Below are positions 1 through 16,203 of a stretch of DNA of 16,203 nt, piece after piece. The stretch comes from an uncultured Armatimonadia bacterium. Its GTDB lineage: Bacteria; Armatimonadota; Zipacnadia; CAZGSV01. Below the pieces are notes generated by a model that saw only the letters and a program-made list of their open reading frames with translations, was not told the DNA's origin and did no database searches. The position numbers were made by a program, and so were the translations under genes. The stretch covers positions 64,331 through 80,533 of the forward strand of contig CAZGSV010000004.1 in assembly GCA_964528605.1 (NCBI GenBank), read 5' to 3'. How positions within the stretch are numbered: position 1 is the first letter of the stretch; every line of letters begins with the position of its first letter.

Positions 1-532
1 CCACGGCCCGCATGTCGAAGGTTACCGAGGTGGCGAAGCCCAGCACGCGCTCGAAGGACTCCTCGGTGAGAAAGCCGTTGGTGTCGTAGTTGACCTTGGC
101 CGTCGGCGCGATAGCCCTGGCCGCGCTCACCACCGCCTCCACGAACGGCAGCGAGGGCGTCGGCGAGCCGCCGGAGAAGAAGAGGCGGTCGGCGGCGATC
201 AGACGGCCGCTGAGTGAGGAGATCATGGCCAGCGACTCGCGCGCCAACTCCTCGGGGGCCACCTCGCCGTCAATGTGGGCGTGGGTGTCGGGGTAGTGGG
301 CTACGTCCCAGTTCTGGCAATGCAGGCAGCGGAAGTTGCACCCGGCCATGAAGGTGGTGTAACTGGAGGGGGGCGCGGGGTGGAGCATGCGGGAGGCGAC
401 CAGGGGCGGGCCGACGCGGCAGACGCCGAGTTCGCCGCGCAGCCGGTTGACGCCGCAACGCCACTCGCAGAGCACGCACTGGCTCAGGTCCCGCGCATAA
501 GCCGCGGCAAGTTCTTCGCTCAGCCTCGTCAT
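1..532 (-). CDS. Radical SAM enzyme (AmmeMemoRadiSam-type / PflA-activase-like), N-terminal 177 codons; the 3' end of the gene lies beyond the window start
   Basis: The ORF is not in the track because it runs off the edge. Own reverse translation from ATG at 532-530 gives MTRLSEELAAAYARDLSQCVLCEWRCGVNRLRGELGVCRVG...YTTFMAGCNFRCLHCQNWDVAHYP...SGGSPTPSLPFV. It has the canonical CxxxCxxC radical-SAM cluster (CNFRCLHC) plus an upstream extra Cys cluster (CVLCEWRC...C), typical of the AmmeMemoRadiSam radical-SAM subfamily. No stop is reached before position 1. Confidence 0.75.
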   Translation of the reverse strand, partial: MTRLSEELAAAYARDLSQCVLCEWRCGVNRLRGELGVCRVGPPLVASRMLHPAPPSSYTTFMAGCNFRCLHCQNWDVAHYPDTHAHIDGEVAPEELARESLAMISSLSGRLIAADRLFFSGGSPTPSLPFVEAVVSAARAIAPTAKVNYDTNGFLTEESFERVLGFATSVTFDMRAV

Positions 533-621
533 CTCCAGGCGCCACGGGGCGCGCGGCCGCCCCCACGACCTGCCGCGCTAGCCCGCTTACCGATGTCCTC
601 GGGGCCACGCGGCCCCTACGC

Positions 622-1455
622 CTATTGCCCTTCCAAGGCAACCGTGAGGTCGGTGATCCGGTCTCCGTCCACCTGCACGATGACGAAATGGTGCCTGATG
701 CCGCCATAGAGGAGTTGCAGGGGCGCGCCCCCCCCGCCGGTGACAATGTAGGTCACGCCGTCTATCACCTGGCGATCGTAGCCGTGCAGGTGGCCGAGGA
801 ACACGCGATCCACCTTGTGCCGCTGCATCAGCGCCATGAACTCGGGCGCGCCCTGGCGGAAGTTGTGCCACCAGCGCATGGTCGCCGGGGGCTCGTGGGC
901 GAAGACGAACTTGCGCCGGTTAGTCTGCAAGCGGCCCTCGAGCCAGCGCAGTTCGCCGGCGCTCAACTCGCCATCGGAGTTGTCCACCACGATGAAACGG
1001 CAGTTGCCGTAGTCGAAACTGTACTGCTCGGGGCCGAAGAGGGCGCGGTAGAACTGCCGACCGCCATTGATCACCTCGTGGTTCCCCAAGGCGGTCAGCA
1101 CCGGCGCCTTAGTGCCCTTGATGACACCAAGGAAGTGATCGTACTCCTGCTCCAGGCCGGAGGAGACGAAGTCGCCGAGGTCAATGATGAACGACGGCCT
1201 GAGGCGGTCCGCCATGCGCAACAGGAACGAGAAGACTTCGTCGTTGTCGCGGGTGTCGCCCATGACGACCAAGGTGATGCTGCCTTGGTAGGGAACGGCG
1301 GCGATGCGGTCGAGGGCTTGCTGGGTCAGGTGGGAGCGCGGCTGGGAGACGCACGGGGGCGAGATTGCCATTCCGGCCAGCAACGCCAGCAGCAAGCCGA
1401 CCCGGAGCAACGCCCAGGCTCCCCGTTTGGTGACCCCACTTCTCATCTGGCTCAT
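622..1455 (-). CDS. Secreted calcineurin-like metallophosphoesterase
   Basis: From track ORF 622..1569, trimmed to the internal Met that begins a signal peptide (MSQMRSGVTKRGAWALLRVGLLLALLAGMA). Metallophosphoesterase motifs are present: GDTRDND, GDFV, GNHE, and GHLHGYDR with GGG. An alternative start is the ATG at 1446 (MRSGV...) if the mRNA is leaderless (see promoter feature). The in-frame codons 1456-1569 are rejected as an N-terminal extension. Confidence 0.8.
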   Translation of the reverse strand: MSQMRSGVTKRGAWALLRVGLLLALLAGMAISPPCVSQPRSHLTQQALDRIAAVPYQGSITLVVMGDTRDNDEVFSFLLRMADRLRPSFIIDLGDFVSSGLEQEYDHFLGVIKGTKAPVLTALGNHEVINGGRQFYRALFGPEQYSFDYGNCRFIVVDNSDGELSAGELRWLEGRLQTNRRKFVFAHEPPATMRWWHNFRQGAPEFMALMQRHKVDRVFLGHLHGYDRQVIDGVTYIVTGGGGAPLQLLYGGIRHHFVIVQVDGDRITDLTVALEGQ

Positions 1456-1483
1456 TATACCAGCGTCCCCTTTGCCGCACCAA
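1454..1483 (-). promoter_or_regulatory. Candidate sigma70-type promoter with extended -10 (TTGGTG-N18-TGgTATAAT) for the metallophosphoesterase, possibly producing a leaderless mRNA
   Basis: On the minus strand the sequence reads TTGGTGcggcaaaggggacgcTGgTATAATgagccagATG. A perfect TATAAT with an upstream TG overlaps the ATG at 1455. The next in-frame ATG (1446) lies 7 nt after the hexamer, which is the expected TSS. No Shine-Dalgarno precedes either ATG. Confidence 0.35.
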
Positions 1484-1542
1484 GCATGGTCGCCGCCCAG
1501 CGAACGCTGTTCGCAGCCATAGCAACGCCGAATATCGGCGAT

Positions 1543-1570
1543 TTTGTTTGTACGCGCGGCCCGGTACAAT
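1543..1570 (+). promoter_or_regulatory. Candidate promoter for the anti-sigma/ECF operon: AT-rich tract plus TACAAT -10
   Basis: aatatcggcgattttgtttgtacg is an unusually AT-rich stretch in 70% GC DNA. It is followed by TACAAT at 1565-1570, which is 18 nt upstream of the ATG at 1588. An AAGGA motif at 1584-1588 abuts that ATG. This is the divergent partner of the minus-strand promoter above. Confidence 0.3.
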
Positions 1571-1587
1571 CGTCCAAGTGATTAAGG

Positions 1588-2058
1588 ATGAGATTGCGCG
1601 CCAAAGACTGCCGTAGGATCCAAGTGCTTCTCCCCGGGCTGCTCACCGGCGAGGTGTCGGGCGCCGAGGCTGCGGCCTCCCGTGCCCACCTCGAGGAATG
1701 CCCTGCCTGCGCGAGCGATTTCGTGGCGCTGGAGCGGGCCGCCTGCGCCCTGCAGGCCTGGCCCGAGGCTAGAGTGAGCGACCTGGAGTCCCTGCGCCTG
1801 GCCGCGCGCCTGCGGGGCCGCCTGGCCCGTAGACGGCGCCTGGAAATCGGCGACTTCGTCTTTATGGCGGCGTGCGTCGCGTTCGTTTTGCTTGCCGCCT
1901 TGGGGTGGTCAGGTTCGGCGAAGAGCCTGCTGCCGCACCTGGGCAGCGGTTGGCCCTACCTGGTAGCGGTGGGCGCGGCGGTGGCCGGCCCGCTCACTGC
2001 CGCGTTGGCCATGCTGCTCCTCATCCATAACCGTGGTAACGGAGGCGTTCCCCAATGA
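1588..2058 (+). CDS. Putative zinc-finger (zf-HC2) anti-sigma factor with two C-terminal TM helices
   Basis: The N-terminus (CRRIQVLLPGLLTGEVSGAEAAASRAHLEECPACASDFVALE) fits the zf-HC2 anti-sigma pattern C...H-x3-C-x2-C. Two hydrophobic helices follow (FVFMAACVAFVLLAALGW and WPYLVAVGAAVAGPLTAALAMLLLI). The stop overlaps the next start as ATGA at 2055-2058. Start is uncertain: SD AAGGA abuts the ATG at 1588, and the TTG at 1594 is an alternative. Confidence 0.65.
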   Translation: MRLRAKDCRRIQVLLPGLLTGEVSGAEAAASRAHLEECPACASDFVALERAACALQAWPEARVSDLESLRLAARLRGRLARRRRLEIGDFVFMAACVAFVLLAALGWSGSAKSLLPHLGSGWPYLVAVGAAVAGPLTAALAMLLLIHNRGNGGVPQ

Positions 2059-3125
2059 ACCGTGAGAGCCTGCGCCGGCGCAAGCGTGTCGTCGGCTGGC
2101 TGTCGGTCCTTTGCTTCCTCCTCGCGATGGCGTGCGTTCCTGTACTCGCGGGGATAGCCGCCATGGAGGCCGCCTACACCCGACACCGCGCCGTTAGATT
2201 CGCACCGCCTGCGGCGAGAGTCGCGCCTGGAAGGGTTGAGTTCGCCGCCCCTCGCGACCAACTCGCCCGCGAACTGGCCGACCTCTTGAGCACGACCGCA
2301 GCCCCGGCACCCGCGGGCTCCTCTGAAGGCGCGGCCCCGGTCCAGCCGGCGGACCCGCAGAAGATACTGCAAGACTGGGTGCTCGAGCACAAAGACCACG
2401 TGCTCTTTGCTCTGGCGATTGACGGCAAGGGTCGCGCGCTGGCCGCTTTCCCCAACGAACAGATGCTCAAGTCGCTGACTTTCGACATCGCCGGGAACGT
2501 GGACGACGGCTGGGAGCCGGCGATGGACCAGATCGAGGAGGCGGGCTTGCCTCATCCCGAAGGCAACAAAGGCACGGCGGATTACATTGACCCGGCGAGC
2601 AAGAGCATCTGCTACGTGCTGCTGCACACCAAGCCTGCCGCCGCTGTCTCCGTGGAAGCCCCGCTGATAGGCGCCGTGCATTCCTATCTGGGGGGGCCTG
2701 AGTGGGACGGCCGGCGTCTCCTCGGCGTGGGTTGGGAGGGCCTCTATATTGGTCTCGCCTGCACGGGCGGTTTCTTTTGGGTGCTGTGCGTCATCTTCGC
2801 CATATGGTGGGTCGCGCTCGACGCCCGCTATCGGGGAATGCGGCGGGGGTGGCTGCTGGCTTTGTTCTGCTTCCTCACAATGCCGGTGGGGCTGCTGATC
2901 TACCTCATCGTGCGGCCCGATGAGCCGGAGCCTTGCCCCTCCTGCGGCCGCCTTGGACCGGCCGGGTTCAGCGTGTGCCCTTGGTGCGGGGCCCGACTGA
3001 GGGGCGTTTGCCCCAAGTGCAAGGCTGCCGTGGAGAAGGGCTGGCGGCTGTGCCCTTACTGTCAGACGCCGCTGGTTGCGCCAACGGCCCAGGCACCGAG
3101 CCCTAAGGAGCAAGCGGCGGAATGA
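2055..3125 (+). CDS. Membrane protein: N-terminal TM, ~200-aa extracytoplasmic domain of unknown family, PLDc_N-like two-helix module, C-terminal cytoplasmic double zinc ribbon
   Basis: ATG at 2055 is preceded by GGAGGCG 7 nt upstream and overlaps the upstream stop as ATGA. The N-terminus is MNRESLRRRKRV plus TM (WLSVLCFLLAMACVPVLAGIAA), followed by a soluble domain. The motif WWVALDARYRGMRRGWLLALFCFLTMPVGLLIYLIVRP has the PLDc_N-like W..DA..RG..W..G..YL..RP spacing. Four CxxC pairs follow (CPSCG, CPWCG, CPKC, CPYC), forming a double zinc ribbon. The stop overlaps the sigma gene start as ATGA at 3122-3125. Confidence 0.75.
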   Translation: MNRESLRRRKRVVGWLSVLCFLLAMACVPVLAGIAAMEAAYTRHRAVRFAPPAARVAPGRVEFAAPRDQLARELADLLSTTAAPAPAGSSEGAAPVQPADPQKILQDWVLEHKDHVLFALAIDGKGRALAAFPNEQMLKSLTFDIAGNVDDGWEPAMDQIEEAGLPHPEGNKGTADYIDPASKSICYVLLHTKPAAAVSVEAPLIGAVHSYLGGPEWDGRRLLGVGWEGLYIGLACTGGFFWVLCVIFAIWWVALDARYRGMRRGWLLALFCFLTMPVGLLIYLIVRPDEPEPCPSCGRLGPAGFSVCPWCGARLRGVCPKCKAAVEKGWRLCPYCQTPLVAPTAQAPSPKEQAAE

Positions 3126-3745
3126 GTCCCCTGCTAGTGCCTCAGGCGCTGTCCGCGGTCTGGCCGCTCCCGGCGAGAGCCCGGGTCAGTTGGACCGCCG
3201 CGAACTACTGTCTCGACACCGACGAGGACCTGCTGGACCGCTTCCTGCGCGGGGAGCCGGGAGGCCTCGACGCGCTGGTGCAACGCCATCATCAGCCGCT
3301 GCTCAACCTCTGCTGGCGGATGGTGGGCGACCGCGAGGCGGCCGAGGACCTGGTGCAGGAGACCTTCTGGCGCGTGCTCACCAAGGCCGATCGCTTCCGT
3401 AAGCAGGCGAGCGTCCGCACCTGGCTCTACGCCATCGCGATCAATGCTTGCCGCGATCATATCCGCAGCCGGTCGCGGCGCAGGCGCCACGTCGGCGCGC
3501 TGGAGCAGCAGGGCCTCGACGGGGCCAGCGACGAGCACGGGCAATGGGCTGCCGCGCAGACCGCGCGGGTGAGCGCCGCCCTGGCTGGCGTTGATGCGGA
3601 CACGCGCGCGGTGCTGGTGCTCCATTTCTACCGCGGCCTCTCCTATCGCGAGATCGGCCAGGTGATGCGCTGGTCGGCCTCGAGAGTAGCGCAGAGAATC
3701 CGGCGCGGACTCGAACGGCTGCACATGGTGCTTAAGGAGGCGTAG
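3122..3745 (+). CDS. ECF-type RNA polymerase sigma-70 factor
   Basis: Region 2 reads DEDLLDRFLRGEPGGLDALVQRHHQPLLNLCWRMVGDREAAEDLVQETFWRVLTKADRFRKQASVRTWLYAIAINACRDHIRSR. Region 4 reads LVLHFYRGLSYREIGQVMRWSASRVAQRIRRGLERL. The ATG at 3122 forms ATGA with the upstream stop. The ~35-aa N-terminal extension before region 2 means an internal alternative start (for example GTG at 3137) cannot be excluded. Confidence 0.85.
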   Translation: MSPLLVPQALSAVWPLPARARVSWTAANYCLDTDEDLLDRFLRGEPGGLDALVQRHHQPLLNLCWRMVGDREAAEDLVQETFWRVLTKADRFRKQASVRTWLYAIAINACRDHIRSRSRRRRHVGALEQQGLDGASDEHGQWAAAQTARVSAALAGVDADTRAVLVLHFYRGLSYREIGQVMRWSASRVAQRIRRGLERLHMVLKEA

Positions 3746-3750
3746 CGCTG

Positions 3751-4317
3751 GTGAGCGTTGACGATCCCATAGATGCGCTGATAGACCGCACCCGTTCCCG
3801 CAAGGGCATGATCGGTTGGGCGGCTGCCCTGTGCCTGGGCGCGGGGCTGTTGGGCACGGCTTTCCGCGAACTTGCGCCGCTGTTCTTCACCTGCTACTGG
3901 CTGCTGCTGGCTCTGTGGGTCTATCTCGACGCCACGCAGCGCGGCAGCACGAAGGCTTGGGCGTTCGGCATTCTCACGCTGATAGCCAACATATTCGGCC
4001 TGGCCGTGTATCTGGTGGCCAGGCCGGAGGGACCTACCGACTGCCCGTCCTGCGGCGCGCCCATGAAGCCCGAGTACCGTGTGTGCCCCGTATGCGGAGC
4101 GGCCCGGCGACCGCGTTGCCCCAAATGCGGCCAGATGCTCGACGAAGCCTGGTCCTTCTGCCCACATTGCGGCGAACGGCCCGCCAAGGCCGAGCCACAG
4201 CCGACGGCAGCCGCGGCGCCTCCCGTGCCCGCGCAGCCAGCCGAGCCCGTGGCCGCGGCGGAGCAGAGCATACCTGAGGAGTCAGGTGCCGCCGAACAAG
4301 GGCGGCCCGCCGAGTAG
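3751..4317 (+). CDS. PLDc_N-like two-helix membrane module fused to a cytoplasmic double zinc ribbon; paralog of the C-terminus of 2055..3125
   Basis: GTG start at 3751 has a strong SD (TAAGGAGG at 3734-3741, 10-nt spacing). The motif LWVYLDATQRGSTKAWAFGILTLIANIFGLAVYLVARPEGPTDCPSCG...VCPVCG...CPKCG...CPHCG aligns residue-for-residue with IWWVALDARYRGMRRGWLL...GLLIYLIVRPDEPEPCPSCG...VCPWCG...CPKC...CPYC. The tail is Pro/Ala-rich. Confidence 0.75.
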   Translation: MSVDDPIDALIDRTRSRKGMIGWAAALCLGAGLLGTAFRELAPLFFTCYWLLLALWVYLDATQRGSTKAWAFGILTLIANIFGLAVYLVARPEGPTDCPSCGAPMKPEYRVCPVCGAARRPRCPKCGQMLDEAWSFCPHCGERPAKAEPQPTAAAAPPVPAQPAEPVAAAEQSIPEESGAAEQGRPAE

Positions 4318-4354
4318 CCCCCCCGCGCGAGCACTGGGCCTGCGGCCCGCAAGC

Positions 4355-4816
4355 CTACCGTTCGGCGTGCCGGCTTGCACGCGCCTTGCGGAAGGCATAG
4401 AGATAGCAGTCGTTTGAGCCCGCGTAGAGCGTCCCGTCCGCAGCAATGGCGGGCGAAGAGTCAACGACCGCCTGCGTCTGGTAGCGCCACTCGAGACGAC
4501 CGTCCGAAGCCACCGCGTACACCGCCCCATCCCACGAACCGAAGTACACCGTGCCGTCGGGGCCGATGGCGGGAGAGGAGCGAACCGGCCCGCTGGCCCG
4601 AGACTTCCACCTCAAGAGCGCGTCTTGAGGGCCCGCATAGGGGCTCGCGCCGGTGTGAGATAGGTTGAGCCGGAACATGGGCCAGGGGCTCTCGGCCAGT
4701 TGCGCTTGCGCTCTCTGTGGAACGATGGTTGCTGCCAGAAGCAGGGCGGCGGCCGCGACGACGAGGCGGGTGGTCCAGGGAGGGAGACGGCAGTCCAACT
4801 TCGCTCGGCCTTTCAT
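4355..4816 (-). CDS. Small secreted PQQ-repeat (beta-propeller blade) protein, possibly truncated
   Basis: From track ORF 4355..4960, trimmed to the Met that begins a signal peptide (MKGRAKLDCRLPPWTTRLVVAAAALLLAATIVPQRAQAQ). Three PQQ-like repeats follow (SSPAIGPDGTVYFGSWDGAVYAV, SSPAIAADGTLYAGSNDCYLYAF). It is convergent with 3751..4317. Three blades are too few for a closed propeller. Confidence 0.55.
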   Translation of the reverse strand: MKGRAKLDCRLPPWTTRLVVAAAALLLAATIVPQRAQAQLAESPWPMFRLNLSHTGASPYAGPQDALLRWKSRASGPVRSSPAIGPDGTVYFGSWDGAVYAVASDGRLEWRYQTQAVVDSSPAIAADGTLYAGSNDCYLYAFRKARASRHAER

Positions 4817-5056
4817 CCGACACCACCCCCAAGTGGTTCGGGTGTGGGATGCGCTCGCGGCGGCCCAGCGTGACCGCCCAGCCAGGCGACATCCCCAGCC
4901 GGCGCCGATGGCCGGCGCAGCCTCTCTCGCGAGCAGCCACGAGCGCCTCACCGATCCCACGTCATATTAGACCACGGCAGGGCCCGGAGGTGAGTGCTTT
5001 CTGACAAAAAGCGTGGGAGGTCCTGGCGGGCTCGTCCTCTCCCGCCGGCACCGTGC

Positions 5057-5085
5057 TCGACCGGGGTGGCTGGCCCTGCTAGAAT
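5057..5085 (+). promoter_or_regulatory. Candidate sigma70 promoter TCGACC-N17-TAGAAT for the aminotransferase/C45 gene pair
   Basis: TCGACC at 5057-5062, a 17-nt spacer, then TAGAAT at 5080-5085. This lies 63 nt upstream of the ATG at 5148, which has a strong SD (AGGAGG at 5135-5140). Confidence 0.3.
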
Positions 5086-5116
5086 CCGCTGCTACACACC
5101 TCGGCTCCGCTGCTAC
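5085..5116 (+). repeat. 11-bp direct repeat TCCGCTGCTAC x2 with 21-bp periodicity in the predicted 5' UTR
   Basis: Exact copies at 5085-5095 and 5106-5116. A start-to-start distance of 21 bp equals two helical turns, as expected for a dimeric or tandem regulator binding site. It sits between the candidate -10 and the RBS. Confidence 0.4.
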
Positions 5117-5147
5117 GGCACGCCCGACATCGCTAGGAGGCCTAGTT

Positions 5148-6443
5148 ATGCCATCAGCCAAACTCGCCCTGAAGGGCGGCACGCCCGCCGTTGACAAGGA
5201 AAAGGCGCTCGCGCACACGCAATTCCACGGCCGCTATCCGCTGCTGCTCGGCGAGGAGATCGAGGCCGTCGTCCGCCTGATGCGCGACGGGATGCTCTCC
5301 ATCGGCGGGCGCGAAGACGTGGTCGCCGACTTCGAGGACGCCTTCGCCGCCTACCACGGCATCAAGTACGCTCTCTCGTGCAACTCCGGCACGGCCTCCC
5401 TCTACTGCGCCTACGAGGCCGCCGGCGCAGCCCCGGGAGTCGAGGTTATCACTACTCCATTCACTTTCATCACCACCGTCACTGCCATTCTCGCTTGCGG
5501 CGCCATTCCCATCTTCGCCGACCTCGATCCGAAGACCGGGAACATCACCGCGGAGACCATCGAGCGCTGCATCAGCCCCTACACGAAAGCGATCTCGGTC
5601 GTGCACGTGTGGGGCCATCCGGCCGACATGGACCCGATCATGGAACTGGCACGCAAGCACAACCTGATCGTGGTGGAGGACTGCTCCCACGCCCACGGCG
5701 CCACCTACAAGGGACGCAAGGTGGGCACCATCGGCCACCTGGGCGCGTTCAGCCTACAGGCCTCCAAGAACATCATCGCCGGCGAAGGCGGAGCGCTCAT
5801 CACCGACGACGAGGATCTCTACCAACGCGCCGTGGTGACCGGACATCACGTGACGCGGCTGAAGGAGGTGCTCGCGAACTCGGAGTACCGGTTCTTCGCG
5901 GACTCCGGGCCACTGCACAAGTTGCGCGCCGCGCCCATTGCCTGCGCCATCGCCTTGGAGCAACTCAAGCGCCTCGACTACTGGAACGAGCAGCGGCAGG
6001 CAAGTGCGGCGTTGATGTCGAAGGAGTTGGAGGGCGTGCGCGGCTTCCGTCCCTGCTACGTCGCGCCCGACTGCACTCATGGCCTGCACGTCTATGGCTT
6101 CGACTACGTGCCCGAGGAACTGGACGGCCTGCCGCGCGAGGCCGCCGTCAGGGCCCTCAATGCCGAGGGAGTTCCCGTGGGCACCGCGTACGATAGGCCC
6201 ATCTATCTCACCGAGATGTTCCAGCGGCGCACGCTGCTGAACTGGTCGCCGTGGGCCTGCCCGCCGGCGAAGCGGGAGGTGCGCTACGCGCAAGGCGACT
6301 GCCCGAACTGCGAGCAGCGCGCTTGGCGCACGGGCCTGATGATGATGTGGAACTGGATGATCGAGCCGATGCCGGAGTTGATCAAGATGTACGGCGAGGC
6401 CTTCCGCAAGGTCTCGGAGAACCACCGCGAACTGGCGGGCTAA
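5148..6443 (+). CDS. DegT/DnrJ/EryC1/StrS-family PLP-dependent (sugar) aminotransferase
   Basis: The start is MPSAKLALKGGTPAV after SD AGGAGG at 7-nt spacing; track ORF 5013.. is an unsupported 5' extension. Family motifs are CNSGTASL, VVEDCSHAHGATYKGRKVG and the PLP-lysine context FSLQASKNIIAGEGGALITDD. Protein length is 431 aa. Confidence 0.85.
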   Translation: MPSAKLALKGGTPAVDKEKALAHTQFHGRYPLLLGEEIEAVVRLMRDGMLSIGGREDVVADFEDAFAAYHGIKYALSCNSGTASLYCAYEAAGAAPGVEVITTPFTFITTVTAILACGAIPIFADLDPKTGNITAETIERCISPYTKAISVVHVWGHPADMDPIMELARKHNLIVVEDCSHAHGATYKGRKVGTIGHLGAFSLQASKNIIAGEGGALITDDEDLYQRAVVTGHHVTRLKEVLANSEYRFFADSGPLHKLRAAPIACAIALEQLKRLDYWNEQRQASAALMSKELEGVRGFRPCYVAPDCTHGLHVYGFDYVPEELDGLPREAAVRALNAEGVPVGTAYDRPIYLTEMFQRRTLLNWSPWACPPAKREVRYAQGDCPNCEQRAWRTGLMMMWNWMIEPMPELIKMYGEAFRKVSENHRELAG

Positions 6444-6447
6444 TCCG

Positions 6448-7467
6448 ATGGCCGCTTCGTACCCGTTCGTGCGCGCCGGCGGCGGGCCGCGAGAGATGGG
6501 CAGGCAGATCGGCGAGCAAGTGCGCGCGCACATCCCCCCCATCCTCGAGGAACTCAAGGTGCCGGCCAACTACGGCAGCCTAAGCCACCAGCGGCGCGCG
6601 CAGCAGGTGCTAGCCAACATGGAGCGCGACGCGCCGCACCTGGTCGAGGAAATGCGCGGCATCGCCGAGGGCAGCGGCATTCCCTTCGACACCATTCTGG
6701 TCTACAACGCGATCGCGGAGATGTGGTACGTGCGCGAGTGCACCGCGATCGGCTTTGCGGACACGCCCGAGGGCGTGGTCATCGGCAAGACCAACGACAT
6801 CGGCGAGAACAAGGCCCACTACCATATCCCGCACCTGCTCGCGCCCGACGGAGGCGAGCGGCTGCTGGTCTTCACTTGGCCGGGCACGGTGTGGGTGAAC
6901 GCCGGGGTGAACGAATCGGGCGTCGGCATCGGCAGCGCGAGCATATCCTCCGCCGAGTTCGAGTCTGCGGGCATCATCTCCAACTGCGTCTACCGCCTGG
7001 TGCTCGAGCGCGCGCGCGACTTCGAACAGGGCCTGGAGGCCCTGCGCGAGGTGCGCTACATGTGCCATCCGTTCAACGTCGTCCTGGGCGACGCGGCCGG
7101 CGGGTTGGCGGCCGTGGAGCGCCCGGTCACCAAGATGGCGGTGCGCCGGCCCGAGAACGGGGCGGTCTTCGTGACCAACCACTGGGAGGAGCCGGAGACG
7201 GCCGCGCTGTGCAGCATCTCCGACCAACTGCGCGGGAACAGCAAACGCCGGTTCGAGAACCTGCGGCGGCTGGTGCGCACCGTGCCTCACACCGTCGAGG
7301 GGATGATCTCGGTGGTGCGCGACCACAATCCCTCCGGCGGCATCTGCCAGCACGGCGACGCGAACATGCACTCGTCCGCCGGATACGTGGTGGTGCCCTC
7401 GCAGAGGCGGGTGTGGTTTGCTTACGGGCGGCCGTGCGAGGTGGAGTTCGAGCCGTACGACCTTTGA
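6448..7467 (+). CDS. Cytoplasmic peptidase-C45 / acyl-CoA:6-APA acyltransferase-like Ntn hydrolase
   Basis: It starts 4 nt after the aminotransferase stop. No signal peptide is present. A candidate nucleophile Cys is in VRECTAIGF. The protein is co-linear with the two secreted paralogs downstream (EMRGIAEGSGIPFDTI vs EMCGLAEASGVPLETI; WPGTVWVNAGVNESGVGIG vs NLWVGVNWAGFLGTTACF). Confidence 0.7.
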   Translation: MAASYPFVRAGGGPREMGRQIGEQVRAHIPPILEELKVPANYGSLSHQRRAQQVLANMERDAPHLVEEMRGIAEGSGIPFDTILVYNAIAEMWYVRECTAIGFADTPEGVVIGKTNDIGENKAHYHIPHLLAPDGGERLLVFTWPGTVWVNAGVNESGVGIGSASISSAEFESAGIISNCVYRLVLERARDFEQGLEALREVRYMCHPFNVVLGDAAGGLAAVERPVTKMAVRRPENGAVFVTNHWEEPETAALCSISDQLRGNSKRRFENLRRLVRTVPHTVEGMISVVRDHNPSGGICQHGDANMHSSAGYVVVPSQRRVWFAYGRPCEVEFEPYDL

Positions 7468-7516
7468 GGGGCCCTGGTGTACGCAAAGTGCGTATGGCAA
7501 TACGCCCGTACGGAGC

Positions 7517-7537
7517 GGGCCTGATAAGATCAGGCCC
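7517..7537 (+). terminator. Perfect 9-bp-stem hairpin GGGCCTGAT-aag-ATCAGGCCC (no U-tract)
   Basis: An exact inverted repeat 50 nt after the stop of 6448..7467. A second hairpin, TACGCA-aag-TGCGTA, lies at 7480-7494 with the same AAG triloop. No T-tract follows, so the call is a factor-independent GC-type terminator or a structured RNA element. Confidence 0.35.
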
Positions 7538-7634
7538 CTACGACCGCGTCAGCGCGGGCGCGCATTCTTGTATCCTTTTGCGGTTCCGCTTCGTCATCAC
7601 TAGCGGCGGGAGCGCAGCCGTGACTCTTCACCCT

Positions 7635-7901
7635 ATGGACCGCGACAAGGAACTACTCGCGCGATTCGCTCGCGGCGAGGACTCGGCCTTTGACGTGCTC
7701 TTCGACCGGCACGCGCGGCGCGTCTTTGACTACCTGACGCGTGTGATGGGTGACGCGGAGGTGGCGGCCGCCGAGCAAGTAGGCATGTGCACCATGGAGC
7801 AGTCGTTGGCTCGCCTGGTCCGCCAGGGCCTGGTGGACGCGGAAGAAGCAAGAAGAGTCGCCCCTGATCCCCCCAAGTTAGAGCGCTACCTCACTCGGTA
7901 G
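7635..7901 (+). pseudogene. 88-codon chimeric ORF: ECF sigma-70 region-2 N-terminus fused in frame to a PilT/PilU-type ATPase C-terminus (gene remnants)
   Basis: MDRDKELLARFARGEDSAFDVLFDRHARRVFDYLTRVMGDAEVA matches the start of ECF sigma region 2 (compare DEDLLDRFLRGE...MVGDREAAEDLVQ in 3122..3745). The rest, GMCTMEQSLARLVRQGLVDAEEARRVAPDPPKLERYLTR, matches the conserved PilT C-terminal tail (GMQT-DQSL..L...G.I..EEA.R.A.DP..L.R). No SD precedes it. It forms the last 88 codons of overlapping track ORF 6723..7901, which is in a different frame from the C45 gene. Confidence 0.45.
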
Positions 7902-7912
7902 CCCCAGCGCGC

Positions 7913-7941
7913 TTACGCGCAGTCCCCTCTTGTCCTATAAT
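7913..7941 (+). promoter_or_regulatory. Candidate promoter for the GH36 gene with perfect TATAAT -10
   Basis: TATAAT at 7936-7941, 47 nt upstream of the ATG at 7989. A weak -35 (TTACGC) lies 17 nt upstream. SD GAGGTG is at 7976-7981. Confidence 0.35.
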
Positions 7942-7988
7942 CCCTTCGCCGCAGTCCGCCCGCAGACGCGGAGCGGCGAGGTGATGCG

Positions 7989-9956
7989 ATGGAGTTCCCC
8001 AAGGAGTCTCAGTGCTCGGCCCAGGAGGCCCTGGCTTGCTGCCTGGCGCAAGGCGGTTACGGCTTGCGGCCGGCCGAAGCCGTAGCCCCGGCTCACCCGC
8101 TGTTGCCGCCGGCGCTCGTTCCGTGGGCAGTTGACCTGGACGGAGAGGAGACAGCGCCCGGGGACTGGAATGCGGAGCCCCTGGCGTCGCACGCCGCTGC
8201 CGGAGGCCGGTGCCTCGAGCGGCGATTCCGGCACACGCCGTCGGGGCTGGTTGTGGTGAGCCGCGCCATCCTGTTCGACCACCTGCCCGCGGTTGAGTTC
8301 CGCCTCACAATCGAGAATCCGGGGCATTCGGCCTCTGCCTTGATAACTAGGGCTCGAAGCCTGGCACTGGGCACGCCGAAAGTGAAAACGCGGCCGTTGC
8401 TCACCTCGTGCGCCGGCGGCCTGACGGGCACGACCTACCCTGACCGCGGTTTTCGCCTCGACCGCACGCCTCTCTCCTCCGAGGCGCACTTGCTCTCCGC
8501 AGCCGGCGGTCGGTCGTCCAACCGGGACCTGCCTTTCGTTCTGCTGGCTCTGCCTGATGCCGGCTTGTTCTTCGGCGTCGGCTGGTCGGGCCAGTGGCAG
8601 GCGCAACTGCGCTGGCACGAGAACGAAGAGGAACTACGGGTGGACATTGAGTTGCCGGGGTTGCGGCTCCGTATTCCAGCGGGAGAATCCATCACGCTGC
8701 CGAGCATTCTCCTCGGGACGTACCTCGGGCCGGCGGAGGTGGGCAGCAATCTGCTGCGCCGCACGCTCTACGAGCGTTATGTGCCCCTGCTCGAGGGCGC
8801 CCAGCCGCTGCCGCCGACCTCTTTCAACCACTGGTTCTCAATGGACAACGACATCTCGGAGGAGAACCTGCGCGCGCAAGCCGAGGTCGCGGCACGCATC
8901 GGCCTGGAGTACTTCTGCGTTGACTCGGGCTGGTTCGTCGGCGCCTTCCCTGAGGGCGTGGGCAACTGGATTCTCGACCGCGCAAAGTTCCCCAACGGGC
9001 TGAAGCCGCTCGCCGACTACGCGCGGGCCAAGGGCATGCGCTTCGGCCTGTGGTTCGAGCCGGAGCGCGTCGCCGACGGCACGCGACTCGAACGCGAGCA
9101 TCCCGAGTGGGTCAACGACAACCTCCTTGACCTGGGCAATCCCGACGCGCGCAACTGGGTGGCGGAGATGATGGACTCGCTGATCAACGAGGCCGGCATC
9201 CAGTGGATACGCTTTGACTTCAACATTGACCCGCTGCCCGTTTGGGAGAAGATCGAGGGCGAGGAGGAGCGGGGCCTGCGGCAGATTCGGCACCTCGGGG
9301 GACTGTACCAATTGCTGGACCATCTGCTGCAGGCGCATCCCTCGCTCCTCATTGAGGGCTGCGCGAGCGGCGGCCGGCGCATTGATCTGGAGACGGTTCG
9401 CCGGTGTCACACCTTCTGGAAGAGCGATGAGACCTGGGATTTGCCGACGCTGCGGACGCACATCACCGGCGGCAACGTGTTCCTGCCCTCCGTCGCGCTC
9501 AACGTCAACCTACTGCACCCCGGTCCCACGTTTGCCTTTCGCAGCCTCTTCGGAGGCCCGCTGGGCATAGGCGCGCGGCTCTCCGACTGGTCCGAGGAGG
9601 TGGTTCAACTAGCGCGGCGCGAGGTCGCGCTCTACAAGTCGCTGCGCCCTCACCTGCTCGGCGACTACTACCCGCTCTTCGAACAACCGCGCGACACGCA
9701 AGTCTGGGAGGGCTGGCAGTTCCACGACCCGGAGGAGCAGGCGGGGTTCGCCGTTGTGCTCCGTCTGGAGGACTCGCCTTACGAGTGCGCCCGCGTGCGG
9801 TTGCGCGGGCTTGCTCCGGGGGCGACCTACCTGCTGACCGACGTTGACTCCGGACAGGAATCGAGTCTGACGGGCGCGGAGTTGATGGAGGGGCTGCCCG
9901 TGGCGCTGCCGCAGCCGGCGTTGTGCAGACTCATCACCTATCGGGCTCGTCCGTGA
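7989..9956 (+). CDS. Glycoside hydrolase family 36 alpha-galactosidase (melibiase-type), cytoplasmic
   Basis: The N-terminal GH36 beta-sandwich has DLPFVLLALPDAGLFFGVGWSGQWQ. The catalytic TIM-barrel motifs are CVDSGWF, FGLWFEPE, WIRFDFN (nucleophile context) and GCASGGRRID (acid/base context). No signal peptide is present. Confidence 0.85.
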   Translation: MEFPKESQCSAQEALACCLAQGGYGLRPAEAVAPAHPLLPPALVPWAVDLDGEETAPGDWNAEPLASHAAAGGRCLERRFRHTPSGLVVVSRAILFDHLPAVEFRLTIENPGHSASALITRARSLALGTPKVKTRPLLTSCAGGLTGTTYPDRGFRLDRTPLSSEAHLLSAAGGRSSNRDLPFVLLALPDAGLFFGVGWSGQWQAQLRWHENEEELRVDIELPGLRLRIPAGESITLPSILLGTYLGPAEVGSNLLRRTLYERYVPLLEGAQPLPPTSFNHWFSMDNDISEENLRAQAEVAARIGLEYFCVDSGWFVGAFPEGVGNWILDRAKFPNGLKPLADYARAKGMRFGLWFEPERVADGTRLEREHPEWVNDNLLDLGNPDARNWVAEMMDSLINEAGIQWIRFDFNIDPLPVWEKIEGEEERGLRQIRHLGGLYQLLDHLLQAHPSLLIEGCASGGRRIDLETVRRCHTFWKSDETWDLPTLRTHITGGNVFLPSVALNVNLLHPGPTFAFRSLFGGPLGIGARLSDWSEEVVQLARREVALYKSLRPHLLGDYYPLFEQPRDTQVWEGWQFHDPEEQAGFAVVLRLEDSPYECARVRLRGLAPGATYLLTDVDSGQESSLTGAELMEGLPVALPQPALCRLITYRARP

Positions 9957-10120
9957 CGAGCAGCAGTCCGGCAAGCAGAGGCCCAGACAGCAGACTCCTG
10001 GCCCCAGGCCTCACCGCGATGCGCATGCCCAGGATATGACCCAGCGCCCGCAGGCTGGGGAAGCGATGCAGGAGAGGAAGCGGCTCATGGGGTCGGCCCG
10101 ATGCCTTCGCGGCGCTGCGG

Positions 10121-10140
10121 TATAATGGTGGTCAGGAGGA
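10121..10140 (+). promoter_or_regulatory. Perfect TATAAT -10 (10121-10126) and strong SD AGGAGGA (10134-10140) upstream of the first secreted C45 hydrolase
   Basis: ggTATAATggtggtcAGGAGGAgtatggaATG. The predicted 5' UTR is very short (~15 nt). No convincing -35 is present. Confidence 0.4.
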
Positions 10141-10147
10141 GTATGGA

Positions 10148-11254
10148 ATGGAACGACTCGCGCTTCTGGTGGCAGTGGCGCTTCCGCTCGCCTTCGCGTG
10201 TGGCTTTGCTGAGGTAGGGCCGGCCAAGACTGCGGTGATCGGCGAAGGAGCGGACGCGATCACCGTGGTCTATCTCGATCAGCCGAGCGCCTACGAGCGC
10301 GGCCTCGCCTACGGTAAGGCAATGGCAGGTCCTATCGCCGCGACCATGAGCCAGTTCCTGCAGAGCCTCCAGTGGACGCCGGAGCAGATGGACCAGGTCT
10401 ACGCCAAGCAGGAGCCTTTCATCCCGCAGGACATCAAAGACGAGATGTGCGGGCTCGCGGAGGCGTCCGGAGTTCCACTGGAGACCATTCGACGCGTGCA
10501 CGCGGTCCCGGAACTCTTCGAGTCGCAATGCTCCAACGTTGTGGCCTGGGGCGCCGCCACCGAGGGGGGCAGGCTGTATGCCCTGCGCGTGCTCGACTGG
10601 TTGCTGACCACAGGAGCGCAAGAGCATCCGGTGGTACTTGTGGAGCGTCCCGAGCGCGGCAACCTGTGGGTGGGAGTGAACTGGGCCGGCTTCTTGGGCA
10701 CCACTGCCTGCTTCAATGAGAAGCAGTTCACCTCGGGCGAGATGTCCGCGGGCAAGTTCTACCCGGAGCGGCTTGAGGGCACCCCGCACAACTTCCTGAT
10801 GCCTGAGGTGTTGCGGCAGTCAGATACGCTGCAGGAGGCGCTGGACAACTTCCGCAATGCCAGCCGCACGGCGGCCCTCTTCTATGCGGTCGGCGATGCC
10901 AAGATTCCTGAGGGGCGGCTGCTGCTGACGGGGGCGGACCAGTTCACGGAGATTCGCGCCAACGACCCCACCTACGCCTTGCTCGGCCTGCCCGGAATAG
11001 CAGATGTGGTGTACGGGAGCCTCAAGAACGAGGTGTGTGCCGCGATGCTTCAGGAGCACTACGGCGCCATCAACCCGGAGGTCTGCAAGGAGATTGGCCG
11101 GGCGGTGGCCTCCGATGACAGCGCGCTGCACATCGTCGTCTTTGACCCGGGCAACCTGAAGATGTGGGTGGCCAACGCCGAGGGGGCTGAGTCCGCACAG
11201 CACCGCCCGTTCGTGGAGTTCGACCTGCGGCAAGCCCTCCAGGCCATGCAGTAG
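10148..11254 (+). CDS. Secreted peptidase-C45 / acyltransferase-like Ntn hydrolase, paralog A
   Basis: Signal peptide MERLALLVAVALPLAFA|CGFAEV with an AxA cleavage site. The candidate nucleophile is in FESQCSNVVAWGAATEGGRLYALRVLDW. Length is 368 aa. Confidence 0.75.
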   Translation: MERLALLVAVALPLAFACGFAEVGPAKTAVIGEGADAITVVYLDQPSAYERGLAYGKAMAGPIAATMSQFLQSLQWTPEQMDQVYAKQEPFIPQDIKDEMCGLAEASGVPLETIRRVHAVPELFESQCSNVVAWGAATEGGRLYALRVLDWLLTTGAQEHPVVLVERPERGNLWVGVNWAGFLGTTACFNEKQFTSGEMSAGKFYPERLEGTPHNFLMPEVLRQSDTLQEALDNFRNASRTAALFYAVGDAKIPEGRLLLTGADQFTEIRANDPTYALLGLPGIADVVYGSLKNEVCAAMLQEHYGAINPEVCKEIGRAVASDDSALHIVVFDPGNLKMWVANAEGAESAQHRPFVEFDLRQALQAMQ

Positions 11255-11266
11255 GCGGGGGCGGGA

Positions 11267-11310
11267 GCCCCCCTGGGCGCCGGCGAGCGCCCCCCCAGGG
11301 GGCTTGGCAA
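11267..11310 (+). terminator. GC-rich hairpin (CCCCCTGGG...CCCAGGGGG, 9-bp outer stem plus inner GCGC stem) followed by cTTggcaaTTTcg; likely intrinsic terminator between the paralogs
   Basis: It starts 13 nt after the stop at 11252-11254. ccccctggg at 11269-11277 pairs with cccaggggg at 11294-11302. The downstream T content is moderate. Confidence 0.4.
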
Positions 11311-11332
11311 TTTCGCCTCAGGGCGCTAGGCT
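11304..11332 (+). promoter_or_regulatory. Candidate promoter TTGGCA-N17-TAGGCT for paralog B
   Basis: TTGGCA at 11304-11309 (5/6 match to TTGACA), a 17-nt spacer, then TAGGCT at 11327-11332 (TAnnnT retained). SD AGGAGGA is at 11354-11360. Confidence 0.3.
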
Positions 11333-11366
11333 ATAGGGCGTGAGGTTGGGGATAGGAGGACGCTCA

Positions 11367-12473
11367 GTGACGCGCTTTGTACTGTGCTTGGTAACACTGG
11401 TGCTGTTGACCCCCACTTACGCCCCCGCGGAAGTCGCACCGGCGCGTACCGCTGTCATCGGTGACGGTGCGGACGCGATCACCGTCGTCTATCTGGACCA
11501 GCCCACTGCCTACGAACGCGGCTTTGCCTATGGCAAGGCGCTGGCCAGCCAGATGGCGGTGATGGTTCCTCGTTTCCTGCAGTCCTTTGAGTGGACACCG
11601 GAGCGCATGGACGAAGTCTATGCGATGCAGGAGCCGTTCATATCTGACGACATCAAGGAAGAGATGCGCGGTCTGGCCGACGGCTCGGGCTTGCCGCTCG
11701 AGGCGATTCACCGGGCGCACATCGTGCCCGAGTTGGCCGAGTTCCACTGCTCCAACTTCGCGGCCTGGGGATCGGCAACGGAGGACGGCCGGCTGTATGC
11801 CATTCGCGTGCTCGACTGGGAGATGAACTCGGGCTGTCAGGATTACCCGGTCATCGTCGTGAGCCGTCCCGAGTCGGGCAACCTTTGGGTCGGCGTGAAT
11901 TGGGCGGGCTTCGTGGGCGCGGTGTCGGGCTTCAACGAAAAGGGCATCTCGGTGGGCGAGATGACGGCGGGCACCACGTTTCCCGAACGCCTCGAGGGCG
12001 AACCGATGCCGTTCGTCTTCCGCGAGGTGCTGCGGTATTCGAGTACGCTGGGGGAGGCGGTGGAGAACTTCCGCAACGCCACCCGCACCTCGTGTTTCTT
12101 CTTTGCGGTGGGCGACGCCAAGATTCCTGCGGGCGAGATACTGCTGACGGGCTACGACCAGTTCCTGGAGATCAACGGCGGCGACCCCAAGTACGCGCTG
12201 TTCGGATTGCCTGCCATTCAGGACGTGGTGTACGGCAGCTACAAGAACCAACTGTGCGCCCAGATGCTACAGGAGAATCACGGCGCGATAAACGTTGACA
12301 TCGCCAAGCGGATCGCTCGGGCGGTCGCCTCCGATGACAGCGCGCTGCACATGGTGGTGTTCGATCCGGGCAACCTCAAGATCTGGGTGGCCAATGCGGA
12401 GGGCAAGGAGCCCTCGCAGAAGCGGCCGTTCGTCGAGTTCGACTTGCAGCAGTTCTTGGAGGCGGTGAAATGA
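11367..12473 (+). CDS. Secreted peptidase-C45 / acyltransferase-like Ntn hydrolase, paralog B
   Basis: The start is set at the in-frame GTG at 11367, which lies 6 nt after SD AGGAGGA. It gives the signal peptide MTRFVLCLVTLVLLTPTYAPAEV. The track ATG at 11340 lies upstream of the SD. The protein is co-linear with paralog A (AVIGDGADAITVVYLDQPTAYERG vs AVIGEGADAITVVYLDQPSAYERG; CSNFAAWGSATEDGRLYAIRVLDW). Confidence 0.75.
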   Translation: MTRFVLCLVTLVLLTPTYAPAEVAPARTAVIGDGADAITVVYLDQPTAYERGFAYGKALASQMAVMVPRFLQSFEWTPERMDEVYAMQEPFISDDIKEEMRGLADGSGLPLEAIHRAHIVPELAEFHCSNFAAWGSATEDGRLYAIRVLDWEMNSGCQDYPVIVVSRPESGNLWVGVNWAGFVGAVSGFNEKGISVGEMTAGTTFPERLEGEPMPFVFREVLRYSSTLGEAVENFRNATRTSCFFFAVGDAKIPAGEILLTGYDQFLEINGGDPKYALFGLPAIQDVVYGSYKNQLCAQMLQENHGAINVDIAKRIARAVASDDSALHMVVFDPGNLKIWVANAEGKEPSQKRPFVEFDLQQFLEAVK

Positions 12474-12805
12474 GAGGGTCGCAGAAGGGGAGTGCGCAGG
12501 TTGCTTTGCGGCGGCTGGCGCGAGCCTACGGGGACCAGGTGTATCTGCGCGGGTCACCCAACCGAAAGGCCGAGCCCCGCACGCATCGCGGCTACGAGGT
12601 GCGCCTCATCGCCCACAGCGCCGCGGAGCGCGACGACATTGTGGCGCTGCTGCGCGCGGCCGGCGAGAACCCCGGCAAGCCCTTCGTTACAGGGGACTGC
12701 TGGCGCGTGCCGGTCTACGGGCAAGAGGCGGTGAAGCGTCTTGTGGCCGGCATGGGCGTCAGCGCCGCGGCGCCCAAGAGAAAAGCCGCGCGCAAGAGCA
12801 AGTAG
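12470..12805 (+). CDS. Hypothetical small basic protein (111 aa), translationally coupled to paralog B
   Basis: The ATG at 12470 forms ATGA with the upstream stop. SD GGAGGCGG is at 12459-12466. There is no TM helix or signal peptide. The C-terminus is Lys/Arg-rich (AAAPKRKAARKSK). No family was recognised. Confidence 0.5.
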   Translation: MRGSQKGSAQVALRRLARAYGDQVYLRGSPNRKAEPRTHRGYEVRLIAHSAAERDDIVALLRAAGENPGKPFVTGDCWRVPVYGQEAVKRLVAGMGVSAAAPKRKAARKSK

Positions 12806-12931
12806 TCCGCTGCTGCCTTGCGGCGCGTCAATCTGGCTCCGGCCGGGGAGGGAGCCGGACGCTCGGGGGATAAACGTGGGCCCTGGGGGTGCCGCGAGGC
12901 TCTAGGCCTTAGGAATCTACGAGGTGACACC

Positions 12932-13549
12932 ATGGCAAAGCGCTATCTCATTCTCGCGGTCTTGCCTCTCCTGCTGGTGAGCGCCGTCGCACCCGCCGAG
13001 GGGCCCGTGACTCTGGGCGGCACGCTGCCCGCAGTATCGCTCCCGGACTACTACGGCCACACCTTCAACCTGGCCGACTACTGGAACAGGCCACCGCAGG
13101 ACAATTCCGGTCCGCAGCCGACCATCCTGGTGTTGGTCTTCTTCGGCATCAACTGCCCCAGGGGCCGCGTCTACGACGATCGCGTCAACGACTTCTACGC
13201 TCGCTACGCGGTCTTGGGTGTGCAGGTGTTCGGCGTTGACGTCTACCCGAAGGAAACGCCCGAGGAGGTGCGGGTGACGGCGGCGGAACGGCGCATCGTC
13301 TACCCCATTTTGATGGACCCGCAGGGCGTCACGATTGACATTCTGGGCGCGCGCAGGACGACCACCACGTACGTCATAGACGGCAAGGGTGTGCTGCGCT
13401 ACCGGGGCTCTTTCGACAACGCCAGGGCGCTGGACGACCCCGAACGTATTCCCTACGCGGAAAGAGCGGTGGAGGCGGTGCTGCTCGGACAGCAGCCTGT
13501 TATAGGCGACACGCCCGCCTTCGGCTGCGGGCTGCGACGAGAGGACTAG
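12932..13549 (+). CDS. Secreted thioredoxin-fold protein (TlpA/redoxin-like) with degenerate active site CPRG
   Basis: The start is MAKRYLILAVLPLLLVSAVAPAEG after SD GAGGTG at 5-nt spacing. A TlpA-like pattern is present: LVLVFFGINCPRGR where W-C-x-x-C is expected, then VDVYP..., YPILMDPQG and TTYVIDGKGVLRYRG. The track ATG at 12818 is an unsupported 5' extension. Confidence 0.6.
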   Translation: MAKRYLILAVLPLLLVSAVAPAEGPVTLGGTLPAVSLPDYYGHTFNLADYWNRPPQDNSGPQPTILVLVFFGINCPRGRVYDDRVNDFYARYAVLGVQVFGVDVYPKETPEEVRVTAAERRIVYPILMDPQGVTIDILGARRTTTTYVIDGKGVLRYRGSFDNARALDDPERIPYAERAVEAVLLGQQPVIGDTPAFGCGLRRED

Positions 13550-13610
13550 AAGCGCTCCGCCACACAGGCGGGCAATTGGCGGCGTGGTCATAAACAAGGG
13601 GGAATAGACG

Positions 13611-15632
13611 ATGTTGAGCGTTTCGGCGTGGCCGACCTGGCTGGGCGTGTTCGTGGTGCTGGTGCTGGCGCTGCCCTCCATTCGCAAGATAGGGCCAACG
13701 CAGCTAGGTCTGGTTACCAAGAGGCTGGGCTTCAAGAAGTTGAGCGAGGACGACCCGGTGGCATTCCACGGCGAGGCCGGCTACCAGGCGGACCTGCTGA
13801 TGCCCGGGCTGAGATGGAAGTTGTGGCTGCTCTACAAGGTGGAGAAGTTCCCTTGGGTGCAGGTGCCGGCGGGGGAGATCGGTGTCGTGATCGCGCAGGT
13901 GGGGCGCCCGCTCCCTATCGGCGCCAAGTCGGCGGTATACAAGAAGGAATTCGCCAACTTCACACATCTCAGGGGCTTTGTGGAGCAAGGGGGGCAGAAG
14001 GGGGTGCAGCGACCGGTGCTGCCCCCGGGGTCGCTGCTGCCGATCCACCCGGTCGGGTTCGTGGTGATCGCCAAGCATAAGGTGTACGGGGTGCCGGTGG
14101 CGCCCGATGTGCAGGCGCTGACCAGTCACGGGGGCACCCTCACACCCGAGGCGTTCGGGCTTAGGCCGGAGCACCTGGACCTGGTGCGCATCGCGCCGCA
14201 GGCCATCGCCCGGGGCGGCGAGACCATTGACACCGTAGGCATCGTCACCATTTTCGAGGGCGATCCCCTGCCACCCGGCGCGATCGCCAGCCGCCTGGGC
14301 GAGTTCTCCGATGTGGAGGAGATGGAGCGGGCGGGCGCGGCGGACCTGGAGATCATGGAGGTGCTGCTGGGCAGCAAGAATCGACTCCACAACAACTATC
14401 AGGACTTCCAGGGCTTCCTGGACAGCGGCGGCAAGATCGGCCTGCAGCACGACCCGCTGCTCTACGGCGCCTATGCCCTCAACCCCTTCCTGGTGAACGT
14501 GGAAGTGGTGCCCATGTTGGTGGTGCAGCAGGGCGAGGTGGCGGTGATCAAGGGCTACGTGGGCCTGGCCACTGAGGACACCTCGGGAGTGGAGTTCAAG
14601 TTCGGTTCGCTGGTGCGGCCGGGACACCGCGGCATTTGGCAGGAGCCGCTGCGCACGGGCAAGTACCCCATCAACCCGCGCTGTTACCAAGCGGAGATAG
14701 TGCCTACCGCGATTCTGACCCTCAACTGGGCGGACGCGGTGTCGCGCGCGCACAACCTAGATGCGCAGTTGCAGCAGATAGTGGCCAAGAGCCGCGAGGG
14801 CTTCATCTTCAAGATTGACCTGCAAGTGCAGATCCACGTGCCCGACACGCGAGCGCCGAGGGTCATCTCGATGGTGGGCACGATGCAGAATCTGGTGAGC
14901 GAGGTTCTGCAGGCCGCGGTGGGTAACCACTTCCGCGACAAACTGCAGAGCATGCCCGCCATCCGCTTCATCGAGACCCGCCAGCAGGTGCAGCAGGAGG
15001 CCTTCGAGCACATCCGGGAGCGCTTGGAGGAGTATCAGGTTGAGACGAAGGGCGTCTACATCCAGGACGTGATCCTGCCCGAGGGCTTGGTCAAGGTGCT
15101 CACCGAGCGTGAGATAGCGAACCAGGAGATCGAGACCTTCAAGAAGCAGAAGGACGCGCAGGACCAGAGGATAGCGATGGAGCAAGCGAAGGGCACGGCC
15201 GACATGCAAGCCGACCTCGCCCGGGCCAAGGTGGGCGTTGACATCAAGAGCAACAATGCCAACGCGCGCATTGCGGAGGCTAACGGCGAGGCGACCTACA
15301 TTCGCGAGACGGGCACGGCCAAGGGCGCGGAGGTGCAAGCGGTCGGCCTGGCGCGAGCGAAGGGCTACGAGGCGCAGGTGCAGGCTTTGGGGCCCATCCC
15401 GACGGCACTGGTCAACGTCATCAACGCCCTGGCGGAACGGCAGGTGAAGTTCGTGCCGGACGTGCTGGTGACGGGGGGAGGCGCCGCGAGCGCACTAGAC
15501 GGCCTAGCCGGCGCCCTTATGCAACACCTCAACATCGGCTCCGCGCGAGCCGGGATGGTTACCACGCCGGGAGCCGCGGAAGAGACCGCCATGGCCGGGC
15601 CTGCCGCGCCTCCTGCGGAGCCCGCGGCCTAG
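13611..15632 (+). CDS. Flotillin-like SPFH/Band-7 family membrane protein (673 aa)
   Basis: SD AAGGGGGAA lies 8 nt upstream. The N-terminal TM helix is WPTWLGVFVVLVLALPSI. An SPFH core follows, then a long Ala/Glu/Gln/Lys-rich coiled-coil region (EREIANQEIETFKKQKDAQDQRIAMEQAKGTADMQADLARAKV...), characteristic of bacterial flotillins (YqiK/FloT type). The tail is Ala/Pro-rich. Confidence 0.85.
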   Translation: MLSVSAWPTWLGVFVVLVLALPSIRKIGPTQLGLVTKRLGFKKLSEDDPVAFHGEAGYQADLLMPGLRWKLWLLYKVEKFPWVQVPAGEIGVVIAQVGRPLPIGAKSAVYKKEFANFTHLRGFVEQGGQKGVQRPVLPPGSLLPIHPVGFVVIAKHKVYGVPVAPDVQALTSHGGTLTPEAFGLRPEHLDLVRIAPQAIARGGETIDTVGIVTIFEGDPLPPGAIASRLGEFSDVEEMERAGAADLEIMEVLLGSKNRLHNNYQDFQGFLDSGGKIGLQHDPLLYGAYALNPFLVNVEVVPMLVVQQGEVAVIKGYVGLATEDTSGVEFKFGSLVRPGHRGIWQEPLRTGKYPINPRCYQAEIVPTAILTLNWADAVSRAHNLDAQLQQIVAKSREGFIFKIDLQVQIHVPDTRAPRVISMVGTMQNLVSEVLQAAVGNHFRDKLQSMPAIRFIETRQQVQQEAFEHIRERLEEYQVETKGVYIQDVILPEGLVKVLTEREIANQEIETFKKQKDAQDQRIAMEQAKGTADMQADLARAKVGVDIKSNNANARIAEANGEATYIRETGTAKGAEVQAVGLARAKGYEAQVQALGPIPTALVNVINALAERQVKFVPDVLVTGGGAASALDGLAGALMQHLNIGSARAGMVTTPGAAEETAMAGPAAPPAEPAA

Positions 15633-15672
15633 CAGGCGGCAGGCCTGGGAGGCTTGAACTACTGACACAGGC

Positions 15673-16203
15673 TTAGCGAGAGCTGGCGCTGGCGCGTTTC
15701 GCCGGCGCGGGGTCCCCGTACTTCATGAAGGCGCGGCTGGCGATCTCCTGGTACTTGGGGTCGAGGCCGATGGCCTCATTGGAGCCGTAGTAGCCGGCAA
15801 TGAAGCCCCCCCCGAAGGAGCCGAGTTTCTCCACGTACTCGCGCGCCGCCTGCTCGATTCTTGCCGGCTCGCGCGTTTGCAGCGTCTGCTGGATGTCCAC
15901 CGGCGACCAGAAGTGCAGCCGGCCGCCGAAGTGTTCGGCCAGATAATCAATGCCATGCAGTTCGGGCTGATCGAACTGGCAAACGTTGATGCCGGCCTGC
16001 GCCCAGTCCTCCAGCACTTCGGTCACGTGGCCGCAGGAGTGGAACCACACGCTGAGGCCCCGGCTGTGGGCGGCGCCGCACAGTTGCCGGAAGCAGGGGA
16101 GGAAGAGGTCGCGGAAGGCCCGTGGGCTGACGAGAAGGCGATCCTGAGTGCCCCAGTCCTCGCCGCTCTTGATACCGTCCACGCCGCAATCGGCGAGGCG
16201 ATA
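15673..16203 (-). CDS. Uroporphyrinogen-decarboxylase (URO-D) family protein, C-terminal ~175 codons; the 5' end lies beyond the window end
   Basis: Contains ...GLSVWFHSCGHVTEVLEDWAQAGINVCQFDQPELHGIDYLAEHFGGRLHFWSPVDIQQTL..., typical of the URO-D/MtaA fold C-terminal half. The frame stays open through 16203 (YRLADCGVDG...), so the track start at 16182 is internal. Confidence 0.7.
   Translation of the reverse strand, partial: YRLADCGVDGIKSGEDWGTQDRLLVSPRAFRDLFLPCFRQLCGAAHSRGLSVWFHSCGHVTEVLEDWAQAGINVCQFDQPELHGIDYLAEHFGGRLHFWSPVDIQQTLQTREPARIEQAAREYVEKLGSFGGGFIAGYYGSNEAIGLDPKYQEIASRAFMKYGDPAPAKRASASSR

Follow-up and report, generated by a model that had tools for sequence, protein, structure and literature searches.

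In the window, that is, the whole stretch of 16,203 nucleotides analyzed, four consecutive genes (g1 to g4) form one operon that contains a predicted zinc-type anti-sigma factor, an ECF sigma factor and two membrane proteins in which a hydrophobic hairpin precedes a double zinc ribbon (DZR). As judged from gene neighborhoods, the adjacency of sigma factor and hairpin-DZR protein is conserved and not accidental: each of the nine independent lineages whose flanking DNA was long enough (L003, L006, L009, L010/L011, L014, L015, L020, L021 and L022; GC 34–68%) has a hairpin-DZR protein together with an ECF sigma factor and a small two-helix membrane protein. Because the DZR protein stands beside the sigma/inhibitor pair in every locus that could be checked, the zinc-ribbon membrane proteins probably act as a third, so far undescribed component of the sigma/anti-sigma switch, one that senses the signal.

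Operon Structure

The open reading frames of g1, g2, g3 and g4 are packed one after another on the plus strand (Table 1). Read in the sequence, the g1/g2 and g2/g3 junctions are both ATGA with a 4-nt overlap (2055–2058 and 3122–3125), while 5 nt lie between the TAG stop of g3 (3743–3745) and the GTG start of g4 at 3751. Shine–Dalgarno sequences precede g2 (GGAGG, 9-nt spacer), the ATG start of g3 (AAGGAG, 11-nt spacer) and g4. The tight packing, the two overlaps and the strong Shine–Dalgarno sequence of the last gene were thus correctly described in the original prediction, but its step to a stoichiometrically co-translated unit goes further than overlaps can show: gene overlaps of four bases are common in bacterial operons and hence alone no proof of fixed stoichiometry. 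One public gene call places the start of g3 at a GTG at codon 6 (202 aa), with which the second ATGA overlap would vanish. The ATG start is favored by its Shine–Dalgarno sequence and by the 4-nt overlap of the corresponding gene calls in the 60%-identical L003.

In comparison with relatives, dN/dS ranges from 0.10 to 0.45 across the operon and shows purifying selection on all four genes (0.10 for g1 against L009). The possible −10 element upstream of g1 is conserved in the close relative L009; a promoter scan of the region 5' of g1 gave no match, and no ECF-type motif was recognized there. Terminator-like sites within the reading frames fall in T-rich membrane-helix codons and were taken as spurious. 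The window, with a GC content of 63–70%, gave no match in an Rfam search and no defense system in PADLOC, where the sole match was a Cas12f zinc ribbon at chance level (E 0.0085).

Table 1. Genes, predicted domains and expression signals of the operon, in window coordinates
Feature	Position	Strand	Description
Possible −10 element	1565..1570	+	TACAAT in the ~130-bp divergent intergenic region 5' of g1; weak evidence
g1	1588-2058	+	Predicted anti-sigma factor of the zinc type (ZAS, zf-HC2), anchored in the membrane; 156 aa
g1 zf-HC2 domain core	1609..1713	+	Residues 8-42, model positions 1-35 of 35 (Pfam)
g1 two-helix membrane hairpin	1837..2031	+	Residues 84-148 (hydropathy)
g2	2055-3125	+	Long hairpin-DZR membrane protein, 356 aa, candidate sensor
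g2 putative extracytoplasmic domain	2178..2738	+	Residues ~42-228
g2 PLDc_N-like hydrophobic pair	2739..2918	+	Residues 229-288, WVALDARYRGMRRG loop (hydropathy, family alignment)
g2 double zinc ribbon	2934..3062	+	Residues 294-336, four CxxC pairs; PF12773
g3	3122-3745	+	ECF (group 4) sigma factor, 207 aa, N-terminal extension of ~30 residues
g4 Shine–Dalgarno sequence	3734-3740	+	AAGGAGG, 10 nt before GTG at 3751 (read in sequence)
g4	3751-4317	+	Short hairpin-DZR membrane protein, 188 aa, GTG start
g4 PLDc_N-like hydrophobic pair	3871..4026	+	Residues 41-92, WVYLDATQRG loop (hydropathy)
g4 double zinc ribbon	4042..4173	+	Residues 98-141; PF12773

Sigma and Anti-Sigma Factors

The assignment of g3 as an ECF sigma factor, made originally from the letters alone, is borne out by the Pfam matches to Sigma70_r2 (PF04542; 74.2 bits, residues 52–120) and, over residues 149–200, to Sigma70_r4_2 (PF08281; 39.9 bits) and PF04545 (44.3 bits), and by the NCBIfam model of the ECF superfamily, TIGR02937 (106.2 bits, cutoff 42.9). 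No region 3 was matched in Pfam, and the small size of the protein and the lack of region 1.1 are likewise those of an ECF sigma factor. All NCBIfam equivalog models scored far below their cutoffs (SigY, for example, at 90.6 bits vs. 194). The best solved relatives of g3 are ECF sigma factors of the ZAS-paired kind.

Its predicted zinc-type anti-sigma factor is g1. The zf-HC2 domain proposed for this protein scores 30.9 bits in Pfam (PF13490, cutoff 22.2), and C8, H34, C38 and C41 are candidate zinc ligands, the last three forming the HxxxCxxC motif. With this motif, a PF13490 score over the cutoff and an ECF sigma factor in the same operon, an arrangement conserved in L009, g1 has the features of ZAS class I. 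Similarity to the RsrA model of NCBIfam is weak (17 bits, cutoff 62.5, E 0.0045). According to hydropathy, the C-terminal hydrophobic helices span residues 84–111 and 123–148 with a loop of ~11–18 residues between them, and the claim that the anti-sigma factor has almost no periplasmic segment therefore stands.

Zinc-Ribbon Membrane Proteins

Hydropathy gives g2 one N-terminal helix, followed by ~190 residues and two hydrophobic segments, and g4 three hydrophobic segments and a Pro/Ala-rich tail. The double zinc ribbons anticipated in both proteins are well above the PF12773 cutoff of 27.3 bits (41.2 bits, E 1.8e-10 in g2; 43.2 bits, E 4.5e-11 in g4). In Pfam, PLDc_N (PF13396) has no match in g2 and stays below the cutoff in g4 (13 bits vs. 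23.3, E 0.1, residues 52–91), and no catalytic domain was found in either protein with Pfam or NCBIfam. The two appear to be old paralogs built of a PLDc_N-like hydrophobic pair and a subsequent Cys8 double zinc ribbon. DNA-level echoes of g2 recur within g4 at a constant spacing of 1108 nt. A recent local duplication as the origin of the pair was rejected, since the common modules share only 32% identity and do not group as sisters in a neighbor-joining tree, which, without bootstrap and thus weakly, places g4 nearer to L023 (48%) and L010a (41%) than to g2. The homologs of g4 with 83%, 55% and 38% identity (P0123, P0124 and P0125) all have the identical start position, and the latter two each lie within a sigma operon; P0123, on a contig of 824 bp, was left out of this count. 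A tblastn search of plasmids with g4 gave one irrelevant match, the DZR of a cyclase.

Within the module, the ~190 residues of g2 appear to be the one outer domain of appreciable size and, as far as comparison of sequences and profiles reaches, belong to no described family. In agreement with the original prediction, which recognized no family in a domain of ~200 aa, searches of Pfam, NCBIfam and PDB sequences gave no match; an outer-domain profile found nothing among PDB sequences and only sub-threshold hints of Cache/CHASE in Pfam, in single members. The domain is weakly related to its equivalents in P0231 and L010-type proteins, with which it has the motif VLFALAIDGKGRALAAFP in common. Among 1.84 billion cluster representatives, relatives of g2 were restricted to its C-terminal 110 residues; a word-indexed search recovered only g2 itself, and an exact-sequence lookup matched no contig. 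Orthologs of g2 are found in L009 (92% identity) and L003 (42–43%). Neither AlphaFold model was good enough to be useful: the one of g2, from a single sequence, had a pLDDT of 48.8, with 25–55 over the outer domain, and is unusable, and the one of g4, from a four-sequence alignment, reached 58.0.

Conservation of Gene Neighborhoods

The hairpin-DZR family comprises at least 1647 representatives of 50%-identity clusters (E < 1e-3). In an alignment of 15 members, all eight cysteines are invariant, as are D, G, Y and R columns in the PLDc_N-like region, and PLDc_N matches 11 of the 15 at E ≤ 1 (best E 5.8e-5). Cardiolipin synthases have the PLDc_N hairpin as their N-terminal membrane anchor, and it is also found in many small stand-alone proteins. 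A PilB-type ATPase with a C-terminal DZR, picked up in a contig scan with the module alignment, was discarded as a false relative.

Wherever the upstream DNA was long enough, members of the family sit directly downstream of the sigma factor and the two-helix protein, on the same strand and with mostly overlapping gene calls. The usual order in distant relatives is sigma factor, anti-sigma factor and DZR protein, while the order of the window is confined to its own clade, being complete in one relative of 92–98% identity; the incomplete locus of a relative of 55–60% identity has g2, sigma factor and g4 in the same order as the window. The "inverted" gene order that had been pointed out thus exists, but it is a trait of this clade among otherwise canonical loci, and an upstream anti-sigma factor has a precedent in ECF36, listed in the ECF classification with the anti-sigma factor at −1. 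The two-helix protein lies between the sigma and DZR genes in L006, L010, L014, L015, L020, L021 and L022, and its sensorless two-helix architecture is kept in all these loci. The zinc finger is less constant: the zf-HC2 match reaches significance in L010 but is weak or sub-threshold in L006, L015 and L020; in L014 the HxxxCxxC motif is all that is present, and the zinc motif is absent from the middle genes of L021 and L022. Two DZR partners within a single operon recur in L010.

Linkage of the sigma factor with DZR proteins across genomes, which had been proposed as a check, was thus found in the nine lineages when starting from the DZR family, but not when starting from g3: at its nearest relatives outside the clade, with 35–40% identity, a DZR partner was absent in three of the three examined. 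It is therefore the DZR family, and not a recognizable sigma clade, to which the association is tied. The outer domains and C-terminal tails of the family vary widely, the tails and domains including CarboxypepD_reg and PEGA. The outer domains are very divergent across lineages (hhalign probabilities 1–68%), and short forms have none, which makes a common ligand unlikely.

Proposed Mechanism and Alternative Explanations

On balance, we lean slightly toward reading the operon as an ECF sigma switch that includes a further class of membrane partner, g2 and g4 acting on the anchor of g1. The anti-sigma factor g1, itself without a sensor domain, would hold g3 at the membrane, and the hairpins of g2, and of g4 as a sensorless accessory, would pack on its two-helix anchor within the membrane; such packing could keep the anti-sigma factor competent or shield it from intramembrane proteolysis. 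A signal at the outer domain of g2 would alter the g2–g1 contact and lead to inactivation of the anti-sigma factor, release of the sigma factor and transcription of the regulon. The part of g2 would then probably be to sense on behalf of g1. In this scheme every physical contact is inferred, as are the signal, which way regulation runs and on which side of the membrane the ribbons lie. The three-component relay put forward in the original prediction, and the modulator or decoy role that it gave to the short paralog, are likewise hypotheses. A broader claim, that hairpin-DZR proteins are a widespread, undescribed third ECF component giving sensory input to anti-sigma factors that consist of little more than a zinc-binding head and a two-helix anchor, seems to us quite possible though short of likely. 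Control would then be intramembrane, for example by shielding from a site-2 protease, as opposed to the classical route, in which an outer domain of the anti-sigma factor is cleaved, and the window would represent a variant in which the gene order is permuted and the two paralogs are not sisters.

The same conserved co-transcription would be expected if the DZR membrane proteins were outputs of the sigma factor, such as envelope or membrane-lipid proteins, in the operon merely for co-expression. Autoregulation is common among ECF operons, effector genes can be part of them, and both the PLDc_N matches, given the role of this hairpin in cardiolipin synthases, and the variable outer domains and tails might befit effectors. 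We nevertheless regard this as rather unlikely: the DZR gene directly follows that of the anti-sigma factor in nine lineages, mostly with an overlap of the gene calls, none of the anti-sigma factors in these loci has its own sensor domain, neither g2 nor g4 has a recognizable catalytic domain, and YxlD, the extra membrane protein of ECF31, is required for regulation. A chance packing of four unrelated genes, named in the original prediction as an outcome that would speak against it, draws on nothing else than how often 4-nt overlaps occur in compact genomes generally, and its probability is negligible given the linkage in every informative locus.

The sensing could alternatively be done by the zinc ligands of the module. 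In one such scheme, g1 alone would sense through an RsrA-type thiol/zinc redox switch of C8, H34, C38 and C41, with the DZR proteins only stabilizing or localizing it. The HxxxCxxC motif with an upstream cysteine and the weak similarity to RsrA are in its favor, but that similarity is far under the cutoff, most zinc-type anti-sigma factors are not redox switches, and the middle proteins of L021 and L022 lack the zinc motif while the DZR partner is kept; we consider this scheme very improbable. In another, the ribbons would be extracytoplasmic and their eight cysteines would sense envelope redox or metal, the outer domain of g2 being secondary. Here the topology indicators, all drawn from protein sequence, conflict. 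Positive-inside statistics find the N-tails and the DA-x-x-RG loop rich in Lys/Arg (K+R of 2.7 in the loop, 0.3 in uncharged N-tails and 3.1 before a single upstream helix), which places N-tails and loop in the cytoplasm and, if both hairpin segments cross the membrane, the ribbons outside. In L010-type proteins, CarboxypepD_reg, a domain usually extracellular, directly follows the ribbons with no helix between. On the other hand, 44 relatives with a helix after the ribbons have a K+R of 3.6 before that helix and 0.75 after it, and such a positive ribbon-side flank argues for cytoplasmic ribbons; DZR is elsewhere found in a PilB-type ATPase and a cyclase, both clearly cytoplasmic, and Cys4 zinc sites seldom occur outside the cytoplasm. 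Sensing by external ribbons appears improbable.

A switch with separate membrane partners, as we prefer to read the operon, would be of interest in that bacteria rely on ECF sigma factors as one of their main means of signaling and the signal input of most groups is still unexplained. The hairpin-DZR family offers a candidate, both concrete and testable, for the part of a separate sensor or co-anti-sigma factor, as well as a likely biological context for two Pfam domains that are very common yet have no function attached to them, the stand-alone PLDc_N hairpin and DZR.

Comparison with Known Systems

The g2 and g4 hairpins resemble PLDc_N (PF13396) in having two hydrophobic segments whose short connecting loop contains conserved Asp and Arg/Lys; they differ from PLDc_N proteins in scoring under the Pfam cutoff, in being fused to a double zinc ribbon and in lacking a phospholipase domain. 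With the classical ZAS pairs (RsrA–SigR, RslA–SigL and ChrR–RpoE) the operon shares an HxxxCxxC anti-sigma factor encoded together with an ECF sigma factor, whereas those pairs are two-component systems, their anti-sigma factors are soluble or have an outer domain of their own, and PLDc_N/DZR partners are absent.

ECF31 and ECF246 subgroup 5 are precedents for an ECF operon that includes accessory membrane proteins and a PLDc_N protein. According to the ECF classification, ECF31 is 100% Firmicutes, its anti-sigma factors are listed as DUF2207 and DUF5345, SigY of B. subtilis requires the anti-sigma factor YxlC, with its two membrane helices, and YxlD, and a PLDc_N protein belongs to the conserved context. 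An ECF sigma factor, a sensorless two-helix anti-sigma factor, extra membrane protein(s) and a PLDc_N-like protein are common to ECF31 and the window. The window nevertheless falls outside ECF31 as defined by Firmicutes origin and a context of ABC transporter and YxlD-type genes: its anti-sigma factor is of the zf-HC2 type, no zinc ribbon is described for ECF31, and the ABC transporter genes of the ECF31 context have no counterpart within the 16 kb. The uncharacterized ECF246 subgroup 5 of Paenibacillus has a two-helix candidate anti-sigma factor at +1 and a PLDc_N protein at +2 (Casas-Pastor et al. 2021). Compared by description, its order and architecture are those of L006, L020 and L022, while the order of the window is permuted, the partners in the window are two, and no zinc ribbon is mentioned for the subgroup. 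The view that no described ECF group has PLDc_N-like and double-zinc-ribbon partners hence holds for the zinc ribbon, which the ECF classification describes for no group, but not for PLDc_N. As far as such comparisons go, PLDc_N partners (ECF31 and ECF246 subgroup 5) and an anti-sigma factor at −1 (ECF36) were already known, and what appears to be new here is the zinc-ribbon partner.

Structure of the operon

The packing of four plus-strand genes claimed in the original prediction held when the sequence was reread: the anti-sigma gene g1, the long membrane protein gene g2, the ECF sigma gene g3 and the short membrane protein gene g4 are joined by two ATGA overlaps and a 5-nt gap, the last gene having a Shine–Dalgarno sequence of its own (see table). 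The Shine–Dalgarno sites of g2 and g3 lie one apiece within the preceding gene. In an alternative public annotation the sigma begins at codon 6 and has 202 aa, but the upstream ATG is supported by the ribosome-binding site there and by a 4-nt overlap of the corresponding gene calls in a 60%-identical relative. In comparison with relatives, dN/dS is 0.10 to 0.45 across all four genes, indicating real genes under selection. The locus is a real, conserved operon, consisting of an ECF sigma/anti-sigma pair and accessory membrane proteins.

Features of the operon, its surroundings and related loci
Sequence	Feature	Position	Strand	Details
Window	Metallophos phosphoesterase, divergent, flanking the module	622-1569	-	signal-peptide-like start at Met39
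Window	g1, zf-HC2 anti-sigma	1588-2058	+	156 aa
Window	g1/g2 ATGA overlap	2055-2058
Window	g2, long hairpin-DZR protein	2055-3125	+	356 aa
Window	g2/g3 ATGA overlap	3122-3125
Window	g3, ECF sigma	3122-3745	+	207 aa
Window	AAGGAGG ahead of g4 GTG	3734-3740
Window	g3 stop TAG	3743-3745
Window	g4, short hairpin-DZR protein	3751-4317	+	188 aa, GTG start
Window	PQQ-like beta-propeller fragment, convergent, other flank	4355-4960	-
Window	PF03417 protein	6448-7467	+	E 1.5e-14
Window	88-aa ORF	7635-7901	+	sigma-like/PilT-like
Window	368-aa ORF	10148-11254		no family match
Window	PF03417 protein	11340-12473	+	E 3.3e-4
L010	first DZR protein after anti-sigma	4187-5818		two C-terminal CarboxypepD_reg domains (E 4e-31)
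L010	second DZR protein	5834-7015		two hairpin-ribbon units, one CarboxypepD_reg domain
L014	promoter-like motif upstream of sigma	~1790-1810
L015	promoter-like motif upstream of sigma	~690-715
L021	sigma gene ahead of 302-aa DZR protein	258-754		frameshift between region 2 and rest

The zf-HC2 call for g1 was confirmed by Pfam (30.9 bits, threshold 22.2), and its candidate zinc site is complete (C8, H34, C38, C41). Two hydrophobic helices, at 84-111 and 123-148 with a short loop in between, form its C terminus; g1 is a membrane-anchored zinc-type anti-sigma without a sensor domain. The sigma passes the cutoff of the general ECF superfamily model only and falls far below that of every specific NCBIfam model; its best relatives of solved structure are ordinary ECF sigmas.

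Both membrane proteins exceed the Pfam DZR threshold, in agreement with the double zinc ribbons proposed for them, and each has, just ahead of its ribbons, the same pair of hydrophobic segments with a WV-x-LDA-x-x-RG loop between. For PLDc_N, neither g2 nor g4 reaches the threshold, and 11 of 15 aligned members of the family match the model (best E 5.8e-5), so that the earlier label "PLDc_N-like" is reasonable at the family level. The modules common to g2 and g4 have only 32% identity and are not sisters in a neighbor-joining tree (weak, without bootstrap), which argues for old paralogs and against a recent duplication.

The extracytoplasmic domain of g2, described originally as of no recognized family, indeed has no match in Pfam, NCBIfam or PDB sequences (residues ~42-228), and when 1.84 billion cluster representatives were searched exhaustively with HMMER, relatives of g2 were confined to residues ~240-350. 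In a small-database comparison, the domain is weakly tied to the equivalent region of the family representative P0231 and of proteins of the type found at the related locus L010 (E ~1e-7), and a motif of the type VAAAALLDxxGxVIAAFP is common to all of them. Sub-threshold hints of Cache/CHASE in single outer-domain members give no evidence for that fold, and AlphaFold models are of low confidence.

Elsewhere in the window, an 88-aa ORF looks chimeric: residues 2-44 resemble an ECF sigma N terminus (own sigma profile E 5e-9; PDB sigma E 0.05) and residues 43-86 match the C terminus of PilT, an ATPase of twitching motility (E 5e-6). It is probably a rearrangement remnant. Two distant paralogs match PF03417 (acyl-CoA:6-aminopenicillanic-acid acyltransferase).

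Linkage to ECF sigma loci

Counted at E<1e-3, the hairpin-DZR family comprises 1,647 representatives; 329 of them remain at E<1e-10. Genomic context came from homologues of g4, from scanning metagenomes with the module alignment, and from four diverse representatives. In all loci with enough upstream DNA, an ECF sigma is followed on the same strand by a small two-membrane-helix protein and, directly after it, a hairpin-DZR member, the gene calls for the most part overlapping. The middle protein is a zf-HC2 protein in L010/L011 (before two DZR proteins) and, with a weaker match, in L020 (before a short one), an HxxxCxxC protein in L006 (161 aa, short DZR protein) and in L014 and L015 (long DZR protein), and a two-helix protein of 92 aa in L021, where the sigma is frameshifted, and of 111 aa in L022 (GC 34%). 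Together with the window clade and the more distant relative L003, the linkage is found in nine of nine informative independent lineages, which excludes the chance adjacency of sigma and DZR genes that would have undone the original prediction. Two truncated loci, L013 and L023, fall outside the nine; the upstream fragment of L023 again encodes a membrane protein. The split in the L021 sigma stems from an assembly error or marks a pseudogene. L014 and L015 share a promoter-like motif (ATCGACTTTTTC, 8-9 nt, ATCCTGTATA), of which the window has no equivalent.

Close relatives of the window sigma form a single clade (96-98% and 60% identity), and none of three next-nearest sigmas examined (35-40%) has a DZR partner beside it, whereas sigmas with DZR partners are only ~30-35% identical to it. 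The association is thus visible from the membrane-protein side and maps to no obvious sigma clade at this resolution.

The canonical family order is sigma, anti-sigma, DZR protein. The inverted order noted originally, which runs from the anti-sigma through the long DZR protein and the sigma to the short DZR protein, is complete in the close relative L009 at 92-98% identity and present in L003 (55-60%) as g2, sigma and g4 as far as the contig extends. It is a clade-specific rearrangement and no defining trait, and ECF36 also has its anti-sigma listed at -1 (Casas-Pastor et al. 2021, PMC7826278). Two DZR partners within one operon, as in the window, also occur in L010.

Membrane topology

We computed charge statistics over 130 family representatives. 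Mean K+R was 2.7 in the 10-residue loop after the first hairpin segment, 0.3 in the N-tail where the hairpin is N-terminal, and 3.1 in the 15 residues ahead of a single upstream helix, placing the hairpin loop in the cytoplasm. For the 44 proteins with a helix following the ribbons, the values were 3.6 in the 15 residues before and 0.75 in the 15 past it, which puts the ribbons, too, in the cytoplasm. Both placements together require that the second hydrophobic segment, which has an invariant Gly at its middle and invariant Tyr and Arg at its end, does not cross the membrane. CarboxypepD_reg domains are usually external, and their position right behind the ribbons in L010-type proteins points to external ribbons; the presence of DZR in cytoplasmic ATPase and cyclase proteins points the opposite way. 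The two L010 proteins bear on this topology.

The 190-residue domain of g2 is best read as lying outside, given the strongly positive N-tail (RRRKR). About 39 of the 130 representatives (among P0126-P0274) have an N-terminal hairpin and ribbons, a further helix and a ~150-residue C-terminal domain, as in P0154 with its sigma operon (L021), which suggests a second way in which this module is joined to a sensor domain.

Proposed mechanism

Judged from anatomy and conserved linkage, the favored reading of the module is a three-part switch. The sensor-less anti-sigma would hold the sigma, g2 would serve as an outer sensor contacting the anti-sigma anchor inside the membrane, and g4, a sensor-less paralog, may modulate the same contact. 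An anti-sigma that barely protrudes from the membrane would, unless shielded, be readily cut within it by site-2 proteases, and in an attractive version of the switch the DZR partner could shield it from cleavage of this type.

The linked DZR proteins could instead be outputs of the sigma, and g1, with its candidate zinc site, could be a redox switch on its own. Thiol- or metal-sensing ribbons lying outside would be a further alternative.

Comparison with described ECF systems

Searches of full texts turned up no description of an ECF system partnered by a DZR membrane protein. The ECF classification, supplement included, mentions a double zinc ribbon for a phage sigma only (Casas-Pastor et al. 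2021, PMC7826278; bioRxiv 10.1101/2019.12.11.873521), and zinc ribbons are otherwise just incidental neighbors, in ECF214s10 and ECF253s2 (PMC7826278). According to the original prediction, no described ECF group was known to be defined by PLDc_N-like proteins together with double zinc ribbons. PLDc_N neighbors the sigma in ECF31 and ECF246s5 (PMC7826278). ECF31 is the SigY group, whose anti-sigma YxlC has two helices and whose regulation requires YxlD; in the functionally uncharacterized ECF246s5, the candidate anti-sigma at +1 has two helices and PLDc_N occupies +2 (PMC7826278). The window module would work like the accessory-protein systems ECF31 and ECF246s5; the ECF31 features tested are absent from it. 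The finding brings no new principle; with a hairpin-DZR partner family that is apparently uncharacterized and widespread, what it offers is a sizable class of candidate ECF sensors open to testing.

Follow-up and report, generated by a model that had tools for sequence, protein, structure and literature searches.

The window analysed here, a stretch of DNA of 16,203 nt, carries a four-gene, translationally coupled operon that encodes an anti-sigma factor, a large module protein, an ECF sigma factor and a small module protein. The two module proteins, whose genes flank that of the sigma factor, appear to be old paralogs belonging to a widespread family, in which a membrane hairpin is joined to a double zinc ribbon. 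On balance it is probable that they are accessory subunits of a membrane-bound sigma/anti-sigma switch, with a topology in which helix 2 of the hairpin enters the membrane without crossing it.

Few bacterial signalling systems are as abundant as ECF sigma factors, and for most of their groups the input is unknown. The module family, unstudied until now, is widespread (50% clustering leaves about 2,000 representatives) and is tied to ECF pairs in which the anti-sigma factor has two membrane helices but lacks a sensor domain. It thereby offers a concrete candidate for the input that is missing, or for a co-inhibitor. The anchor of the module is also akin to the one membrane hairpin that has been seen experimentally to change its topology with lipid composition, and this kinship provides a testable route to the way in which cells monitor the condition of their membrane.

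The operon and its genes

The four genes, and the domains of the two module proteins, are all on the forward strand:

1588..2058, + strand, anti-sigma factor, 156 aa (Pfam zf-HC2, 30.9 bits versus a cut-off of 22.2)
2055..3125, + strand, large module protein, 356 aa (open reading frame and translation)
2088..2162, + strand, helix 0 of the large protein, residues 12–36 (hydropathy; preceded by MNRESLRRRKR, with six K/R)
2742..2912, + strand, membrane hairpin of the large protein (aligned with its counterpart in the small protein; family profile versus ClsA)
2934..3062, + strand, double zinc ribbon of the large protein, residues 294–336 (DZR, 41.2 bits; four CxxC pairs)
3122..3745, + strand, ECF-type sigma factor, 207 aa (Pfam Sigma70_r2, 74.2 bits; Sigma70_r4, 44.3 bits)
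3751..4317, + strand, small module protein, 188 aa (open reading frame; same product called by others, P0001)
3871..4020, + strand, membrane hairpin of the small protein (hhalign to ClsA; weak PLDc_N match, E 0.1)
4042..4170, + strand, double zinc ribbon of the small protein, residues 98–140 (DZR, 43.2 bits over 98–141; four CxxC pairs)

From the left, the anti-sigma factor has an N-terminal zf-HC2 domain, with H-x3-C-x2-C at residue 34, followed by two membrane helices predicted from hydropathy (residues 87–105 and 128–146) and a short C-terminal tail. It carries no sensor domain of its own, and its two-helix design recurs in the anti-sigma-like genes of related loci. The stop of its gene shares 4 nt with the start of the large module gene, the stop of which is in turn overlapped by 4 nt by the sigma start at 3122, and the small module gene begins with a GTG codon 5 nt past the sigma stop. 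The sigma factor scores 106 bits on the NCBIfam model sigma70-ECF, and is a stress-response sigma factor of the ECF type. No sigma-70-type promoter was found upstream of the operon, and the terminator-like matches all lie inside genes.

The large protein consists of a basic N-terminal tail, helix 0, a region of about 190 aa, the membrane hairpin and the double zinc ribbon. Its middle region is poorly conserved, and in the AlphaFold2 (AF2) model the pLDDT is below 50 over most of residues 53–223 and continuously low from 144 to 223. This region would lie outside the cytoplasm, and a weak match to dCache_1 in one relative (P0021; E 2e-4, below the cut-off) is the sole hint that it may be Cache-like. 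The small protein, with a mean pLDDT of 84 in its AF2 model, consists of helix 0 (residues 20–38), the hairpin, the double zinc ribbon and a tail rich in Pro, Ala and Glu (residues 141–188). The membrane part had originally been taken for a plain two-helix hairpin, but neither protein is that simple, because both have the additional hydrophobic helix near the N-terminus. NCBIfam assigns no family to either module protein.

The double zinc ribbon and the membrane hairpin

A double zinc ribbon with four CxxC pairs had been expected in both proteins, and is well supported: the CxxC pairs occur at the spacing of the Pfam model DZR (PF12773), and both scores (41.2 and 43.2 bits) exceed its curated gathering cut-off of 27.3 bits. 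DZR was also matched by 98/98 relatives, all eight ribbon cysteines are invariant in the alignment of these 98 sequences, and the CxxC spacing (+0, +14, +25, +39) recurs among the top 150 representatives. DZR is a generic domain of many contexts, but in these proteins the ribbon is tethered to the membrane, beginning within about seven residues of the hairpin, and the combination of hairpin and ribbon is a conserved unit of its own.

In the large protein the hairpin is formed by helix 1 (residues 230–255), a basic loop (DARYRGMRRG, 256–265) and helix 2 (266–286), with the breaker M-P-V-G, and in the small protein by helix 1 (41–59), the loop DATQRGSTKA (60–69) and helix 2 (70–90), with the breaker A-N-I-F-G. 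The AF2 models break helix 2 at residues 276–277 of the large protein and at N80 of the small one, the break spanning merely one or two residues. In the family consensus for helix 2 a G is preceded, at a distance of two to four residues, by P or N, and it is the Gly that is invariant, not the Pro.

The hairpin had been described as PLDc_N-like. On the Pfam model PLDc_N (PF13396; gathering cut-off 23.3 bits) the small protein scored 13.0 bits (E 0.1), below the cut-off, and the large protein gave no match. Among the relatives, 36/98 matched at E≤0.01, all of them sub-threshold (best E 9.6e-6), and the relatives that were scanned singly scored 12–20 bits. When a profile of 30 module sequences was compared with residues 1–75 of Escherichia coli ClsA using hhalign, the probability was 90.3%, with an E-value of 1.4e-6 over 51 columns. 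The ClsA fragment itself scores 33.4 bits on PLDc_N, and its P48 and G51 agree with the published account (PMC11698083). In this alignment N80 of the small protein is paired with ClsA P48, and G83 with ClsA G51; the AF2 break in helix 2 coincides with the position aligned to P48. The description therefore survives in part: the membrane part is PLDc_N-like at the level of profiles only, both window proteins staying below the Pfam cut-off.

Spread of the family and its linkage to ECF sigma factors

An exhaustive profile search at E≤1e-10 recovered 2,035 cluster representatives (50% clustering); word-indexed searches with the single proteins returned only four relatives and the query itself. Members occur in Acidobacteria, Chloroflexota, Verrucomicrobia, Bacteroidales and gut anaerobes, and are annotated merely as "zinc ribbon domain-containing protein". 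They lack a catalytic domain and carry the module in stand-alone, N-terminal, C-terminal or tandem form, many sharing a layout of one helix, about 200 aa and then the module. Near-invariant residues (≥90% of 98 relatives) are the V, D, A and R near the loop, the motif G-x3-Y-L, and the R that follows it.

Nine loci of different architecture classes were sampled (L001, L004, L006–L009 and L026–L028), and in 9/9 of these diverse loci an ECF sigma gene lies directly upstream on the same strand. Wherever the sequence reaches, a two-helix protein of 93–168 aa is encoded between the sigma and module genes, and three of these proteins match zf-HC2 weakly or better. Across phyla the module gene keeps its place directly after the anti-sigma gene, its start codon overlapping the stop of its neighbour. 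The sampled sigma factors are mutually 24–42% identical, the exceptions being the window and L001 (60%) and L008 and L009 (67%), and so the link between module and sigma factor is not confined to one recent clade. Within a gut/fermenter clade, the sigma gene ends about 250 nt upstream of the module gene in 27 of the 28 distinct loci that have enough upstream sequence. The usual order is sigma, anti-sigma, module, whereas the window has anti-sigma, module, sigma, module, a departure that counts against an accessory role of the module. At two further loci (L109 and L110), the sigma gene is followed directly by a gene for one protein in which an N-terminal H-x3-C-x2-C region is joined to two modules, and there is no separate anti-sigma gene; on such fusion proteins zf-HC2 gave a weak match in P0017 (E 0.02) and none in P0032.

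A tie between the module and the anti-sigma factor had been suggested as one option, in the form of ribbons docking onto its zinc-binding domain, and a functional link is backed by both the conserved operons and the anti-sigma/module fusions. In a scan of a genome collection, distant relatives of the window sigma factor (≤36% identity) led to 16 loci, none of which carries the module, so that the link runs from the module to an ECF sigma factor, and not from every ECF sigma factor to the module. No description of the module as an ECF partner was found in the searchable literature, although supplementary tables of the ECF classification may list it.

Which side of the membrane the ribbon faces

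Both window proteins have three hydrophobic segments of about 19 residues, as seen by hydropathy, and basic N-terminal tails (RRRKR in the large protein, RTRSRK in the small). The simplest reading of these features is three spanning helices, with the N-terminus and the basic loop inside and the double ribbon outside, where its cysteines could serve as an external metal or redox (thiol-disulfide) sensor that signals through the helices. Helix 2, at 21 residues, is long enough to span, and an external sensor would also suit an anti-sigma factor that lacks such a domain. In four relatives (P0135, P0137, P0130 and P0079) a CarboxypepD_reg domain directly follows the ribbon, with no helix between, and domains of this kind are usually extracytoplasmic. 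These fusions are uncomfortable for a cytoplasmic ribbon and count against it, though not cleanly, as tandem forms put a CarboxypepD_reg domain inside under either topology. The fusions were also considered as evidence that the far side of the ribbon is outside, and were rejected for that purpose since no helix separates ribbon and domain.

Evidence from across the family argues against an external ribbon. The mean number of K+R in the N-terminal tail is 0.6, 3.1 (3.06) and 0.7 in proteins with zero, one and two helices before helix 1, a pattern that indicates an out-to-in orientation of helix 1 and a cytoplasmic loop; the loop itself has about 3 K+R in 12 aa across the family. In 56 relatives another helix follows the ribbon, with K+R of 3.7 before it versus 0.77 after it, which places the ribbon side in the cytoplasm, and beyond this helix come Ser/Thr/Gly-rich linkers, typical of external segments. 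Tandem forms retain basic loops in both units, and so each unit must make an even number of crossings; were the ribbon outside, the second unit would invert and its RRR loop would be exposed on the outer face. Of 251 relatives, 72% have a net basic ribbon, and zinc knuckles with eight Cys typically belong to reducing compartments. The AF2 break in helix 2, at the position paired with ClsA P48, also bears on a dipping helix, although its shortness weighs against this. Lastly, the homologous hairpin of ClsA keeps its C-terminal domain cytoplasmic in normal cells, and its second helix, U-shaped in the AlphaFold model, has been proposed to dip without crossing the membrane (PMC11698083).

Taken with this evidence, the external ribbon, together with its role as a sensor, has a small but real chance of being correct. 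The favoured arrangement, which is also the weak point of the model, would place both loop and ribbon in the cytoplasm, and helix 2 must then dip without crossing, as proposed for ClsA. A cytoplasmic ribbon was part of the original prediction, and it gains from the charge, tandem and fusion evidence of the family, but a plain three-helix reading of the window proteins puts the ribbons outside, the outcome that had been named as refuting it; it stands only because the family-wide evidence says that helix 2 does not span.

Proposed role of the module proteins

Since the module is nearly always found in an operon with an ECF sigma factor and its inhibitor, it is probably a third part of the switch. 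As accessory subunits of the kind preferred here, the module proteins would cross the membrane with helices 0 and 1, and helix 2 would dip into it and return, so that the D-A-x-x-R-G loop and the ribbon would both be on the cytoplasmic face. The hairpin would pack against the two membrane helices of the anti-sigma factor, and the ribbon would touch either the cytoplasmic anti-sigma domain or the sigma factor. In the large paralog, the region of about 190 aa outside the cytoplasm could act as an input domain. Both proteins would then be regulators rather than regulated targets, in physical contact with the anti-sigma factor.

The reverse, that the sigma factor controls them as part of its regulon, in roles such as membrane protection or lipid handling, and that their co-transcription reflects no more than ECF auto-induction, is distinctly unlikely. 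Operon linkage fits an effector as well as a regulator, the hairpin is akin to the anchor of a lipid-synthesis enzyme, and the small paralog has no obvious input domain, but the absence of a catalytic domain from the family is difficult to reconcile with such a role, as are P0017 and P0032, in which the module is fused to an anti-sigma-like N-terminus and a separate anti-sigma gene is lacking. Also against it is the conservation across phyla of the post-anti-sigma position and overlapping codons, among sigma factors that are 24–42% identical.

By analogy with ClsA, the hairpin could be a lipid- or tension-responsive topological switch, in which either the ribbon moves across the membrane or helix 2 alternates between dipping and spanning, but this is very unlikely. 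The precedent is that the catalytic domain of ClsA flips from cytoplasm to periplasm upon a drop in phosphatidylethanolamine or an osmotic down-shock (PMC11698083). If the module behaved similarly, perturbation of the bilayer would break or make the contact with the anti-sigma factor, the ECF cassette would be a direct sensor of membrane state, and the conflicting topology signals of the family would reflect a truly metastable segment.

Relationship of the two module proteins

That the module is duplicated in the two genes flanking the sigma gene was the core of the original prediction, and the duplication is real. BLASTP aligned residues 198–336 of the large protein with 1–140 of the small protein, at 52/143 identities (36%) and an E-value of 2e-22. 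The Smith-Waterman score of 223 lies at z = 29 relative to 1000 full shuffles, which scored 34 ± 6.5. Separate shuffling of the membrane and ribbon parts with cysteines fixed gave 53 ± 12, so that the score exceeds that of the controls even under this constraint (z = 14). Taken singly, the membrane part reached z = 11 and the ribbon part, again with Cys fixed, z = 7. All the shared motifs were confirmed (WV-x-LDA-x2-RG, GL-x2-YL-x2-RP, CPSCG, VCP-x-CGA, CPKC and W-x2-CP-x-C). The two proteins do align position by position, but the claim that the shared part covers almost all of 3751–4317 needs correction, because the last 48 aa, the Pro/Ala/Glu-rich tail, are unmatched. The same paired arrangement occurs at locus L001, at 55–65% identity, and the ortholog of the large protein there has the same layout.

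Zinc ribbons and membrane helices occur widely and carry little information, and many Pfam zinc-ribbon models match the same stretch, but there is virtually no prospect that the likeness is a by-product of hydrophobic helices and common CxxC knuckles, without specific meaning, as chance or generic likeness is ruled out by the shuffle controls that keep the cysteines and per-segment composition, the pairing recurs in L001, and the non-Cys residues D, A, R, G, Y, L and R are invariant or nearly so across the family.

The span first given for the duplicated feature, 2763–4190, starts inside helix 1 of the first copy, crosses the whole sigma gene and ends just past 4170, where the second ribbon domain ends.

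Comparison with known systems

The module shares with PLDc_N and ClsA two hydrophobic helices separated by a short basic loop, and a helix 2 in which a putative breaker is followed by an invariant Gly and then x3-Y-L. Basic residues flank helix 2 on both sides, giving the same topological paradox, and AlphaFold also breaks this helix in ClsA (PMC11698083). The differences are that ClsA has a PLD catalytic domain where the module has a 43-residue double zinc ribbon, that the loop motif D-A-x-x-R-G is specific to the module family, and that the window proteins have an extra helix ahead of the PLDc_N-like domain.

Class I zinc-binding anti-sigma factors, of the RsrA/ChrR/RslA type, are represented by the first gene of the operon itself, and such an N-terminus is joined to the module in P0017 and P0032. 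Their H-x3-C-x2-C helical domain differs from the module ribbon, which is a C4-C4 double ribbon.

The window sigma factor is not an ortholog of SigY (90.6 bits on the NCBIfam SigY model versus a cut-off of 194), and the sigma factors of related loci, at 84–119 bits, are also below 194 and not of the SigY group (ECF31). YxlE of the SigY operon is presumably annotated as a PLDc_N protein. No zinc ribbon is described for the SigY system, unlike the module. What the two systems have in common, and what makes SigY a precedent for the proposed accessory role, is an ECF sigma factor co-transcribed with an anti-sigma factor and further small membrane proteins, and in Bacillus subtilis the regulation of SigY requires both YxlC and YxlD (PMC7826278).

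The sigma factor operon and its paired module proteins

An ECF sigma factor gene is flanked by genes for a large and a small protein that share a module, a PLDc_N-like two-helix membrane hairpin (helix 1, loop, helix 2) joined to a double zinc ribbon with eight cysteines in four CxxC motifs. In both proteins a further hydrophobic helix (helix 0) precedes the hairpin. The genes are:

1588–2058, + strand: anti-sigma factor, 156 aa (Pfam zf-HC2, 30.9 bits)
2055–3125, + strand: large protein, 356 aa (Pfam DZR, 41.2 bits)
3122–3745, + strand: ECF sigma factor, 207 aa (Pfam Sigma70_r2 and r4)
3751–4317, + strand: small protein, 188 aa (Pfam DZR, 43.2 bits)

The 4-nt overlaps among the first three genes and the 5-nt gap before the small-protein gene point to a single translationally coupled operon. 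The anti-sigma factor has a short cytoplasmic N-terminus and, by hydropathy, two membrane helices, without an external domain. The ORF at 622–1569 (−) has a listed TTG start 18 nt from the anti-sigma start, but a start at MSQMRSG (~1455), after which comes a signal-peptide-like stretch, seems the likelier one and would leave a divergent intergenic region of ~130 nt for the operon promoter. The products encoded around the operon (metallophosphoesterase, beta-propeller fragment, DegT aminotransferase, AAT-family protein, alpha-galactosidase, peroxiredoxin and SPFH protein) give no functional hint. A frame at 7566–7898 (+), with ELLARFARGEDSAFDVLFDRHARRVFDYLTRVMGD, resembles the start of ECF sigma region 2 and then continues as unrelated sequence; it has no Pfam match at 1e-4 and may be a gene remnant.

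The original prediction of a module duplicated across both sigma-flanking genes is borne out by BLASTP, which aligns residues 198–336 of the large protein with 1–140 of the small (36% identity, E 2e-22), and by a Smith-Waterman score of 223 compared to 34 ± 6.5 for 1000 full shuffles (z = 29). When the membrane and ribbon parts were shuffled separately with cysteines fixed, z was 14; for the membrane part alone it was 11, and for the ribbon part alone, cysteines fixed, 7. The likeness is thus more than a matter of hydrophobic composition and CxxC knuckles. The order large protein, sigma factor, small protein recurs on another metagenomic contig (L001), at 41–65% identity to the counterparts here; the module is present in each of the two proteins flanking that sigma factor, so the duplication predates the divergence of the two loci. 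The C-terminal 48 residues of the small protein (4171–4314, +) form an acidic, Pro/Ala/Glu-rich tail that is absent from the paralog and differs in length among orthologs.

The predicted double zinc ribbon was also found in both proteins, their DZR scores lying above the cut-off of 27.3 bits. For the hairpin the outcome was divided. On Pfam PLDc_N, which has a cut-off of 23.3 bits, the small protein obtains 13 bits (E 0.1) and the large protein has no match; individually scanned relatives score 12–20 bits, and among 98 relatives 36 have E ≤ 0.01. At the profile level, a 30-sequence module profile aligned by hhalign with residues 1–75 of E. coli ClsA (a fragment scoring 33.4 bits on PLDc_N) at 90% probability (E 1.4e-6, 51 columns), covering both helices. 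P48 and G51 of this fragment match the published numbering (PMC11698083) and are the positions with which N80 and G83 in the small protein align. The likeness to PLDc_N therefore holds for profiles and fails at the Pfam threshold, and we class the hairpin as a divergent relative of PLDc_N rather than a member by the curated test.

A large family linked to ECF sigma factors

A module profile run against 1.84 billion cluster representatives gave 15,296 matches at E ≤ 1e-3, the weaker ones including some ribbon-only proteins, and 2,035 at E ≤ 1e-10. The top 150 share a recurring unit of two hydrophobic helices and four CxxC motifs at +0, +14, +25 and +39. Of these, 16 are stand-alone modules, 56 have the module N-terminal, followed by one further membrane helix and a domain of 150–300 aa, 49 have one helix and a spacer of 0–200 aa before the module (the class of both proteins described here), and most of the remainder are tandem modules. 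Among 98 aligned relatives all eight ribbon cysteines are invariant, and V57, D60, A61, R64, G83, Y87, L88 and R91 (small-protein numbering) are kept in at least 90%. Source annotations say merely 'zinc ribbon domain-containing protein' or similar, and named hosts include Acidobacteria, Limnocylindrales, Verrucomicrobiae and Bacteroidales. The present copy is an ordinary member of this large family, which is itself uncharacterised. Three of the profile matches (P0011, 1317 aa; P0048, 1297 aa; P0066, 349 aa) consist almost wholly of zinc ribbons in tandem, the number of CxxC pairs reaching 38, and two of the three have no membrane helix.

Genomic context is the most informative result of the analysis. 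Loci were examined for relatives drawn from every architecture class, and in all of them an ECF sigma gene lies directly upstream of the module gene on the same strand, the usual layout having a protein of 93–168 aa between the two, with overlapping stop and start codons. The order is sigma, zf-HC2-like protein, module in L004, and sigma, small protein, module in L007, L008 and L009; L026 encodes a protein with an N-terminal module, and L027 one of the large class resembling the 356-aa protein. In L006 the sigma gene preceding the module has an in-frame stop (DS*ILSW; 3488–4000), and in L028 (4001–4898) the module gene is apparently separated from its usual C-terminal domain, which seems to lie in the ORF that follows; either case may reflect a sequencing error or a cassette in decay. 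All intervening proteins share the design of the anti-sigma factor described here, in which a short N-terminal segment in the cytoplasm is followed by a pair of membrane helices and a basic tail, and three match zf-HC2 at least weakly. A metagenome scan with one narrow clade found 44 distinct modules. Upstream sequence of 1.1 kb or more is present for 28 of them, and in 27 of these an ECF sigma gene ends ~250 nt upstream. The converse link, from ECF sigma to module, does not hold: the module was absent from 16 loci reached via distant relatives of the operon's sigma factor. Sigma factors of module loci show 24–42% mutual identity, except for the pairs formed by the present one with L001 (60%) and L008 with L009 (67%). 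Orthology to SigY was rejected for all sigma factors tested.

In two loci (L109 and L110) the sigma gene is followed directly by one protein of 396–409 aa, with no separate anti-sigma gene. In these proteins an N-terminal ~115 aa with H-x3-C-x2-C precedes two modules, each with a helix ahead of it (helix 0 and helix 0'), and the N-terminus of one of them, P0017, matches zf-HC2 at E 0.02. Such fusions provide a Rosetta-stone link from anti-sigma function to the module. Both loci also have, beside the fusion gene on the opposite strand, NikR and a nickel/cobalt uptake system of the CbiMNQO type (L109, 4062–7021; L110, 3163–5502), a possible metal connection seen in two genomes that are perhaps related. 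Another relative, P0018 (256 aa), has Sigma70_r2 (residues 43–103, 65.7 bits) ahead of the hairpin and double zinc ribbon, without region 4 or an anti-sigma domain, and is either a true fusion of sigma fragment and module or an assembly or frameshift artefact.

Topology of the zinc ribbon

The ribbons had been predicted to face the cytoplasm. In each module protein of the operon a very basic N-tail is combined with three hydrophobic segments, which on a naive reading would place the ribbon outside the cell. CarboxypepD_reg domains are usually extracellular, and in four relatives (P0135, P0137, P0130 and P0079) one directly follows the ribbon with no helix between, in keeping with that reading; however, tandem forms would place this domain inside under either topology model. 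Similar beta-sandwiches directly follow the ribbon, again with no helix, in P0006–P0010, P0012, P0016 and P0019.

Family-wide evidence argues for the cytoplasmic side. N-tails average 0.59, 3.06 and 0.67 K+R with zero, one and two helices ahead of helix 1, a pattern that fits helix 1 always running out-to-in, so that the inter-helix loop (~3 K+R in 12 residues) would be cytoplasmic; the anti-sigma fusions independently fix the same orientation. In the 56 proteins with a post-ribbon helix, K+R is 3.70 before that helix and 0.77 after it, where Ser/Thr/Gly-rich linkers follow, which puts the ribbon side in the cytoplasm. Tandem proteins have basic loops in both units (e.g., DSTSRK and DSRRRS in P0017), which requires that each unit cross the membrane an even number of times. 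Among 251 relatives, the ribbon has a net positive charge in 72% and a net negative charge in 8%. Taken together, the sole way to satisfy all of these data would be for helix 2 not to cross the membrane. The predicted location, contradicted by the naive three-segment reading, is thus favoured by evidence at the level of the family, and we judge a cytoplasmic ribbon reasonably likely. The CarboxypepD_reg domains would then be cytoplasmic as well, which is unusual for them.

Proposed mechanism and comparison with known systems

Since the anti-sigma factor has no external domain, its input or stability must come from elsewhere. Membrane embedding, co-translation with the anti-sigma factor and fusion in some lineages suggest a complex in which module proteins would bind the anti-sigma factor within the membrane through the hairpin, holding the zinc ribbon at the inner membrane face beside the anti-sigma domain and sigma factor. 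The large paralog would supply an external region of ~190 aa, which is poorly conserved and has AF2 pLDDT < 50. In P0021, of the large class, weak matches to dCache_1 (E 2e-4, residues 36–104) and Sigma_reg_N (E 0.047, residues 1–46) occur, and there are hints that the region from helix 0 to the hairpin in this class could be a Cache-like external sensor.

No description of a link between the module and ECF sigma factors was found in the searchable literature, which excludes the ECF-classification supplements. Multi-component anti-sigma complexes are already known, and the module system would be another form of these; a known ECF switch with additional membrane proteins is SigY with YxlC and YxlD (PMC7826278). 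The closest parallel to the hairpin is ClsA, in which the loop and the spacer after helix 2 are both basic and an equivalent non-spanning argument has been published; its PxxG may 'melt' helix 2, turning it into a re-entrant loop that dips into the membrane, AlphaFold gives that helix a U shape, and in normal cells the catalytic domain lies in the cytoplasm (PMC11698083). The ClsA hairpin is required for the domain to flip across the membrane upon phosphatidylethanolamine depletion or osmotic down-shock (PMC11698083). By analogy, the module hairpin could flip in a similar way and, if so, the cassette would be a sensor of membrane state.

What the first reader, a model, noticed from the sequence alone, without database searches (positions are those of the whole stretch)
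7635..7901. Chimeric 88-codon ORF joining an ECF sigma N-terminus to a PilT-type ATPase C-terminus is a rearrangement scar
The first ~48 residues are a sigma-70 region-2 start (ELLARFARGEDSAFDVLFDRHARRVFDYLTRVMGDAEVA). The last ~38 residues are the conserved extreme C-terminus of PilT/PilU-type retraction ATPases (GMCTMEQSLARLVRQGLVDAEEARRVAPDPPKLERYLTR). The junction lies around 7770-7780. Neither half can fold alone, and there is no SD. It lies inside an atypically AT-richer 520-bp spacer between the C45 hydrolase and the GH36 gene. This indicates a past deletion or recombination that removed most of a sigma gene and most of a pilT gene. It may also be the boundary of an inserted block. Alternatively it is an assembly chimera.
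Basis: partly seen in the sequence, partly recalled or inferred. Interest (0 to 1): 0.6.

Follow-up and report, generated by a model that had tools for sequence, protein, structure and literature searches.

The report
Sigma–pilT deletion scar (fusion pseudogene)
The small ORF is what remains after a deletion of about 1.75 kb removed most of a three-gene cluster (ECF sigma factor, anti-sigma factor, PilT pilus-retraction ATPase) and joined the sigma start in frame to the PilT end; this is ordinary gene decay, not an assembly error.

Summary
ORF 7635-7901 exists. Its ancestral start is more likely GTG 7620, which gives 93 codons and has a GGGAG Shine-Dalgarno 7 nt upstream.

- **Two origins:** residues 3-44 match ECF sigma profiles at positions 8-49 (E 3e-9). 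Residues 44-79 match the last 36 positions of the PilT/PilU profile (E 6e-4).
- **Intact comparator:** among 1.84 billion representative proteins, the best sigma hit (P0002) and the best PilT hit (P0003) are neighbours on one contig, L083. It carries sigma, a 121-aa ORF and pilT on one strand.
- **Collinear DNA:** window 7571-7768 aligns to the L083 sigma leader and 5' end. Window 7782-7870 aligns to the pilT 3' end. About 1757 bp are missing, and the junction lies at 7769-7781.
- **Not an assembly chimera:** the same join sits between the same C45 and GH36 genes in 13 contigs from 13 samples or runs. There are three haplotypes and no indel or stop.
- **Relaxed constraint:** polymorphism density is 1.9 times that of the flanking genes. 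dN/dS is inconclusive.

Nothing supports an inserted block, and the spacer is not AT-rich. This is a routine pseudogene remnant and the interest is low.

The parts
6448..7467 (+). Upstream flanking gene: C45/AAT-family (isopenicillin-N N-acyltransferase-like) protein, 339 aa. It is not part of the scar.
   Evidence: Pfam PF03417 AAT, E 1.5e-14. Same neighbour in all conspecific contigs.
7517..7562 (+). Two GC-rich hairpins after the C45 stop: GGGCCTGAT-AAG-ATCAGGCCC at 7517-7537 and CGCGTC..GCGCG at 7545-7562. They are probably the terminator of the upstream operon (inferred).
   Evidence: Sequence read directly. The second hairpin was reported by the terminator scan.
7571..7619 (+). Retained 5' leader of the lost sigma gene. 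It contains the 13-nt block TCGTCATCACTAG, identical in the relative, and a GGGAG Shine-Dalgarno at 7608-7612.
   Evidence: It lies within the alignment of window 7571-7768 to L083 8139-8335 (72-73% identity), in the part upstream of the L083 sigma start at 8187.
7620..7768 (+). Remnant of the ECF sigma gene: the ancestral GTG start plus about 50 codons (N-terminal helix and the first third of region 2).
   Evidence: NCBIfam ECF sigma hits at profile positions 6-49. 30 of 50 residues are identical to P0002 residues 1-50, with the same start register. DNA alignment.
7769..7781 (+). Deletion junction. These 13 nt (CGCCGAGCAAGTA) cannot be assigned to either parent.
   Evidence: Sigma homology ends at 7768 and pilT homology starts at 7782. 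The L083 breakpoint regions were read.
7782..7901 (+). Remnant of pilT: the last 39 codons plus the original TAG stop.
   Evidence: TIGR01420 pilT_fam positions 306-341 of 343. 75% nt identity to L083 10093-10181. 24 of 38 residues are identical to the L083 PilT tail.
7902..7988 (+). 87 bp that are invariant among the three haplotypes, upstream of GH36. They hold TTACGC-N17-TATAAT (7913-7941) and the SD GAGGTGA (7978-7984). This is probably the GH36 promoter and leader (inferred).
   Evidence: 0 of 87 sites vary, against 3-6% elsewhere. Sequence read directly. The consensus promoter scan did not report this site, because its -35 hexamer matches only 3 of 6.
7989..9956 (+). Downstream flanking gene: GH36 alpha-galactosidase, 655 aa. 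It is not part of the scar.
   Evidence: Pfam PF02065 Melibiase, E 2.5e-43. JGI names it alpha-galactosidase.

Best explanation
The ORF is a non-functional fusion pseudogene left by one deletion.

An ancestor of this species carried a same-strand cluster of three genes: an ECF sigma factor, a small ORF in the anti-sigma position (121 aa in the relative), and the pilus-retraction ATPase PilT. A deletion of roughly 1.75 kb ran from about codon 50 of the sigma gene to about codon -39 of pilT. It removed sigma regions 2.2-4, the whole middle gene, and the entire ATPase core of PilT.

The join happened to be in frame. The sigma leader, Shine-Dalgarno and GTG start now read through 50 sigma codons and 39 PilT codons to the original pilT stop.

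Shown here: the homology of both halves, the collinearity with an intact cluster, the reality of the junction, and its fixation in one species-level population.

Inferred: a single event, the loss of function of the product, and the cluster having once stood at this exact spot.
For: 1. **Profile matches.** They sit at the correct termini: sigma positions 8-49 at the N-end and pilT_fam positions 306-341 of 343 at the C-end.
2. **Best hits are neighbours.** In an exhaustive search of 1.84e9 representatives, the best sigma hit P0002 and the best PilT hit P0003 are 1.2 kb apart on one contig, on the same strand.
3. **DNA collinearity.** Window 7571-7768 matches L083 8139-8335 (72-73%), starting 48 nt upstream of the sigma start. 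Window 7782-7870 matches L083 10093-10181 (75%).
4. **The L083 genes are whole.** The sigma has r2 and r4 domains. pilT covers profile positions 2-216 and 221-342 around a 10-N gap. L175, a JGI contig 99.9% identical to L083, repeats the gene order as far as it reaches and ends inside pilT.
5. **Same junction and neighbours elsewhere.** It is present in 13 contigs from JGI, ENA and Logan, which are 97.7-100% identical to the window.
6. **Coding-like composition.** GC by codon position is 0.74/0.43/0.78.
7. **Relaxed constraint.** Variable-site density is 5.7%, against 3.0% in both flanking genes (Fisher p 0.03). The sigma half has 6 nonsynonymous and 3 synonymous changes, including A41P.
8. 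**Restricted distribution.** No other protein spans both halves, apart from this species' own cluster at >=90% identity.
Against: - The only intact comparator is distant (about 60% amino-acid and 72-75% nucleotide identity in the shared pieces). It has different left-flank genes (hisD and a 121-aa ORF). So the breakpoint cannot be placed to the base, and the ancestral location cannot be shown.
- No intermediate relatives exist in the searched collections.
- Neutrality is not demonstrated. The ORF is intact in all three haplotypes, with start and SD conserved. Changes are 8 nonsynonymous to 8 synonymous (binomial p 0.027 against a naive 3:1). The PilT-derived half shows 2 to 5.
- These counts are small. 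A 16-substitution neutral walk keeps the frame open with probability about 0.6.
Confidence: 0.88

Rival explanations
1. The in-frame fusion has become a functional small protein. It would be expressed from the retained sigma leader and start, with the PilT-derived helical tail under purifying selection.
For: - The ORF, the GTG start and the GGGAG SD are intact in all three haplotypes.
- Nonsynonymous to synonymous changes are 8:8 overall and 2:5 in the PilT half, below the naive 3:1.
- AlphaFold2 predicts an all-helical chain, with pLDDT 85-88 over the last ~30 residues.
Against: - Variable-site density is 1.9 times that of the flanking genes.
- The sigma half has dN/dS of 0.65-2.0 with radical replacements.
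- Both parent domains are truncated far below their folding units.
- The overall model is weak (pLDDT 71, pTM 0.45).
- The ORF is confined to one species-level cluster.
- An open frame after 16 random changes has probability about 0.6.
- Third-position GC-to-AT mutational bias in a 66% GC genome inflates apparent synonymous change (inference).
Confidence: 0.08
2. The join is an assembly chimera between an unrelated sigma gene and an unrelated pilT gene.
For: None was found. It was only an a priori possibility for a metagenome-derived contig.
Against: - Logan contigs from ERR3804376, ERR3804378 and ERR4334730-2 are 100% identical across the junction.
- JGI 3300035688 and 3300035179, ENA ERZ27247683 and ERZ27247709, and Logan SRR11721626, SRR11722086 and SRR9617926 carry the same junction in two further haplotypes.
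Confidence: 0.01
3. The scar marks the boundary of an inserted or mobile block, or it arose from several events or from recombination between distant sigma and pilT loci, not from one local deletion.
For: - The left flank in L083 (hisD) differs from the window's left flank (C45).
- Among 80 more distant sigma relatives, none has pilT downstream, so the adjacency is not widely conserved.
Against: - One relative has the two parents adjacent and co-oriented, so one deletion suffices.
- There are no direct or inverted repeats, IS remnants or tRNA at the site.
- There is no compositional step.
- All conspecific strains share identical gene order on both sides.
Confidence: 0.03

Closest known systems
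Deletion-derived fusion pseudogenes / gene remnants in bacterial genomes (own knowledge: a deletion spanning neighbouring co-oriented genes can leave a chimeric ORF made of the first gene's 5' end and the last gene's 3' end)
   Same: - The 5' end of one gene is joined to the 3' end of a downstream co-oriented gene.
- The genes in between are lost.
- The original start and stop are retained.
- Constraint is relaxed.
- Distribution is restricted to one lineage.
   Different: Nothing essential differs. The join is in frame, so gene callers report it as a protein. JGI names it 'specialized sigma24 family protein'.
Group IV (ECF) sigma-70 factors, such as the in-window sigma at 3122-3745 and P0002
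   Same: The N-terminal 50 residues are homologous: 60% identity to P0002 and 41% to the in-window sigma.
   Different: It lacks most of region 2 and all of region 4. There is no Pfam Sigma70_r2 or r4 hit. By inference it cannot act as a sigma factor.
PilT/PilU type IVa pilus retraction ATPases (TIGR01420)
   Same: The last ~38 residues are homologous, about 63% identical to the PilT of L083.
   Different: It lacks the N-terminal domain, the Walker A and B motifs and the rest of the ATPase core. Profile positions 1-305 are absent.

Membership tests
ECF sigma-70 factor | Complete sigma region 2 (Pfam Sigma70_r2, 71 positions) | tested here: not met
   No Pfam hit at E <= 10. In P0002 the r2 domain spans residues 27-93. 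Only about the first 24 of those positions are retained here.
ECF sigma-70 factor | Sigma region 4 (-35 recognition helix-turn-helix) | tested here: not met
   Absent. The C-terminal half matches PilT instead.
ECF sigma-70 factor | Sequence homology of the N-terminal segment to ECF sigmas | tested here: met
   16 NCBIfam sigma models hit, best E 3.1e-9, all far below their family cut-offs. P0002 has E 1.9e-8 against 1.84e9 proteins.
PilT/PilU ATPase | T2SSE ATPase core with Walker A and Walker B motifs | tested here: not met
   No T2SSE hit. Only profile positions 306-341 of 343 of TIGR01420 are present, scoring 19 bits against a cut-off of 319.
PilT/PilU ATPase | Homology of the extreme C-terminus | tested here: met
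   TIGR01420 E 5.7e-4. P0003 has E 3.7e-8. 75% nt identity to the L083 pilT 3' end.
Deletion-derived fusion pseudogene | Collinear alignment to intact, adjacent, co-oriented parent genes in a relative, with the intervening DNA missing | tested here: met
   L083 and L175.
Deletion-derived fusion pseudogene | Relaxed selective constraint compared with neighbouring genes | tested here: inconclusive
   Variable-site density is 5.7% against 3.0% (p 0.03), which favours relaxation. However, dN/dS of 0.27-0.66 is similar to the flanks at ~0.3, with only 16 changes.
Deletion-derived fusion pseudogene | No expression, or no function of the product | not testable with these tools
   This needs transcript or peptide data from the source samples.
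Assembly chimera | The junction is present in only one assembly | tested here: not met
   13 contigs from 13 samples or runs, in at least three source collections (JGI, ENA, Logan), carry the identical junction.

The most novel reading that the evidence does not exclude
The accidental in-frame sigma'-'pilT fusion has been kept as a new 93-residue protein. It would still be translated from the sigma gene's own start signals, and its PilT-derived helical tail would be under selection. One speculative role is binding a partner of the PilT C-terminus. That would make it a dated example of gene birth by deletion.
Probability: 0.07. Interest if true: 0.5.

Novelty: new member of a known kind. Interest (0 to 1): 0.15.

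Why it matters
The main value is for annotation. The ORF is currently called as a protein, and one source names it a sigma-24 family protein, but it should be flagged as a pseudogene remnant. It also records that this species-level lineage lost one ECF sigma/anti-sigma pair and one pilT copy. That loss may bear on twitching motility or pilus retraction if no other pilT remains. The case also shows that exhaustive half-by-half homology searching can recover the ancestral gene order for a scar even when no close relative has been sequenced.

Tried and rejected
- **Pfam on the ORF and on each half.** No significant hit, because the domain models do not cover these termini. NCBIfam full-length models did hit.
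- **Word-indexed protein search with the ORF.** Only the ORF itself was found.
- **Genome-contig scan with the C45 neighbour.** Only relatives at 25-29% identity, mostly Anaerolineae, so no syntenic genomes.
- **Metagenome-contig scan with sigma P0002.** Only relatives at <=42% identity, none with pilT downstream.
- **GH36 homologue search.** There is a gap from 97% (conspecific) straight down to 53% identity, so the ancestral locus cannot be tested.
- **Rfam scan of 7200-8300.** Nothing credible.
- **Repeat search.** No flanking repeats.
- **Consensus promoter scan.** No sites.
- **Microhomology at the breakpoints.** The parents are too diverged to judge.
- **Literature search for the sample accessions.** No papers.
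- **Look-up of the source NCBI contig through the SPFH protein.** Not on record.
- **AlphaFold2 without an alignment.** Weak model, not informative about function.

Full report
**Observation**

It lies in the 521-bp spacer between a C45/AAT-family gene (6448-7467) and a GH36 melibiase gene (7989-9956).

Pfam finds nothing significant in the ORF or in either half. The full-length NCBIfam models do. Residues 3-44 match 15 ECF sigma models at profile positions ~8-49 (best E 3.1e-9). Residues 44-79 match TIGR01420 (PilT/PilU) at positions 306-341 of 343 (E 5.7e-4). The N-terminal piece therefore sits at the N-terminus of its family and the C-terminal piece at the C-terminus of its family. A start-to-stop fusion would give exactly this arrangement.

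GC by codon position (0.74/0.43/0.78) is coding-like in this frame.

**Corrections to the observation**

The spacer is 64.9% GC against 66.4% for the window, so it is not notably AT-rich. It is, however, the longest spacer in the window.

'No SD' is true only for ATG 7635. GTG 7620 has GGGAG at 7608-7612, seven bases upstream. Some gene callers use that start, which gives the 93-aa protein P0001.

**What it is**

An exhaustive phmmer search of 1.84 billion representative proteins returned 21 hits at E <= 1e-3. Apart from the ORF's own cluster, the two best were these:
- P0002, a 185-aa ECF sigma (E 1.9e-8, matching query residues 2-46).
- P0003, a 93-aa C-terminal piece of a PilT (E 3.7e-8).

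Both are encoded on the same 10.4-kb contig, L083 (NCBI GCA_964584635.1). They lie on the same strand in this order: sigma 8187-8744, a 121-aa ORF 8741-9106, then pilT 9146-10212.

The 121-aa ORF overlaps the sigma stop and contains paired cysteines. Its position suggests an anti-sigma factor, but it has no Pfam hit.

The L083 sigma has both r2 and r4 domains. The L083 pilT matches TIGR01420 over positions 2-216 and 221-342 on either side of a 10-N scaffold gap. L175, a JGI contig from another sample (3300010324) that is 99.9% identical to L083, repeats the order hisD, 121-aa ORF (minus strand), sigma, 121-aa ORF, pilT. It ends inside pilT.

At DNA level the alignment is collinear:
- Window 7571-7768 aligns to L083 8139-8335 (72-73% identity). 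The alignment starts 48 nt upstream of the sigma start codon and includes a 13-nt identical block, TCGTCATCACTAG.
- Window 7782-7870 aligns to L083 10093-10181 (75% identity).

The window's GTG 7620 is in register with the L083 sigma start. 30 of the first 50 residues are identical. 24 of 38 residues of the PilT tail are identical.

The window therefore corresponds to the L083 cluster minus L083 8336-10092, about 1757 bp. The junction falls within window 7769-7781. The comparator is too diverged to place the breakpoint to the base or to judge microhomology.

**Is the junction real?**

Yes. The ORF's >=90% identity cluster has six members. Contigs carrying them come from the following sources:
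- Logan assemblies of ERR3804376, ERR3804378, ERR4334730, ERR4334731 and ERR4334732, all 100% identical to the window.
- JGI samples 3300035688 (a 155-kb contig) and 3300035179.
- ENA samples ERZ27247683 and ERZ27247709.
- Logan assemblies of SRR11721626, SRR11722086 and SRR9617926.

All of these have the gene order C45, ORF, GH36, and all are 97.7-100% identical to the window. Three haplotypes of the spacer exist. None has an indel or a stop in the ORF. An assembly chimera is excluded.

**Is the ORF under selection?**

Across the three haplotypes, the 93-codon ORF has 16 variable sites (5.7%). The comparison figures are 3.0% in the sequenced parts of C45 and of GH36 (Fisher p 0.03), 3.9% in the upstream non-coding spacer, and 0% in the 87 bp upstream of GH36. 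This points to relaxed constraint.

The split is 8 nonsynonymous to 8 synonymous changes. The sigma half has 6:3, including K5D, D20A, D32G, A41P and E42Q. The PilT half has 2:5. Pairwise dN/dS is 0.27-0.66, against about 0.3 for the flanking genes.

The counts are too small to separate neutrality from weak constraint. Third-position GC-to-AT bias would also inflate synonymous change (inference). Sixteen random substitutions would leave the frame open with probability about 0.6, so an intact ORF is not evidence of function.

AlphaFold2 without an alignment gives an all-helical chain with pLDDT 71 and pTM 0.45. That is uninformative.

**Mechanism**

One deletion in a sigma/anti-sigma/pilT cluster joined sigma codon ~50 to pilT codon ~-39 in frame. 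It kept the sigma leader, SD and start, and the pilT stop.

The product lacks sigma regions 2.2-4 and the whole PilT ATPase core. By inference it can do the job of neither parent.

If the lost sigma drove its own promoter, as many ECF sigmas do (general knowledge), the remnant may also be poorly transcribed.

**Limits**

No relative of intermediate distance exists in the searched collections:
- C45 homologues are <=29% identical.
- GH36 homologues drop from 97% to 53% identity.
- Sigma relatives of P0002 in metagenome contigs are <=42% identical, and none has pilT downstream.

The left flank in L083 is hisD, not C45. So I cannot show that the cluster once stood exactly between C45 and GH36. 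The adjacency of sigma and pilT is specific to that lineage. Nothing at the site suggests a mobile-element boundary.

**Verdict**

This is ordinary gene decay, a fusion pseudogene, and mainly of value for annotation. The only non-trivial reading left open is that the fusion is a young functional micro-protein. I give that about 7%.

Noticed in passing
window 9958-11255 (gene 10148-11254): A 368-aa gene with no Pfam hit is a 68%-identical tandem paralogue of the next gene (11340-12473, weak AAT/C45 match). This 1.3-kb segment is present in the window and in L085. In the other conspecific contigs (L086, L087, L090-L093) 161 bp stand in its place. It is a strain-variable tandem duplication or gene loss.
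   Followed up: partly
L084 24-281 (protein P0017, ENA ERZ27247952, 515-bp contig): This is another small ORF (85 aa) with a PilT-like C-terminal tail. Residues 39-77 match pilT_fam positions 305-343 (E 0.0036), and it is 45% identical to the window ORF over 53 residues. The tail is joined to a truncated Phd/YefM antitoxin N-terminus (phd_fam E 2e-6). The PilT-like part starts at the same profile position as in the window ORF. It could be coincidence, a second scar, or a Phd C-terminus that merely resembles PilT.
   Followed up: partly
window 7902-7988: The 87 bp between the scar's stop and the GH36 start are invariant in all three haplotypes, while surrounding sequence varies at 3-6%. The stretch contains TTACGC-N17-TATAAT (7913-7941) and the SD GAGGTGA (7978-7984). 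It is probably the GH36 promoter and leader.
   Followed up: no
window 611-4582: The left part of the window holds a zf-HC2 anti-sigma-like gene, double-zinc-ribbon genes and an ECF sigma at 3122-3745. It is only ~94% identical to the conspecific contigs, with 27-28 gaps, against 97.7-98.7% for the rest of the window. This block diverges faster or has undergone recombination.
   Followed up: no
L083 9806-9815 and the end of L175: The comparator pilT has a 10-N scaffold gap. The independent JGI contig L175 ends at exactly the base before that gap. This suggests a site inside pilT that is hard to assemble or variable in that population.
   Followed up: no
window 7494-7901 and 6723-7901: Gene callers disagree on the start of the scar ORF, giving 88, 93 or 135 aa. 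A 392-codon open frame runs from 6723 through the C45 gene in another frame. These are high-GC open-frame artefacts, not longer genes.
   Followed up: yes
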